64,000 bases of DNA, taken from positions 18,398 through 82,397 of the forward strand of contig JAFRHT010000116.1 in NCBI GenBank assembly GCA_017433125.1, given 5' to 3'. The DNA comes from Solobacterium sp. (GTDB taxonomy: Bacteria; Bacillota_I; Bacilli_A; Erysipelotrichales; Erysipelotrichaceae). Positions 1 to 64,000 of the stretch are shown here, piece after piece (the stretch's first letter is position 1; each line of letters begins with the position of its first letter). The position numbers and the translations under genes were made by a program. Below the pieces are notes generated by a model. That model saw only the letters and a program-made list of their open reading frames with translations, made no database searches and was not told the DNA's origin.

Positions 1-311
1 TATGTGCATTTTTATTTACACAGGAAGAAAAAAATGTCCAAATTGCAGTACTGCACAAGTAAAAAAGGATGTTAGGAATTCCGCTGGTATTGATTCCCGC
101 AATACCCCCAAACACAAAGGCATACATCATGCCAGTGATAAAGGGGTTAAGAAAGATCCACATTGGGCCGAGAATTGTCTGTTTATAGGTCAAGGCAAAA
201 GTACGCTTGGTAAACAGAATAATTAAATCCCTGTATTCCCATACCTCTTTCAGATTCAGTTCAAACCATTTTTTCTTGGATGTTATGTGTGTGTGATGTA
301 ACTGCGACATT
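1..311 (-). CDS. ABC-2 type polysaccharide/teichoic-acid exporter permease (Wzm/TagG-like), 5' part only; the gene runs off the left edge
   Basis: Hand translation of the minus strand from ATG 311..309 gives MSQLHHTHITSKKKWFELNLKEVWEYRDLIILFTKRTFALTYKQTILGPMWIFLNPFITGMMYAFVFGGIAG... This is the typical ABC-2 permease N-terminus (K-R-x-F-x-x-x-Y-K-Q-x-x-LG-x-x-W). It is absent from the ORF track because there is no stop inside the window. Confidence 0.7.
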
Positions 312-320
312 TTTTTAATC

Positions 321-1322
321 CTATTTATTCATGAACTTCTTATATTTTACATACAAATCCATAATATGAAAGCTCTTCGTTTTTAGTATTGTTTTGTACT
401 TTTCACTTTCATCGGCATACAATTCATCAACAAAATCCAAGGAATTGAGGAACCATGTTTGCATATATAAGTGTTTTACAATGCCTCTCTTAGCAAAATA
501 ATTGCTTAACGACACATTCAATATCGGTTTATAAATCTGACCTAATCTCACGGAAACCCATCTCTGCGCAGTAACTTGGCCTGTCATATCAGAAAGCTTA
601 GAAGCAATTCTACTGTATACGGTTTCCAGTTTATCTATCAGTACTGTGTCATTAAAATTCGATGTTAACGATCCGTTTTTACGGACAACATAATGATACT
701 TTGATCTTTCAATAAACTTTATCAATGAGACTTGTTTCAGGAGTTGCACAACAAAGAGAGTATCTTCTCCCATATCCATCCCTTCACAGAAAATCACATT
801 TCCATCAAGTATCAAAGATCTTCTGATTGATTTCCCCCATACCGTATTTAATCTGCCTTCGACAAATGGTCTACATAAAGCAGCATAATCTTTTTCAATC
901 AGAATTGTTTCATCTGGATAGCTGATAATCTTTTTACTGTTACCGTCCATATCTTCAAGTATGTATCCGCCAACAATCAAGTCTGCATGGTCATCTGTCA
1001 TGAACGCACTCAGATAATCCGAATCAACATAATCATCACTGTCAACAAAAACAAGATAGTCACCAGAAGACAGTTCAATCCCTTTATTTCTGGCCGACGA
1101 AACGCCTTTGTTGCTTTGAGAGAACAGTATTATCCGAGAATCCTGCTGAGCAGAATCCTGACAAATCGAAAAACTTGAATCTGCCGATCCATCATCTATC
1201 AGTATTAATTCAAAATCCTCAACAGTCTGCTTCAGTATTGAATTAATGCATCTTTCAATTGTCTGTTCCGCATTATATACAGGAACAATTACACTAAACA
1301 ACGGCATTTCAAGTTTTCCCAA
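321..1322 (-). CDS. Family 2 glycosyltransferase (GT-A)
   Basis: 333 aa. FSVIVPVYNAEQTIERCINSILKQTVEDFELILIDDGSADSS plus VDSDD are canonical GT2 motifs. Confidence 0.85.
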   Translation of the reverse strand: MGKLEMPLFSVIVPVYNAEQTIERCINSILKQTVEDFELILIDDGSADSSFSICQDSAQQDSRIILFSQSNKGVSSARNKGIELSSGDYLVFVDSDDYVDSDYLSAFMTDDHADLIVGGYILEDMDGNSKKIISYPDETILIEKDYAALCRPFVEGRLNTVWGKSIRRSLILDGNVIFCEGMDMGEDTLFVVQLLKQVSLIKFIERSKYHYVVRKNGSLTSNFNDTVLIDKLETVYSRIASKLSDMTGQVTAQRWVSVRLGQIYKPILNVSLSNYFAKRGIVKHLYMQTWFLNSLDFVDELYADESEKYKTILKTKSFHIMDLYVKYKKFMNK

Positions 1323-1328
1323 TAAATA

Positions 1329-2507
1329 CTATTCACCCAGATATTCATATAATACATTAAGAGAATCTGACTCCATCATTTCCATATGTTGTAATGTGTT
1401 TCTTGATAATTGCTGCCTTAACTCGTTTGAACGCATGAGTTTTTTTATTTCCTCAGCGATAACATCCGGATCAAAACTGTTTACAATCAATGCGTCAAAA
1501 CCATTGATAAACTGCTCATTCATACCGGCAACATTTGTTGTCACTATCGGTTTTCCCAAGATTTTCGCTTCCATAGTAGATGTACAGAATCCTTCGCTTA
1601 ATGACGGTTGGATATAGACATCGCAGTTCTTTATATATGGGTATGGATTAGCAACATTGCCCAGCAAAATTACGATATTCCCCAATTCATATTCATTAAT
1701 TTTATTCTGAAGATCTTCTTTTTGCTGCCCGTCTCCCAAGACCAGCCAGGTAAAATCAAATCCACTATTCCTCAGATTTCGGACAATATCCGGAATCATC
1801 ATTTGTCCTTTCTCTGGCGCAATACGTCCGACAGTACAAAGGATAATGTCATTATCACAATATCTTTCAATTGATTCTTCACTCTGCTTCCGTATTTCAT
1901 CCTGATCAAACAGATTATAAAGAGTCATCGTTTTTTCTCTCATGCCGTAATGTTTTACAAAGTGTTCCTGAAGATCTTTGGAAACACAGAAAATTCTGTC
2001 AAATGCCCTATATTCTTCTCTGAATGATTCCGCTTGTTTTTCTGTATGATGAAACTTCATATGGATCCAGGCAACTTTCTTTTTTGCTCTGATCCTGCCC
2101 AAAGCAACAGCGAGCAGCTGCATATACAGTCCTTGGTAAACAATTACGCAGTCATACTCTTCCTCCGTCAACAACGGCAGCGAATAAATATGATATTTTA
2201 AGTTATCTTCGAATGAATCTATCGACTCTCGTGATTGTTTTCTGTACTGCAAAGACCTGATTAACCGGGCAATCTGAAAATGCTGTATATAGTATTTAAG
2301 CAGTCCCTTTCCGTCATATTCGCTGTTGGAAAAGTAACTGACTTTTACATGTGGGTCGATCTGTGACTGCAATAATCCGGTTCCATCCATCAGCCAGAGC
2401 GTTACATCCAGTTTTTGATAATCCAAAAACTTCAGCATCGTTACCAATGCCTTCTCAGTTCCGCCGAGATTCAGTTTGTCATGGATGATTGCAATCTTTT
2501 TTTTCAT
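1329..2507 (-). CDS. Family 4 (group 1, GT-B) glycosyltransferase
   Basis: 392 aa. N-terminal KKIAIIHDKLNLGGTEKALV and C-terminal YIQPSLSEGFCTSTMEAKILGKPIVTTNVAGMNE (E-x7-E region). Confidence 0.85.
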   Translation of the reverse strand: MKKKIAIIHDKLNLGGTEKALVTMLKFLDYQKLDVTLWLMDGTGLLQSQIDPHVKVSYFSNSEYDGKGLLKYYIQHFQIARLIRSLQYRKQSRESIDSFEDNLKYHIYSLPLLTEEEYDCVIVYQGLYMQLLAVALGRIRAKKKVAWIHMKFHHTEKQAESFREEYRAFDRIFCVSKDLQEHFVKHYGMREKTMTLYNLFDQDEIRKQSEESIERYCDNDIILCTVGRIAPEKGQMMIPDIVRNLRNSGFDFTWLVLGDGQQKEDLQNKINEYELGNIVILLGNVANPYPYIKNCDVYIQPSLSEGFCTSTMEAKILGKPIVTTNVAGMNEQFINGFDALIVNSFDPDVIAEEIKKLMRSNELRQQLSRNTLQHMEMMESDSLNVLYEYLGE

Positions 2508-2513
2508 AGCTTT

Positions 2514-3470
2514 TTATACAGGAAATATTATCCTCGACAATGTATTTGTATATCGGAACACCAGATACCTGTCATGGTTAGTTAACAGTCCCAAATCCTT
2601 CAGCTGTTTTGCACATTGTTTTATAAGTGCTTTATCTTTGGAATCAAGTGAATGGCCAAATCTGAGTCTTGCAAAGCGCTTTTCTACATCAGGAATGTAT
2701 TTCATCAATTCGGCATCATTGGTTCTTTTGATAGTATTAATAACTATCTCCTGAAAATCATATAACTGCTGTACATGTTTTCTGGGTTCATCAATACTAT
2801 GTGAGTGACTGTCGGAGAAAAAGTAGTATTTATATAAAACCTCATCGATATACCCTGGACTTCCGTACCAGGAACAGGGAATCAGCATCTGCGCGTTCTG
2901 TCCGCCTCTTCCCGTAAATATCTCCCGGTCAGTTACTACACTGTCAAAAAAGGCACATCTGACCATATACGCTCCAGGCATAAAGTATCCGTCTCTGGAG
3001 AAAACAATACTTTCAGTAATCGCTTTCTTGTCATATTTGACTTTGGGTTTATGCAACACATCTTCATTACTTGAAGTGTTAATTGAAACATAATTGCAGA
3101 CACAATAATCGCATTGCGGATTATTCTCCAGAAAAGACACTTTCTTTTCCAGACAGTCTTCTGTCATCTGATCATCCACATCAATCCACGAAAGATATTC
3201 ACCGGTCACGTACTTCAATCCACAGTTCAGAGCGTAAGCCTGCCCTCTGTTCTCCGGATATGAAACAAATTCAAACTTGATTCCCGCATCTTTCAGTATT
3301 GGCGCAAACGATCGAACAACATCTTCCGTGTGATCAGATGAACCATCATTGACAAGTATCAGTTCAATTGTTTTATAGGTCTGAGAAAAAACAGAATCAA
3401 AATATGCAGACAGGTGCTTCTCTGCATTAAAACAAGGGGTGACAATACTTACCAGTTTCTGTCGATTCAT
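2514..3470 (-). CDS. Family 2 glycosyltransferase
   Basis: 318 aa. VSIVTPCFNAEKHLSAYFDSVFSQTYKTIELILVNDGSSDHT and WIDVDD. Confidence 0.85.
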   Translation of the reverse strand: MNRQKLVSIVTPCFNAEKHLSAYFDSVFSQTYKTIELILVNDGSSDHTEDVVRSFAPILKDAGIKFEFVSYPENRGQAYALNCGLKYVTGEYLSWIDVDDQMTEDCLEKKVSFLENNPQCDYCVCNYVSINTSSNEDVLHKPKVKYDKKAITESIVFSRDGYFMPGAYMVRCAFFDSVVTDREIFTGRGGQNAQMLIPCSWYGSPGYIDEVLYKYYFFSDSHSHSIDEPRKHVQQLYDFQEIVINTIKRTNDAELMKYIPDVEKRFARLRFGHSLDSKDKALIKQCAKQLKDLGLLTNHDRYLVFRYTNTLSRIIFPV

Positions 3471-3471
3471 T

Positions 3472-4632
3472 CTAGTCCCTCAAATAACCATCCAGAACCG
3501 TCTTCAGCATTTCTGCTTTGGCAATGTATTCAGGCATCATGTGCTGATACTTTTGCCTGATGTCATCAGCGTGATTTTCCAGCCAGATATATGCACTCAA
3601 AAGATCATTTTCACTCGCTAATGACTGGACAGGCAACACATAGTTTTTATCTGTCCCGAACAAGTCACTGGCAATTCCAACAGCTTTGTTCGAATATCCA
3701 ACTACAAGTGTAGGCACCTGAGTAGAATACGCGGCAATCGTTGAATGTGTTCTTGCACCAATAAACAATCTGCATCCGGAGATGACATTCTTCAGCTGCA
3801 TGCAATTTTGATCCGGGATCAGGAATACACGGCCTGTATCATTGTACTGACTGTAAAGTTTTTGCAGCGGTACGCGGTCATCATTGTGAGACCATACAAC
3901 GTGCGGAATCAGAGCAATATTGTCATCCGAGTTTTTCAGAATATGCTCAATCAAGTTCGCATAATTCTTTAGTGTGATCCCCTCAGTTTTTTCATGTGAC
4001 TGTATCATCGGACTGACATTAATTCCCACATACATCCCATACTCTAATCCTTCAGGCATCAATCCCTTTTTCTGTCCTAGGAGAAAAGCAGGATCCGGAC
4101 ATAATTTCGTGTTGGAATTAATGCATTTTAGAACTTCATATGAACTGCTTTCCCGGGCAATAATAAGATCATATTCTTTCAGGTCAGTTTTCATCCGTTC
4201 AGTCAAAGAATCTGGTTCAATTGAGCATCCCCAGAGTACTGTCTTTGCCCCTTTTTGCCTTGCACAGTGGTTAACAAGATAGATGTATTCATTATCACCG
4301 TAGCAGTAATTGTCACCACCAATGGACAGCAGTACAGTTCTCTGATCACATGACGAAATGATCGGGTCAAAGTACAATTCATCAAATGATGCTGCATTAC
4401 CGCGCTTATTGCGGATTAATGCATTGATATATTTCAACGAAAAATGGCTAGCTGTCTTTACAGGTTTTTTTATTGTATATTCGGCACTTCCAAGGTAAAA
4501 ATAATCTTCTTCAGGATTCTCTGAAAACAGTATAATCTCATTTTTTTTCAATAAGCCAGTTGTTGTCCGGACAATTGCCTCACAGCCGTGATTTCCGCTC
4601 CCTCCGTGAGGATACATTACGATTCTGCTCAT
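3472..4632 (-). CDS. Polysaccharide pyruvyl transferase family protein
   Basis: 386 aa. YPHGGSGNHGCEAI, SIGGDNYCYG, ARESSSYE and CPDPAFLL match my recollection of the CsaB/WcaK-type pyruvyl transferase family. Confidence 0.75.
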   Translation of the reverse strand: MSRIVMYPHGGSGNHGCEAIVRTTTGLLKKNEIILFSENPEEDYFYLGSAEYTIKKPVKTASHFSLKYINALIRNKRGNAASFDELYFDPIISSCDQRTVLLSIGGDNYCYGDNEYIYLVNHCARQKGAKTVLWGCSIEPDSLTERMKTDLKEYDLIIARESSSYEVLKCINSNTKLCPDPAFLLGQKKGLMPEGLEYGMYVGINVSPMIQSHEKTEGITLKNYANLIEHILKNSDDNIALIPHVVWSHNDDRVPLQKLYSQYNDTGRVFLIPDQNCMQLKNVISGCRLFIGARTHSTIAAYSTQVPTLVVGYSNKAVGIASDLFGTDKNYVLPVQSLASENDLLSAYIWLENHADDIRQKYQHMMPEYIAKAEMLKTVLDGYLRD

Positions 4633-5192
4633 ACAATATATCCTGCTGAAGCTTCCAGCTTTTCTATCATTTCCTGCTTTTTTTCGTCTGTTATCGAGTT
4701 AATTTGATAGCTCTTGTCAAATTTAACACCTTGCTGCAGTTCTGCTCTTTTTCTGGCCATGTATTCTGTAAAAGATGTTATTACTGCACATGGGTTGCCT
4801 GCAGCCACACTGTCACCGGGAATATCTTTTGTCACCACACTGCCTGCCCCGATAATCACATTATCTCCGATTGTTACTCCGGGCAGTATAATTGATCCCG
4901 CGCCCACAAACACATTATTGCCGATCCTGACCTTGGCAATCCGTGTATATCCAAGTTCTCTTTTTGTGCTTGCATCATGCGCCAGCACATGAACTCTTGG
5001 CGCCAGTGTTACATCATCACCAACTTCAATCAGCCAGCAGTGGCCTGGATCAATAATAACTTCGCCCATAAAGGCACATCTTTTACCATGTTTAAAACCG
5101 TTTGCTTCAGCGATCTCAATCTGAGATCTGTCATCGACATGGAGAAGATTCTTTTTCAAACTTTTATATATTTTCTGAGCAATGTCGGTCAT
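4629..5192 (-). CDS. Hexapeptide-repeat (LbH) O-acetyltransferase
   Basis: 187 aa. Repeated [LIV]-G-x4 hexapeptides (IGNNVFVGAGSIILPGVTIGDNVIIGAGSVVTKDIP). 4-nt overlap with the upstream gene. Confidence 0.8.
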   Translation of the reverse strand: MTDIAQKIYKSLKKNLLHVDDRSQIEIAEANGFKHGKRCAFMGEVIIDPGHCWLIEVGDDVTLAPRVHVLAHDASTKRELGYTRIAKVRIGNNVFVGAGSIILPGVTIGDNVIIGAGSVVTKDIPGDSVAAGNPCAVITSFTEYMARKRAELQQGVKFDKSYQINSITDEKKQEMIEKLEASAGYIV

Positions 5193-6160
5193 TATCTTCT
5201 CCTTTCAATCATCGCAGCTGCGGTTAGCAGATTAACCAGTTTATGTTTTATCAGAAACGTCTGCCACTTTGAATACTTTCCTGTGTCTGCCTTATCGAAC
5301 GACCAGTTTGCGAGCTTGTTTGCTGTTATTCCGCGGTAATACTCCTTTGTTTCACCTACAGTCAGTTTACAGTCTTGACGGAACATCAAGCACACTGAAT
5401 TGATAATTGTATCGAAAATACGATCACTTATATACTTGCCTATTTCAGGAGTAAGCATTTCTTTGGATTCAAACCATTCAAGCAGAGCCTGGTTGAGTTC
5501 CATATCATTCTCGAACATATTCCACCGAACTCTTGTCGACAGGGAATCTGACCGTCTGCAGTAATAATACATCTGCCGGTTAACAAAACAGATTTTGTCA
5601 ATTTTGTCTAAATACTTCAGGTTGAACAGCAAATCCTCTCCATACTGACGACTTTCGGGAAATCTGATATCTCCGATCAAATCTGCTTTATACAGCTTTT
5701 GTGTCGGTCCGAAAATCAGATGGTTCCCGCATAGAAACAGTATCTGTTCAATGTGGTCTTTCGAAATGCCGATGCAGAATTCTTCTGCATTATTGTGGTT
5801 ACTCAAAGGGGACACGGCAAGATCCGCCTTGTTGTCGGTCATTTGTCTGAGCAACACTTCAATCAGCTCGTTATTGACATAATCATCGCTGTCTACAAAT
5901 GATATGTATTTACCTTCAGCGTGTTCCAGTCCTTGATTACGCGCAAAGGAGACACCGTGGTTGTCAAAATGGAATACTCTGATACGTGAATCCATTTCTG
6001 CATATCTTCTGCAAACAGAAAGGCTGTTATCTTCTGAACCATCATCTACCATGATTATTTCAACGTTTTTATATGTCTGGGCAATCAAAGAATCAACACA
6101 TCTTTCCAGCTTATCTTCAGCATTGAAAACCGGAACAATAATACTTACCAGATCACTCAT
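5192..6160 (-). CDS. Family 2 glycosyltransferase
   Basis: LVSIIVPVFNAEDKLERCVDSLIAQTYKNVEIIMVDDGSEDNS and VDSDD. The ORF-track start at 6175 is a TTG; I prefer the ATG at 6160 (Met-6), which overlaps the upstream stop by 8 nt. Confidence 0.85.
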   Translation of the reverse strand: MSDLVSIIVPVFNAEDKLERCVDSLIAQTYKNVEIIMVDDGSEDNSLSVCRRYAEMDSRIRVFHFDNHGVSFARNQGLEHAEGKYISFVDSDDYVNNELIEVLLRQMTDNKADLAVSPLSNHNNAEEFCIGISKDHIEQILFLCGNHLIFGPTQKLYKADLIGDIRFPESRQYGEDLLFNLKYLDKIDKICFVNRQMYYYCRRSDSLSTRVRWNMFENDMELNQALLEWFESKEMLTPEIGKYISDRIFDTIINSVCLMFRQDCKLTVGETKEYYRGITANKLANWSFDKADTGKYSKWQTFLIKHKLVNLLTAAAMIERRR

Positions 6161-7334
6161 GCCCGGCCCCCTCAATAAACAGTTGCTGTATTAATTCTGT
6201 CTGCCTTGAAATATCAAATAACTCTGCCTGGTAGAAACAATGCTCACGATAATCATTCAGCATCAACGGTTCATCCAGAACTGATTTCATCATGTGATAA
6301 ATACTTTCTTCATCATTGTCACAAATCAATCCATATTCCGGACCGCCAAGGATGGATTCCACCCCGTCAAAATATGTAGCCAAAACCGGCAGACCGCATG
6401 TCATGGCTTCAATCATCGCTAGTCCGAAACCTTCAGATAAAGAAGTACTAACAAACAGGTCACTGATTTTGAAATATTTATACGGATTATCCTGCGCTCC
6501 AAGTAGTTTTACACTATCATTCAAACTGAAAGAATCAATCATTGATGACAGCTTTTCTTTTTCTCCGCCATCACCGATCATCAGAATCAGGAACCGATAT
6601 CCTTCCCTGTTAAGTCTGTCTGCTACGCGGATCAATCTGTCATAACCTTTGACAGGCACCAGTCGTCCGACCGTAATAAACGTAAACAAGTTTGATCTGA
6701 TTAAGCCACAGTCTTCTGTTGCTTTTTCTCTGATTTCGGAAATATCAATACCATTATGAATTGTCCTGCATGGTACACCTTTGATGTACTTCAGAAATGA
6801 CTTCGTTACAAATTCAGAAACACCGACCACACAATCAAACCTGTTATATATATGCTGTATTTTCGCAATGTAATCATCTGTTGCGTCCTGGTAAAGCCTG
6901 TCATTATTTGTGTGCAGCCATGCGATCTTCATGGACTTTTTATTAGTAGAATGTGAAACAAACTCAGTCGGCAGGCCTTCATAAAAAGCCACTTCAATAT
7001 CATAGTCATCTCTTATCAGCGACTTATAAACAAAGCTCTTGTCTATGTGTGCATATGCACGGTTAAATAATCGATACTTAAGTTTATTGCCGTTGTCTAC
7101 CAACGTACAGATTTTTACCCTGTCATTAACTAATGTCCGCAGATCGTATGTGGATGCAGTTGGGTAAACACTCTTTTTAAACAGAGAAACAATCGTAATA
7201 TCAAAAACTTCGGCATCCATGTGATTGACGATATCAACCAGCATCTTCTCAGCACCGCCGCGTATCATTGATTCAATATAAAAAGCAACCTTTATCATTG
7301 CTGAAATTATACTATATTGCTGTTTTGCACTCAA
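6153..7334 (-). CDS. Family 4 glycosyltransferase
   Basis: 393 aa. IKVAFYIESMIRGGAEKMLV and STSLSEGFGLAMIEAMTCGLPVLAT. The start is uncertain (TTG 7334 or ATG 7298). Confidence 0.85.
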   Translation of the reverse strand: MSAKQQYSIISAMIKVAFYIESMIRGGAEKMLVDIVNHMDAEVFDITIVSLFKKSVYPTASTYDLRTLVNDRVKICTLVDNGNKLKYRLFNRAYAHIDKSFVYKSLIRDDYDIEVAFYEGLPTEFVSHSTNKKSMKIAWLHTNNDRLYQDATDDYIAKIQHIYNRFDCVVGVSEFVTKSFLKYIKGVPCRTIHNGIDISEIREKATEDCGLIRSNLFTFITVGRLVPVKGYDRLIRVADRLNREGYRFLILMIGDGGEKEKLSSMIDSFSLNDSVKLLGAQDNPYKYFKISDLFVSTSLSEGFGLAMIEAMTCGLPVLATYFDGVESILGGPEYGLICDNDEESIYHMMKSVLDEPLMLNDYREHCFYQAELFDISRQTELIQQLFIEGAGHE

Positions 7335-7343
7335 AAAATGTCA

Positions 7344-8240
7344 CTAAATATACTGCCTGTATTGCTTCTTTCTGCGCAGTGAAAGCAAATAAGCTGCCGG
7401 TGTGCAGACAAATGCCTTAACAGGCGCATTGCTCTTGAAAATGTATTCCCAGTGATGCCCCAGCATTAACTGTGTTGTCATCTGCAGAACAGTCTTCCAA
7501 TTTGCAGTATCCTGGCTTTTTATCTGCATATTAAACAATCGTGCATAACCAATCGGATTATCTCTCATCAATCGCCATGACTGCTTTGTCAGACCATCCG
7601 GAAGATACTCGCAAATGTAGATAATGTCTTCATGCCAGCGCAATTTATAGCCATCATATGCAATCTGATCCCAGACAGTCGCTTCCGGCACAAATTTCTC
7701 ACCAGGAAAAACATCAAATGGATACATCTTCAAAATTTCTGTCCGATACACTTCAGCCATGTCTGCACTTAATCCGTATTGATCTCTCTCCAGATTAGTT
7801 GCATCGATGTATCCTTCCGGAAAGTGGATCTCTTTTCCCGAAACTGGTGTTTGTGGATCTAAGCCTTTCACTCCAGATATACCTGCATAGTGTTCATCAA
7901 CTTCTATATCGTTAATCCATTGATTGATTTTCTTGACTGTATCAGGAAGCAGGTAATCATCGGAGTCAACGAGAAATATGTATTCCGTATCGACCATTGA
8001 AACAGCTAGATTAACAGCCCGCTGTTTCCCGCCATTCTCTGTTTTTACATACTTGAAAGGAAACTGGAGATTACTTTTTTTGAGATCACTGAAAATGCTT
8101 GCCGTATTGTCTGTAGAGCCGTCATCGATTACAAGCCATGAAAAGCGATAATCAGTCTGCGCCAGAATTGATTCAATCAAACGTCGAATAATATATCCCC
8201 TGTTATATGTTGGAGTGACAATCGTGACTCTATTCATCAA
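7344..8240 (-). CDS. Family 2 glycosyltransferase
   Basis: 298 aa. VTIVTPTYNRGYIIRRLIESILAQTDYRFSWLVIDDGSTDNT and VDSDD. Confidence 0.8.
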   Translation of the reverse strand: MMNRVTIVTPTYNRGYIIRRLIESILAQTDYRFSWLVIDDGSTDNTASIFSDLKKSNLQFPFKYVKTENGGKQRAVNLAVSMVDTEYIFLVDSDDYLLPDTVKKINQWINDIEVDEHYAGISGVKGLDPQTPVSGKEIHFPEGYIDATNLERDQYGLSADMAEVYRTEILKMYPFDVFPGEKFVPEATVWDQIAYDGYKLRWHEDIIYICEYLPDGLTKQSWRLMRDNPIGYARLFNMQIKSQDTANWKTVLQMTTQLMLGHHWEYIFKSNAPVKAFVCTPAAYLLSLRRKKQYRQYI

Positions 8241-9363
8241 GCATTCTTTCTACTGCTGCCAAATCTCCCAGCAGTCTGGATTTATTTGTTTCTTTCTCGA
8301 TTTCAGTTCTATAATAGGCCAGTTTTTCAGGATGAAGAATGGCCTGCTCAAGCATTGTTTTTAGAGATTGATCATCATTCGGAACAATCTCTCCATACGC
8401 ATGGCCGTCAAGTAATTCATGCATGCCTGAGCACTCAACAGTCAGTACAGGTGTATTCATAAGAAGGCTTTCAATTGCCGCTGTGCTGTAACCCTCTGCA
8501 TATGAAGAACAGACAAATGCATCTGCCTGTTTCAGATACTTGTATGGATTGCTCTGGAATCCCAATAACTGTACTTTGTCTTCCAGATGATTATCCAGAA
8601 TATACTTCTGAAGATCCTGTTTCTGAGAACCTTCTCCAACAATCCAGAATGCATATTCACAGCCTTCATGCGAGAGCTCATTCATGCATTTTAATAATCT
8701 GGGATAGCCTTTCTGTGCTTCCAATCTGCCAACAGCGATGAACTGTGGAGTAACTGTTTTGGCTATATCTGTTGTCTCATTTGATTTGTCCTTGATGTCA
8801 GAATAATCCAGGATATTGTGAATAACTGTCACGTTATCATTCATCCCATATTTTTCTGTAAATGATTCTTTTACTGTGTCTGAAACGCAGATGATTTCGC
8901 TGTATTTTCTATAACTGTCAATCTGTACGTTCAGATCTTTGTACGATTTATCAGCGTAACCGTTTTTCAGAACATCGATATGAACCCAGGCAATCTTTTT
9001 ACTGATGCTATTATTGGAGGCTGCGATCAGTTTTGTTGCAAAACCTTCTATAAAGGCAATTTCAACATCATACTTTTCATGGATGTATTTCCGATAGACA
9101 TCTTCTGCCGGCGCATTATATATGTACTTGATATTCAACCAGAAAAGCAGTTTTTTCAGTCCGCCGGCATGATAGTCTTTTGCAGACAGAAAAGACTGAT
9201 ATTTACATTCTGCTGCGATTGCTTCCTGATAAATATCTCCGTCAGTCACTGTCATGACAGTTATATCGTATTTTTTTTTATCCAAAGCTCTGACCAGATT
9301 AACCAGAGCTTTTTCTGCTCCGCCTCCAACCAGACTTTCAATAAAAATCAGTATTTTCTTCAT
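8230..9363 (-). CDS. Family 4 glycosyltransferase
   Basis: 377 aa. KKILIFIESLVGGGAEKALVNL and CSSYAEGYSTAAIESLLMNTPVLTVECSG. Confidence 0.85.
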   Translation of the reverse strand: MKKILIFIESLVGGGAEKALVNLVRALDKKKYDITVMTVTDGDIYQEAIAAECKYQSFLSAKDYHAGGLKKLLFWLNIKYIYNAPAEDVYRKYIHEKYDVEIAFIEGFATKLIAASNNSISKKIAWVHIDVLKNGYADKSYKDLNVQIDSYRKYSEIICVSDTVKESFTEKYGMNDNVTVIHNILDYSDIKDKSNETTDIAKTVTPQFIAVGRLEAQKGYPRLLKCMNELSHEGCEYAFWIVGEGSQKQDLQKYILDNHLEDKVQLLGFQSNPYKYLKQADAFVCSSYAEGYSTAAIESLLMNTPVLTVECSGMHELLDGHAYGEIVPNDDQSLKTMLEQAILHPEKLAYYRTEIEKETNKSRLLGDLAAVERMLDE

Positions 9364-9376
9364 TCTTCTTTCAATT

Positions 9377-10573
9377 TCAATCTGTCATTAGACAATTTAG
9401 TTTGTTCACTTCAGTTTTGTTTGTATAATCCCGTGCTTTACAACTGTCTGACAGTTCTTGCCATTTTTTACGATCAAGCAAAAGATCTGCAATTCCCTGA
9501 GCACAAAGTTGGTCGTTCATAGGAACGATGATTCCATCAATACCGTTTTCCAACTGACTGGCTGCCGTTGTAAAATCAGTAATCACCACTGGTTTGCCCA
9601 GCATCTGTGCCTCCCTGACAGTGACCGCTTTACCTTCATATCGACTTGGCTGCACATATAAATCACATGCCTTAATGTATGGATACGGGTTAACCTTTTT
9701 GCCAAGTACAACGACTTCCTCACCGACCTCGTGTTCCAGAATTTTCTCATTAATCAATTGTTCATCTCCCCCAAAGCCGATGATATACCACTTCACATTT
9801 GGAACACTTTGTTTTAGATGGGACATTATTGCAGGAATATGATCAAAATTCTTCTGATATGTAAATCTGCCAATAGACACGATTTTGTAGTTTTTCTCAT
9901 CGTACATTTCTATGGCTTCTTCCTCCGCCTGCTGCCTAATCATGGTCTCAGGGAGAATGTTTTCGACAACAATCACTTTGGATGCCAGAGATGGAAACAC
10001 CTCACAGAACGTCTTTTTTACACCCTCTGATACAGTTGCAATATAATCATACAGATCCCACATTTTCACTTCAGATTCAGCGTCCAGATGCATCTTTGTA
10101 TAATCTGTATGTACCCAGGCGATCTTCTTTTTTGCATTAATTCGTTTAGCTGTGACATAGTGCGGTGTCATGAAACTGATGGCCAGATCATAGGTTTCGT
10201 CACTAATCATCGGCATGATTTTCCAGGCATACTTCTGCTTGTATTCGATGTTTACGATAATGTCATTTGCGCCACGGAACCTTCTAGCGTAACGATTGCC
10301 TTTGAACTTCCCGTACAGCCTTCTCATACCGACCGCGAACTGTCCATTTGAAAATGCATTTTTGAGTGAACCTTCCAGCGCCTTGTATCTTGGATTTTCA
10401 GGCAGTAAATGAACCTGCTCCGGAATATATTTCAGCAATTCGCCACTGTGATCAAGCAAAAAAAGTGATACATCGTATTTTTCATAATCAAATGCTTCCA
10501 GAAGGCCGAGCAGACTTCTCTCTGCGCCCCCCAGATACATTGATGTCATAACGATAATCACTTTTTTCTTCAT
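9377..10573 (-). CDS. Family 4 glycosyltransferase
   Basis: 398 aa. KKVIIVMTSMYLGGAERSLLGL and YVQPSRYEGKAVTVREAQMLGKPVVITD. Confidence 0.85.
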   Translation of the reverse strand: MKKKVIIVMTSMYLGGAERSLLGLLEAFDYEKYDVSLFLLDHSGELLKYIPEQVHLLPENPRYKALEGSLKNAFSNGQFAVGMRRLYGKFKGNRYARRFRGANDIIVNIEYKQKYAWKIMPMISDETYDLAISFMTPHYVTAKRINAKKKIAWVHTDYTKMHLDAESEVKMWDLYDYIATVSEGVKKTFCEVFPSLASKVIVVENILPETMIRQQAEEEAIEMYDEKNYKIVSIGRFTYQKNFDHIPAIMSHLKQSVPNVKWYIIGFGGDEQLINEKILEHEVGEEVVVLGKKVNPYPYIKACDLYVQPSRYEGKAVTVREAQMLGKPVVITDFTTAASQLENGIDGIIVPMNDQLCAQGIADLLLDRKKWQELSDSCKARDYTNKTEVNKLNCLMTD

Positions 10574-10576
10574 AAG

Positions 10577-11137
10577 TTATTTCAGTTCTTCGATATTTAG
10601 TTTTCTGTCCTGTGTTACCTTTGATGAATCCGGGATATTACCCTTCACTATACACCCGGCGCCAATCACACAATTGTCACCAATCGTGGTACCTCTTAAG
10701 ATAACCGCATTTGCACCGATCCAGCAATTATTGCCAATTGTAATCGGTGCGCTAACAACATTTGTGCTCACACCATCGCGGCTGTATTCATGATCGTTGT
10801 CAATCACCATGACATTTGGCCCGAACAGGCAGTGGTCTCCGATGGTAATGCTCTCATGGCTGCTCAGCATGCAGCCTTCGTTGAAATATACGCTGTCACC
10901 TATAGTTAACTTCGCATTTTCTCCGACAAATATAGTAAGCCGTCCGTCACTGTTAACCTTCCTGCCAAAATGCACATTACTGGAACGCTGCACGCTGATT
11001 TTTGTGTTCCAGCCAAACAGTTGGATTCCATCTGTCGCGAAAGATGAACACTTGAACTTACGAAGCCATTGCATCTTTGCTGTGTTGTACATCACTCTGA
11101 AATATGGCTTCATCTTCCTAATCCTTTCTGAAAACAT
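10577..11137 (-). CDS. Hexapeptide-repeat (LbH) acetyltransferase
   Basis: 186 aa. IGNNCWIGANAVILRGTTIGDNCVIGAGCIVKGNIP. The start could instead be the ATG at 11113 (Met-9). Confidence 0.8.
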   Translation of the reverse strand: MFSERIRKMKPYFRVMYNTAKMQWLRKFKCSSFATDGIQLFGWNTKISVQRSSNVHFGRKVNSDGRLTIFVGENAKLTIGDSVYFNEGCMLSSHESITIGDHCLFGPNVMVIDNDHEYSRDGVSTNVVSAPITIGNNCWIGANAVILRGTTIGDNCVIGAGCIVKGNIPDSSKVTQDRKLNIEELK

Positions 11138-11810
11138 CTTTTCCGAATATCCTGTGTATCGGTTTTGTGAGTGTGCTTCTCAATATAGTGCTCTTGCTCA
11201 TCCAGCTCTTTGCATACCAGTGAATTGAGTAAGTGTTGTCTGTAATATTCAGCCTTCCTGTCGGGTCATCATATGGGTTGAAATACTCAACCGGATACAC
11301 TTTATTACCGTCTAAATCCTGTGCCTCTTCGTTCAATATAAGACCCGCCTTTACCAGAGCATTTGTATTCAGTATTGGGCATCCCACAAATGCACTTTCT
11401 TTATCCAGCAACTCCGTATATTCTTCCTGCATGAGTTTAACAATGTTGTTCTCCGGTTCTGCGCCAAAGCCCAGTCCGGTATTAACATGTTTACTGTCTT
11501 CAAAGCCAAAATATGATTTATTGACCAGCAGGTTATCGATCGGCTTGAGAAGTTCCACATCTGTATCAAAGTAGATGCCGCCATGTTCATAAACAATCAG
11601 CAACCTGGCATAATCTGTCAGGAAAGCATACTTCTTTTCTTCATACGCTGACTGTGTGTAGGCATTCATGCCAATATCAAAGTTATCTTCATTCCACTCA
11701 ATGATCTCATAGTCCGGACAGTACTTCCTCCAGCTGGCTATGCACTTCTCTGCCAGCTTCGGTTTCGGGTTCCTTCCGAACCAGCAATAATGTATCTTCT
11801 TGGGAATCAT
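11118..11810 (-). CDS. GT32-like glycosyltransferase (sugar-binding DXD region; capsular polysaccharide synthesis protein type)
   Basis: 230 aa. IPKKIHYCWFGRNPKP, YAFLTDYARLLIVYEHGGIYFDTDVELLKP. Confidence 0.7.
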   Translation of the reverse strand: MIPKKIHYCWFGRNPKPKLAEKCIASWRKYCPDYEIIEWNEDNFDIGMNAYTQSAYEEKKYAFLTDYARLLIVYEHGGIYFDTDVELLKPIDNLLVNKSYFGFEDSKHVNTGLGFGAEPENNIVKLMQEEYTELLDKESAFVGCPILNTNALVKAGLILNEEAQDLDGNKVYPVEYFNPYDDPTGRLNITDNTYSIHWYAKSWMSKSTILRSTLTKPIHRIFGKDVFRKD

Positions 11811-12691
11811 ACAGTACCTGCTTTCTTCCTGATGTACGCAGTCAGTACATGTCCTATCGGTGTGCAGAGCACGGTAAGCAGAGGATACGGTGAATCTTTC
11901 ACATATCCCTTGATATGTCCAATCTGCGCACTGGAACAGTAATGAATGCAGTCCATGATCCTTCTCTTCATGGTAGTATCATACTTCATTCTGACAGTTC
12001 TCCAGAAGGCAAAACCCCTGGGATTACGCAGATACTGCTTATACATACTGTTGCTGGATCCGTCCGGTTGGTATTCTACATTACATACCACTTCATCCAG
12101 TACAGCCATCTTGTAGTCCTGGTCAATCAGCAAGTACTTGTAGGATAAGCTTACATACTTCTCCCCTTCAAACTCGGGATACTCCGGATACGCATTGATG
12201 ATGTCCGTACGGTAAATCAGCTTTTTGTCCCCGCTGCCGCCGGCATCGTAATATCCGGAAACTGTTGTTTTTCCCAGGCCTTCCGGAAAACCTTTCCCGA
12301 TCACCTTCCCGGTGTTCATATCCGCATCCAGCGCTATGATCCCGGCATAGCCTTTATCTTGGACGGACTGCCACTTCTCCAGAATCTTTCTGGCTGCCCC
12401 TTCAGCCAGTTCATCATCAGAATCGATGCATGTATTCAGCAGCGTATCGATGTAACGGTATGCTGTATTGTGTGCACTGTGCATACCACCATTTTCCTTG
12501 TACACATAGCGAATTTCAAAGTCTTTTTCTTCTTCCATCCACTTGTTCACCAGTTCTCTGGTATTGTCCGTTGAACCATCATCCACAACCAGCCAGACAA
12601 AGTCTTTGCAATCCTGTTTCTTCAGGCTTTCATACGTTCTGCCAAGTGTATGTGCACGATTAAAAGCAGGTGTAAAGATTGTGAGAATCAT
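11807..12691 (-). CDS. Family 2 glycosyltransferase
   Basis: MILTIFTPAFNRAHTLGRTYESLKKQDCKDFVWLVVDDGSTDNT and IDSDD. I prefer the ATG at 12691 (Met-25 of the ORF-track protein), which lies 4 nt after the upstream stop. Confidence 0.8.
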   Translation of the reverse strand: MILTIFTPAFNRAHTLGRTYESLKKQDCKDFVWLVVDDGSTDNTRELVNKWMEEEKDFEIRYVYKENGGMHSAHNTAYRYIDTLLNTCIDSDDELAEGAARKILEKWQSVQDKGYAGIIALDADMNTGKVIGKGFPEGLGKTTVSGYYDAGGSGDKKLIYRTDIINAYPEYPEFEGEKYVSLSYKYLLIDQDYKMAVLDEVVCNVEYQPDGSSNSMYKQYLRNPRGFAFWRTVRMKYDTTMKRRIMDCIHYCSSAQIGHIKGYVKDSPYPLLTVLCTPIGHVLTAYIRKKAGTV

Positions 12692-12695
12692 CTTT

Positions 12696-13811
12696 TCATC
12701 TTGCTTTTTCAAGATAGAACTCCTCCAGCCACTTCGCGCTTTTTTCGATATCGAAGCCAACACCTTTCACTTTATCTGCACAGGCAATTCGATCTTCACA
12801 CCTGCAGTTTATCGCTGTCTCAGCCCACTCTGCCGCAGTATCGTTCAATGAACGAACCTTTACCAGTTCTGGAATCAATATACTGTCAGAAGGCACTTTA
12901 TCCGATATGACACATGGCAGACCGGTGCATTGTGCTTCCACCAACGAAACCGGAAGTCCTTCATACAGAGACGGGAATACCAGTATGTCCATGGCCATCA
13001 TCAATTCATTCACATCAGACCGCATGCCGGTCAGAATCACTTTTTCTTCCAACCCAAGAACAGCTATTTTTTCTTCAATCGCATGGCGGAGTGCCCCATC
13101 TCCGACAATAAGCAACCGAGAAGAAGAATGTACATTGATAATCTCCTTGAAAATGTCCAGCAGGAATGAATGATTCTTCGCATCAATAAACCTGCCGACA
13201 TGCCCGATTACAAACACATCATCACTGATTGCCAATTCGTGTCGCTTTTCTGTGGCTATGTCCCTATCGTAACGGAACACTTCTGTATCAATTGCATTCG
13301 GCACCAGAAATGCTCGGCCCGGATCAGAAATTGCCTGTTCACCATAGCGGCTGATACCTGCCTGGCGGGAGCACATAAACAGATAATCCGCAATATTCCG
13401 GGTTGGATACGACAGAATGTCATAAAAGAACTGTTTCATATCCTTCATGCCTGCACTATGGCTGTGGGCAATTGTCACAATCCCATGTTTCCCAGCTTCT
13501 TCCAGGTAGAATGCTGCCGTACTGCCGATATGCCCATGCACAACCGAGCATTCATTGTGCGTATCAAAAAAGTGTTTCCACCACTTTTTATATGCTGAAT
13601 AATTCTTCCCGGTAAACCGTGGGCAATGATAAATCTGCCCACCCAAGCTGCGGATTTCATCATCAAAATACGCGCCGTCATTTTCGTTTTCAACAAAGTC
13701 AAACTGAACCTTGTCTCGGTCGATATGCCGGTACAGATTCATGATCATTGTTTCTGCACCGCCGCGATCCATGATGCCGATTACATGTAACACTCGAATC
13801 GGCTTATTCAT
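12696..13811 (-). CDS. Family 4 glycosyltransferase
   Basis: MNKPIRVLHVIGIMDRGGAETMIMNL and FPSLYEGLPVSLVEAQCTGLPCVISD. The start ATG at 13811 overlaps the LicD stop (ATGAATAA). Confidence 0.85.
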   Translation of the reverse strand: MNKPIRVLHVIGIMDRGGAETMIMNLYRHIDRDKVQFDFVENENDGAYFDDEIRSLGGQIYHCPRFTGKNYSAYKKWWKHFFDTHNECSVVHGHIGSTAAFYLEEAGKHGIVTIAHSHSAGMKDMKQFFYDILSYPTRNIADYLFMCSRQAGISRYGEQAISDPGRAFLVPNAIDTEVFRYDRDIATEKRHELAISDDVFVIGHVGRFIDAKNHSFLLDIFKEIINVHSSSRLLIVGDGALRHAIEEKIAVLGLEEKVILTGMRSDVNELMMAMDILVFPSLYEGLPVSLVEAQCTGLPCVISDKVPSDSILIPELVKVRSLNDTAAEWAETAINCRCEDRIACADKVKGVGFDIEKSAKWLEEFYLEKAR

Positions 13812-14646
13812 GATCTGATTCCTCATAATTATGCTCAAAATCGATTTGCAGATGAGGGTGAATCCAAACACGTTCATTTTCAGGAGGCAATTGCATGTAA
13901 TCTCCATATTGACATGTCAGACATTCATCCCATTTTGCAAAACATTCATATTCTTTATTTTCAAACTCCAGCCTTATGTATTGATCCAAAAGATCTGCAG
14001 GCATTACCAACCGGACCATTTTCAAAGTTTCTATACTGACTGTATTCCATTTGCCGTGTTGATTATAGTTTCTGAGTTTATCCTCAAATCTTTTTCTATA
14101 GTTGATTTTATGATTTGCAGAGGTCCCTTTTAAATAAATGCCCGAGATTACCTTAACAATCGCAGATGCTTTTAATGGAATAAACTCCCTTGTATACAAC
14201 TGATACCTCATACAGTCCCAAAAGAACTTTTTCCTTTCAAATGAACCTGTTGGAATCCGATCAATCGGGAATATATCCACAAATATCCCCGTATGATATC
14301 TGCCTTTCTCCCAATCGAACTGCAAAAAAGTAGTATGGTCTTTCCTGATCTTTGTAAAAGACTGGGTAAAGGATGGCGTGTTGTCCTTGTTCTGCAGAAT
14401 GTATCCCGGATGATCTTCTTTGTTCCAGGTTTCAATAAAACGCTCATAATTCTCCCTGGACATGCATATATCCAGATCATCGTCCCAGGGTATATAGCCG
14501 TGATGACGGACCGCACCTAAAAGACTGCCTCCATAAAGTGAATAGTGAATACTATTCTTTCTGCATATTTCATCAATAATATCCAAGATTTCTAATTGGA
14601 CTGCCCAAAGGCGCTTCAATTCATCATTCACAGAACCCTGACTCAT
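13804..14646 (-). CDS. LicD-family phosphotransferase (phosphocholine / polyol-phosphate transferase type)
   Basis: 280 aa. LWAVQLEILDIIDEICRKNSIHYSLYGGSLLGAVRHHGYIPWDDDLDICM is the LicD signature. Confidence 0.8.
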   Translation of the reverse strand: MSQGSVNDELKRLWAVQLEILDIIDEICRKNSIHYSLYGGSLLGAVRHHGYIPWDDDLDICMSRENYERFIETWNKEDHPGYILQNKDNTPSFTQSFTKIRKDHTTFLQFDWEKGRYHTGIFVDIFPIDRIPTGSFERKKFFWDCMRYQLYTREFIPLKASAIVKVISGIYLKGTSANHKINYRKRFEDKLRNYNQHGKWNTVSIETLKMVRLVMPADLLDQYIRLEFENKEYECFAKWDECLTCQYGDYMQLPPENERVWIHPHLQIDFEHNYEESDHE

Positions 14647-14681
14647 TTTTTGTTGTGCTCATCCTTACATAATTACAATAC

Positions 14682-15788
14682 TCAAAAGTAACCCCATGCC
14701 AAGAACTGATAAAAATAAAACCCTAAATAAAATAGTATCATACAGAGTTTAATAATCTGTGTTGACTCTTTATTAAACATGTGTTCAACTTCCCATGGCA
14801 ATAGTATTCCTTGGGAGTATAGACTCGCATAAATCGGGAGTCTTCCAATAAAAATCCCTGAAGTAACCATACTGACCAGATATAGTCCTGCTGCGATAAT
14901 TGACATATTAGTCGCAAAGTTGATAACTATATCATTCTCTTGCCGGATATATTTCAAACCGATCAATGACAATATTGCAGGGATAGAATATACAAGTACC
15001 CGCAGTGGATTTGTCCCATCATCTCCCCATTCCCGCCAATCGGTAACGACATTTGTGTACTGTGTTTCTTCCAGTGCCTCATCCAGAAAATTTGTAAATT
15101 GTTCTACATATACAATTGCCAACACTGTCAAAAAAATGAACAAAAGAGTCCGTGCATTCCACGGTTTGCCCTGAACAATAAATATCATCGGAATAACCAG
15201 CAGAGCAGACTGATGAAATCGTGATGCAATTAATACGGTTATAACTGCCGGTATATACTTTTTCTCCATAATCCAACCCGCAGCCAACAGACAAATAGAT
15301 ACTGCAACAAACTGTCTGGCACCATTCTGCATCCAGGAAATATAATCTGTAGAAGTAACAAACAGAAAAATGGCCATGACAAACGAAGGTGAATACTTTT
15401 TATACAGTTTTAACAGCCCAAATGCTTGAATCATAGCAATAATCAAAAAATAAATTCTGTAATCACTGCCAAAAATACACTTGATGATACATGCCATCAC
15501 ATAATATGCTTTGTCCTTTTTCTGGGCAGCATAGTAAGCTGGAATTGCCGAAAAATCGGAAGGCATTCCATTGTACGTTCCAATCATCACCCCTGTATCA
15601 CCAATACCGCTTTTCCGTAACATCGCCATGATGAGAAGTGGAAAAAACACCAAAATTGTGAACCACAACTTAGTTACTTTCCGATCACGACCTAAAAACC
15701 ACTTTGTTTCCGTTGTTTCAACAAAGCGGGAAAAAACTGCCATCAAACAAAACCATAACAATATCAAAAAATATGGGGAACGGATCAT
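14682..15788 (-). CDS. EpsG-family / Wzy-like polysaccharide polymerase (polytopic membrane protein)
   Basis: About 368 aa, hydrophobic throughout with many predicted TM segments. Size and position match EpsG/O-antigen polymerase-type proteins. ATG 15788 is preceded by GGGAGG; the ORF-track start at 15800 is a GTG inside that SD. Confidence 0.6.
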   Translation of the reverse strand: MIRSPYFLILLWFCLMAVFSRFVETTETKWFLGRDRKVTKLWFTILVFFPLLIMAMLRKSGIGDTGVMIGTYNGMPSDFSAIPAYYAAQKKDKAYYVMACIIKCIFGSDYRIYFLIIAMIQAFGLLKLYKKYSPSFVMAIFLFVTSTDYISWMQNGARQFVAVSICLLAAGWIMEKKYIPAVITVLIASRFHQSALLVIPMIFIVQGKPWNARTLLFIFLTVLAIVYVEQFTNFLDEALEETQYTNVVTDWREWGDDGTNPLRVLVYSIPAILSLIGLKYIRQENDIVINFATNMSIIAAGLYLVSMVTSGIFIGRLPIYASLYSQGILLPWEVEHMFNKESTQIIKLCMILFYLGFYFYQFLAWGYF

Positions 15789-16070
15789 ATATCCTCCCAC
15801 AAAAGAGTGATATTCTTTTTCATCATCTCACTTGTTGATTTCATCAAATATGTTTTTTTCATATGTAACAGTTCAGTATTTCTTTGCAATCTTATTATAC
15901 TGGTTATACCTATGCACTGTTCAGAATCATTTGTTTATCTGCGTACATGTTATCAATCATATTTTATATAGACAATGGCATAGACGCTTTATAAATTACG
16001 CAGTATGTCTTCATATGAGAAATAATGTAAGTAACATGTTATAGTTTGCAAAAAATACAGGAGAATACTT

Positions 16071-16170
16071 TTGAACACAAAGGAAACATTGATCTTAGTT
16101 ATCGTTCCCGTTTATACCCGGTAGAATACTATAATTCGATACTTGGATATGGAGATGTCATTTTGACATA
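16071..16170 (+). pseudogene. Possible relic of a GT2 gene 5' end
   Basis: AGGAGA at 16060-16065, then TTG 16071 encoding LNTKETLILVIVPVYTR-stop (stop 16122-16124). An adjacent frame continues YPVEYYNSILG. Together these resemble the GT2 start (IVPVYN-x-E-x-Y-L-x-x-x-L-x-SIL), broken by a frameshift or stop. Confidence 0.3.
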
Positions 16171-16415
16171 TAAATATTCTGGCTTTGGTTTCGGTTTATC
16201 CTATGAATATTTTGATCTGCTGCAGTTTGTTGTTTCTTTAAGAAGAAATCACAGTAAATAATACATGATGGACTTTGAAGAACTTCCATACTTTTTGAAA
16301 GAGGAGCAAGTTGTGAATCGCACTAAAGCATCGATTGTGTTTCTTTCGGATCGACACAGCAGTGCAATATCAGATTCATATATATGTTACAATCGTTGAA
16401 AGAGGAAGAGGGATT

Positions 16416-17477
16416 ATGAAAACCAGTGTCGTAATGGCAACGTATAACGGCTCGCGTTTCATCTATGAACAGCTTGATAGCATCATCAATCAGACTGTTC
16501 TCCCAGATGAAATTATAATCAGCGACGATGGATCCACCGACTCTACGATAGAACTCATCCAGTCAATTTTTGAACAGCATTCAGATCTTCCAATTCAATT
16601 CCAACTGGTTCTGAATGATTCAAACAATCATGGAGTAGTTGGTAATTTTCAAAATGCTGTCGATCATTCAAGTGGTGAATATGTATTTTTTAGTGACCAG
16701 GACGATATATGGCTTCCAAATAAAATCGAGCGTTTAGTAGACATTTTAGACTCTTGTGACGAGCAGGTTGTAATTCACGATGCACAAATTCTCAAAGAAG
16801 CCGATGATGGATCTTTTCATAAGATTGATAAACATCTACTAAAGAATTATTCTTTCAATTCAGACGGATTGTATAAGTTTGACGGTCCAGCACAAGCGTG
16901 TTTAGCGTTTTATTGTGGCTGTATTACAGCCGGTATGTGCAGCTGTATAAAACGAGATTATCTGCTATCCATTTCACCTTTTTCAAAAGCGTCATGTCAT
17001 GACGATTGGATTCAGTTTTGTGCTTTGGCGGATGATACTCTGCTTGCCGTAAAAGATATTCTGGCACTTTATCGCATCCACGACAATAATACTTGTGGAA
17101 TTCCGGAGTTCAAAAAGAAACGATCGTTATTTCAGAGGATAGTATCTTTTGATGATAAAGGAAAAGAGAGTATTCGAAAGCAGTATCTCTGGTATGCAGA
17201 TACTTCTTCGTATTTTAAAAAAACAGATTATTTGGATGACAGAGTTAAACTTCTGATTTCTTTTTTTGGCGACAGCAGAGTTACAGCAATATCAAAAGGC
17301 AAAATAAGCGCAATATGTGATTTAGTAAAGGCATACCATGAAGGCGCATACGAAATTGACAGATTTATTGTTTTTTTACACGATATCGCTTTTGTATTAT
17401 TGCATTCACGTAAAACTCGAATGCAGTTTGTTGAGGATTTTCAAAGTCAAACCAGACCGCAAAACAGATTAAAATAG
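16416..17477 (+). CDS. Family 2 glycosyltransferase (rhamnosyltransferase-like)
   Basis: MKTSVVMATYNGSRFIYEQLDSIINQTVLPDEIIISDDGSTDST and FSDQDD. ATG 16416 is preceded by GAGGAAGAGGG. It is the only plus-strand gene in the island. Confidence 0.8.
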   Translation: MKTSVVMATYNGSRFIYEQLDSIINQTVLPDEIIISDDGSTDSTIELIQSIFEQHSDLPIQFQLVLNDSNNHGVVGNFQNAVDHSSGEYVFFSDQDDIWLPNKIERLVDILDSCDEQVVIHDAQILKEADDGSFHKIDKHLLKNYSFNSDGLYKFDGPAQACLAFYCGCITAGMCSCIKRDYLLSISPFSKASCHDDWIQFCALADDTLLAVKDILALYRIHDNNTCGIPEFKKKRSLFQRIVSFDDKGKESIRKQYLWYADTSSYFKKTDYLDDRVKLLISFFGDSRVTAISKGKISAICDLVKAYHEGAYEIDRFIVFLHDIAFVLLHSRKTRMQFVEDFQSQTRPQNRLK

Positions 17478-17500
17478 TACCTGAATATGTTTTATCAATA

Positions 17501-18544
17501 TTACAGAATTGCATTCCAATATTTCAGGATATTATCTATGTGATATTGTTTTGCGCATTCTTTGGCTTCTGTTCCCATATTTCGAACTAATGAAGGATTG
17601 GACATAAGGCGCTCCATCTTTTCGGAAAAATCATTACAATCATTTCGATCAACATATATTACAGTATCATACCCTCTTGTCATGAATTTAAGCGAGGGCA
17701 ATTGTGTAGAAATAATTGGCAATCCACATTCCATTGCTTCCAAAGCAACCAAAGGAAACGCTTCAAATTGACTCGATATCACAAGGAACGATGAATCCAA
17801 CATCAGCTCTTTGATATCTTTTCTTGGGCCTAATAGTTCTATATTTTTATACTCCTGTGCTTTTTGTGCCAAAAAATCAAATTGTGTACCACCACCGACA
17901 ATACGAAGTTTCCAGTCGGGAAATTTATCTTCTATGTTTCCAAAAGCTTTGACTAACAGATCATAGCGTTTTATCTCTTCTACACGGCCTACCGCGATAA
18001 TGTTATGAGGATACGAATTTGATTCATGAACAATAAATGATACCGGGTTGGGAATTACCATGATATTTCGTATGAATCTGCTTCGATAATAATCTGCGAT
18101 TTCATCAGTCAGCACCACAAAGCAATCTGTCTTTCTATATACAAACAAGTTCAGTAATCTGCGTTTCCGTGTATATGCTCCGGGATAATTGTGTTCTGTA
18201 GCGATCCATCGAATAGGTTTTATTTTTCTAATAATCCGGGCGACAACAAGAGCTATTCCTGAATGAAAAGTAACCAGATCATCAAATGGGTTGTTGTGAA
18301 AAAAGCGAATCAGATAATCATCCACATGTTGATTAAGAGGAAGATTTGCATGTATGCACGATGTTTTATTTGAAATGGCAAAGTAGCTGTGATCGCTAGG
18401 ATTTGAATACAAAGATAGAATTGTTAAACTGACTTCATTCATTTGCAAAAAGCCATAGCTCAAAAGAGAAATCAAACGCTCAATGCCGCCTACCTGATTG
18501 ATATTGTTTGTCAGAAAACATACTTTTTTCATAATTTCCTCCAT
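17501..18544 (-). CDS. Family 4 glycosyltransferase
   Basis: 347 aa. KKVCFLTNNINQVGGIERLISLL and ISSQFEAFPLVALEAMECGLPIISTQ. Confidence 0.8.
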   Translation of the reverse strand: MEEIMKKVCFLTNNINQVGGIERLISLLSYGFLQMNEVSLTILSLYSNPSDHSYFAISNKTSCIHANLPLNQHVDDYLIRFFHNNPFDDLVTFHSGIALVVARIIRKIKPIRWIATEHNYPGAYTRKRRLLNLFVYRKTDCFVVLTDEIADYYRSRFIRNIMVIPNPVSFIVHESNSYPHNIIAVGRVEEIKRYDLLVKAFGNIEDKFPDWKLRIVGGGTQFDFLAQKAQEYKNIELLGPRKDIKELMLDSSFLVISSQFEAFPLVALEAMECGLPIISTQLPSLKFMTRGYDTVIYVDRNDCNDFSEKMERLMSNPSLVRNMGTEAKECAKQYHIDNILKYWNAIL

Positions 18545-19216
18545 TAGGGGCTGCGTTCCTTACAAAGTGGGGTAAAACCCTTGTTTCTGTTGTTCCCGTG
18601 TTATCCCGTAATTGAAGACACGATCTGTTCAGAGCGTCAGGAGAGTAATAGGCGGTCAGTAAATAGCAGCCAGAAAAACACCATTTTTTCAATCACAGGC
18701 ATCAGAATATTCATAAGCAAATCAGAAGGTCTAACACATTCCTAAAAAGCATCAGAATCGATTACCTTACTAATTATAACGTAGCTTCTTTATCTTGGAG
18801 ACAGACCTATCCTGAACGTCATAATATTTCACAGAGAAAAGAATATCTGCAATTGCCCAGAACAAAATCCAGGCAACACGCTTGCTTGTGGATGCCCATA
18901 TAATGGACGTTTACTCTATTTACTGCAAGATCGTTTTTTCGTATTAATGCATACTAAAACAGATTGAAGTTACTTTCCAGAAGGTAATATAAGCACCGAA
19001 AGCATCAACAGGACTCGCTCAATGAACTTCCTTTTTTGGTGTTATCGCCTAAACTGAGCAAAATTTATATTATTTATTTCATATTCTTTTTTTCTTTCTG
19101 TATCATTTTTTCGCTATTATTTTTTTGAAAATTACTATGATTATCTGACAATAATGCTCCGCCATCGACATAACCTTGTGCAATATCTTGTATAATTTGC
19201 GATATAGGAGCAAATA

Positions 19217-20128
19217 ATGAAACTGTTGATTACCGGTGCCAATGGCCAATTGGGCCGTGAACTTGAAACCCTGATCCATACAGGTGTATCTTCTTCAGGT
19301 TCAATACCTGAAGCCTTTCATCATGCCGAATTATATAAAACAGACCTTCCTGAACTGGATCTGTCTGACCTGCACAGCACCAGGGACTATATCAGCTCCA
19401 TTCACCCGGATATCATCATTAACTGTGCCGCGTATACCAACGTGGATGGCTGCGAACGCAATCAGGAGACTGCTTATTTGGCCAATACCGTCGGGCCGAA
19501 AAACCTTGCCATCTGTGCGGAAAAAATCGGAGCCACACTGATTCATGTCAGTACTGACTATGTCTTTGACGGCAAGGACAACCATGGTATTCCTCGTACA
19601 GAACAGGATCCGCCTGCTCCGCTCAGCGTATATGGTTCTACAAAGCTGGCCGGTGAGAACTATGTAAAACAGTTCTGCTCAAAGTACTTCATCGTCCGCA
19701 CCGCCTGGCTGTACTCCCCCTATGGGAAAAACTTCGTAAAGACCATCTGCAACGCCGGCCGTAAATACGGCAGACTGGAAGTCGTCAACGACCAGTTCGG
19801 CAACCCAACCAACGCTGCGGATCTGGCATATATGATCCTGCAGCTGGCAGCTACAGATGCTTACGGCCTGTATCACTGCACCGGCAGCGGCATCTGTTCA
19901 TGGTTTGACTTTGCCTCAAAGATCATTGAATATGCCGGCATCGAGGCAGCCGTAATACCCTGCACAACCGAAGAATACAAGGCAAAACATCCGGAAAGCG
20001 CTGACCGCCCGCGGTGGTCCGCTCTGGACTGTTCCAAATTGGAACAGGTCACAGGCTGCCGGATGCGTGACTGGCAGAGTGCCCTGAAAGATTATTTTGA
20101 AAAGGCAGATACGTATGAAACAGTTTGA
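19217..20128 (+). CDS. rfbD: dTDP-4-dehydrorhamnose reductase
   Basis: 303 aa. MKLLITGANGQLGREL, AAYTNVDGCE, STDYVFDG, YGSTKLAGE. AGGAG SD at 19206-19210. Confidence 0.9.
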   Translation: MKLLITGANGQLGRELETLIHTGVSSSGSIPEAFHHAELYKTDLPELDLSDLHSTRDYISSIHPDIIINCAAYTNVDGCERNQETAYLANTVGPKNLAICAEKIGATLIHVSTDYVFDGKDNHGIPRTEQDPPAPLSVYGSTKLAGENYVKQFCSKYFIVRTAWLYSPYGKNFVKTICNAGRKYGRLEVVNDQFGNPTNAADLAYMILQLAATDAYGLYHCTGSGICSWFDFASKIIEYAGIEAAVIPCTTEEYKAKHPESADRPRWSALDCSKLEQVTGCRMRDWQSALKDYFEKADTYETV

Positions 20129-20681
20129 GTTTATTGAAACAAGATTGCCCGGTGTCATAGAAATCTATCCCACCGTCCATGGGGATTCCCGGGGTTACTT
20201 CATGGAAACATACCAGAAAGATCTGTTCGCCGCCGCCGGCATCGACAAGGAATTTGTCCAGGACAATGAAAGCATGAGCTCCCGCGGTGTCCTGCGCGGC
20301 CTGCACTTTCAGAAGAACCACCCCCAGGGCAAACTGATCCGGGTGACAAAAGGCAGTGTATTTGACGTTGCCGTGGACTGCCGGCCGAATTCAGCGACCT
20401 TCGGCAAATGGACCGGGGTTATTCTCGATGAAACAAAAAAGAACCTGTTCTATGTACCGGAAGGCTTTGCCCACGGTTTCCTGGTTCTTTCTGATTATGC
20501 CGAGTTTGTCTATAAGTGCACAGATATATATGATCCTGCCTCTGAAGGCGGCATATTGTGGAATGACCCGACAATCGGCATCGCATGGCCCGAACTGGAT
20601 ATCCCGTACAAGACAAGCGATAAAGACAAAAAACAACTGTCCTTTAACGAACAGTCGTTTTCCTGGTTTGAACAATACTGA
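20115..20681 (+). CDS. rfbC: dTDP-4-dehydrorhamnose 3,5-epimerase
   Basis: MKQFEFIETRLPGVIEIYPTVHGDSRGYFMETY, RGLHFQ, VAVDCR, VPEGFAHGF. The ATG at 20115 is preferred; it overlaps the rfbD end. Confidence 0.9.
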   Translation: MKQFEFIETRLPGVIEIYPTVHGDSRGYFMETYQKDLFAAAGIDKEFVQDNESMSSRGVLRGLHFQKNHPQGKLIRVTKGSVFDVAVDCRPNSATFGKWTGVILDETKKNLFYVPEGFAHGFLVLSDYAEFVYKCTDIYDPASEGGILWNDPTIGIAWPELDIPYKTSDKDKKQLSFNEQSFSWFEQY

Positions 20682-20682
20682 T

Positions 20683-22359
20683 TTATAATCCCTCAGGCAG
20701 GGACGCGACGGTCTGTTCGACAATGTCCTCTTTCCGGAAGAATGTCCGCATATGCTCTCTTCCTTCCCTGCCCATGGCTTCCCGCTGCTCTCTTGGTATG
20801 GAGAGCATTTTTTTCATGGCTTCATAGAGGGAATCCGTATCCTTCACCCGGCACAGCAGGCCGCTGACCCCGTTCACAACCGCTTCCCGGCAGCCGGGGA
20901 TATCCGTGGTAATGATCGGCCGGCCCAGGGCGGCAGCTTCCAGCAGGACATTGCTCATGCCTTCATGCCAGCTGGGCATGACAACGCAGTCTGACATTTC
21001 ATAGATCGGCCGCGGATCAGTCACGAAACCATAATCATTCACAATCCCCAGTGTCTTGAGGCTTTCCACCTGCTCCTTGAAATCATCTTCATAGAAGCCG
21101 GCCAGATCCAGCACGAACGGCACGTTCTCGCTGTGCAGGCGGCGGGCTGCTTCAAACAGTTCACCGCAGCCTTTTTCTATCATGAAACGGCCGACATAGA
21201 GGAACCGGAATACATCGTTGTCCGGATAATCTTTGTAATCAAAATAAGTGAGATTGATGCCGGCGCCGTTCAGGACAACTTCCTTCCGCGGATCAACAAT
21301 GCCTTTCTCAGCGAAGAGCATGGCATTATCCCCGTTCTCAAACAGCACCCGGTAGGCACGTCGCAGCGCCGTCCGGTACATGACCGTCACAAGGCTTGCC
21401 AGCACCGGTTTCTTGAACGCCGTGCCCAGTCCCTGCACCATGGCCACATACGGGATGTTCATCCGGCCGGCCAGATATCCGGCATAGATATTCGGTTTGA
21501 TGGAATAGGTAATCACCAGGTCCGGCGCTTCTTCCTTCAGCTGTCTTCTGTAATTCCGGTACAGGGCATAATCCTTTATGGGATTGATTCCCCGGCGGTC
21601 CAGTTCGGTATTGATGCACTTGAGACCCATGGCCTGGAAATCGTCTTCATGGCCGACAAACGGCATGGACAGAACAACTTCATGTTCTTCCATCAGTTTT
21701 TTGATCAGATCCAGCCGGAACCGGTACAGCATGTAGGAATGGTTCGTAATCAGCAGGATCTTTTTACGTTCCCGCTTGGCGCCTTCATGGATGCCCTTCT
21801 GGGTAAATACAGCCCCGAACGTACCGAAGAAACACTTGAGGTCCATCGGGAATGAAATATGTTCCGTGTAATAGCCATCCAGGGCTGCCTTGTCGGCAAT
21901 GGCGAGTTCATCCCGGCCGTTGATCTGGGCCCAGCCGGTCAGCCCCGGCAGGATATCGTTGGCACCGTACTTATCCCTTTCCGCAATCAGGTCTTCCTGA
22001 TTGTACAGGGCAGGCCGCGGACCTACGATGCTCATGTCGCCTTTCAGGATGTTGATCAGCTGCGGCAGTTCATCCAGACTGGTTTTCCGCAGGAACCGGC
22101 CGGCTTTGGTTATAAACCTCTCCGGATCTGCCAGCAGGTGCGTCGGCATGTCTTTCGGTGTATCGGTATACATCGTACGGAACTTCAGGATATCGAACTC
22201 TGTTTTATGAATGCCGACACGGCGCTGCCGGAAAAAAACCGGGCCCGTACTGTCCAGTTTGATCCAGATCATCAGAATCACAAAAAGGGGCAGCAAAACC
22301 AGCAGCCCTATGAGAGACAATACGAAATCAATCAATCGTTTTACTGCGTGTCGGTACAT
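20683..22359 (-). CDS. Fusion protein: small monotopic phosphoglycosyl transferase (bacterial sugar transferase, PglC/WbaP-C type, aa 1-~195) plus GT4 glycosyltransferase (aa ~200-558)
   Basis: N-terminus: [72 protein letters not shown]-terminus: [16 protein letters not shown] ... [33 protein letters not shown]. Confidence 0.85.
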
Positions 22360-22462
22360 ACCGTCAGTATTTTATCATCATTTACAAAATATATAAATAA
22401 GTGAAAACTAATTCGAATTCCTTTGCCCTTCCGAACCCCCCTGTATCATCAGTTCTCCAGGT

Positions 22463-23212
22463 TCATTCCGCATACGGCAGCGGCTTGTATCCGACCAGTT
22501 TCCGCCCGCGCAGGATCCGGTCCGGGTTGTCCTCCAGCAGCATATACGTATAATCTTCCCCGAAGTTCTGTCCGAGGTATTCCTCGCAGCGGCGCATGTC
22601 CGTACTGCGCCAGTATGTCCGGTGCGCGTCAGAAGCCACGCAGGACACCACACAATGCCGCAGCAGCGACAGGGCGGTATCCCTTGCCCGGCGCCCGTTA
22701 TCGCCCAGAATCGAGTCTTTATTGAGCTGGATGCCGCAGCCCAGACGGTACCAGTCATATACAATTCCCGGATCATCCTGGACGAAGTAATAGCGGGCCG
22801 GGTGGGCAATCACCGGGATATAGCCCGCCGCGATGCAGGCCGATATGATCTTCCGGCACCAGGCCGGGTCTTCACCAAATTCAAATTCCAGAAGAAAGTA
22901 TCCGGAACTGTTCAGGGTCCAGACCCTGCCGTTTTTCAGCAGGTCCGGCAGATCCTCGCAGGCCATGACCTCCATGCCCTGGTACAGATGCACCGGCAGC
23001 CCCGCCCGGCGGACAGCATGATGCAGCGCGTCCCAGCGGTCCTGCAGTTCTTCACCGGCATAGTTATCAAATACCCCGCGGTAACAGTGCGGTGTCGCAA
23101 TGATGGAGTGCGTCCCTGATTCCAGGGCCGTTTCAACCAGTTTCAGTGACATCTCCATGCTTTCGGAACCGTCATCCACCCCGGGCAGCACATGCGTATG
23201 AATATCAATCAT
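22463..23212 (-). CDS. PHP-family tyrosine-protein phosphatase (CpsB/YwqE type)
   Basis: 249 aa. MIDIHTHVLPGVDDGSESMEMSLKL, IATPH, ASDAH. Confidence 0.85.
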   Translation of the reverse strand: MIDIHTHVLPGVDDGSESMEMSLKLVETALESGTHSIIATPHCYRGVFDNYAGEELQDRWDALHHAVRRAGLPVHLYQGMEVMACEDLPDLLKNGRVWTLNSSGYFLLEFEFGEDPAWCRKIISACIAAGYIPVIAHPARYYFVQDDPGIVYDWYRLGCGIQLNKDSILGDNGRRARDTALSLLRHCVVSCVASDAHRTYWRSTDMRRCEEYLGQNFGEDYTYMLLEDNPDRILRGRKLVGYKPLPYAE

Positions 23213-24285
23213 GATGCCTCCAGGTCAGGCTCGTCGGCGAATTTCGCATACAGTTTCTTCTGCACTTCCCAGGCCTGCGGGCTGATTTCATAGTCCTCCA
23301 TGCCATACAGGAACACGTAAAGATCCTTTATGACCTTTTCATAATCCCGCAGCACATAACACGGTGAATAGCCGTTATATTCAATCGACGCCCGGATTGC
23401 CTTGCCGTCATCCACCGGAACATCCTGGGTTTCAATATTGCGCAGGTCATACGTAAGAATCCGGGTCAGCCAGCGCTCAATCTCGAAATTGGTAAAATTC
23501 GTCTCGATATACGGCATGACCGCATTGATCACCGCGAGTATTTCGGATACGGAGCTGCCGGACAGTTTTGTGATGATCGTCCTGATCAGGTTGGTCTGCC
23601 GGTTCATGCGGTTGTAGTCGTTGTCAATCTCACGCAGACGGGCATATGCCAGCGCTTCTTTCCCGTTCAGGTGGAATGTGCCTTCCACGTAACCGGTATC
23701 CTTAATCATTCCGTCCTGGAAATACGTGGACTCCGCCCGGGTCAGATAAATGTCCACCCCGCCGATCTCATCCACAATCGCCTCTACCCCGGCCATACTG
23801 AACGTGACGTACTTGGTGATGTTCATATCGAAATTCATGTTTACGGTACGCACGGCCAGGTCCGGACCGCCCCACCAGTAGGCATGATTCAGTTTCGAGT
23901 AGTCAGCGACCGGATCCGGAATCCAGACCATGGTATCCCGCTGCAGGGAAGCGATCTTGACGGTCTTGTTGCGCATGTCCAATGACACGATCTTGGTCGC
24001 GTCCGCCCGTTCCATGGCCGAGAATTCCTCAATACTGTTCCGGTCAGCCCCGAACAGCAGGAAATTGAAGACGTGGGTATCCGCCGTCTTCCGCTGTACT
24101 TCCTCCACAATATTCGCGTCGCTGGCTGACATGGTGTCTGTCTTGTTCATCCGGTTCAGGATCGTACCGAGATACAGGTGCACCCCGACCGCGGCACTCA
24201 GCAGAACCAGTAAAAAAACCAGCAGAACCGAAAGCAGTTTTGCGCCTTTCTTCAGTTTTCTTTTTTTTCTACGTTTCGCATTCAT
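23209..24285 (-). CDS. LytR-CpsA-Psr (LCP) family glycopolymer-peptidoglycan ligase
   Basis: 358 aa. Basic N-terminus plus one TM, then FNFLLFGADR, RADATKIVSLD, SLQRD, LAYARLR. 4-nt overlap with the phosphatase gene. Confidence 0.85.
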   Translation of the reverse strand: MNAKRRKKRKLKKGAKLLSVLLVFLLVLLSAAVGVHLYLGTILNRMNKTDTMSASDANIVEEVQRKTADTHVFNFLLFGADRNSIEEFSAMERADATKIVSLDMRNKTVKIASLQRDTMVWIPDPVADYSKLNHAYWWGGPDLAVRTVNMNFDMNITKYVTFSMAGVEAIVDEIGGVDIYLTRAESTYFQDGMIKDTGYVEGTFHLNGKEALAYARLREIDNDYNRMNRQTNLIRTIITKLSGSSVSEILAVINAVMPYIETNFTNFEIERWLTRILTYDLRNIETQDVPVDDGKAIRASIEYNGYSPCYVLRDYEKVIKDLYVFLYGMEDYEISPQAWEVQKKLYAKFADEPDLEAS

Positions 24286-24371
24286 ATACTGAGTTTATCA
24301 TATTTGCCCGTGCTTAAGAGATCCCGCTGATGCCGGTACGTCATTCTTAAATAAACCAGCACGGAAGTTTT

Positions 24372-25541
24372 TCAGTGTTTATTATCCCGGCGGTAATGCA
24401 GGAACAGGATCAGCCAGCCGGCTATCGTCAGCAAAACCCCATAGCCGCTGAACATGCCGGCATACCCGTACGACCCGACAAAGAAGGAACCGATGACCGG
24501 GGCTATGGCATTGCCGATGTTCTGGCCGATCTGGATGGTTGATGTGGCCACGCCGGTCCGGCTGCGGTCCAGATGCCGGATGACATCCGCCTGCAGGGAC
24601 GGGGTGCCGGCCCCCTGGCCGACGGCGATGAGGACAGCCGCCGCAATGACCATGACCAGTGTATGGGAAAAGCCGATCATGGCTGTGCCGATGGCGGTGA
24701 ACAGGACGGCCGGGGCAACGATGACATAGACACCCTTCTTATCCAGCAGTTTGCCGACCAGCGGCCGCAGGAAGACCATGCAGGCTGAATAAACGGTAAA
24801 ATACAGGGCAATGCTGGTGATGTTCCGCTCTTCCCCCATGATGGCCAGCAACGTCGAAATCAAGCCGCTGCCGGCCGCAAACAGTGCCGCCAGGATCATG
24901 AAGCCGGTGAACTCCACCGCCATCAGGCTGTCCATCGTGATCTTTCCGGAAACTGCGCCGGAAGGTTTCCGTCCCGGCAGGAATGTGATGACCGCGGCAC
25001 AGAGAAAGACAGACACGGCCGCGGCGGCAAACACCAGCGGGTAACCGCCGATATCCACCAGTTTCAGCCCCAGCGCCGGCCCGATGGCCTGGGCCAGGAT
25101 GGTTGCCAGGGCAGCATAGCCAAGCCCCTCGCCCATTTGCTTCTCCGGGATGAAATCCGTGGAATACGCGACGGCTGTCACGTTATTGATTGAAAAGAAG
25201 ACCCCGACCAGGAGCCGCAGGACAATCAGTGCCGGAATGCTCCTGATGAACGCATGCATGGCCAGCACAGCACCGTAGCATACGGACGACAGCTGCAGGA
25301 TGCGCTTGCGGCTGACCCGGTCCGACAGCACGCCGGCAAACGGGCAGACAAACAGTGATGCCAGCGACATCAGCCCGGCAATCGTGGAGGCCAGGGTCAG
25401 GTCCGGATTCAGGCTGAGTGAAAATTTGGCCACCAGCGGGTACGTCAGAAAAGCGGCTGCGTACGAAAGAAATGTAAACAGGATCACCATGATAAACTTC
25501 GGTGTCCATATTGTTTCTTTTCCAGTTCCGCTCATGGCCAT
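24372..25541 (-). CDS. MFS transporter
   Basis: 389 aa, about 12 hydrophobic segments. GVLSDRVSRKRIL is the loop 2-3 MFS motif. Confidence 0.8.
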   Translation of the reverse strand: MAMSGTGKETIWTPKFIMVILFTFLSYAAAFLTYPLVAKFSLSLNPDLTLASTIAGLMSLASLFVCPFAGVLSDRVSRKRILQLSSVCYGAVLAMHAFIRSIPALIVLRLLVGVFFSINNVTAVAYSTDFIPEKQMGEGLGYAALATILAQAIGPALGLKLVDIGGYPLVFAAAAVSVFLCAAVITFLPGRKPSGAVSGKITMDSLMAVEFTGFMILAALFAAGSGLISTLLAIMGEERNITSIALYFTVYSACMVFLRPLVGKLLDKKGVYVIVAPAVLFTAIGTAMIGFSHTLVMVIAAAVLIAVGQGAGTPSLQADVIRHLDRSRTGVATSTIQIGQNIGNAIAPVIGSFFVGSYGYAGMFSGYGVLLTIAGWLILFLHYRRDNKH

Positions 25542-25622
25542 ACCCTCCGTATTTTATCTACTATACCACGAAACATACAATCTGCCTGTATCCCCCTGTG
25601 CGGACAGGTTATAATAGCGTTA

Positions 25623-28019
25623 ATGAGCAAGAAGGTTAACCTGAAGAAAATCAATCAGAACAACGCCCGTAAACAGCAGGCCCTGCAGAAACTTCAGCCC
25701 GGCAGCCCGAAGAAAACCGTTGTCAAAAAGGTTCCGGTCAGGGAGCTGACGGTTCCCCAGCTGATCAAGCACGCGGATGAAGGCAATATTGCGTGCATGC
25801 GGGAGCTATATGAAATCTACAAAAAGGAGTATGAGGCCACGCACAGCCAGGCAGCTCTGGACAATTATGCCAGATATCTGCAGATGGCCGCGGAAGCCGG
25901 TGATGCACTTTCACAGTACAATCTTTCCGTTGCTTACCAGGAAGGGAAAAGACTGAAAAAGGATACGGAGAAGTCCATGTACTGGATGTCCCGGTGTGCC
26001 GAAAGCTCCCCGGTGACAGGTCATTTCTGGCTGGGAAAATTCTACCGGCAGGGATCACCGGTTCCGGCTGACAGGCAGGAAGCAGTCAGGCATCTGGAAG
26101 CCGCCGTGGCCGCAAAGCCGAACGGAAAACGGGAAGAAGACCTGAAGGCGTGGGCAGCCTTCGACCTTTCCGGCCTGTATATGATGAACGGCGCAAACGA
26201 AAAAGCCCGTCAATTGATGCACCAGTCTGCGGAAGGCGGCTATGAACAGGCAGCGGCAGTTCTGCCGTTGTTTGACCTGCTTACAGAACAGCCCGATTCC
26301 GGTCTGGGAAGACTATCTGTTCTGTTTATGGGCGATGATATTCCTGTGTCGGAGATGTTCCGGACTGTTTTTGACATATACCGGGCCATGTCTGCCGCAT
26401 TTAAAAAAGTGGGCATCTCTTTCTGGGAACTCTGGAAAGCTGTGAAATATGTCAAAACCGGCAGATATATGGAATTATATGATCTGGTTTACAAAGTCAA
26501 CAGCCAGATGACAGCCGGCGCGGACAGAAAGTACGGGGCTAATTATCTCGTTCAGGGCAGCACGGATGTTGTCTCCGTCATCAACAGGACGCTGCGGTCA
26601 CTCCCGGCCGCAGATCCTTCCCTCCGAAATGAGATCAGGACTATCAATGACTTCATGGACGGGTCTGTGCCAATCTTCAATACAGCCGAAGCACTTATTA
26701 TGACGGAAGATGAAATCAGCCGTGACCCGGAACATTTCATCCGTCTTCTGAAAAAGGCCGCGGATGCCGGGGAAGGCTATGGCGCCCTCATGCTGGGCCA
26801 GGCGTACATGTACGGTGATCATGTGCAGGCCGACCAGGCACTGGCAGTGAAATACCTGCAGACAGCCGCAGCACGTAACATCCCGGATGCCCTTGCCTAT
26901 CTGGCGCATCAGTACTATTTCGGCCTCGGCTTACCAGGTGATGCGCGCAGAGCCAGGAAGCTGCTGAGTGAGGCGGATATTTACTACGATGCGGAAATAT
27001 GCGAGGAGATCGAAGACGGCATCATGGCAGCTTGCCGGGGCAGGATCCCGAAGGATGCGCTGAAACCGTTCTGGTTCCTGCACGAAAAGAAAATCCGCCG
27101 GGATGCCCTGCGTGATACGGTCGGCAGGCAGGCAGCGCAGGAAGCGTCTGATCCTGTCATTAATGAAAAACTCGAGAAAATCATGGCCCGCCTGGACCGG
27201 CTGACGGTTGTATCGCTCGACACGAATATGCGCACCCGTTCGCTTGAGGCAGGCATTGCGGAAATATACCGGTTCATGACCACTGATCTCGCCCGCCAGC
27301 TTCAGGAAGAAAAAATGCGGCTCCGCTCCCAGGCATACGACGAGGAAAAGGAAGAGCGATTCTTTGCACGGATGGACGCCTGGATCAGCAGCCGGGTGAA
27401 ATCGGCGGACAGCCTGGCCGGCGAGCAGACCCGTCTGCTGGAAGAGCTGTTCGGGGATGTCTGGAACCTGCTTCTGCCGGAATCCCGTGCTTCCCTGGTT
27501 TCTGCCCATGTACTGTATGAATCCTGCCGGGAAATCCATGCGGAAGGGTTTGATTTCAGCGGCATCTGCATCTCCGCCACATCTGCCCTGGAAGGGGAAA
27601 TCAGAAGACGGCTGTACAATGACTTCATGACCTGGATGCAGGCTGCCGGCATTGAGGAAACAGAGATTGAATATGTCCGCGGCAAGGTAACAAAATCATT
27701 CGGCTTCACGCTTGGCTGTGTTCCCTACGTCTTCGGCGTCAAAGGTTCTTCGCAGACCGCCAAAGAGCGCGTACAGGATCAGTTCTTCCCCTACATGAAA
27801 GCCATTCTGGCCGATCATGACTGTCCGGATGTTTATGCCCTGTTCTGCGTCCCTGCCCCTGATGCCTTTGTGCAGCGGAGTGAAGATATCCGCGAGCAGT
27901 ACCGGAATAAAGCTGCCCATGTGGAAAACATGACGCGGGAAGAAGCGCAGGCGTGCATGCTGGCAGTGACCGATCTCCTGCTGGATTTCTATCATCTGCT
28001 GGACCCACAGGCTCTCTGA
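25623..28019 (+). CDS. Sel1-repeat protein with coiled-coil and a C-terminal HEPN-like (R-N-K-A-A-H) domain; function unknown
   Basis: 798 aa. Sel1-like repeats (AEAGDALSQYNLSVAYQEGKRLKKDTEKSMYWMSRCAES; AADAGEGYGALMLGQAYMYGDHVQADQALAVKYLQTAAARN...). The C-terminus contains IREQYRNKAAHVENMTREEAQ (RNKAAH = 27903..27920). The coding strand is supported by these motifs; the 202-aa antisense ORF is in codon phase with it. Confidence 0.6.
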   Translation: MSKKVNLKKINQNNARKQQALQKLQPGSPKKTVVKKVPVRELTVPQLIKHADEGNIACMRELYEIYKKEYEATHSQAALDNYARYLQMAAEAGDALSQYNLSVAYQEGKRLKKDTEKSMYWMSRCAESSPVTGHFWLGKFYRQGSPVPADRQEAVRHLEAAVAAKPNGKREEDLKAWAAFDLSGLYMMNGANEKARQLMHQSAEGGYEQAAAVLPLFDLLTEQPDSGLGRLSVLFMGDDIPVSEMFRTVFDIYRAMSAAFKKVGISFWELWKAVKYVKTGRYMELYDLVYKVNSQMTAGADRKYGANYLVQGSTDVVSVINRTLRSLPAADPSLRNEIRTINDFMDGSVPIFNTAEALIMTEDEISRDPEHFIRLLKKAADAGEGYGALMLGQAYMYGDHVQADQALAVKYLQTAAARNIPDALAYLAHQYYFGLGLPGDARRARKLLSEADIYYDAEICEEIEDGIMAACRGRIPKDALKPFWFLHEKKIRRDALRDTVGRQAAQEASDPVINEKLEKIMARLDRLTVVSLDTNMRTRSLEAGIAEIYRFMTTDLARQLQEEKMRLRSQAYDEEKEERFFARMDAWISSRVKSADSLAGEQTRLLEELFGDVWNLLLPESRASLVSAHVLYESCREIHAEGFDFSGICISATSALEGEIRRRLYNDFMTWMQAAGIEETEIEYVRGKVTKSFGFTLGCVPYVFGVKGSSQTAKERVQDQFFPYMKAILADHDCPDVYALFCVPAPDAFVQRSEDIREQYRNKAAHVENMTREEAQACMLAVTDLLLDFYHLLDPQAL

Positions 28020-28042
28020 TGCATATATCCCCGGAAAACATG

Positions 28043-28073
28043 AAAGGCACACCTTTTGCAGGTGTGCCTTTTG
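28043..28073. terminator. Bidirectional intrinsic terminator between the Sel1 gene and rpoC
   Basis: Stem GGCACACCT (28046-28054) / AGGTGTGCC (28060-28068), flanked by AAA on the left and TTTT on the right. Confidence 0.6.
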
Positions 28074-28077
28074 ACTG

Positions 28078-31000
28078 TTATTCGGCTGTTGTTTCTTCCG
28101 GGATTTCCACCGGGGCATCGCCTTCAGCCATGGCCCCGCCGGTTACTTCATCCGGCAGTTTGATGGCTGTTGCCTCCGCGAGGGCTGCTGCCTTCTCACG
28201 GCGGATTTCACGGATTTCATCCGCTCTCGCCACAATTCTCCTGGTTGTCTCACGGTCGTAGGCTGTCCGTCCTGTACCGGCCGGGATCAGCTTGCCGATG
28301 ATGACATTTTCCTTCAGGCCGGACAGTGTATCCTTCTTGCTCTTGACAGCTGCTTCGGTCAGGACACGGGTTGTCTCCTGGAAGGATGCAGCGGACAGGA
28401 ACGAGTCGGTTTCAACTGCCGACTTGGAGATACCGAGCAGGATCGGCGCGTACTTGGCCGGGGTCTTGTCCTCGTCGAACATCTGGCTGTTGACTTCCTC
28501 CATGCGGCGGAGCGACAGCGACTGTCCGACCGAGTATCCCGTTTCACCGCCGTCGGTAATGACGACCTTCTTCAGCATCTGCTTGATCATGACTTCCAGA
28601 TGCTTGTCGGAGATATCAATGGACTGGCTGGAGTACACCTTCTTGACTTCCTTCAGGATGTACTCTTCAACCGCCCTGACACCGGCAACGTCCAGCAGTT
28701 CCTTCGGCGCGATCTGGCCTTCGGTCAGCGGTTCACCGGCCTTGACCGTCACCCCGACTCTGACATCGGAACGGACGGCCTGGGTCAGGTCGCACTTATG
28801 CTCGATTGTATCCTTGGCATTGGCCACGGTCACAATCTGGCCGGCGTGGTTGTCCTGTTCATGGATGTCAACGACTTCACCGTCAATCTTGGCGATGACA
28901 GCGACCCGCTTCGGGGTTCTGGCTTCGAAAAGTTCTTCAACTCTCGGCAGACCCTGGGTGATGTCACCGGACTGGTTGGCAACACCGCCGGTATGGAAGT
29001 TACGCATGGTCAGCTGGGTACCCGGCTCACCAATCGCCTGGGCGGCCATGACACCGATGGCTTCGCCGGTTTCAACCGGGTTGCCGGTAGCCATGTTGCG
29101 GCCGTAGCACTTGCAGCAGATACCATGGGTGGATTCGCAGGTGAAGACGTTGCGGATGTATGCCTGCTTGACGCCGGCATCCACAACCTTCTTGGCCAGG
29201 TCATCGGAGATGTAGCTGTTCTCGTCCACGATGATTTCGCCTGTTTCCGGATCCGTGATGGCCTGCTGTGTATAGCGGCCGACAATCCGGTCAAAGAACT
29301 TCTCGATCATGGAGTTGTTGCGTTCATCAACGATATCCTCAACGAGGTAACCCTTCTCTGTGCCGCAGTCTTCTTCCGTGATGATGACTTCCTGGGCAAC
29401 GTCAACCAGACGTCTGGTCAGATAGCCGGATTCAGCTGTCTTCAGCGCGGTATCGGTCAGGCCCTTGCGGACACCATGGGTGGAAATGAAGAACTCGGAC
29501 ACGCTCATGCCTTCACGGAAGCAGGAGTAGATCGGGACTTCGATGATGGACGGCTGGTATTCCTTACGCGACTTCGACTGGGTCGGACGGGCCATCAGGC
29601 CGCGCATGCCGGCCAGCTGCGTGAAGTGGTTCTTGTTGCCGCGCGCGCCGGATACCGCCATCATGTTGATCGGGTTCATTCTCGGCAGCGAGGTCATCAG
29701 GGTATCACCAACAGTATTCTTGACCTTGTCCCACAGATCGGAGAACGCGCGTTCCCATTCCTGCGGGGTCAGAAGACCTCTGTCCCTCAGGGCATTCAGC
29801 TGGTCAGCCTTTTCCTTCCCCTCGTTGACATATTTATCCTTGTCCGGGGCGACAGAAATATCGCTCAGGGCAACGGTCATGCCGGCGGTGGTGGAGTACA
29901 GATAGCCCATGTCCTTAAGGGAGTCGAGGATATCACTGGTACCGTTGATGTGATACTTGTCGAACACGGCAGCGATCAGGTTTCCGAGATCCTTCTTCTT
30001 GAATTCCGGAGTGATCGGCCGGCCGGCGATCTCTTTCTTCAGATCGGTGCCGAGCGGGACGAATTCGCTGTCCGGTGTAGCCTTGAGCGATTCCGGGCTG
30101 GCATCGTTGAGATACGGGAAGTCAGACGGGAAAACATTATTGAAGATGATCTTGCCGACGGATGTCAGCAGGTAGCACTCATTCTGCTTTTCCGTGAAGC
30201 CGTCCTTATGCAGGGACCTGGCCGGCAGGGCGATTCTTGTGTGCAGATGCACGGCGCCCAGCTGGTAAGCCATCATGACTTCATCGACATCCCTGTAGAG
30301 ATGGCCTTCGTTGTCACCGTAGCGGCGCCACTTGGCAGCTTCGACCGGCAGGCCGAGGCGTTCGAGGGCGTCTGCCTTCTTATAGAACTCTTCGGCTGTC
30401 TCTTCCATGTTCAGATAGAAGTTGCCCAGCACGAGGTCCTGGCCCGGAGTAACGATCGGTTTGCCGTCCTTCGGGCCGAGAATGTTGTTGGCACCGAGCA
30501 TCAGGACTTCCGTCTCGGCTCTGGCCATTTCACTCAGCGGCAGATGGACAGCCATCTGGTCACCGTCGAAGTCGGCGTTGAACGCCGGACATACGAGCGG
30601 ATGGACACGGATTGCATGACCGTCAACCAGTTTCGGGAAGAAGGACTGGATACCGAGTCTGTGCAGGGTCGGGGCACGGTTCAGGAAGACCGGATGGCCT
30701 TCAATGACCTGTTCGACAACATCCCAGACGCGGGCATCCTGCTTGTCAATCAGCTTTTCGGCTGTCTTCGGGTTGGACGCAATCTGCTGGTTGACCAGTT
30801 CGTTGATGACGAACGGCTTGTACAGCTGAATGGCCATTTCCTTCGGCAGACCGCACTGCCACATCTTCAGGTCCGGTCCGATGGCAATAACGGAACGGCC
30901 GGAGAAGTCGACACGCTTGCCGAGCAGGTTCTGACGGAAGCGGCCCTGCTTGCCCTTAAGGGCATGGGACAGCGACTTCAGCGCCCTGCCGCCGGCACCG

Positions 31001-31917
31001 GTAATCGGCTTGGAACGGCGTCCGTTGTCAATCAGCGCATCGACTGCTTCCTGCAGCATACGTTTTTCGTTCTGGACGATGATCGCCGGTGTACCCAGTT
31101 CAAGCAGCTTCTTCAGACGGTTGTTCCGGGTGATGACACGGCGGTACAGATCGTTCAGGTCACTGGTGGCGAAACGGCCTCCGTCCAGCTGCAGCATCGG
31201 CCTGAGATCCGGCGGGATGACCGGCAGGACAGTCAGGACCATCCATTCCGGACGATTGTCGGAATCCCGGAAGGCATCAATGGTTTCCAGGCGCTTGATC
31301 AGTTTCTTGCGCTTGTCACCGTTGGCCTTTTCCAGTTCGGCCATGATTTCGTTGTGTTCCTTGTCGAGATCCACCTGTTCCAGCAGGGTCTTGACAGCTT
31401 CGGCACCGGTGGCGGCGGAGAAGCTTCCCGGCCCGTAGATGGCGGTGTTCTCACGGAACTCACGTTCGGAAAGAATCTGCTTGTAGGTCAGCTTTGTATC
31501 GCCCGGATCCGTGACGATCCAGGAAACGAAGTAAACAACTTCTTCCAGGTGTTTCGGCGGAACATTGAGCAGCAGGCTCATGCGGCTCGGAATGCCGCGC
31601 AGGTACCAGATGTGCGCAACCGGGGCAGCCAGTTCGATATGGCCCATGCGTTCCCGGCGGACACTGGACTTGGTGATTTCAACGCCGCAGCGGTCACAGA
31701 TCACGCCCTGATAGCGGATCTTCTTGTACTTTCCGCAGGCGCACTCCCAGTCCTTGGTCGGACCGAAAATGCGTTCGCAGAACAGACCGTCTTTCTCCGG
31801 CTTCTGGGAGCGGTAGTTAATGGTTTCCGGCTTCTTGACTTCGCCGTAGGACCATTCGTGAATACGTTCAGGTGATGCCAGACCGACGCGAATTGCATCA
31901 AAATCGTTAATATTCAT
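28078..31917 (-). CDS. rpoC: DNA-directed RNA polymerase subunit beta'
   Basis: 1279 aa. Zn-finger [22 protein letters not shown], catalytic [12 protein letters not shown], trigger-loop and bridge-helix regions are recognisable. Confidence 0.98.
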
Positions 31918-31932
31918 CGTTCTGCCTCCTCC

Positions 31933-34900
31933 TTATTCTTCACCGGCGGAATCGAGATCATCGAAGCCGACAACGGCCGCAGCCGGAATGTCGTCTTCGT
32001 CCAGTCCTTCACGGATGGTCAGATCACCGGTTTCTTCCGCATCATTGACATAGGTCTGCCGGTTGAGATCCATGGTGGTCTCTTCCTTGAGTTCATCCTG
32101 GGCCATCTGCTTGAGATCCATTTCGGTTCCGTCCGCATTCAGCATCCGGACATCGACCGCCAGGGCCTGCAGTTCATGCACCAGCACCCGGAAGGATTCC
32201 GGAATACCGGCAGCCGGCAGGTCTCTGCCCTTGACGATGGCTTCGTATGTCTTGGTACGGCCCATGATGTCATCGGACTTGACGGTCAGGATTTCCTGCA
32301 GCGTATTGGCAGCGCCGTACGCTTCCAGGGCCCAGACTTCCATTTCACCGAATCTCTGGCCGCCGTTCTGCGCCTTGCCGCCTAGCGGCTGCTGGGTAAC
32401 CAGGGAGTACGGACCGGTAGCCCGCGCATGCAGCTTGTCATCAACCATGTGCGCCAGCTTGATCATGTACATGACGCCGACCGCGATCCGTTCATCGTAC
32501 GGTTCACCGGTCATGCCGTCGGTCAGCAGATACTTGCCGTCCATGGAAGTATTCGCTTCCTGCATGATGTTTCTGAGGTCTTCGTTGGAAACACCGTCAA
32601 AGACCGGGGTTGCGAACTTGACGCCGAGGCTTCTCGCCGCCATGCCGAGATGGACTTCCAGCACCTGTCCGATGTTCATACGGGAAGGGACACCGAACGG
32701 GTTCAGCATGATGTCAATCGGCGTGCCGTCCTGCATGTACGGCATATCCTCGATCGGCATGATCTTGGAAATGACACCCTTGTTGCCGTGACGGCCGGCC
32801 ATCTTGTCACCCTCGGAAATCTTCCGCTTCTGGACAACGTAGACCTTGACGACCTCATTGACGCCCGGCGGCAGTTCGTGGTCATCCTTGCGCTTGAAGA
32901 CACGCACGGAATGCACGATGCCGGCACCGCCGTGCGGTACTTTCAGGGAATTGTCGCGGACTTCGCGGCTCTTCTCACCGAAGATCGCCAGCAGCAGCTT
33001 TTCTTCCGGTGTGATTTCACTCTGGCCCTTCGGGGTTACCTTGCCGACCAGGATATCGCCTTCCTTGACTTCCGCACCGACCATGACGATGCCGCGCCCA
33101 TCCAGGTTGCGGCAGGCACTCTCGGCAACGTTCGGAATATCACGGGTGATTTCTTCCGGACCGAGCTTGGTTTCCCGGCATTCCAGGTCATATTCTTCAA
33201 TATGAATGGATGTATAGACGTCTTCGCGCACCATGCGTTCGGACATGATGATCGCGTCTTCGTAGTTGTAGCCGTGCCATGTCATGAAGGCAATCAGCAC
33301 GTTCTGGCCAAGCGCCAGTTCGCCGTCCTGCATCGCCGGACCATCAGCCAGGATATCACCGCGCTCCACCCGTTCGCCGTCAAAGACAATCGGTCTCTGG
33401 TTCAGGCAGGTGGAAGCGTTGGAACGGCGGAACTTGGTCAGTTCATAGACATGTTCATGACCGTCATCCTCCGTGACGATGACCTTGTCGGCATCGACGT
33501 AGGTGACAATACCCGGCGCCATCGCGACGCAGGCAGCACCCGAGTCACGGGCAATGCGGTGTTCCATGCCCGTTCCGACAAACGGGCTGTGCGGATTCAG
33601 CAGCGGTACGGCCTGACGCTGCATGTTCGCGCCCATCAGGGCCCGGGTGCAGTCGTCGTTTTCCAGGAACGGAACGCAGGCTGTCGCTACCGAGACAATC
33701 TGCCGCGGCGAAACGTCGGCGTAGTCAATGGTGGCTTTTTCCGCCATGACGGTATCACCGGCGATTCTGGCAACGACCCGGTCATTGACCAGCCGGCCGT
33801 CCTGAATCTCGTTGGCCTGGGCGATGACATGATCGTTTTCTTCATCCGCGCTCATGTATACGACATCATCCGTTACCACACCGTCTTCGTTGACCTTCCG
33901 GTACGGGGTCTGGATGAAGCCGTATTCATTGACTCTGGCATAGGTTGTCAGATAGGAAATCAGACCGATGTTCGGGCCTTCCGGTGTTTCAATCGGACAG
34001 ATCCGGCCATAGTGGGAGTTGTGAATATCACGCACTTCGAAGCCGGCCCGCTCTCTGGTCAGACCGCCCGGACCAAGCGCGGAAATACGGCGCTTGTTGG
34101 ACAGTTCCGCCAGCGGGTTCTGCTGGTCCATGAACTGGGACAGCTGGGAACTGGAGAAGAACTCCTTGATCGCGGCTGTCAGCGGCCGGATATTGGTCAG
34201 CTGCTTCGGGGTCAGGCCGGAAGCGTCCGCAATGGACATCCGTTCCTTGACGACCCGTTCCATCCGGGACAGACCGATCCGGAACTGGTTCTGAATCAGT
34301 TCCCCGACCGTCCGGATGCGGCGGTTGCCGAGCATATCGATATCATCAGCACTGCCGACACCGTCCAGCATCGTCAGTTCATAGTTGTACAGCGCGTACA
34401 TGTCCGGCATGGTGATGGTGTGCTTGCTGTTGAGCGGGTCCACACCGATCAGCTTGACGGGATGACCGTCATCCGTCAGGATTTCGATCTGCTGCACGCA
34501 GGCACCGATCAGCCACATGGTGACCTCTTCCCGGGCCATGACATGCGCCTGCACATTTTCTTTCTGCTCCGTGGACAGGATCATCTTGTGATCGCTCTCC
34601 GGATCATATGTGCAGTCAGCGATGTCTTCACCGTTGGCCAGGATACGGCCGACAGTGTAGAGCCGGCTGCCGTAGTCCATGACCGCGGCGGCGTTGTCGT
34701 TTGTCAGCTTGACTTCCTGGGCGATGATCCCGGCATAGACCGTTACCTTCTCGAATTCGGCGGCGATCGCCTTCACATCGGCAGCGGTGATGACCGTGCC
34801 CCTGCGCATGCTGACCTTTTTGCCTTCCAGATCCGTGGCCAGGATACGGCCGATCAGGCCGCCCGTCCATGTTGTCTCCAGTTCGGCGGTCACCGGGTGG

Positions 34901-36087
34901 GAGAATTCATGAATATACGGAAGGGCCCGGCAGTTGATGCCCTTGGCCAGTTCCGGCTTCAGCGCATTCCGCTCGGTCTTACCGATCATCCTGTTCTTCT
35001 TGAAGATAACCTTGCCTTCGGCCCCGATAAGGTCATTCCTGAGGACATGGCCTTCCATACGGTCGAGGACATTGAGCTTCTTGAGCACCTTGTAACGGCC
35101 GGCCATGGTCAGGTCATACCGGCGGTAGTCAAAGAACTTGGCATCCATCAGGTTCATGGCGCCTTCGATGGTGGCAATTTCGTCTGCCCGCTGGTTCTCA
35201 TAGACACTCAGCAGCGCTTCATTGGTTGTCTTTGTCTTGTCGGCAGCCAGGGTGTTGCGGACTTCCTCGTAGTTGCCGAAGACAGAAGTATACAGAAGCA
35301 TATAGTCGTTCAGGAATTCCCGTTCCTCACCCGGAACGATCACATCCGGATACAGTTCAAACTGCAGGGCCTTCAGGAACTTCTGCATGCCGGTGGTGTC
35401 AAAGGCATCCTCGCCCCGTTCCAGATTCAGGGACATGCCGATCGCCTTGAACAGGATGGTGCTGAGCACCTTCCGGCGGCGATCAATCGACACATTCATG
35501 ATCCGGCCGAGCGCGGCCTTCTTGTCATCCGACATGAATTCCAGCCAGGTGCCCCGGGACGGAATCAGTTCACATGTATAGGTATCGTGGCCGGTCCGTT
35601 CTTCGGAAACAATATCAAAGTAGGCACCCGGAGATCTGACGATCTGGGATACAATGACACGTTCTGCACCGTTGATAATGAATGTCCCGGTCGGGGTCAT
35701 CAGCGGGAAATCTCCAAGGAAGACGTCTTCCCACTTGGTCATGACTTCACCGGTGTCCTGATCCACTATCTCCAGTTCCATCTTGGCTTTCAGCGGGGCA
35801 CTGTAGTTCGCCTCACGGTACTTGCACTCACTGATGGAGAATTTCGGTTCTCCAAATTCATAATCCAGAAACTTCAGTTTGATGTTTCCGGCGTAGTTGT
35901 AAATGGGATAGATATCGTTGAATACCTCCCGGATGCCTTCCCTTACAAACCACTCAAAGGACGCTGTCTGAATCTCGACGAGATCCGGCAGGTCCAGTCC
36001 GGCACTGACTTTGGAGTAATCACGCCGGACAGCTTTGTTGCCATAATGCACAACGTGGTATGTCTGTTTATTTTCCATGTACGCCAT
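31933..36087 (-). CDS. rpoB: DNA-directed RNA polymerase subunit beta
   Basis: Conserved blocks [62 protein letters not shown]. The start is probably ATG 36087 (MAYMENK) or 36078 (MENK; GAAAGG lies 9 nt upstream), not the ORF-track start at 36159. Confidence 0.97.
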
Positions 36088-36190
36088 CCTTTCGCCTGCA
36101 TCGCTGAAACGCCGAAAAGGGGTATTAACCCTGTTTTCAATTTTTCGGCTTTTTTGCAACGTAATATTTTATCATCAAATGGTCAATTCG

Positions 36191-36793
36191 TCAATTTGTA
36201 CGGGTACAGCGGAGAATCCAGTATCCTTTGCTCCGGTCTATGACTTCACAGTTTCCGTAGATCTCCCTGAGTCTTGCGGCTGCGCTCTCCGCGCCCTGCC
36301 GGCGGCGGATGACAGCCAGGAAGATGCCTCCGGGATTCAGATGATCGTGTGCAGCCTCCAGGAGCGGATAGAGGATCTTTTTTCCCACCCGTATTGGCGG
36401 ATTGGTCACAACAGCGTCAAACATCGCGCTGATGTGCTCAAAACCGTTGGATTCCACCACTTCCACCGGGCACCTGTTGCGGACAGCGTTTTCCGCCGTC
36501 AGTTCCAGTGCCCGCGGATTCACGTCACCGGCCGTCACGGTGCAGTCGGGAAATGTGCGCTTGAGCACAATGCCCACCACCCCGTAGCCGCAGCCAAGAT
36601 CCAGAATGCTCCCGCGGAGTTCCTGCCTGACTGCCGATTTCAGCAGCAGTTCGGTGCCGTAATCGACGCCGTCCTTGCTGAAAACACCGATATCCGTAAT
36701 GAAAGTGTAAATATCGCCCGAAAACCGGAAAGAGTGTTCCTTCCGGTTCGAAGGAAGGCTGCGGTTGTCTTCAAAATACTGATTCTGCGCCAT
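36191..36793 (-). CDS. Class I SAM-dependent methyltransferase (RsmC/YbxB-like small-domain rRNA methyltransferase)
   Basis: 200 aa. ILDLGCGYGVVGI (motif I), VTNPPI (motif IV NPPx). It sits between rplL and rpoB, as ybxB does in Bacillus. Confidence 0.8.
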   Translation of the reverse strand: MAQNQYFEDNRSLPSNRKEHSFRFSGDIYTFITDIGVFSKDGVDYGTELLLKSAVRQELRGSILDLGCGYGVVGIVLKRTFPDCTVTAGDVNPRALELTAENAVRNRCPVEVVESNGFEHISAMFDAVVTNPPIRVGKKILYPLLEAAHDHLNPGGIFLAVIRRRQGAESAAARLREIYGNCEVIDRSKGYWILRCTRTN

Positions 36794-36869
36794 GCAGCCT
36801 CTCCTTTCTTAGGGCCGAAAAGCCGAACGGAAAATCCGCCGGCTTTTCTTTGTTTTTTGTTTTCAGCGA

Positions 36870-37241
36870 TTACTTGTATTCGACAGTAGCGCCGGCATCC
36901 ATGAGCTTCTTCTTGATGCCGTCGGCTTCATCAACAGAGATATCCTTCTTGATTTCTGCCGGAATGCCGTCAACCAGCTTCTTGGCATCAACCAGGCCCA
37001 GACCTGTGATTTCACGAACAACCTTGATGACGCCAACCTTGGAATCACCGAAGCTTGTCAGAACAACAGTAACTGTGCTCGGAGCAGCATTTGCTTCTTC
37101 AGCCGGAGCAGCAGCAACTGCGACCGGAGCAGCGGCGGAAACGCCGTACTTTTCTTCGATAGCCTTGACCAGTTCATTCAGTTCAAGGATTGTAGCTTCA
37201 TCGAGATACGCAAGAATCTCTTCCTGTGTTAACTTTGCCAT
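36870..37241 (-). CDS. rplL: 50S ribosomal protein L7/L12
   Basis: 123 aa. Ala-rich hinge, then [17 protein letters not shown] ... [14 protein letters not shown]. Confidence 0.97.
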
Positions 37242-37260
37242 GATTCATTCCTCCTCTTTC

Positions 37261-37809
37261 TCAGGCAGCTGCCTCAGCAGCTTCTTCTTTTACTTCTTCT
37301 TTTGCTTCAACAGGGGCACCTTCTCCTCTGGCCTCGGCAACCGCGTTCACGGCCCGGGCAAACTGAGAAACAGGAGCCTGCAGTACGGACAGCAGCATGC
37401 TGAGCATTCCTTCTCTGTTCGGCAGAGCGCTCAGTTCCTTGATCACATCGACGCCGACAACCTTGCCTTCGACAATGCCGCCCTTGAGGACAAGAGCGTC
37501 ATGCTTCTTGGCATACTTTGCCAGCACACGGCTTGCTGCGGTCTCGTCAGAACCGAATACAAGTGCATTCGGGCCGGTCAGATAGTCCTTCAGTTCACCG
37601 AACCCTGCAGCTTCTGCAGCGCGGGCAGCCAGCGTGTTCTTGTAGACTTTCATCTCCACGCCTTCCTCGCGCATCAGTCTGCGCAGTTCAGTGACTTCAG
37701 CAACGCTCAGACCACGGTACTCTGCAACGACTGCAGATGCAGAATCAGTCATCTTGCCGGCGATTTCGGCAACGACGTTCTTCTTGTTTTCCAATACCGT
37801 CTGATTCAT
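37261..37809 (-). CDS. rplJ: 50S ribosomal protein L10
   Basis: 182 aa. VVAEYRGLSVAEVTELRRLMREEGVEMKVYKNTLA. Lies immediately upstream of rplL. Confidence 0.95.
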   Translation of the reverse strand: MNQTVLENKKNVVAEIAGKMTDSASAVVAEYRGLSVAEVTELRRLMREEGVEMKVYKNTLAARAAEAAGFGELKDYLTGPNALVFGSDETAASRVLAKYAKKHDALVLKGGIVEGKVVGVDVIKELSALPNREGMLSMLLSVLQAPVSQFARAVNAVAEARGEGAPVEAKEEVKEEAAEAAA

Positions 37810-37959
37810 TCCTTCACCTTCACCTTTCTACTGTTATCGCCTACCGAATATAAAGCCTCTGCCGGCGGCAGAGGCAAAAAAGTTTATACTGAAACTTTCT
37901 ACCTCGGTAACATGATTAAGCTTCCGCCGTTACTGTCTCTGGTATTTGATAACGATGAT
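37810..37959 (-). promoter_or_regulatory. rplJ 5' leader (L10-leader type) with an attenuator hairpin
   Basis: About 150-nt untranslated leader. Minus-strand hairpin GCCTCTGCC/GGCAGAGGC (37855-37875) followed by TTTATATT. Size and position match the Firmicute L10 leader; I could not verify the kink-turn mimic by eye. Confidence 0.45.
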
Positions 37960-37988
37960 ATGTTAAATCAAGTCAATGCTCCTGTCAA
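37960..37988 (-). promoter_or_regulatory. Putative sigma-A promoter of rplJL
   Basis: Minus strand: TTGACA (37988-37983), 17 nt, TAACAT (37965-37960). Confidence 0.35.
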
Positions 37989-38043
37989 TGACGAATTTTT
38001 ACCGGAACCGGAAATACAGCAGGTACAATTCCCGCCCTGACAA

Positions 38044-38080
38044 GAAAAAGCTCCATGGCCTGCCGGTCATGGAGTTTTTA
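38044..38080 (-). terminator. Intrinsic terminator downstream of the RidA gene
   Basis: 10-bp stem 38051-38060 / 38065-38074 with a 4-nt loop. On the minus strand it is followed by CTTTTTCTT. Confidence 0.6.
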
Positions 38081-38458
38081 TTATTTCATTGAGACGATCG
38101 CTTCGATTTCGATGGCCATCCCGCCGGGCAGGGCCTTGACTTCAATGCAGCTGCGGGCCGGCTGGCAGGGCAGATACTGGTGGAAAAGCTTGTTGAATTC
38201 TCCCCACTGGCTCATATCCGTGATGAAGCAGGTGCATTTGACAACCTTGTCCACATCGCCGCCGGCATTGACAATAACCCGGGTCAGATTCTTCAGAACC
38301 TGTTCGGCCTGGCCGAGGAAAGTATCGGGAAGTTCGCGGGTTTCAGGATCACGGCCGCCGGTGCCTGAGACATACATGACATCGCCGTCGATGACTGCAG
38401 ATGCGAACGGTGCGTCCGGGTTGACCGGGCCGCCCTGGGCATTGACTCTTTTAAGCAT
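38081..38458 (-). CDS. RidA/YjgF/UK114 family reactive-intermediate deaminase
   Basis: 125 aa. GDVMYVSGTGGRDPET, VVKCTCFITDMSQWGEFNKLF, ARSCIEVKALPGGMAIEIEAI. Confidence 0.85.
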   Translation of the reverse strand: MLKRVNAQGGPVNPDAPFASAVIDGDVMYVSGTGGRDPETRELPDTFLGQAEQVLKNLTRVIVNAGGDVDKVVKCTCFITDMSQWGEFNKLFHQYLPCQPARSCIEVKALPGGMAIEIEAIVSMK

Positions 38459-38507
38459 GATGATTTTCTCCTTCTTTCATCTGGTTTCATTATAGAATAA
38501 GTATGTT

Positions 38508-39185
38508 ATGAAGACACTGCAATTGATCAGGGGCCTGGACCGCCTGCCCTGGACAGAAGCCCAGTCGGCACTGGCAGCGCAGACCGACGGGATTGTGGCC
38601 GAAATCCAGCAGGACGCCGAAGGCATTCTGTTTGCCCTGCCGAAGGAAAAGATATTTACTGACAAAGAGCGGGGCCGCGGCTATGTCAAGGACTACACCG
38701 TCACGCAGATGAAGGCCTGGCAGATTGCCGATGATGCCCACCCGGAAGGAACCCCGCCTGTCTGTTCCCTCGAGGAACTGCTGGCCTTTCTGGCCCCGGG
38801 CAGGCTGAACCTGCTGATCATCTTCCGGAGCCAGCTGATCGGCTATGTCGGCATGGAAGAAAAAGCAGCCGCCCTGGTGCATCGGTACGGCATGCAGAAC
38901 CGTGTTTGCTATGCGGCGGAAAGCTACGTCAGCGTCACGGATGTCCTGGCTGCCGATCATACTGCCAGAGCTGTGCTGATGTATGACCAGCCGCTGCTGG
39001 ACCCGGTATCCTTCGCCGTCAGGAATCACCTGTTCGGCCTGATGCCGCTGCAGGCGGAAATAACTTCAGAACTAAGGCAGCGCTGCCGGCAGAACCGTCT
39101 GGCCCTGTTCTTTGATCAGCCCCTTCCCGGGGCAGGTCCAGGCCAGAGCATCGTCATCGCAGAGATCCCTGCAGAAACGGAGTGA
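38508..39185 (+). CDS. Glycerophosphodiester phosphodiesterase (GDPD)-like protein, apparently degenerate
   Basis: 225 aa. Loose GDPD-like pattern (IRGLDRLPWT...TDGIVAEIQQDAEGILFAL; PVCSLEELLAFL), but the canonical HRG...PENT residues are replaced. No clear SD. The antisense 179-aa ORF is a codon-phase artefact. Confidence 0.4.
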   Translation: MKTLQLIRGLDRLPWTEAQSALAAQTDGIVAEIQQDAEGILFALPKEKIFTDKERGRGYVKDYTVTQMKAWQIADDAHPEGTPPVCSLEELLAFLAPGRLNLLIIFRSQLIGYVGMEEKAAALVHRYGMQNRVCYAAESYVSVTDVLAADHTARAVLMYDQPLLDPVSFAVRNHLFGLMPLQAEITSELRQRCRQNRLALFFDQPLPGAGPGQSIVIAEIPAETE

Positions 39186-39191
39186 ATCGAT

Positions 39192-40190
39192 ATGACAAAC
39201 GAAAAATGGAAGATTGCTTTCTACGGTGAAGAAGACTTTGCCGCCCGGATGAAAGGCAGTGTCACCCCCTGGCTTTACCAGAATGTGGTTTCCGGCACCA
39301 CGCTCAGCCTGGACGGTATCCGGCTGCAGTACTACTATGCCCTGAACCCGGAGCGCGGCAAGACGATCACGTTTATCCACGGCTTCGGTGAGTTCTTCGG
39401 CAAATACCACGAGGTGATGCACCTGTTCTATCAGGCCGGCTATTCCGTCTTCTTCCTGGAACTGCGGGGCTTCGGCCGTTCACAGCGTCTGGTCAGTGAC
39501 CCCGAGCTGATCCACGTGAATTCATTCAATGAATACATAGACGATGTATTTGCTTTTCAGTACCAGATTGTCCAGCCCCTGACCCGCGGGGATGTGCATA
39601 TTCTCTTCGGTCACTCCATGGGCGGATGTATATCCACCCTGTTCCTGGAGCGCTTTCCGAAGTTCTTCGACAAGGCCATCCTGTCCTCGCCGATGCTGGA
39701 ACTCGATTTCCGGACCAGCGACTGGAAACTGCAGGCCCTGTCCATGATCAGCACAGCCCCGAATCTCAATGCCAAGCCTTCCCCCAGTTTCCGCCCGTTC
39801 AACCCGAAGCCGGACTTTGCACACAGCAGCTGCGCTTCCGAACCGCGGTACATGTATCAGTTCAGCCAGCGGCTGGCCAGTGATAAGTACCACACTTCCG
39901 GCAGTTCCTACGGCTGGACCCGGGCGGCCTACGCCGCCATGCAGGAAGCCATCGCCTATGCCGGTGACATCCGCATCCCGCTGCTGATCCTGCAGGCCGA
40001 GCACGATCATCTGGTGCTGCCCGGCGGCCAGCAGCAGGTAGCACAGCGGGCCCGGAACGCCGCCATCATGAAGATTCCCGGTTCAAAGCACGAGATCTTC
40101 AACGCACTGACAGAAGCGCGGGAACTGTACTGGCAGGTGATCTTCACCTTCCTGGAAACCCCGGTCAGCGAGATCCCGGCAGCCGGATAA
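39192..40190 (+). CDS. Alpha/beta hydrolase (lysophospholipase / monoacylglycerol lipase type)
   Basis: 332 aa. FIHGFGEFFGKYHEVMHLFYQAGYSVFFLELRGFGRS, nucleophile elbow GHSMGG, C-terminal PGSKHEIF. GGAG lies 8 nt upstream of the ATG. Confidence 0.75.
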   Translation: MTNEKWKIAFYGEEDFAARMKGSVTPWLYQNVVSGTTLSLDGIRLQYYYALNPERGKTITFIHGFGEFFGKYHEVMHLFYQAGYSVFFLELRGFGRSQRLVSDPELIHVNSFNEYIDDVFAFQYQIVQPLTRGDVHILFGHSMGGCISTLFLERFPKFFDKAILSSPMLELDFRTSDWKLQALSMISTAPNLNAKPSPSFRPFNPKPDFAHSSCASEPRYMYQFSQRLASDKYHTSGSSYGWTRAAYAAMQEAIAYAGDIRIPLLILQAEHDHLVLPGGQQQVAQRARNAAIMKIPGSKHEIFNALTEARELYWQVIFTFLETPVSEIPAAG

Positions 40191-40231
40191 CAAAAAAACT
40201 GAATCTCATCGAGATTCAGTTTTCTTTCTGC

Positions 40232-40912
40232 TTACTGCTCAACAGTGACCTTGATGCCCGGGCCCATGGTTGTGGCAACTGTCATGCCCTTGATGTATGT
40301 GCCCTTGACAGTGGAAGGCTTGACTCTTACCAGCTGGTCGTACAGAGCCTTGAAGTTCTCTGCCAGCGCTTCTTCCGTGAAGGAGCACTTGCCGATCAGG
40401 ACATTGACGTTGCCGTCTCTGTCAACACGGTATTCGATCTTACCCTTCTTGATTTCCTCGATGGCCTGCGCAACGTTCATAGTAACGGTGCCGGTCTTCG
40501 GGTTCGGCATCAGGCCTCTCGGGCCCAGGAGACGGCCCAGCTTACCCAGCTGGCCCATCATATCCGGTGTCGCAACGATGATGTCGAAGTCGAGCCAGCC
40601 GCCCTGGATCTTTTCGATCATGTCAGCGCCGCCGACAAAGTCAGCACCGGCATTCCGGGCTTCCTCTTCCTTCGCACCCTGGGTAATGACCAGAACCCGT
40701 CTGGACTTACCTGTGCCGTTCGGCAGAACCATGGCACCACGGATGTTCTGATCCGCCTGACGCGGGTCAACATTCAGGAAGAAGCATGCTTCGACGGAAG
40801 CGTCGAACTTGGCAACATTGGTCTTCTTGGCCAGTGCCATTGCTTCAGTGTACGGATACAGCTGTTCACGGTTGATCAGCTTTGCTGCTTCAGCGAATTT
40901 CTTTCCAGCCAT
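40232..40912 (-). CDS. rplA: 50S ribosomal protein L1
   Basis: [11 protein letters not shown]..., [40 protein letters not shown] 40912 is preceded by GGGAGG (7-nt spacing). Confidence 0.95.
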
Positions 40913-40914
40913 GA

Positions 40915-41337
40915 TCAGCCCTCCCATCCTTCAATGGTAATGCCCATGTTGCGGGCAGTACCGGCAACGATCCGCATCGCTGCCTCAACGTCATTCGCAT
41001 TCAGGTCAGGCATCTTGTATTCGGCAATTTCCCGCAGCTGTGCTTCGGTGATCTTGCCGGCCTTGACGGTCTTCGGTGTACCGGATGCCTTGTCGATGCC
41101 GGCAGCCTTCTTCAGCAGAACAGCAGCCGGGGTTGTCTTGATGACGAATTCAAAGGACTTGTCTTCATACGCTGTGATGATAACCGGAACGATATCACCC
41201 TTGCGGTCTTTTGTCTTGTCGTTGAATTCATTGCAGAACTGCGGCATGTTGATGCCGGCAGAAGCCAGTGCCGGTCCCGGTTTTGCACCGCCGGCCGGGA
41301 ACTGAAGCTTGCAGATTTTCGCAACTCTCTTTGCCAT
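40915..41337 (-). CDS. rplK: 50S ribosomal protein L11
   Basis: [42 protein letters not shown] 41337 is preceded by AAGGAGGAAAAC. The ORF-track N-terminal extension (to 41466) is rejected. Confidence 0.95.
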
Positions 41338-41494
41338 GTGGTTTTCCTCCTTATATAAGTATCCACATGCAGTGGTACAGCGGATGGTTGCACATCCTCC
41401 CACGCATGATACGCACACAAAAAACGTGTGCCCTATTAATATACCCGCCATTGTTCCGTCCGTCAACGGATTTTTCCTGCTTCCTGCCGAATGG

Positions 41495-41503
41495 TGCTAC
41501 AAT
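41495..41503 (+). promoter_or_regulatory. Extended -10 element (TGcTACAAT) upstream of the MATE gene
   Basis: TG at 41495-41496, TACAAT at 41498-41503. AGGAGG at 41515-41520, ATG at 41527. Confidence 0.35.
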
Positions 41504-41526
41504 TTTGCTCATACAGGAGGCATGCC

Positions 41527-42900
41527 ATGCGCGTTCAGCTGATCAGAGACAGACATTTCTACCGCCGGGTACTGACATATATGCTGCCGGTAGCCCTGCA
41601 GCAGGCCATCAACATGGGTGTCAACATGCTGGACACCATGATGCTGGGATCCTTCGGCGAGATCCAGCTGTCTGCTTCGAGTCTGGCCAATCAGTTCTAT
41701 AATTTCTTTACGATTTTCTGCATGGGCATCATCGGCGGCGCCAGTGTGCTGGCCTCGCAGTACTGGGGTGCCGGTGACAAGGACAAGGTCCGCCAGACGT
41801 TTTCCATGGCCATGCGGCTGACCCTGGTCATTTCGCTGATCTTTGCGTCCCTGACCTACCTGTTCCCGGCCCGGATCATGCGTATCTATACTTCCGAAGC
41901 CGCGGTCATTGCGCAGGGCGTGCGGTATCTGCGCATTACGGTATTCATCTTCACGATGCACGGCCTCAGCCTGGTCATGGCCAACCTGATGCGCACGGTC
42001 GGACACCCGAAACTCGGCCTGATCGTTTCGATTATTTCCTTTGTCGTCAACATCGGCGGCAACTATACATTCATTTTCGGTAAGTTCGGCATGCCCCGCA
42101 TGGAGATCGCCGGGGCGGCGCTGGGCACCCTGATTGCCCGGGCTGCCGAGTTTCTGACCACGTTTATCTTTGCCCTGAAGATCGAAAAGAAACTCAGCCT
42201 GCGCTTCCGCCATCTGCTGAAAGCACCGAGCGGTGAGTTCTACCGGAATTACTTCCGGATCGGCGCACCGGTCCTGGTCAGCGATGCGCTGCTGGGCCTG
42301 GGCGGCAATATTGTCAGTATCGTCCTTGGCCATATGGGCGCGGCCGTGGTGGCTGCCAATGCCATCTGCCAGGTCATCGACCGGCTCATGACCGTCGTCA
42401 TCTCCGGCATTTCCAACGCGTCAGGCATCATTGTCGGCCATACGATCGGCGAAGGCCATGCGGACCTGGCCCTGCGCCAGGGTGAGACATTCTATCTGCT
42501 GAGTGTTATCTTCGGGGCCGTATCTTCCGTATTCCTGCTGCTGCTCGGACCGCTGACCATCCGGATGTACAACCTGACCCCGGAAACCGTTGTCATAACC
42601 CACCAGCTGATGAAAGCCTATGCCGTGATCATCTTCTTCCAGGCCGTCCAGTCGGTCATGACAAAAGGCGTGCTGCGGGGCGGCGGGGACACGAAGTTCC
42701 TGATGATGGCCGATATCCTCTTCATGTGGATTGTCTCCATCCCGCTGGGCGCGTTTGTCGGCCTGGTGCTGCAGGGTCCGCCATGGGCAGCGATTCTCTG
42801 CCTGCGGATCGATTTCGCCATCAAATCCTTCTGGTGCATCCGGCGGCTGCTAAGCGGGAAATGGATCCACATCGTGGAAGGCGCCAGACGGACAAATTAA
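41527..42900 (+). CDS. MATE family efflux transporter
   Basis: About 457 aa, 12 TM-like segments. LPVALQQAINMGVNMLDTMMLG and GVLRGGGDTKF are MATE/NorM-type motifs. Confidence 0.85.
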   Translation: MRVQLIRDRHFYRRVLTYMLPVALQQAINMGVNMLDTMMLGSFGEIQLSASSLANQFYNFFTIFCMGIIGGASVLASQYWGAGDKDKVRQTFSMAMRLTLVISLIFASLTYLFPARIMRIYTSEAAVIAQGVRYLRITVFIFTMHGLSLVMANLMRTVGHPKLGLIVSIISFVVNIGGNYTFIFGKFGMPRMEIAGAALGTLIARAAEFLTTFIFALKIEKKLSLRFRHLLKAPSGEFYRNYFRIGAPVLVSDALLGLGGNIVSIVLGHMGAAVVAANAICQVIDRLMTVVISGISNASGIIVGHTIGEGHADLALRQGETFYLLSVIFGAVSSVFLLLLGPLTIRMYNLTPETVVITHQLMKAYAVIIFFQAVQSVMTKGVLRGGGDTKFLMMADILFMWIVSIPLGAFVGLVLQGPPWAAILCLRIDFAIKSFWCIRRLLSGKWIHIVEGARRTN

Positions 42901-42904
42901 GCAG

Positions 42905-42940
42905 ACAAAAAAGCGGGTCGGCGCCCGCTTTCGTTTTTTT
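42905..42940. terminator. Bidirectional terminator between the MATE gene and nusG
   Basis: AAAAAA, stem AGCGGG (42912-42917) / CCCGCT (42924-42929), then TTTCGTTTTTTT. Confidence 0.6.
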
Positions 42941-42950
42941 ACTGTCCTGC

Positions 42951-43529
42951 TCAGTCAGTGACTTTCTGCAGATCGTTGTAGCTGATGTCCGTCGGTGTTT
43001 CACGGCCGAACAGCATGGTCATGACATTGGCGACCTGGGTCTGGTCGTTCATGACATTGACCCGGCCTTCCATACCGCTGAACGGACCGGTGAGAATCCG
43101 GACTCTGTCGCCGACAGTGAAATCGACAACGACCCGCTGATCGGACTGGCCCATCCGCCGCAGGATGGATTCCATCTCATCCGGTGATACCGGGAACGGC
43201 TTGGCGCCGCCGCCCGAGGAACCGATAAATCCGGTTACGCCCGGGGTGTTACGGACAACATACCAGGCCTCGTCGGTCATGCGCATTTCAACAAACACAT
43301 AACCCGGAAACATGTTCCGCATTTTTTCGATCTTCTTGCCGTTCTTGATTTCAATCTCCGGCTCTTCCGCCACCAGGATCCGGAACAGATAGTCCTGGAT
43401 GCCCATGCTTTCCACACGGCGCTCCAGGTTTTCCTTAACCCGGTTCTCATGGCCGGAATACGTATTGACTACATACCAGCGTTTTTCGTTCTCTTCGTCG
43501 AGAACCACATTCGTCTTATTTTCGCTCAT
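42951..43529 (-). CDS. nusG: Transcription termination/antitermination factor NusG
   Basis: 192 aa. KRWYVVNTYSGHENRVKENLERRV and KOW motif GDRVRILTGPFSGMEGRV. Confidence 0.95.
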   Translation of the reverse strand: MSENKTNVVLDEENEKRWYVVNTYSGHENRVKENLERRVESMGIQDYLFRILVAEEPEIEIKNGKKIEKMRNMFPGYVFVEMRMTDEAWYVVRNTPGVTGFIGSSGGGAKPFPVSPDEMESILRRMGQSDQRVVVDFTVGDRVRILTGPFSGMEGRVNVMNDQTQVANVMTMLFGRETPTDISYNDLQKVTD

Positions 43530-43531
43530 AC

Positions 43532-43717
43532 TTATGCTCCAATGCCGATCACGCGCAGCAGGAATGTGACGAGAAAGTCACAGCCGATGAAAAACAGGGC
43601 GAAAAACGCCGTAAAGAGAATGACTTCAACAGATGAAAGGCGGATGTCCTTGCCCTTCGGCCAGCGAACCCGCTTGGCTTCTTTCTGAATGCCGCTCCAG
43701 CTGAATGTACGATCCAT
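43532..43717 (-). CDS. secE: Preprotein translocase subunit SecE
   Basis: 61 aa. EAKRVRWPKGKD followed by a single TM. Position between rpmG and nusG. GGAGG SD. Confidence 0.8.
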   Translation of the reverse strand: MDRTFSWSGIQKEAKRVRWPKGKDIRLSSVEVILFTAFFALFFIGCDFLVTFLLRVIGIGA

Positions 43718-43727
43718 GTCGAACCTC

Positions 43728-43880
43728 CTATTTCGTTTCCTTATGAAGGGTTTTCCGGCCGCATTTCGGACAGAACTTCATAAGTTCAAGACGCTTCGCA
43801 CTGTTTTTCCGATGTGAGGTCACATAGTTCCTGGACAGGCATTCACTGCAGACCAGAGTCACTTTGTTATCCTTTGCCAT
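43728..43880 (-). CDS. rpmG: 50S ribosomal protein L33
   Basis: Not in the ORF track (50 aa). Hand translation: [50 protein letters not shown], with the CxxC...CxxC zinc ribbon typical of L33. Confidence 0.85.
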
Positions 43881-44049
43881 AATGAAAAAACTCCTTAAGT
43901 GCTCTCCTAGGATAGCATAACTCCGTTCACAGCGTCAATCTTTTACTGCTTGCGGCCCGGCATCGGCCGCCCTGCCGCAGTAATTAACCATGACCGTTTT
44001 TTTTGTTAGAATGAAAGCAGAAACCGTACCGTAACAGGAGGACAATAAT

Positions 44050-45006
44050 ATGACTACAGAAAGGAAAATTCCGTTGATCCTGGACGGGGATCCCGGTCAC
44101 GACGATGCCATTGCCTGGGTGCTGGCCGCGTCTGACCCGCGCTTTGAAATCAAAGCCATTACAGCCGTGGCCGGCAATCAGACCCTGGCCAAGGTCAGTG
44201 AAAACTGCCGGAAAATCGCCGCACTGCTGCATCTGGACATTGAAGTCGCAAAAGGCCGGGAAATACCGCTGATTGCCGATCTGATGACCGGCGGGGATTA
44301 CCATGGTGAAACCGGGCTGGACGGGGCCGAACTGCCTGCCCCGGAGCATCCGTACAGTTCCCGCGGCGCCGTCGCAGTGATGGCTGAGGTGCTGCGGCAG
44401 AGTGAAGACCCGGTCATCATTGTCGCCACCGGACCGCAGACCAACGTGGCTGCCCTGCTGCTGGCCTACCCGGAACTGAAGCCGAAAATCCGGCTGGTAT
44501 CCATCATGGGCGGCGGCCTGCGCAACGGCAACTGGACCAGCGCTGCCGAATTCAACATTCTCAATGACCCGGAAGCCGCGTATATCCTGTTCCATGCCGG
44601 TGTTCCCGTACTGATGTGCGGCCTGGATGTAACCGAACAGGCCATGATTTACCCGGCGGAATGGCAGACCTTGCGCAGTCTGCATAACCGGGTGGCGGAT
44701 ACGGTGGCCGCCTGGCTTGATTTCTTTTCCATCAAACTGAAAGAACTCGGCTGGGAGGGTGTCACCCTGCACGATCCCTGTGCCGTGCTGGCCCTGAGCC
44801 ACCCGGAAATATTCACCATGAAAGACTGTTATGTGGATGTCGTGCTGGACGGGGAATATACCCGCGGCCTGACCATGTGTGACTGGAACGGCAGGACCGG
44901 GCATGCCCCCAACTGCCGGGCCGTGCTCGGGCTGGACCGGGAAAGGTTTGTGTCACTGCTCATTGAAGCATGCCGCAGTTTCGGCGGCGGGGAGGAAAAC
45001 GCATGA
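44050..45006 (+). CDS. Nucleoside hydrolase (inosine-uridine preferring, IUNH family)
   Basis: 318 aa. IPLILDGDPGHDDAIAWVLA (DxDxxxDD-type motif), AEFNILNDPEAA. GGAGGA SD. Confidence 0.85.
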   Translation: MTTERKIPLILDGDPGHDDAIAWVLAASDPRFEIKAITAVAGNQTLAKVSENCRKIAALLHLDIEVAKGREIPLIADLMTGGDYHGETGLDGAELPAPEHPYSSRGAVAVMAEVLRQSEDPVIIVATGPQTNVAALLLAYPELKPKIRLVSIMGGGLRNGNWTSAAEFNILNDPEAAYILFHAGVPVLMCGLDVTEQAMIYPAEWQTLRSLHNRVADTVAAWLDFFSIKLKELGWEGVTLHDPCAVLALSHPEIFTMKDCYVDVVLDGEYTRGLTMCDWNGRTGHAPNCRAVLGLDRERFVSLLIEACRSFGGGEENA

Positions 45007-45935
45007 AACGGCCTGTATGGATTGACAGTGATGCCGGCATAGATGACGCGATGGCGCTCCTGCTGGCCACAAGGCTGAAAGACATTGAACTTGTTGGGGC
45101 TTCGGCAGTGGCCGGCAACGCGGTTCTGGACCGGACTTTCCGCAATGTCCGGGATGTTCTGGCCCTTGCCGGGCGCAGTGATATTCCTGTCTTCAGAGGC
45201 GCCGAAAAGCCTTGGATCGTGCCGCTGGCAACCGCCCCGGACGCGCATGGTGAAGACGGCCTTGGCGGGGCTGTGCTGCCTGCTTCCCCGGCAAAGGAAG
45301 AAACGGAAGCCGCCTGGGACAAGCTGTATGAGGCCGCCTGCCGTTATCCGCACGAACTGACGGTTGTCGCTATCGGCCCCCTGACCAATATCGCCACCGC
45401 CATCGTCACCTATCCGGATCTGGCCGGCCTGCTGAAGGAAGTGGCCATCATGGGCGGGGCAATCATCGGCGGCAACCGCACCCCGTGTGCCGAATTCAAC
45501 ATTCTCGCTGATCCGCACGCGGCCCAGTGCGTATTCAAATCCGGTATCCCGATCGCCATGTTCGGTCTGGATGTCACCCACCAGATGTCCCTTTCCGAGC
45601 AGGAAATCGAGGAGATTGCCCGGACTTCATCCGCCGGTGAGCTGCTGCGCACTGCCAATGCCTACATCATTCCGCTGTATATGCGCAACGGGCATGGCCA
45701 CCAGGTCTTCATGCATGATTCCTGTCCGGTCATGTACCTGCAGTATCCGGAACTGTTCAAAGGCAGAAAGGCCGGCGTCAACGTTGAAACCCGCTCCGGA
45801 CCGGGCATGGGCAAGACAATCAGCGACCTGTATGTATACGCGGACCAGCTGCCGCTGAAGAATGTCACCGTCATGCTGGAAGGCGACCGGGACCGCATGG
45901 CATCCCTGGTGAAAGAACTGCTGGCTGAGATCTGA
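45003..45935 (+). CDS. Nucleoside hydrolase (IUNH family), tandem paralogue
   Basis: MKRPVWIDSDAGIDDAMALLLA, AEFNILADPHAA. ATG 45003 overlaps the upstream stop (ATGA). Confidence 0.85.
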   Translation: MKRPVWIDSDAGIDDAMALLLATRLKDIELVGASAVAGNAVLDRTFRNVRDVLALAGRSDIPVFRGAEKPWIVPLATAPDAHGEDGLGGAVLPASPAKEETEAAWDKLYEAACRYPHELTVVAIGPLTNIATAIVTYPDLAGLLKEVAIMGGAIIGGNRTPCAEFNILADPHAAQCVFKSGIPIAMFGLDVTHQMSLSEQEIEEIARTSSAGELLRTANAYIIPLYMRNGHGHQVFMHDSCPVMYLQYPELFKGRKAGVNVETRSGPGMGKTISDLYVYADQLPLKNVTVMLEGDRDRMASLVKELLAEI

Positions 45936-45992
45936 ACATTGACGCTCCCGCAGTCCGGCTTCTAAAATACAATCAAAGCAGAGGAAAACAAC

Positions 45993-46970
45993 ATGGCAAA
46001 AAAATATGATATCTGTCTGGACATCGGCGGTACGAAGGTCCTCGGCGCGGTCTTTGACCAGAACCGCAAAATTATTTACCGGCTGAAGAAAAAGACCAAG
46101 GAAGGCGGCGAGTCAACCGAAAACGTCGAACAGGTCATCCTGAAGGTTGTCAAGGAAGTCATCGCCGCTTCCGGCATCAAAAAGAACGAGATCCGGGCCA
46201 TTGCGGCCGGCGCTCCCGGCGTCATCGACCAGGAGAAGGGCATTGTCCTGTTCTCCCCGAACCTGCCCTGGAAGAATTATGACATCCGTGCGGCCGTCGA
46301 AAAGGCAACCGGGATTCCGTTCTATATCGGCAACGATGTCAATGTCGGTGTCCTGGGTGAATATTACTACGGCGCTGCCAAGGGTTACCACAACGTGGTC
46401 GGCTTCTTTGTCGGCACCGGCATGGGCGGCGGCCTGATCCTTGATGACCGGCTCTACACCGGCAACAAATTCAAGGGAGCCGAATACGGTCATATGGTCA
46501 TGGATCCGGAAGGCCCGCTGTGCTCCTGCGGCCAGCGCGGCTGTCTCGAAATCTATTCTGCCAAGCGCGGCATGACTTCCTACATGCAGCAGCAGATTGC
46601 CCGGGGCCGGGCTTCCCTGATGGTTGACCACTTTGAAAACGGCACCTTCCGCAGCAAGGTCCTGAAGCGGGCCCTGCTGCAGAATGACCCGGTAGCCACG
46701 GAAGCCGTTGACAGGTCCTGCCACTACCTGGCCGTTGCGACCGGCAATATGATCAATACCTTCAGCCCGGATGTCATTGTCTACGGCGGCGGGGTCATCG
46801 AAGCCTGCGGCGACATCTTCCTTGAGAAGATTCTCCGGGAAGTGGACAGATACTGCATGCCTTCCATCCGGGATACGGTGGAACTGAAAAAAGCCGCCCT
46901 GGGGGACGACTCGATCCTCTACGGGGCCCTGTCCATGATTGAAGCGGAAACCGCCAAAAAGAAAAAGTAA
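45993..46970 (+). CDS. ROK family sugar kinase (glucokinase-like)
   Basis: 325 aa. ICLDIGGTKVLGAV, GNDVNVGVLGE, zinc motif GHMVMDPEGPLCSCGQRGCLE. Confidence 0.85.
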   Translation: MAKKYDICLDIGGTKVLGAVFDQNRKIIYRLKKKTKEGGESTENVEQVILKVVKEVIAASGIKKNEIRAIAAGAPGVIDQEKGIVLFSPNLPWKNYDIRAAVEKATGIPFYIGNDVNVGVLGEYYYGAAKGYHNVVGFFVGTGMGGGLILDDRLYTGNKFKGAEYGHMVMDPEGPLCSCGQRGCLEIYSAKRGMTSYMQQQIARGRASLMVDHFENGTFRSKVLKRALLQNDPVATEAVDRSCHYLAVATGNMINTFSPDVIVYGGGVIEACGDIFLEKILREVDRYCMPSIRDTVELKKAALGDDSILYGALSMIEAETAKKKK

Positions 46971-46980
46971 ATACAGTTAA

Positions 46981-47009
46981 GCCGCCGGTGCTGACCGGCG
47001 GCCTTTTTT
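46981..47009 (+). terminator. Intrinsic terminator after the ROK kinase gene
   Basis: GCCGCCGGT (46981-46989), loop GCTG, ACCGGCGGC (46994-47002), then CTTTTTT. Confidence 0.7.
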
Positions 47010-47614
47010 CATGTGGTCCGGTTGTGGACGGCGTTGCGGATATCCCGGCGGATCCGCTGCAGCTTGCCGCCGTAGGAGCGGGGTGACATCTTCAGCCGGC
47101 TGCCCGCTTCCTCATAACTGCAGCCGCTGAGCCACGTGTCCATGATCTTTCTGTCTTCCGGTTTCATATGTCCGACATAGTCCCGCAGGCGGTCACGAGC
47201 CAGCGTATAGTTCAGATAATAAACCGGATCGTTCATCGGATCATTCTGGGCCACTGCCCCGTAAACCTCTCCGGATTCGCCGATCTGGTCGTCCAGGTGA
47301 ACCATGCTGTACAGCGGGACCCGGCGGGGCGCGCTGTAGCGCCGCATCAGCGAATAGACTTTCCGCTGCAGCACAACCGTCAGGAAGGTCCGGAACCCGC
47401 AGGCCTGGTCTTCCCGGTAGTTTTCCATCACTTCCAGAATTGCCAGCCGGGCTTCCAGCAGGATTTCATCCCGGTACGGCTCCAGCGGCCGGAATGTCCT
47501 GACGGCACTGTTTACGATTCCTTTCAGGATAATGTCGCATTCCGAAAAAAGAGCCTTCCGGGCCCATTCATCTCCGGTTCGGCTCATGTAGATTAGTTCA
47601 TAAGGATTTTCCAT
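47009..47614 (-). CDS. sigH: Sigma-70 family RNA polymerase sigma factor (SigH-like by synteny)
   Basis: 201 aa. Region-2-like (FRTFLTVVLQRKVYSLMRR) and region-4 HTH (SYEEAGSRLKMSPRSYGGKLQRIRRDI). It follows rlmB as sigH does in Bacillus. GGGAGAG SD. Confidence 0.65.
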   Translation of the reverse strand: MENPYELIYMSRTGDEWARKALFSECDIILKGIVNSAVRTFRPLEPYRDEILLEARLAILEVMENYREDQACGFRTFLTVVLQRKVYSLMRRYSAPRRVPLYSMVHLDDQIGESGEVYGAVAQNDPMNDPVYYLNYTLARDRLRDYVGHMKPEDRKIMDTWLSGCSYEEAGSRLKMSPRSYGGKLQRIRRDIRNAVHNRTT

Positions 47615-47627
47615 GACTGCTCTCCCT

Positions 47628-48341
47628 TCAAACGGGAGAACGCGCGCTCATGATCGAATACATCAGAATGCCCGCGCTGACGGACGCATTCAGGGATTCG
47701 ATTGACCCTTTCATAGGCAGGCTGACAACATAGTCGCATTCCTCACGCAGCAGTCTGGAGATACCCTTGCCTTCGTTGCCGATCACCAGGACCGTATGGA
47801 AATCATACTTCACGGTCCGGTAATCCTGGCCGTCCATATCCGCCCCGACAATCCAGTATCCCTGCTTCTTGAGATCCTGCACCGTCCGGGTCAGATTTGT
47901 GACCGCCGCGCACTGCACCGTATCGATGGCTCCGGCAGAGACCTTGGCAACCGTCGGGGTCAGCCCGACCGCGTTGGTCTTCTTGAAGATCACACCGTCG
48001 GCGCCGACGGCATCCGCAGTCCTGAGGATCGCCCCGAGATTGTGCGGGTCTTCCAGTTCATCCAGCAGGATGATGAAGCCGTATTCCCCTTTGCGGTTAT
48101 TGACCAGGTCAGCCACCGGAACTGTTTTATACGGATCGATTTCCACGACAACACCCTGATGACGGTCCGTGCCGGCCAGTTTGTTCAGACTCCTCCGGTC
48201 AGTGTGCTCCACCCGGATATTGTGCTTCCGGCACATGGCTTCCAGTTCCCGGTCCGTCCCGGCAAGATATACCCTGTGGACCTTCCGTGGATCTGTCAGC
48301 AGCTGCTTTGCGACATTTCTCCCGTACATCAATTGTGTCAT
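47628..48341 (-). CDS. rlmB: 23S rRNA (guanosine-2'-O)-methyltransferase RlmB (SpoU/TrmH family)
   Basis: 237 aa. LLDELEDPHNLGAILRTADAVGADGVIF, LVIGNEGKGISRLL, SLNASVSAGILMY. Confidence 0.85.
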   Translation of the reverse strand: MTQLMYGRNVAKQLLTDPRKVHRVYLAGTDRELEAMCRKHNIRVEHTDRRSLNKLAGTDRHQGVVVEIDPYKTVPVADLVNNRKGEYGFIILLDELEDPHNLGAILRTADAVGADGVIFKKTNAVGLTPTVAKVSAGAIDTVQCAAVTNLTRTVQDLKKQGYWIVGADMDGQDYRTVKYDFHTVLVIGNEGKGISRLLREECDYVVSLPMKGSIESLNASVSAGILMYSIMSARSPV

Positions 48342-48730
48342 GAACTGACCTCCTTCAGTGTCCTGACTTTATCCCATACCGTCAGTAATCTGTCCCGTTC
48401 CTGTTCCAGATCGAGCGCCCCGATAATTGCCTCAAAGCCGGTGGCCTGGCGGTAAACCTGCACCGGGGTATTCTTCGGCACCGAGCCGGCTGTACTGTTG
48501 CGGCCCCGCCGGTACCAGCCCTCTTCCGCTTCGGTCCAGAAGCCTTCCTCATGAAGCCGGCGGTAGAATTCCGCCTGGGCTGTGGCACTGACATAAGTGA
48601 CGGCCAGGGCCTGGAGCCTGTCCCCCCTGCCCTGACCGCTTTCAATCAGATATCTGCGCACCAGCAGTGACCAGACCGCATCTCCGAGAAACGCCAGGGT
48701 GCGGCCGGAACACGCATCGGCATTCATCAT
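48338..48730 (-). CDS. mrnC: Mini-ribonuclease 3
   Basis: 130 aa. LAFLGDAVWSLLVRRYL and ATGFEAIIGAL (RNase III signature remnants). Position between cysS and rlmB; 4-nt overlaps on both sides. Confidence 0.8.
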   Translation of the reverse strand: MMNADACSGRTLAFLGDAVWSLLVRRYLIESGQGRGDRLQALAVTYVSATAQAEFYRRLHEEGFWTEAEEGWYRRGRNSTAGSVPKNTPVQVYRQATGFEAIIGALDLEQERDRLLTVWDKVRTLKEVSS

Positions 48731-50073
48731 GCCAGACCCTTTTCAGCCAGCAACCGGCGGTATTCGTCCGCTGCTGCGAAGTCCTTTTCGGCCTTGGCCG
48801 CGTTCCATTTGGCGTAGAGTTCGCGGTCCTCATCCGTTACTGTGATCTTTTCCACTGTAATCCCGAGCAGATTCAACATTTTCTCCACCGCGTTGCGGAT
48901 TCTGCCCACAGCCGCATAGTCAATCTCACGCTGCCGCATGGCGCCGTTGAGCTTCTTGACGGCATCGAAGATGACCGCATAGGCATTCGGTGTATTCATG
49001 TCATCATCCATCTGGTCCAGGAAACTCCGCCAGGCTTCCTCATCGATTTCCGGCCCGAATGCAACTCCGTTCGTGGCCGCCTTGATGTCAGCCTGCCGCA
49101 GCGGGTCCATGACCCGCCTGAGTTCCTTGTTGGCTGTCTCAATGGTTTCTTCGCTGAAGTTGAGTTCCTTGCGGTAATGGACAGAGCTCATCAGCCAGCG
49201 GGTGGTGTTGATGCCGAGCTTCTCGACAACATCCTTGGCCCAAAGCACATTGCCCAGCGACTTGGACATCTTTTCACCGTTGATGTTGATCATCGCGTTG
49301 TGGACCCAGTAGTTGGCCAGGCCGTTATGGTTGACCGCCATGGACTGGGCCGCTTCATTCTCATGATGCGGGAAACGCAGGTCCATGCCGCCGCCGTGGA
49401 TATCGATCATCGGGCCCATGTTCTCGTTGATCATGACCACGCATTCGGTATGCCAGCCCGGCCGGCCCGGACCCCACGGGGAATCCCAGGTGATGCCCTT
49501 GTCTGTCTTCTTCCAGAGCGCGAAGTCATACGGGTTGCGCTTCTGGTCATTCTCCTCGACGCGGGCACCCGCTTCCAGCTGGTCCAGCTTCTGATGGCTC
49601 AGGGAACCGTAACCCGGCACGGAATCAACACTGAAGTATACATCGCCGTTGACTTCATAGGCAGTGCCGTTGTCGACCATCTGCTTGACGAAGGTGATGA
49701 TGCCGTCCATCGTTTCTGTAACTTTCGGCGTGATGTCCGGCAGTTCGGTGTTCAGCTGCCGGCGCAGGGCCTGATAGGCATCGATATAGCGCTCGGTGAT
49801 TTCCTTTTCCGTTGTGCCTTCCTCAATGGCCTTGTTGATGATCTTGTCATCGACATCCGTGAAGTTGGAAACATACTTGACCGTATAGCCTTCCGCCTCA
49901 AACAGACGCTTCAGTACATCAAAGACAACCATCGGCCGGGCATTGCCGATATGGGCAAAGTTATAAACCGTCGGGCCGCAGACATACATGTCCACATGGC
50001 CCTCATGGATCGGCTTGAACTCTTCGACCTGCAGTGTCTTTGTGTTGTAAATTCGAATCATATGTTTTTCCAT
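48727..50073 (-). CDS. cysS: Cysteine--tRNA ligase
   Basis: MEKHMIRIYNTKTLQVEEF, HIGNARP (HIGH), KMSKS present, CGPTVYN. ATG 50073 is preceded by GGAGGAAAGG. The ORF-track extension to 50235 covers the T-box leader and is rejected. Confidence 0.95.
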   Translation of the reverse strand: MEKHMIRIYNTKTLQVEEFKPIHEGHVDMYVCGPTVYNFAHIGNARPMVVFDVLKRLFEAEGYTVKYVSNFTDVDDKIINKAIEEGTTEKEITERYIDAYQALRRQLNTELPDITPKVTETMDGIITFVKQMVDNGTAYEVNGDVYFSVDSVPGYGSLSHQKLDQLEAGARVEENDQKRNPYDFALWKKTDKGITWDSPWGPGRPGWHTECVVMINENMGPMIDIHGGGMDLRFPHHENEAAQSMAVNHNGLANYWVHNAMININGEKMSKSLGNVLWAKDVVEKLGINTTRWLMSSVHYRKELNFSEETIETANKELRRVMDPLRQADIKAATNGVAFGPEIDEEAWRSFLDQMDDDMNTPNAYAVIFDAVKKLNGAMRQREIDYAAVGRIRNAVEKMLNLLGITVEKITVTDEDRELYAKWNAAKAEKDFAAADEYRRLLAEKGLA

Positions 50074-50082
50074 CCTTTCCTC

Positions 50083-50290
50083 CAAAAAAGGCGTCCCGAT
50101 AAAAAGACGCCCCTGCGTGGTTCCACTTTTCTTGCTTCTTGACGGCGTAACGTGCCTCACGTCCCACCCTACATTATCGGACAGGCCCTCCCGGATGCAT
50201 TCACAGGTTCTTTCTCGGTGCCGCCTTTTCACCATGCCGGCTCTCTCTTCTCACCTTCTGAATTCTGTTACTGGTTCCGATCATCGGTTT
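50083..50290 (-). promoter_or_regulatory. T-box riboswitch leader (Cys specifier UGC) controlling cysS
   Basis: The minus-strand RNA contains GGUGAGAAGAGAGAG (stem I/AG bulge), GGUGAAA (distal loop), the specifier context GAA-UGC-A, the T-box AAAAGUGGAACCACGCAGG, and the terminator GGCGUC(50111-50106)...GACGCC(50095-50090)+UUUUUU. Confidence 0.75.
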
Positions 50291-50295
50291 CCCAT

Positions 50296-50324
50296 ATTTT
50301 ATCTCATCCGCTGAATGCTTTCAA
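50296..50324 (-). promoter_or_regulatory. Sigma-A type promoter of the cysS T-box leader
   Basis: Minus strand: TTGAAA (50324-50319), 17 nt, TAAAAT (50301-50296). Confidence 0.5.
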
Positions 50325-50358
50325 CGGAAGTGTTCCTCCTGTTCAGGGTACAGGCTGC

Positions 50359-51726
50359 TTACCGTTCGGCGAGCAGATCCCTTTTCATCCGGCGGTACAG
50401 CAGGACAGCACAGAGACACGCCGTCATATCCGCAAACGGTACGGCCGTCCACAGCCGCAGGATGTCATGGAACAGATGCGACAGCAGGAAGAACGATGCC
50501 ACCGGCAGGACAAAGCCGCGCAGCACGTTCACGATCAGGGCAAAGCGGGCATGCCGCAGCGCCTGCATGGCCGAGCCGAGAATGACGCAGGTGCCGCCGA
50601 ACATCAGGGACAGCACACAGTACCGCAGGGCCGTCATGCCGATGGCCCTGAGCGCAGCCGAGGCACTGAACAAAGTCAGCAGGGTTCCCGGCATCAGTTC
50701 AAAGACCAGCGTCAGGACCGCCATCAGGCTCAGAATAATCGTCAGGGCATAGCGGATGGTCTGTGACACCCGGTCATACCGCTTCGTACCGCTGTTGTAG
50801 GACAGGATCGGAACCATGCCGTTGTTCATGCCGAAAGCCGGCATATAGCAGAAATTCTGCAGTTTGAGCCAGATGCCGTAGAGGGCCGTGGCCGTCGTGC
50901 TGTACTGCAGCAGGATCTGGTTGATGAAAAACGAACTCATGGAAGAGAGGCCCATCGTAATCATCGAGGGGAACCCGATAGTATAGATTTCCTTTACCGC
51001 CGCGCGGCTGGGATGGAAGATCAGGCCCGGGCTGAAACGGAGCCATTCATTTTTCCGCATATTGAAATATCCGGCCAGGCAGGCCGCAAACACCTGTCCC
51101 AGAACCGTGGCCAGCGCCGCCCCGGCAATGCCGAGCCGCGGGAACGGGCCGATGCCGAAGATCAGCAGCGGGTCAAAAATGATATTGAATACGGCCCCGG
51201 AAGCCTGGGAGATCATGGCCAGTGTCGCATAGCCGCTGGAAGTAAGCATCTTTTCAAACAGCACGCCGAAGAACGAACCCATGCAGACAATCCAGATGAT
51301 GGACAGATACTGTGTGCCGCCCTCCACGATTTCCGCCACATTGGTCTGGAATTCGTAGAAGTGCCGGGTGAACGTCAGCCCGAGCAGCACAAACACCGCC
51401 GTGTAGCACAGACACAGGAAAATCCCGGTATTGGCCAGCCGGTCTGCGTGATCGATCCGTTTCTGGGCAATTGCCCGGGGAATACTGGCACTGATGCCGA
51501 CCCCGGTGCCGATGCCGATCGCCCCCATGATCTGCTGCATCGGAAAAGCCAGGGAAACCGCTGCCAGGGCATTCTCGGAGATCCGGGCCACAAACATGGA
51601 GTCCACGATATTGTACAAAGCCTGGATGAAGAAGGACATCATCATCGGCACAGCCATGGATATCAGCAGCGGCAGGACCGCCATCGTGCCCATGCGGTTC
51701 TGCTGTTCATTGCGCTTTTCTGTCAT
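50359..51726 (-). CDS. MATE family efflux transporter
   Basis: 455 aa, 12 TM-like segments. LPLLISMAVPMMMSFFIQALYNIVDSMFV is a MATE N-terminal motif. Confidence 0.85.
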   Translation of the reverse strand: MTEKRNEQQNRMGTMAVLPLLISMAVPMMMSFFIQALYNIVDSMFVARISENALAAVSLAFPMQQIMGAIGIGTGVGISASIPRAIAQKRIDHADRLANTGIFLCLCYTAVFVLLGLTFTRHFYEFQTNVAEIVEGGTQYLSIIWIVCMGSFFGVLFEKMLTSSGYATLAMISQASGAVFNIIFDPLLIFGIGPFPRLGIAGAALATVLGQVFAACLAGYFNMRKNEWLRFSPGLIFHPSRAAVKEIYTIGFPSMITMGLSSMSSFFINQILLQYSTTATALYGIWLKLQNFCYMPAFGMNNGMVPILSYNSGTKRYDRVSQTIRYALTIILSLMAVLTLVFELMPGTLLTLFSASAALRAIGMTALRYCVLSLMFGGTCVILGSAMQALRHARFALIVNVLRGFVLPVASFFLLSHLFHDILRLWTAVPFADMTACLCAVLLYRRMKRDLLAER

Positions 51727-51792
51727 ATGTTCCTCACTTACTGCATCATTTTAAACTGATTGCCTGCTGATTTCTAACGAAAAACTCCGGCA

Positions 51793-51820
51793 TAAAAAAA
51801 TGCACAGCCGGGCTGTGCAT
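51793..51820 (-). terminator. Intrinsic terminator downstream of the zinc-ribbon/ftsH transcription unit
   Basis: Stem ATGCACAGC (51800-51808) / GCTGTGCAT (51812-51820), loop CGG. On the minus strand it is followed by TTTTTTT (51799-51793). Confidence 0.7.
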
Positions 51821-51831
51821 TTCAGGTATGG

Positions 51832-52707
51832 TTATCTGATGATTCTGAAGTCATCCACGATCGGCAGGTTGCTGTCGGAACCGGTTACTGCCTGGAAGAT
51901 GCCGGCAAAGAATACAACGACAATTGCCAGGCTCAGGATATTGCCGATCAGCGGCACATCCACCAGGAAGGCCGCGATATTGATCAGCAGGGCCCGGTTC
52001 AGGTGCTTCTTGACATATTCCGAACGGTTATTGCCGGTCGCGAAGAACGAGATCAGCCAGCCCAGCCAGGTGAAGTATGACAAGACGCTGAACAGTTTGT
52101 CATTTCCCGCCGGGGCAGTCCGCGCATGGGTTGCCGAGGCGGGGCGGGCAGTGGTCCGGGCCCGTCTTCTGGCAGCCTGTTCCTCTGCTTCCTTCCGGCG
52201 CTGTTCTTCCAGCTCGCGGATCAGCTGTTCGGTCTTGCTGGGACCTTCTTCCTTCTTCTGCTGATAGCTGGCGGCGTATTCCTTCGCCTCTTTCTGCATA
52301 TCGGTTTCATCCGGCATTACCAGTACCGGGGTAACGGTCTGGGCCTGGACGTTGCCGGAAGTCTGCACTCCTGTCTGAGAGGTCAGCACATCGGCGAGGT
52401 CTTCCTCCGCCTTCTGCGCCGCCGCGTTCATCTCCACCTCGGTCTTGGCCAGGGCCGCTTCCAGCGAACCTTCCAGGGTCAGCTGGATGCCTGAGGTTTC
52501 CGGCCGCTTTGGTACGGGAATCTCGATTTCCGGCTCAGCCGTCAGTTCCGGTTCCTTTACCGGTTCCAGCTCTTTTACAGGCTCTGGTTCCTTGACAGGT
52601 TCCGGTTCAGCCGGGGCCGGCTGTTCTGTTTCCTGTTTGGCACCGCAGATCGGGCAGAACTTTGCGTCATCAGGAATTTCGGCATTGCAATACGGACATT
52701 TTTTCAT
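51832..52707 (-). CDS. Zinc-ribbon domain membrane protein with an acidic Pro/Glu repeat linker
   Basis: 291 aa. N-terminal CPYCNAEIPDDAKFCPICG, EPVKEP repeats, Arg/Glu-rich segment, C-terminal hydrophobic helices (SVLSYFTWLGWLISFF...; IAAFLVDVPLIGNILSLAIVVVFFAGIF). Confidence 0.6.
   Translation of the reverse strand: MKKCPYCNAEIPDDAKFCPICGAKQETEQPAPAEPEPVKEPEPVKELEPVKEPELTAEPEIEIPVPKRPETSGIQLTLEGSLEAALAKTEVEMNAAAQKAEEDLADVLTSQTGVQTSGNVQAQTVTPVLVMPDETDMQKEAKEYAASYQQKKEEGPSKTEQLIRELEEQRRKEAEEQAARRRARTTARPASATHARTAPAGNDKLFSVLSYFTWLGWLISFFATGNNRSEYVKKHLNRALLINIAAFLVDVPLIGNILSLAIVVVFFAGIFQAVTGSDSNLPIVDDFRIIR
52549..52602 (-). repeat. Imperfect 18-nt tandem repeat x3 encoding (EPVKE[PL])3
   Basis: Protein aa 36-53 read EPVKEPEPVKELEPVKEP. 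The DNA reads GGTTCCTTTACCGG / TTCCAGCTCTTTTACAGG / CTCTGGTTCCTTGACAGG on the plus strand. Confidence 0.6.
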
Positions 52708-52724
52708 CTTCGGTACCTCCGGGT

Positions 52725-54680
52725 TTATTCCCCTGCCTCTTGTTCAGGCTTTTCTTCTTCACTGACAGCTGTTTCTGCCGTCTCGGCTGCTTTTTCCGCC
52801 GGCTGTTCTTCCGGCTGGTCAATCGGCTTTTCCGCCTTGTGCTGGTCACGGAAATCCGCTTCGATGGATTCCCCGCGGATTACTCTTTCAATCTGCTCGG
52901 AAGTCAGGGTTTCGTATTCGATCAGTGCTTCCGCAATCCGGATCAGTTCTTCTCTGTGCTCTTCGATAATCTTTCTGGCCAGATCGTGGCAGTTGTTGAC
53001 GATCTTGCGGACTTCCTGATCAATTTCGAAGGCTACCTGGCCGGAGACATTGCTCGGTGAGTTGTAGTCCCTGCCCAGGAAGACATTCTCATTGCCGGAA
53101 TCATACTTGATCGGGCCCAGGTCACTCATGCCGTACAGGGTAACCATATCCCTGGCAATGTTGGTGGCCCGCTCGATATCGTTGACCGCCCCGGTAGTGA
53201 CATCGTCAAAGAACATCTCTTCAGCCGTACGGCCGCCCATGAAGCCGGTGATGGTGGCGATGAGATCATTCTTCGTATTCATCATCTTCTCATCCTTCGG
53301 GGTCATGAGGTTATATCCGCCGGCCTGGCCGCGCGGGATAATCGTCACTTTCTGCACCACGGACGCGTTGTCCAGGAACAGGCCGATAATCGCATGGCCG
53401 GATTCGTGATAAGCCACCAGTTTCTTTGTCTTTTCGTCATAGGTACGGCTGACTTTGGCCGGTCCCATCATGACCCGGTCGATCGCTTCGTCAATCTGGG
53501 CCATGTGAATTTCATCCAGATTCTCCCTGACAGCCAGGATCGCCGCTTCATTCAGCACGTTCTCCAGATCAGCGCCGCTGAAGCCCGGCATGCGCTTGGC
53601 CAGTGCGTCCATATCAACATCAGGCGCGATCCGTTTGTTTCTGGCATGCACTTCAAGAATTGCCTTGCGGCCCTTGCGGTCCGGCAGCGCCACGGTGATC
53701 TGCCGGTCAAACCGGCCGGCCCGCAGCAGCGCCGGGTCGAGGACGTCAGGCCGGTTGGTCGCGGCAATGACCACGATGCCGGTATTGTCCTCCATGCCGT
53801 CCATTTCCACGAGCAGCTGGTTCAGGGTCTGCTCACGTTCGTCATGCCCGCCGCCGAAGCCGGCACCTCTCTGCCGGCCGACTGCGTCGATTTCATCGAT
53901 GAATATAATGCACGGGGCCGTCTGCTGGGCCTTCTTGAACATGTCACGGACACGGCTCGCGCCGACACCGACAAACATTTCCACGAAGTCCGAACCGGAA
54001 ATGCTGTAGAACGGGACGTTGGCTTCCCCGGCGACCGCCTTGGCCAGCAGGGTCTTGCCGGTTCCCGGGTGCCCGCACAGCAGGACGCCCTTCGGGATTC
54101 TCGCACCCATCCGCTGGAACTTCTTCGGATACTTCAGGTAATCGATGATTTCCGCCATTTCCTGCTTTTCTTCATCGCAGCCGGCCACATCGGTGAACCG
54201 GACCTTGCTCTTGGTCTCCAGCTGGGCCCGGGACTTGCCGAACTCAAAGGCCCGCGCGTTGGCCGAACCCGAACCGTTCATCCGGTTGACCATCCAGATG
54301 CCCATCAGCATGATCATGACAAACGGGATCATCGAGAACAGCGTTTCCATGAACACATTGGACGCTTCGGAATCCACAATGGTGAGCTTGCTGTCTTCCA
54401 GTTCTTTCAGGATGGCACTGATCTCGTCATCATTGGACGGCACCGTCGCGGTAAAAGTAACGGTTTCCTCACCCTGCTCATAGACACCGCGTACCGTGCT
54501 GATGTTCGAGCCGATGGAAAGCACCGATTCCTTGATTGTCTCTTTCTGCAGTACTTCCTGAAACTCGTTGTAATTCAAGGACTGTGTCGATGACGGACTG
54601 TTCATGTTGAACAGCGAGATCAGCGCGACAATCACGATCACATACGGCAGAAAGTTAAGAATTCTGTTTTTCTGCTGCAT
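52725..54680 (-). CDS. ftsH: ATP-dependent zinc metalloprotease FtsH
   Basis: 651 aa. Walker A GHPGTGKT, Walker [13 protein letters not shown] region, zinc site HESGHA. Confidence 0.97.
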
Positions 54681-54695
54681 TTTTGCCTCACTTTC

Positions 54696-55235
54696 TTACT
54701 GATAGCATTCTTCCTTCAGAACACCTATATACGGCAGGCCGCGGTACAGCTGGTTGTAATCCATACCGAAGCCGACCACGAATTCATTCGGGACTTCAAA
54801 GCCGACATAATCCGGCTTCATTTCCAGCACCCGGCGGGAAGGCTTGTCCAGCAGGGTCACGATTTTCACGGATCTGGCGCCCTTGTTCTTCAGCAGGCTG
54901 ATGACCGCGTCCAGGGTCCGGCCGGTATCGACAATGTCTTCCACCAGCAGGATATCGAGATCCTGCACGGAGGTATCGAGATCTTTCAGAATCTTGATGT
55001 CCCCGCCGGATTCCGTCCCGGCATAGCTTGTCACATCCATGAAATCATACTGAATATCGAGATCGATATGCTTGATGAGTTCGGCCAGAAACGGCACCGA
55101 TCCCCGCAGCAGCGCCACCAGCAGCGGCGGTCTCTCCCGGTCGCGGTAATCATTGGTGATGGCCGCTCCCAGTTCCGTGCTTCTGGCAATGATTTCTGCT
55201 TCGGTAAAAAGGATCTTTTTGACGTTCTTATGCAT
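54696..55235 (-). CDS. hpt: Hypoxanthine phosphoribosyltransferase
   Basis: 179 aa. PRPP-binding loop ILLVEDIVDTGRTL. Position tilS-hpt-ftsH as in Bacillus. Confidence 0.92.
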   Translation of the reverse strand: MHKNVKKILFTEAEIIARSTELGAAITNDYRDRERPPLLVALLRGSVPFLAELIKHIDLDIQYDFMDVTSYAGTESGGDIKILKDLDTSVQDLDILLVEDIVDTGRTLDAVISLLKNKGARSVKIVTLLDKPSRRVLEMKPDYVGFEVPNEFVVGFGMDYNQLYRGLPYIGVLKEECYQ

Positions 55236-56478
55236 TTCCGGCTTCTCCCTCGCTATTTGCTAATTGTATCACACAATAATCCGGCTTTATAGAATAATGA
55301 TCGGTATCACAGCCCAGTCCCGGCACCAGGATCACGGTGCCGCCGGCGTTGACCACAACCGGCCACAGGGGCCGCTGCCAGCGCGGGATATGCCGGTCAA
55401 TGAAGAACCGGTGCACGCTCTTGGTGCCGTACCGCATGCGGATCCGGTCACCGGGCTGCCAGCTGCGTATAGTCAGCGGGAAGTCATCCGGCTGAAGCGT
55501 CACCGCATTGACCCCCGGGACACCCGGCTGCACGGCAAAATGGCCATACACCTGCCAGCGCATGGCTTCTCTGTCCGCAAATACGGCCGCATACGGCTCC
55601 GCCGGGTCTATACAGCGCAGGTACCCCCGGTCCGTCACCAGCTGCTTATCTCCGGCCGGGATCAGGAAATCATTCTGTTTCAGAAGGACACTGTCCATCT
55701 GTTCAAGGTGCGCTGCCGACCACGAAGTCCCGGCTCCGCTGTCCTTCAGAAACATCCGCAGCAGGGTCAGCCGGTCGGTCAGTTCCATCCGGCGGTAACG
55801 GGAAAGATCGATCCGTTCTTCCCGGATCTCGGTTTTCACCCGGCAGCGTCTTTCCTTCCACTCGGCATTCAGCCCGGCGATCTCGCGCAGCACCATCTGC
55901 CGTTCAAACGGGGTCATCGGTTCCACCACGGCATGCCGGATCCGGTTGCGGGTATATTCATCGCTGTCATTGGTTTCATCCAGATAATACCGGATGCCCC
56001 TGGCTGCGCAGTATGCCATGAGTTCTTTCCGGGTATAGCCCAGCAGCGGCCGCACCACCCGCATGCCCGCGTAGACGGTCTCAGCCGCGAGGCCCCAGGT
56101 TTCCGGGATCTGGCCCCGCTCCTGCTGCAGCAGGAATGTTTCAATATGGTCATCCTGCTGATGGGCAATCATCACGCCGCGGTAGCCGTAATCCCGGCAC
56201 AGCTGCGCAAAAAACGCATACCGCCATGTCCTGGCTGCCGCCTCGAAATTCCCGGCCGGCGCAAAGGCATCATTGCGCACATGCAGGGTTACATGGCGTT
56301 CGGCGCACCAGCCGCGCAGGTATTCTTCCTCCTGTTCGGCCTGTTTCTGGTGGTGGTAGTTCACATGGGCAGCTGCCGCGTCGATCCCCGCTTCCAGGCA
56401 CATTGCCAGCAGCGCCATTGAATCCGGCCCGGCGGATACCCCGACCAGCCACCGGCCTGTATATTGCTTCGCATCCAT
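55228..56478 (-). CDS. tilS: tRNA(Ile)-lysidine synthetase
   Basis: 416 aa. PP-loop VGVSAGPDSMALL, HQQDDHIETFLL. 8-nt overlap with hpt. Confidence 0.9.
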   Translation of the reverse strand: MDAKQYTGRWLVGVSAGPDSMALLAMCLEAGIDAAAAHVNYHHQKQAEQEEEYLRGWCAERHVTLHVRNDAFAPAGNFEAAARTWRYAFFAQLCRDYGYRGVMIAHQQDDHIETFLLQQERGQIPETWGLAAETVYAGMRVVRPLLGYTRKELMAYCAARGIRYYLDETNDSDEYTRNRIRHAVVEPMTPFERQMVLREIAGLNAEWKERRCRVKTEIREERIDLSRYRRMELTDRLTLLRMFLKDSGAGTSWSAAHLEQMDSVLLKQNDFLIPAGDKQLVTDRGYLRCIDPAEPYAAVFADREAMRWQVYGHFAVQPGVPGVNAVTLQPDDFPLTIRSWQPGDRIRMRYGTKSVHRFFIDRHIPRWQRPLWPVVVNAGGTVILVPGLGCDTDHYSIKPDYCVIQLANSEGEAGNA

Positions 56479-56513
56479 AGTTTCATATTAACAGGTATCG
56501 GCCCCGGCAGATA

Positions 56514-57131
56514 TTAATTCTCCCCGGTCTGCCCGTCAGCGGTCCGGCCAGGCGGCATATCCAGCCAGCCCTCACGGCTGAAGAGCACCTCCAGCATGCG
56601 CTGCTGGATGCGCCGGAACAGGACGCTGCGCACATCGAGATGGGCCTTGACGTCAATCACCCGGGCTGTGTTGATGAACTTCATATCATTGAGGAACAGC
56701 ACACTGGGCCGGTTCATCGGTTCGATCTTTCCCAGCCGCATCAGGTGTTTCCGCCCGGCCGGGTTCTCCTGCGGGTCATAGGCCTTGGCATACTGCACCG
56801 GATTGCTGGTCATCGGGATGACCAGGGCCTTGCGCCGGCATACGGCCATGACAATGCCGAAGTGCTGATACCCGGTCTCATTCAGGTAAGCCTGGCCGAA
56901 GTCCGTATAGCAGATATCCCCGGGCACGATATTCAGCCCCATCTCCTCACCGGATGAATAATGGCTGCGCAGGATCCAGTTGGCCTCGGACACCATGTTG
57001 CTGTCAAGATGTTCATTCACCAGATTCCGGTACACTTCCCGGCGGCTGCGGATATAATTCTGCCATTCCTGCTGATACCGCCCCGAGGCATCCGCATTCA
57101 GCAGCACCTCCACGTTCTTATAATTGATCAT
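56514..57131 (-). CDS. Hypothetical protein with a MazF/PemK-like (SH3-barrel toxin) core and a ~65-aa N-terminal extension
   Basis: 205 aa. PGDICYTDFGQAYLNETGYQHFGIVMAV...ALVIPMTSNP...SVLFLNDMKFINTARVIDVKAHLDVRSVLFRRIQQRMLEVL follows the MazF pattern (GD-[IV]-x-x-x-DF...G-x-E...RP-x-[IV]V...[IV]-x-P-x-TS...D-Q-[IV]-x-x-[IV]-D-x-x-R). Confidence 0.45.
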   Translation of the reverse strand: MINYKNVEVLLNADASGRYQQEWQNYIRSRREVYRNLVNEHLDSNMVSEANWILRSHYSSGEEMGLNIVPGDICYTDFGQAYLNETGYQHFGIVMAVCRRKALVIPMTSNPVQYAKAYDPQENPAGRKHLMRLGKIEPMNRPSVLFLNDMKFINTARVIDVKAHLDVRSVLFRRIQQRMLEVLFSREGWLDMPPGRTADGQTGEN

Positions 57132-57187
57132 AAAAAAACACCTCCACTTATTTCTTTCGCAGAGATGTTCACGATAACCTGGTTTTC

Positions 57188-58309
57188 CTATGACTTTTTT
57201 TCTTCTTCCAGATACCTGGTGTCCACCGGGTCTTCCCCGTCCAGCATCCGCGGATGCCCGGTCAGCCGGTTGGCCACGGACAGCAGCGGGTGGAAATGCG
57301 GGTTGATCATGCCGGTATACTCGATGAAGATTTCCGCGCCCAGCAGCAGCGCGACAACGATGAACATGCCAAGCTTCGGCCGGAAGTAGCTCAGCACCGC
57401 AGCGCCGGCAAACAGCAGCGTAACCACATAGAGGATCAGCACCGTCCGCCTGTGACCCAGCTTCAGCTTGATCATCAGGATATGATGCAGATGCCCCCGG
57501 TCCGCCTCGAAGATCCGCTGCCCCTTCAGTTTGCGCCTGACAATCGCAATCAGCGTATCGCTGATCGGGATAAACAGCACCAGCATCGGCAGGCCCAGGG
57601 TGATCAGCGCCGTGGTCTTGAAGCCCAGCAGCGACATGCAGGCGATGGTAAAGCCCATGAACTGCGCCCCGCAGTCACCGACAAAGATCGAAGCAGGATG
57701 GAAGTTGTACGGCAGGAAGCCGAGGATTGCCCCGGACAGGGACAGGGCCAGGATGCAGATATCCCGCCGGCCCATGAAGAAGCCCAGCAGGCCGATCGTC
57801 AGGGTGACAATCGTGGAGATGCCTGAAGACAGTCCGTCCAGACCGTCAATCAGGTTGATCGCGTTGGTAATGCCGACAATCCAGAAGAAGGAAATGCCGT
57901 AGGTCAGCACCGGGTTATCGAGGGTCAGCGAGAAGATATGCAGGCTGTCCAGGTGCAGATGGCCGAACAGCATGGCAAACACCGCCCCGCCGACCTGCAG
58001 TGCCAGTTTGATCTTCGGGGACAGGTCATAGATATCGTCCAGCAGCCCGCCCATGAAGACGAGGAAGCCGCCGATCAGAATCCCGTTGAGCGTATCATCG
58101 GCCGCCCACAGCACCGCCAGGGAGATCAGAAAAGCCAGAAAGATAGCCACCCCGCCGATCCGGACAATCCGCCCGTGGTGCACCGTTCTGGCATTTTCCA
58201 CCGCATAAAACCCCAGCTTCAGCCCGATCAGCTTGCAGACCGGCACCAGAACCAGGGAGATGACAAACGGCAGTGCGAAATACGGAAACGCTCCTATAAC
58301 CAGATTCAC
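57188..58309 (-). CDS. MraY-superfamily polyprenyl-phosphate N-acetylhexosamine-1-phosphate transferase (WecA/TagO type)
   Basis: 373 aa, polytopic. GGLLDDIYDLSPKIKL, NAINLIDGLDGL, FVGDCGAQFMGF are MraY/WecA family motifs. Confidence 0.85.
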   Translation of the reverse strand: MNLVIGAFPYFALPFVISLVLVPVCKLIGLKLGFYAVENARTVHHGRIVRIGGVAIFLAFLISLAVLWAADDTLNGILIGGFLVFMGGLLDDIYDLSPKIKLALQVGGAVFAMLFGHLHLDSLHIFSLTLDNPVLTYGISFFWIVGITNAINLIDGLDGLSSGISTIVTLTIGLLGFFMGRRDICILALSLSGAILGFLPYNFHPASIFVGDCGAQFMGFTIACMSLLGFKTTALITLGLPMLVLFIPISDTLIAIVRRKLKGQRIFEADRGHLHHILMIKLKLGHRRTVLILYVVTLLFAGAAVLSYFRPKLGMFIVVALLLGAEIFIEYTGMINPHFHPLLSVANRLTGHPRMLDGEDPVDTRYLEEEKKS

Positions 58310-58360
58310 GTGTATTACCTGTAATAACCTGCAATATTATAACACGAAGCAGTGTGTTCC

Positions 58361-58570
58361 TTACCCCTGCAGACGGTAAAGGAAACCCAGCAGGAACTGG
58401 GCAGAAAGCCAGGCCAGGGAAATCACCAGCAGCGCATAAAGCACCCGGGCTTCCATGACCCTGTTTTTCTTCAGCAGTTTTTCAAAATCCAGGGCCTGCA
58501 TGGCATAGAAGGACACCAGCAGGCACATCATATATATGCCCGTGCGGACATAGAAAAATGTCAGTGCCAT
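58361..58570 (-). CDS. DUF1146 (YwzB-like) small membrane protein
   Basis: 69 aa, two TM segments. MQALDFEKLLKKNRVMEARVLYALLVISLA matches my recollection of the YwzB family. The start abuts the upp stop. Confidence 0.65.
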   Translation of the reverse strand: MALTFFYVRTGIYMMCLLVSFYAMQALDFEKLLKKNRVMEARVLYALLVISLAWLSAQFLLGFLYRLQG

Positions 58571-59191
58571 TTACTTGGTGCCGAAGATTCTGTCACCCGC
58601 GTCACCGAGACCCGGCACGATATAGCCGATCTCGTTGAGGTGATCATCCATCGCCGCCAGGTAGATATCCACATCCGGATGTGTTTCCTGGACAGCCTTG
58701 GCGCCTTCCGGTGCCCCGACCAGGCAGACCAGGCGGATATTCTTTGCGCCGCGCTTCTTCATCATGTCAATAGCCGCAATGGCACTGCCGCCGGTGGCGA
58801 GCATCGGGTCGACAATCATGATGATGGAATCTTCAAGATTCTTCGGGAACTTGGCGAAATATTCATGCGGTTCCAGGGTTTCCTCATCGCGGTAAAGACC
58901 GATAAAACCGACCTTGGCCGTCGGAATCAGCCGCCGGATGCCGTCCAGGAGACCGATGCCGGCCCGCAGGATGGGAACGATGACAACCTGCTTGCTCAGT
59001 TCATAGCCGGTGCAGGCGCCCATCGGGGTTTCAATGTCCACGCTTCTGACCGGCAGATCCCGGCAGACTTCATAGGCCATCAGTTCGGCGATTTCATCCA
59101 GGTTTTCCCGGAAATCCTTCGTGCCGGTTTCCTTGTTTCTCATGATGGTCAGTTTATGTGTAATCAAAGGATGATTCAGTACTTCAAGCAT
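58571..59191 (-). CDS. upp: Uracil phosphoribosyltransferase
   Basis: 206 aa. [52 protein letters not shown]. Confidence 0.95.
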
Positions 59192-59274
59192 GCCAAAAAC
59201 CTCCTCTTCGTTTCATTCATGATAGAAGAATTTGTACTTCTGCGCAACCTTGCCGTAAATGCTATACTGTTGTC

Positions 59275-60360
59275 ATGAAGATCCTGATCACACCCCCGGC
59301 AACCCGCCGGGAAGATACGGCCAGCCGCATTCCGGTCCAGAACATGATCGATCTGTTCCGGCAGAACGGCCATGCGGTTTCCGTCTGTGCCCCGGAAGAC
59401 AGCCATTACCGCAATACGGAACTGTTCCCTGCCGAACGGCCGAAAGTATCCTTCTTCCGCCGCCGCAGTGAGGGAACCGGGAAAACCTATGAGGAATACC
59501 TGTATTCCGTCGGAGCCCTGGATAAGGAATACCTGGTCAAAGATACGGAAACCATCCGCCGGGCGATTGCCTCGTTTCAACCGGATCTGATGATCGATGC
59601 CGGCCGGACCGCCGCCCTGATTGCCTCACGGCTGGACAGCATACGGATCTTTACAATTGTCAGCGCGCCGATGATCCGCTCCCGCCGGTTCCCGGCTGTC
59701 TGTGTCAACGGTCTCAACGAAGCGCTGACCTCCTTCCGGCTAGAGCAGGTACTGCAGCTGCGCAGCGTGCTGGAGACCGCCTCCCGCCGGATTGCCTTTT
59801 CCCCCGCTGAAGTACAGCCTTTCCCGGAAGATTTCCCGATCACCCGCATCGGCAGTATGGCTCCGCATCCGGAACCGGGCGGGCAGAGCGATAAAGTCGT
59901 GATCCTGCTGCACGAATCCGCGTTCCGGCCAAAGCAGCTGCGCAGAATGATCACAGAAGCGTTCCTTGGGGCCCCTTACCCGGTGGAAGCCTGGTATCCG
60001 GGCTGTCTGACCGCCAAAGAAGGAAACCTGCACTTCCTGCCGGCCATGAATCATCAGACCGTATATGACGCGGCTGTGTGCGTCCACGACGGCAGTGATG
60101 CCCTGTTCAACGCATGCCTCACCGCCGGCATCCCGCAGCTGATCATCAACAACGGCAGCTGGCAGAAAAACTGGAATGCCTATGCCGTGGAACGGCTGGG
60201 TGCCGGGGCAGTGCTGGCTGAGGACAATCTCTCCATGGAAACGCTCTACGAAAACTACCGCCGGCTGGTGGCCGACGATTACTTCCGGCGTCAGGCGCAG
60301 TACCTGGCTGCCCGGACCGCGGCCATGGGCAGTCTGGAAGACCTCATGCAATACTTCTGA
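59275..60360 (+). CDS. GT-B glycosyltransferase, GT1/GT28 (MGT/MurG-like) type
   Basis: 361 aa. MKILITPPAT...NGHAVSVCAP N-terminal Rossmann start. C-terminal HDGSDALFNACLTAGIPQLIINNGSWQKNWNAYAVERLGAG resembles the UDP-sugar binding region of MGT-type enzymes. The antisense 203-aa ORF is rejected. Confidence 0.5.
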   Translation: MKILITPPATRREDTASRIPVQNMIDLFRQNGHAVSVCAPEDSHYRNTELFPAERPKVSFFRRRSEGTGKTYEEYLYSVGALDKEYLVKDTETIRRAIASFQPDLMIDAGRTAALIASRLDSIRIFTIVSAPMIRSRRFPAVCVNGLNEALTSFRLEQVLQLRSVLETASRRIAFSPAEVQPFPEDFPITRIGSMAPHPEPGGQSDKVVILLHESAFRPKQLRRMITEAFLGAPYPVEAWYPGCLTAKEGNLHFLPAMNHQTVYDAAVCVHDGSDALFNACLTAGIPQLIINNGSWQKNWNAYAVERLGAGAVLAEDNLSMETLYENYRRLVADDYFRRQAQYLAARTAAMGSLEDLMQYF

Positions 60361-60383
60361 AAAAAGGCGCCTGCGGGCGCCTG
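60361..60383 (-). terminator. Intrinsic terminator after tsaC
   Basis: AGGCGCC (60365-60371) / GGCGCCT (60376-60382), loop TGCG. On the minus strand it is followed by TTTTT. Confidence 0.6.
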
Positions 60384-60995
60384 TTACTGTTTCAGTACCT
60401 GTTCGATATCGCTCATCGTCACCGGGCCAGATCGCAGGATGCGGATCTCTTCCCCGGTGCAGTCAATGATCGTGCTGGCCTGGCCGAAGCTGGGACTGCC
60501 TTCCATCATGCCGTCCAGCAGCGGGCACGATGCCGCGATTTCTTCCAGGCTGGTGCTGACCGGATGCCCCGACTGATTGGCACTGGTCATATAGACCGGT
60601 TCTCCCAGCATTTCGATCAGTTTGCGGACCGGTTCACTGGTCGCCATGCGCACAGCCACGGTCGCCATCCCGCCGTTGACAAAGGCCGGTACCTCCGGCT
60701 TTTTCTTCAGGATCAGCGTCACCGGGCCCGGCATGAAGGCGGCAATCAGTTTCCGGCTGCGTTTATCCGTTTCCGCTATGGCTTCAATCTCTTCCGCATC
60801 TTTGCACATCAGCGGGAAGGCTTTGTCCGCCGGCCGGTTTTTCACCTTCCTGAGCTGTTCCTGGGCCGCTTCCGAAGACATGCGCGCGCATACCCCGTAT
60901 ACCGTGTCGGTCGGCACGCTGATCACCCCGTTATTGCGCAGGATTTCTGCCATTGAGGCAGTTTCGTTCTGTCTGAATCGTTTCATTTTTTTCAC
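60384..60995 (-). CDS. tsaC: L-threonylcarbamoyladenylate synthase (YrdC/YwlC/TsaC, single-domain)
   Basis: 203 aa. GVISVPTDTVYGVCA, PGPVTLIL, SANQSG. Confidence 0.85.
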   Translation of the reverse strand: MKKMKRFRQNETASMAEILRNNGVISVPTDTVYGVCARMSSEAAQEQLRKVKNRPADKAFPLMCKDAEEIEAIAETDKRSRKLIAAFMPGPVTLILKKKPEVPAFVNGGMATVAVRMATSEPVRKLIEMLGEPVYMTSANQSGHPVSTSLEEIAASCPLLDGMMEGSPSFGQASTIIDCTGEEIRILRSGPVTMSDIEQVLKQ

Positions 60996-61054
60996 CGTTA
61001 GTGATATTTATTTTAGCATTTTTACATTATGATAACAGGGTGGAGGTACACGAA

Positions 61055-62080
61055 ATGATTAAATTTGACAGCGACTACGTTGAAGGCTGTATTCCGGAAA
61101 TTCTGGAAGCACTGGCCGCGTCCAACGAAGAACAGACCAGCGGCTATGGCATTGATCCGCACTGCGAAAATGCCCGGGAACTCATCAAAAAGGCCTGCAG
61201 GGCCGGCAAAGCCGATGTTCACTTTGTGGTCGGCGGCACCCAGGCCAACATCATCGTTCTCAATTCCCTGCTGAAGCCGTATCAGGGGGCTCTGTGCGCG
61301 GATACAGGCCACATCAATGTGCATGAGACCGGGGCTCTGGAAATGACCGGGCACAAGTGTCTGACCCTGCCGACGGAAAACGGCAAGATCAAGGCTGAGG
61401 ATGTCGAAAAGGCCATCGTGACCCAGCGGGATGACGGGGCTGCCGAACATATCGTCCAGCCCGGGGCAGTCTATATCTCCTGGCCGACCGAACTCGGTTC
61501 CCTGTATACAAAGAAGGAAATCCAGGCGCTCTCCCGCGTCTGCCGGAAATACAATGTACCGCTGTTCTGCGACGGCGCCCGGCTGGGCTACGGTCTGGCC
61601 GCAAAGAACTGCGATATGAAACTGACTGATTTCGCGAAGTACTGTGATGTCTTCTACATCGGCGGCACCAAGGTCGGCGCCCTGTTCGGTGAGGCGATTG
61701 TCATCAACAACGACGCGTACAAAAAGAACTTCCGTTACTATATCAAGCAGCACGGCGCCATGCTGGCAAAGGGCCGCCTGCTGGGCATCCAGTTCGAGCA
61801 GCTCTTCACCGGTGACCGTTACCTGGCCATTTCGAAACATGCCATGGCCATGGCCGACATGCTGGCCGATGCCCTGAAGGAAAAGGGCTACAGCTTCCTG
61901 GCCGAACCGGAAACCAACCAGCTCTTCCCGATCCTGTCCAACCGGAAGATCAAAGAACTGCAGAAGAATTTCGGCTTCAGCCTGAACGGGGTCATTGACA
62001 AGGATCATACCGCGGTCCGCTTTGTCACCAGCTTCATGACAAAGGAAGAAAACGTCCGCGAACTGATCAAAGCGCTGTAA
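61055..62080 (+). CDS. Threonine aldolase / beta-eliminating lyase family PLP enzyme
   Basis: MIKFDSDYVEGCIPEILEAL, FVVGGTQANIIVLNS, DGARL, GGTKVGA (PLP Lys). ATG 61055 is preceded by GGAGGT. The 355-aa antisense ORF is in codon phase and rejected. Confidence 0.8.
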   Translation: MIKFDSDYVEGCIPEILEALAASNEEQTSGYGIDPHCENARELIKKACRAGKADVHFVVGGTQANIIVLNSLLKPYQGALCADTGHINVHETGALEMTGHKCLTLPTENGKIKAEDVEKAIVTQRDDGAAEHIVQPGAVYISWPTELGSLYTKKEIQALSRVCRKYNVPLFCDGARLGYGLAAKNCDMKLTDFAKYCDVFYIGGTKVGALFGEAIVINNDAYKKNFRYYIKQHGAMLAKGRLLGIQFEQLFTGDRYLAISKHAMAMADMLADALKEKGYSFLAEPETNQLFPILSNRKIKELQKNFGFSLNGVIDKDHTAVRFVTSFMTKEENVRELIKAL

Positions 62081-62093
62081 TACCAGCACAGAA

Positions 62094-62122
62094 AAGGCAG
62101 TCTTACGGGACTGCCTTTTTTT
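62094..62122 (+). terminator. Intrinsic terminator after the aldolase gene (also faces the M20 gene end)
   Basis: AAGGCAGTC (62094-62102) / GACTGCCTT (62109-62117), followed by TTTTT. Confidence 0.7.
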
Positions 62123-62131
62123 GTTTACTTG

Positions 62132-63334
62132 TCAGTCTGTCTGGTGGGCGACATTGTAAGCATGCTCATCCTTGATTTCCTGCAGGAGCTGCGGGTTCAG
62201 GATGACATCAATGGCTGTCCAGGCCAGTGCCTTGGCCCCCAGAATAATGGAATCCAGGCCCTTCTGCGAGCAGGAAGCCTCGACCATGCCCTGGGAGTGG
62301 CCCGGCACCGCCACATCGGTGATGCTGAGCATCGGCTGGATCACCGGGACAACCTGGGATACATTGCCGACATCACTGGAGCCCGGCTGCACGTCCCATG
62401 TCTGCGGTTCGCTTTCGTGGCCCAGCGCCTTCAGGTTTTCCGCCCAGACCTGGTCGAGTTTCGGAGTCAGCACCATGTTGTCAACGAAGTTCTGGAACAG
62501 GTGCATGCTGCCCTTTGTGCCGGTCTGCAGGGCGGCGCCTTCAACGATCTTTTCAACCTTGGCATAGATATCCTCGACCGTGCTCTTGGCCGCGGCCCGG
62601 AGGTAATACTTGGATTTGGTGTATTCCGGAATGACGTTCGGGGCTGTGCCGCCATCGGTGATGATACCGTGAATCCGCACATCCGGAGTCACCTGCTGCC
62701 GCAGCATGCTGATGGCATTGTAGACCAGGATCTGCGCGTCCAGGGCATTCAGGCCGAGATGCGGCACCGCGGCCGCATGGGCCGGCTTGCCCCAGAATTC
62801 GATATCAACCGGCGCGTTTGCCAGGTTGCGGCTGGACAGGCCGTTTTCCGGAGAGCTGCCCGGATGGACGCAGAGCGCGAAATCGACATCCTTGAAGTAG
62901 CCGTCACGGACAAAGCTGCCCTTGGCGCTGCCCTCTTCGCCGCCTTCTTCTCCCGGGGTGCCGTAGACCCTGACTTCCCCGCCGAGTTCATCGATGACAC
63001 TCTTCAGGGCCGCCCCGGCCAGGGAGGAGGTGGCACCGAAGATATTGTGGCCGCAGCCATGGCCCAGACCTGCCAGGGCGTCATATTCAGCCAGCAGCGC
63101 AACCACCGGACCCGGCTTGCCGCTCTTGTAGTATGCCGCAAACCCGGTCCGCTGATGGGCCGCCGGCAGTTCGATCTCGAAACCTTCTGCCTTCAGCTGG
63201 TTTGTCAGCGTTTCCGAAGCGAAGAATTCATAGTTGGATACTTCCGGCTTCGCGTGGATTGCCAGCGCGATATCCTGATAGACTTTGCCGTATTCCTTTG
63301 CAAAAGCAGCTGTTTTTTCCTTGAAATCTGTCAT
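62132..63334 (-). CDS. M20 family amidohydrolase / metallopeptidase (AbgB-like)
   Basis: 400 aa. LLAEYDALAGLGHGCGHNIFG, GTPGEEGG, HLGLNALDA. The 424-aa antisense ORF is rejected. Confidence 0.8.
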   Translation of the reverse strand: MTDFKEKTAAFAKEYGKVYQDIALAIHAKPEVSNYEFFASETLTNQLKAEGFEIELPAAHQRTGFAAYYKSGKPGPVVALLAEYDALAGLGHGCGHNIFGATSSLAGAALKSVIDELGGEVRVYGTPGEEGGEEGSAKGSFVRDGYFKDVDFALCVHPGSSPENGLSSRNLANAPVDIEFWGKPAHAAAVPHLGLNALDAQILVYNAISMLRQQVTPDVRIHGIITDGGTAPNVIPEYTKSKYYLRAAAKSTVEDIYAKVEKIVEGAALQTGTKGSMHLFQNFVDNMVLTPKLDQVWAENLKALGHESEPQTWDVQPGSSDVGNVSQVVPVIQPMLSITDVAVPGHSQGMVEASCSQKGLDSIILGAKALAWTAIDVILNPQLLQEIKDEHAYNVAHQTD

Positions 63335-63345
63335 GATTACCTCCG

Positions 63346-64000
63346 TTATTTTTCTCCTGCAGCTTCTTTCAGTTCATCAATCGTAGTATATTTCTTCGAA
63401 TAGAGGGTCAGCGGGGCCATGCCGGTATCACCGATGACGGTCAGATCATAGCCCTGTGATTCGATTTCCTTGTTCAGATAGGCATAGTGCTGGAAACTGT
63501 TAAGGTCGATCTCACCGCTGTTGAGCGCTTCATTCGGCAGTGTATAGGCATCGAACTGGACGATCTCAATATAGATATTATCACCGCGCTCATCCAGAAT
63601 CTTCTGAACCGCATTCCATGTGTCATGATTGGCCCCGCACACGCCGACTTTGACAACCGTCTTGTCCCCCTGTTCCGTCTTGTAGGAATCAACTTCGGCC
63701 AGCAGTTCCTCATCGCTCAGTTCCGTCGGCTGCCATTCCCAGGCCGGGATGGAAGCTTCCTGGTACTTGGCCAGCGAATACTGGGCCACATAGTCCGTGT
63801 TATAGGCACTGACAATCTTTGCGTAAGTTTCGTTGTCCTTTTCGGCTGTCCGGGCCACGATCACGTTGATGAACGGGTTCTTGCCGTCGGCAGCGGCCCC
63901 GGACTGGTCTTCCATAATCAGGCCGTCCCGGGAAGGCACCAGCCCGATCGGGATCGCGTACGTGCCGTTGATGGTGGAGGCCCCGAAGTCATCCAGGGTG
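63346..64000 (-). CDS. MetQ/NlpA-family substrate-binding lipoprotein, 3' part (the gene starts beyond the right edge), with an extra C-terminal half-repeat
   Basis: The reading frame is open to the window edge. ...LDDFGASTINGTYAIPIGLVPSRDGLIMED...NPFINVIVARTAEKDNETYAKIVSAYNTDYV...IPAW aligns with the MetQ C-terminus. It then continues with VKVGVCGANHDTWN...VQFDAYTLPNEALNSGEIDLNSFQHYAYL...YSKKYTTIDELKE, which is MetQ N-terminal-half-like. Confidence 0.8.
   Translation of the reverse strand, partial: TLDDFGASTINGTYAIPIGLVPSRDGLIMEDQSGAAADGKNPFINVIVARTAEKDNETYAKIVSAYNTDYVAQYSLAKYQEASIPAWEWQPTELSDEELLAEVDSYKTEQGDKTVVKVGVCGANHDTWNAVQKILDERGDNIYIEIVQFDAYTLPNEALNSGEIDLNSFQHYAYLNKEIESQGYDLTVIGDTGMAPLTLYSKKYTTIDELKEAAGEK

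Follow-up and report, generated by a model that had tools for sequence, protein, structure and literature searches.

The window analysed here, a 64,000 nt stretch of Solobacterium DNA of rumen origin, carries a plus-strand ORF that starts at an ATG and specifies a protein of 798 aa (Table 1). The product is identical to MBQ6533132.1, which is annotated as 'sel1 repeat family protein [Solobacterium sp.]'. Its 5′ neighbour is a divergent MFS gene, and on the 3′ side lies a convergent ORF of 1279 aa. The length of this ORF, the ORF of 1408 aa that it precedes and its syntenic match in a Solobacterium MAG (98.7% identity) mark it as the presumed rpoC. The arrangement is that of a first-pass annotation of the sequence, in which MFS lies divergently on one flank of the gene and the 3′ end of rpoC on the opposite flank. 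The locus is flanked by a polysaccharide-synthesis cluster on the side of the MFS gene, and by the presumed rpoC/rpoB pair on the other.

The MFS and Sel1/HEPN-like genes share a divergent intergenic region of 81 bp. With a TATAAT sequence 7 nt 5′ of the ATG and no apparent Shine-Dalgarno sequence in this region, the mRNA may be leaderless; a promoter scan of its plus strand gave no full sigma-70 match. The bidirectional terminator proposed previously corresponds to a hairpin with a terminator score on both strands, which would serve both the Sel1/HEPN-like gene and the convergent rpoC-like gene. No ORF occurs between the stop codon and this hairpin, in agreement with the earlier remark that an antitoxin-like partner is not adjacent.

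Table 1. Features of the Sel1/HEPN-like gene and its surroundings (positions are those of the window).
Feature	Position	Strand	Basis or property
Divergent MFS gene	24372..25541	-	MFS_1, E=6e-48
Divergent intergenic region, common to the MFS and Sel1/HEPN-like genes	25542..25622	.	81 bp, sequence read directly
TATAAT	25610..25615		7 nt 5′ of the ATG
Whole gene	25623..28019	+	798-aa cytoplasmic Sel1-repeat/HEPN-like protein
Lys/Arg-rich N-terminal tail, aa 1-40	25623..25742	+	No Pfam match
Sel1 block 1, aa 41-215	25743..26267	+	Sel1 E=4.7e-14, 2 scoring repeats, pLDDT 85-97
Variable middle region, aa 216-349	26268..26669	+	No recognisable repeat, no Pfam match
Sel1 block 2, aa 350-470	26670..27032	+	Sel1 E=1.1e-11, 2 scoring repeats, pLDDT 79-95
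Linker and long helical stalk, aa 471-598	27033..27416	+	One predicted helix
Stalk helix, aa 493-568	27099..27326	+	Continuous over 76 residues (AlphaFold)
HEPN-like C-terminal module, aa 599-798	27417..28016	+	All-helical model, sub-threshold HEPN profile matches
E657-G-E-I-R661, Ex3[K/R] motif in helix 2, predicted auxiliary active-site acid	27591..27605	+	Conservation, motif definition of PMC3710099
R761-N-K-A-A-H766, Rx4H at end of helix 3, predicted catalytic site	27903..27920	+	aa 761-766
Bidirectional intrinsic-terminator-like hairpin, common to the Sel1/HEPN-like and convergent rpoC-like genes	28041..28073	.	14 pairs on +, 12 pairs on -
Presumed rpoC	28078..31917	-	1279 aa; size, position and synteny

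The full-length protein scores 70.9 bits with the Sel1 profile (PF08238; cut-off 30.7), with four matching stretches in two blocks. The blocks were delimited by scanning the protein segment by segment, and the scan found no Sel1 repeats in aa 216-349 or aa 471-598. The solenoid is matched by LceB, LpnE, HcpC and SEL1L in Foldseek (E about 7e-10), and a search with the full-length model returned Sel1/TPR proteins only. With a score above the PF08238 gathering value and matches to alpha/alpha solenoids, the protein fits the Sel1-repeat (SLR) class. The order of parts first read from the translation (basic tail, two Sel1 blocks, non-repeat middle, long helix) is confirmed.

Over its first 45 residues the protein has a net charge of +11, compared with a family mean of -1.5, and a homologue of 37% identity (P0003) has a similarly Lys-rich N-terminus; Sel1 block 2 is strongly conserved in the same homologue. 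The middle region has a pLDDT below 50 over aa 223-347 and is the richest in variable sites among 10 members of the cluster (19%). The continuous stalk helix is a putative coiled-coil dimerisation element, and it belongs to the module conserved in many homologues, where it occupies about positions 45-125 of a query consisting of aa 470-798. Neither a hydrophobic segment (maximum KD19 1.26) nor a TM segment or signal peptide was found anywhere in the 798 residues, so the protein is cytoplasmic. The full-length model has a pTM of 0.38 and does not predict how the domains are arranged relative to one another, so the gating and dimerisation discussed below are conjecture.

Assignment of the C-terminal module to HEPN is supported at the level of the superfamily. 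Its AF2 model (pLDDT 89.1, pTM 0.82) has helices at aa 619-635, 646-674, 749-765 and 772-791, with an insert of about 75 residues (aa 675-748) between the second and third. In the numbering of the module model, helix 186-202 ends in RNKAAH (198-203) and is followed by a loop and then by helix 209-229, while Ex3[K/R] falls within helix 83-111; the motifs have the same layout in the full-length AlphaFold model. In HEPN domains, an Rx4-6H motif closes helix 3, with a polar residue (N, D or H) after the arginine, an acidic residue typically within Ex3[KR] is carried by helix 2, and an insert is found between helices 2 and 3 (PMC3710099). The layout of the module agrees with this description.

By itself, the R-x4-6-H pattern is not significant, occurring three times in the protein against 2.8 expected from composition; it is conservation across homologues, rather than occurrence in one sequence, that sets the motif beyond chance. 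RN..xH is present near the C-terminus in 210 of the 225 homologues that bear the module. In a 28-sequence alignment with a mean column identity of 31%, Y760, R761, N762, H766 and E657 are invariant and E659 almost so (family consensus ALExELKR). The first-pass reading of RNKAAH as a HEPN motif is supported, as is the expected conservation of R761 and H766, which is almost universal.

Structural comparison points the same way, at non-significant E-values. The modelled module is all-alpha, with its helices in the order expected of the up-and-down four-helix HEPN core (two alpha-hairpins), and its best-probability Foldseek matches are HEPN toxins (E 0.25-1.5, TMq 0.35-0.42). In the PDB library, the only matches with a probability above 0.5 were the RNase LS toxins LsoA and RnlA (0.57-0.75), and in BFVD the best was an 'RNaseLS-like protein' (probability 0.96, TMq 0.42), all with non-significant E-values; no match in either library had an E-value below 0.2.

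Profile matches of the module and its family are almost all to HEPN models (Swt1-like, RiboL-PSP, Ymh and the RnlA DBD), and none reaches a HEPN Pfam gathering score. The native sequence from the window matches HEPN_Swt1 with E=0.076 and 13.7 bits, the gathering score being 27.5 bits. The family consensus with the insert trimmed away gives E=5.3e-5 and 23.9 bits with the same profile, over positions 15-102 of 115, an E-value that is supportive only, as this is an artificial sequence. The full consensus matches HEPN_RiboL-PSP (E=0.011, profile positions 24-178 of 191), and the RnlA-toxin_DBD profile matches with E=0.022-0.3. Searches of PDB sequences with the single module sequence or the 28-sequence profile returned coiled-coil and designed-helix noise only, and a PHROGs search gave nothing useful.

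The resemblance to DUF4145/Abi-type domains suggested at first did not hold for DUF4145 (PF13643): the module of the window, 28 family members and the consensus all gave no match, in searches where the HMMER filters drop most matches above E of about 0.1. Weak DUF4145 matches were seen only in a separate, HEPN-like N-terminal domain of tandem relatives (2 of 22, best 6.4e-5). An hhalign comparison of the module profile with this domain (A5) gave a probability of 82% over only 18 columns at the motif, so full-domain homology between the two is not provable from it.

Of the known systems, RNase LS is closest in structure, the HEPN 'DBD' of RnlA and LsoA giving the best-probability matches in two libraries, at non-significant E-values. 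RnlA uses R255/E258 and R318/H323 and is active only as a canonical HEPN dimer (PMC8266594); the site predicted here likewise combines RX4H with an acidic and a basic residue from an early helix. Where RnlA and LsoA have TBP-like N-terminal domains, the Solobacterium protein has Sel1 repeats and a long helical stalk, and it lacks an antitoxin gene of the RnlB/Dmd type. Membership of the RNase LS toxin-antitoxin family was rejected, given the Sel1 N-terminus, the lack of an adjacent ORF and the E-values for the DBD profile. Swt1/Abi2-like HEPN domains (PF18731) are the closest Pfam family and share RNxxxH with Asn after Arg. The module is below the gathering score of that family and does not match PF13643, and it differs from Swt1/Abi2-like and DUF4145-like HEPN domains by the 75 residues inserted between helices 2 and 3 and by a conserved N-terminal stalk.

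ApeA (bioRxiv 10.64898/2026.01.26.701840), Tha (PMC11087260) and the CBS-HEPN protein DS-11 (PMC13092281) are single-protein HEPN defences activated by an infection cue. The Solobacterium protein is predicted to resemble them in coupling sensing to HEPN RNase function within one polypeptide that has no antitoxin gene. It differs in that their sensing domains are of other kinds and no sequence relationship to them was detected. In PADLOC-DB v2, the full-length protein matched PtuA-type models only, through its Sel1 region and at the level of repeat noise, and the module alone matched no model, that of ApeA included.

In RNase L, ligand-bound repeats lead to dimerisation and so to activation of a C-terminal HEPN RNase. 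A comparable combination of repeat scaffold, ligand, dimerisation and C-terminal HEPN RNase is proposed here, by analogy, for the Solobacterium protein. RNase L (ankyrin, pseudokinase, KEN/HEPN) is unlike it in being eukaryotic, in having a kinase-like module for dimerisation and in responding to a small molecule (2-5A) as ligand, and the likeness implies no homology beyond the superfamily. [quoted passage not shown]

The module defines a large family in gut Firmicutes, with about 455 clusters at 50% identity, for which no matching Pfam, NCBIfam or PADLOC model was found. In a set of 149 proteins, about 88% end in this module. The domains N-terminal to it are Sel1 repeats in 28 of 59 proteins, and otherwise include LRR_5 (9), LRR_8 (3), guanylate-kinase-like (5), TPR/TPR-S and receiver domains or a second HEPN-like domain. 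The N-terminal part is thus exchanged among relatives while the helix and HEPN module are kept. The first-pass annotation could place the combination of Sel1 repeats and HEPN in no described family, but it does not stand alone: Sel1 fusions make up about half of the family members that were scanned, and DUF4145-like HEPN domains fused to Sel1 in Firmicutes were tabulated by Anantharaman et al. in 2013 (PMC3710099). The likeness to those fusions is one of architecture, and they may belong to the same family or to another.

Many relatives are found on conjugative or mobilisable elements beside defence-type genes. Genes for TraG/VirD4, Mob_Pre, CHAP amidase and serine recombinases occur near them, and their neighbourhoods also include genes for HD proteins, a giant nSTAND-type ATPase, STAND-TPR proteins, restriction-modification and AIPR. 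A link of homologues to defence neighbourhoods, which had been suggested as a check, is often seen. None of these partner or mobile-element genes is present at the window locus, which is not a defence island. No homologues were found in sequenced phages or 72,556 sequenced plasmids (tblastn), or in a scan of IMG/VR contigs, so a phage-borne origin of the subfamily is not supported.

These features suggest that the protein is a ligand-gated, dimeric, single-chain HEPN RNase acting in genetic conflict, a reading to which we give about an even chance. Input would come through the two Sel1 solenoids and the fast-evolving middle region, which together would most likely present a surface to which a protein or peptide binds as ligand. 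The stalk helix would probably pair two protomers, and Rx4H (R761, N762, H766) together with E657 of helix 2 would make up a metal-independent RNase site, completed across the dimer as in other HEPN enzymes. In the resting state, the two HEPN domains would be kept in an inactive geometry; binding of the ligand to the repeats would re-set the stalk and the HEPN dimer and switch on RNA cleavage, leading to growth arrest or to a block of the invading element. The sensor-effector idea put forward originally gains support because relatives swap the N-terminus and keep the helix and HEPN module, and what we infer beyond this is the RNase activity, the toxicity and a defence or conflict role for the chromosomal copy. 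Three outcomes had been named as refuting that idea, namely a C-terminal fold other than HEPN, loss of R761/H766, and homologues that are uniformly housekeeping-linked and without toxicity or RNase activity; none occurred.

The copy in the window is under purifying selection and functional, with a pN/pS of 0.19 compared with its orthologue in contig L003; by segment, the value is lowest in the stalk (0.04) and highest in the middle region (0.53). Its position at the MFS/rpoC-like junction is kept in three independent contigs (the window, L002 and L003), its base composition resembles that of the flanks, and no mobile or defence genes are near it. These observations would suit a housekeeping or stress-regulatory RNase without an immune role, in which the Sel1 repeats recruit the enzyme to a partner in the cell, such as factors associated with ribosomes or RNA polymerase, to tune RNA turnover, and the strongly basic tail, unusual in the family, could bind nucleic acid. 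We consider this unlikely, since full-length relatives are rare and patchy (one 90% cluster and the single 37%-identical homologue), the second homologue from Solobacterium has other genomic surroundings, the wider family is often on mobile elements, and shuffling of the N-terminus is typical of conflict systems and not of core RNA metabolism.

The mobile relatives raise another explanation, that the protein is cargo of ICEs or IMEs used in addiction, exclusion or competition with other plasmids and ICEs, the Solobacterium copy being a stranded remnant. Sel1-HEPN relatives are indeed found within co-directional arrays that contain genes for TraG/VirD4, ClpP, TerY_C, a relaxase, CHAP amidase and a serine recombinase, and a cargo role of this kind has been proposed for the HEPN protein Ishtar, which shows that such proteins can act against plasmids (bioRxiv 10.64898/2026.07.06.735840). 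A remnant would sit poorly with a locus that retains no element genes and yet is under purifying selection, and the 72,556 plasmids gave no match; we regard this explanation as quite improbable.

It is very unlikely that the module is a non-catalytic HEPN-like bundle for binding of ligands, nucleotides or proteins, or for oligomerisation, in which case the protein would be a Sel1 scaffold only. Its profile and fold matches are all below significance and several HEPN families are non-catalytic, but such domains characteristically lack Rx4-6H (PMC3710099), whereas in this family R, N and H, like the helix-2 Glu, stay conserved at a mean column identity of 31%. The rare exception, P0160 (H changed to Y), comes from a gene that is split and probably decaying.

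The protein could also be imagined as a polymorphic toxin or secreted Sel1 effector whose C-terminus is an RNase toxin domain countered by a cognate immunity protein. This would accord with the secretion of many bacterial Sel1 proteins (LpnE, LceB and HcpC among the Foldseek matches) and with the occurrence of HEPN domains as toxin tips, but is extremely improbable and was rejected because the protein has no signal peptide, TM segment or recognisable secretion or trafficking domain and no immunity ORF precedes the terminator, the small ORFs downstream of relatives not being conserved from locus to locus.

Returning to the ligand-gated RNase, a wider version can be put forward tentatively, as possible but on balance doubtful: that the module represents an unmodelled HEPN clade, abundant in Firmicutes of gut and rumen, serving as a plug-in output for many receptors (Sel1, LRR or TPR repeat scaffolds, receiver or guanylate-kinase-like domains, or a second HEPN domain) that act through a coiled-coil stalk on a gated HEPN RNase dimer, often within ICE-borne nSTAND-WYL/WCX-HD operons, and that the Solobacterium copy was domesticated beside rpoBC, its added basic tail perhaps targeting RNA or ribosomes. 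If true, such a clade would be a bacterial counterpart to the logic of RNase L. Were the protein an active, ligand-gated RNase, its family would bring to Clostridia and Erysipelotrichia, groups whose defence repertoire has seldom been tested by experiment, a large number of single-chain effectors of immunity or conflict that are not yet catalogued. The annotation 'sel1 repeat family protein' conceals a probable nuclease, PADLOC, Pfam and NCBIfam giving the label 'Sel1 repeat' only. The exchange of input domains on a constant stalk and HEPN output makes the family tractable for studying how repeat sensors could gate a HEPN dimer. The recurrent placement of relatives on conjugative elements beside nSTAND, WYL/WCX and HD genes hints at a possible multi-gene system; a WYL/WCX protein is encoded upstream of relatives and is conserved in six loci.

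The plus-strand ORF of the window gene, which the first-pass annotation had placed between a divergent MFS gene and the 3′ end of rpoC with a shared bidirectional terminator, was recovered intact (ATG, 798 codons, stop) and in that setting. The convergent ORF is followed by one of 1408 aa, and size, order and syntenic identity (98.7% between the 1279-aa ORF and its counterpart in a Solobacterium MAG) mark the two as presumed rpoC and rpoB. The stretch from the stop codon of the window gene to the hairpin is free of ORFs, so the gene is monocistronic. A perfect TATAAT match ends 7 nt 5′ of the ATG (window 25610..25622) with no Shine-Dalgarno sequence between them, and the transcript may be leaderless; the start codon is supported by conservation of the N-terminus in P0003, a homologue with 37% identity. 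The G+C content (52-57%) is like that of the flanks. NCBI holds an identical protein (MBQ6533132.1, 'sel1 repeat family protein [Solobacterium sp.]'). The 90%-identity cluster has 23 members, all from MAGs or metagenome assemblies and, where named, all from Solobacterium sp., a genus within Erysipelotrichaceae; in a dairy-cattle Solobacterium MAG the locus is 91% identical.

Features of the window gene, its product and surrounding DNA (window coordinates unless marked aa)
Feature	Position	Strand	Remarks
Window gene	25623..28019	+	798-aa Sel1-repeat protein
Sel1 block 1	aa 41-215		Sel1 E=4.7e-14 (segment-wise Pfam scan)
Sel1 block 2	aa 350-470		Sel1 E=1.1e-11 (segment-wise Pfam scan)
MFS transporter gene	24372..25541	-	divergent to window gene; MFS_1 E=6e-48
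rpoC-like 1279-aa ORF	28078..31917	-	convergent to window gene
Strong terminator-like hairpin	28041..28073		both directions score as terminator
Sugar transferase/GT4 fusion gene	20683..22359	-	558 aa
Antisense ORF opposite rpoC-like gene	28600..31875	+	1091 aa
Antisense ORF opposite rpoB-like gene	32428..36243	+	1271 aa

Sel1 is the sole Pfam match of the full-length protein (70.9 bits, cut-off 30.7), and the segment-wise scan gave no match for the tail (aa 1-40), middle (aa 216-349) or linker (aa 471-598). In the full-length AlphaFold model both Sel1 blocks and aa 600-798 are confident, aa 493-568 form a single unbroken helix (the stalk) and aa 223-347 have pLDDT <50; at a pTM of 0.38 the model does not predict how the domains pack. 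The Sel1 proteins LceB, LpnE, HcpC and SEL1L/Hrd3 match this model by Foldseek (E ~7e-10). The net charge of residues 1-45 (+11) is unusual against the family mean of -1.5.

The RNKAAH motif in one sequence is no more than chance (three R-x4-6-H occurrences versus 2.8 expected), and the evidence lies in the relatives. When aa 470-798 were searched exhaustively by phmmer against clusters at 50% identity, 455 clusters matched with E ≤1e-3, of which 182 had E ≤1e-10. The matched region is at the extreme C-terminus in ~88% of these proteins, preceded by 0 to about 1200 aa. Eight residues (S646, A655, E657, Y760, R761, N762, H766 and C778) are invariant in a 28-sequence alignment with a mean column identity of 31%; R761 and H766, whose conservation had been proposed as a check, are among them. 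Close full-length relatives are few, namely the protein's own 90% cluster and P0003, which keeps both conserved motifs.

The C-terminal module (aa 599-798) shows several of the features by which Anantharaman et al. 2013 (PMC3710099) define HEPN. Its Rx4-6H motif has a polar residue after R, closes helix 3 and continues into the loop that leads to helix 4; in a model of the module (pLDDT 89.1, pTM 0.82; numbering of the model) RNKAAH ends helix 186-202 and the next helix is 209-229. Helix 2 carries the conserved acidic residue within Ex3[KR] (E657-G-E-I-R661; family consensus ALExELKR), and an insert of ~75 residues separates helices 2 and 3, as is frequent in HEPN domains (PMC3710099). The predicted E657/R661 and R761/H766 are analogous to R255/E258 and R318/H323 at the canonical HEPN dimer interface of RnlA (PMC8266594). 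Structure comparison of the predicted module is suggestive, not significant: Foldseek against PDB gave no match below E 0.6, with only LsoA (0.75) and RnlA (0.57-0.72) exceeding probability 0.5 (TMq 0.35-0.38, E non-significant), and in BFVD an 'RNaseLS-like protein' ranks first (probability 0.96, TMq 0.42, non-significant E=0.25). The profile matches stay below threshold yet agree in pointing to HEPN. The native C-terminus gave HEPN_Swt1 at E=0.076, the family consensus aligned with positions 24-178 of 191 of HEPN_RiboL-PSP (E=0.011), and weak matches recurred among 28 members (HEPN_Swt1 in four, Ymh in two, Csm6_HEPN and RnlA-toxin_DBD in one each). An insert-free consensus aligned with positions 15-102 of 115 of HEPN_Swt1 (E=5.3e-5, 23.9 bits, gathering 27.5) and matched RnlA DBD (E=0.022), which is support and not proof because the construct is artificial. 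The DUF4145 resemblance suggested earlier did not reappear for the module in any profile search. Membership of the HEPN superfamily is very likely.

The family follows a recurring plan of variable input, helical stalk and constant HEPN output. Among 59 full-length members scanned, the N-terminal domain is Sel1 in 28, LRR_5 in nine, guanylate-kinase in five and LRR_8 in three; several carry TPR variants, TPR-S among them. Elsewhere in the family the N-terminal part is a receiver domain or a zinc ribbon, or has no domain that is recognised. The Sel1-HEPN combination, once regarded as unplaced, is thus common here. The guanylate-kinase domain (best E=8e-36) is fused to stalk and module in its five members, and P0020 and P0161 have a response-regulator receiver domain, which suggests that nucleotide or phosphorylation inputs feed the same HEPN output. 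A large subgroup of about 470-500 aa (P0163-P0221; for example P0114; L021 10001..11425) has two RNxxAH motifs, one near aa 100 and the other near aa 450. Since the N-terminal of the two domains gives weak matches to DUF4145 and HEPN_Swt1, the members are probably single-chain proteins with tandem HEPN domains. In P0057, P0059, P0061 and P0071 the module is followed by an extra conserved domain of ~90 aa with no Pfam match (consensus G.LRG.I.GS.VG.SLS..HL ... K..V.L.RWDENA..YNAEW).

Sensor-fused HEPN RNases are a well-known kind, and fusions of DUF4145-like HEPN domains to Sel1 in Firmicutes are listed by Anantharaman et al. 2013 (PMC3710099). New are a specific, sizeable clade that scores above threshold for none of the Pfam, NCBIfam and PADLOC models searched, its conserved stalk, large helix 2-3 insert and interchangeable inputs, its repeated presence on conjugative elements and, in Solobacterium, a chromosomal copy that stands alone next to rpoBC. 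Taken as one whole, the best-supported reading, to which we give about an even chance, is a cytoplasmic single-chain ligand-gated HEPN RNase sensor-effector; the analysis itself bears out the anatomy, the conserved residues, the modularity, the setting of the relatives and the selection, and for the window protein we infer catalysis, dimerisation, gating and biological role. The Sel1 repeats, perhaps with the variable middle, would bind a protein ligand, the long helix would pair two chains, and the paired HEPN domains would together make up a composite RNase site of the kind usual in the superfamily. Binding of the ligand would move the dimer to an active geometry, and RNA cleavage would lead to growth arrest or block an invader. 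Such a logic has precedents in RNase L (repeats, dimerisation, KEN/HEPN), in RnlA with its switch between alternative dimers (PMC8266594), and in the single-protein HEPN defences ApeA (bioRxiv 10.64898/2026.01.26.701840), Tha (PMC11087260) and the CBS-HEPN protein DS-11 (PMC13092281).

A housekeeping or stress RNase is the foremost alternative, and an unlikely one. Somewhat less probable again is a role serving a mobile element, such as addiction or anti-plasmid competition, comparable with Ishtar (bioRxiv 10.64898/2026.07.06.735840).

Against the orthologue at locus L003, pN/pS is 0.19 (pS 0.19) for the window gene and 0.06 for the rpoC-like gene; by region it is 0.04 in the stalk, 0.10-0.19 in the Sel1 blocks, 0.18 in HEPN and 0.53 in the middle, where the most variable sites of ten cluster members also lie. 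These values show that the gene is being maintained and that evolution is fastest in its least structured segment, which would fit either a recognition surface or relaxed constraint.

All 16 genome loci recovered for relatives are from gut or rumen Firmicutes, and in many the genes run co-directionally, as is typical of conjugative or mobilisable elements, with TraG/VirD4 coupling proteins in five and Mob_Pre relaxase, CHAP/amidase cell-wall hydrolase and large serine recombinases also nearby. A ~900-aa WYL/WCX protein is directly upstream in six loci, accompanied in some cases by an HD protein and a giant (>2700 aa) nSTAND/ATPase protein, and a STAND-TPR protein is upstream in one. Tandem-type relatives adjoin restriction-modification genes, ArdC and a large helicase; others adjoin two AIPR genes, methylase, SNF2 and TraG, or genes for serine recombinases, capsid, terminase and VWA/FHA/kinase proteins. 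P0011, a Solobacterium homologue with 42% identity, has housekeeping neighbours. None of these partner or element genes lies within the window, and no relatives were found in the sequenced plasmids, phages and IMG/VR contigs searched. Three conjugative-element loci (L019 1..11236, L022 1..12955, L015 3..10729) share a conserved co-directional array of giant >2700-aa nSTAND1/ATPase_2, ~900-aa WYL/WCX, HD and Sel1-HEPN genes, followed by ClpP, TraG/VirD4 and TerY_C. The array may represent a system of several genes, with the window gene perhaps its only part in Solobacterium.

That the C-terminal module is a non-catalytic HEPN-like domain is improbable: RN..xH is present in 210 of 225 module-bearing proteins, and the exceptions are mostly truncated or have an extra C-terminal domain, with true substitutions in four only. 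A secreted toxin deserves very little credence; no hydrophobic segment occurs in the window protein (maximum 19-residue Kyte-Doolittle mean 1.26), which is therefore cytoplasmic.

In the homologue P0160 (L019 8652..11236) two overlapping ORFs encode the Sel1 part (454 aa) and the module part (411 aa), and the motif reads RNKAAY (His to Tyr). This split copy has probably been inactivated or is decaying, although 20 member sequences fall in its 90%-identity cluster. The very long antisense ORFs across from the rpoC- and rpoB-like genes most likely do not represent genes but shadow ORFs, poor in stop codons, of sense genes with a strong bias. Further upstream of the window gene, a long minus-strand polysaccharide-synthesis cluster takes up the window's first 24 kb or so (LytR-CpsA-Psr, CpsB and the sugar transferase/GT4 fusion, in which a Bac_transf priming sugar transferase domain at aa 7-185 is joined to a GT4 glycosyltransferase).
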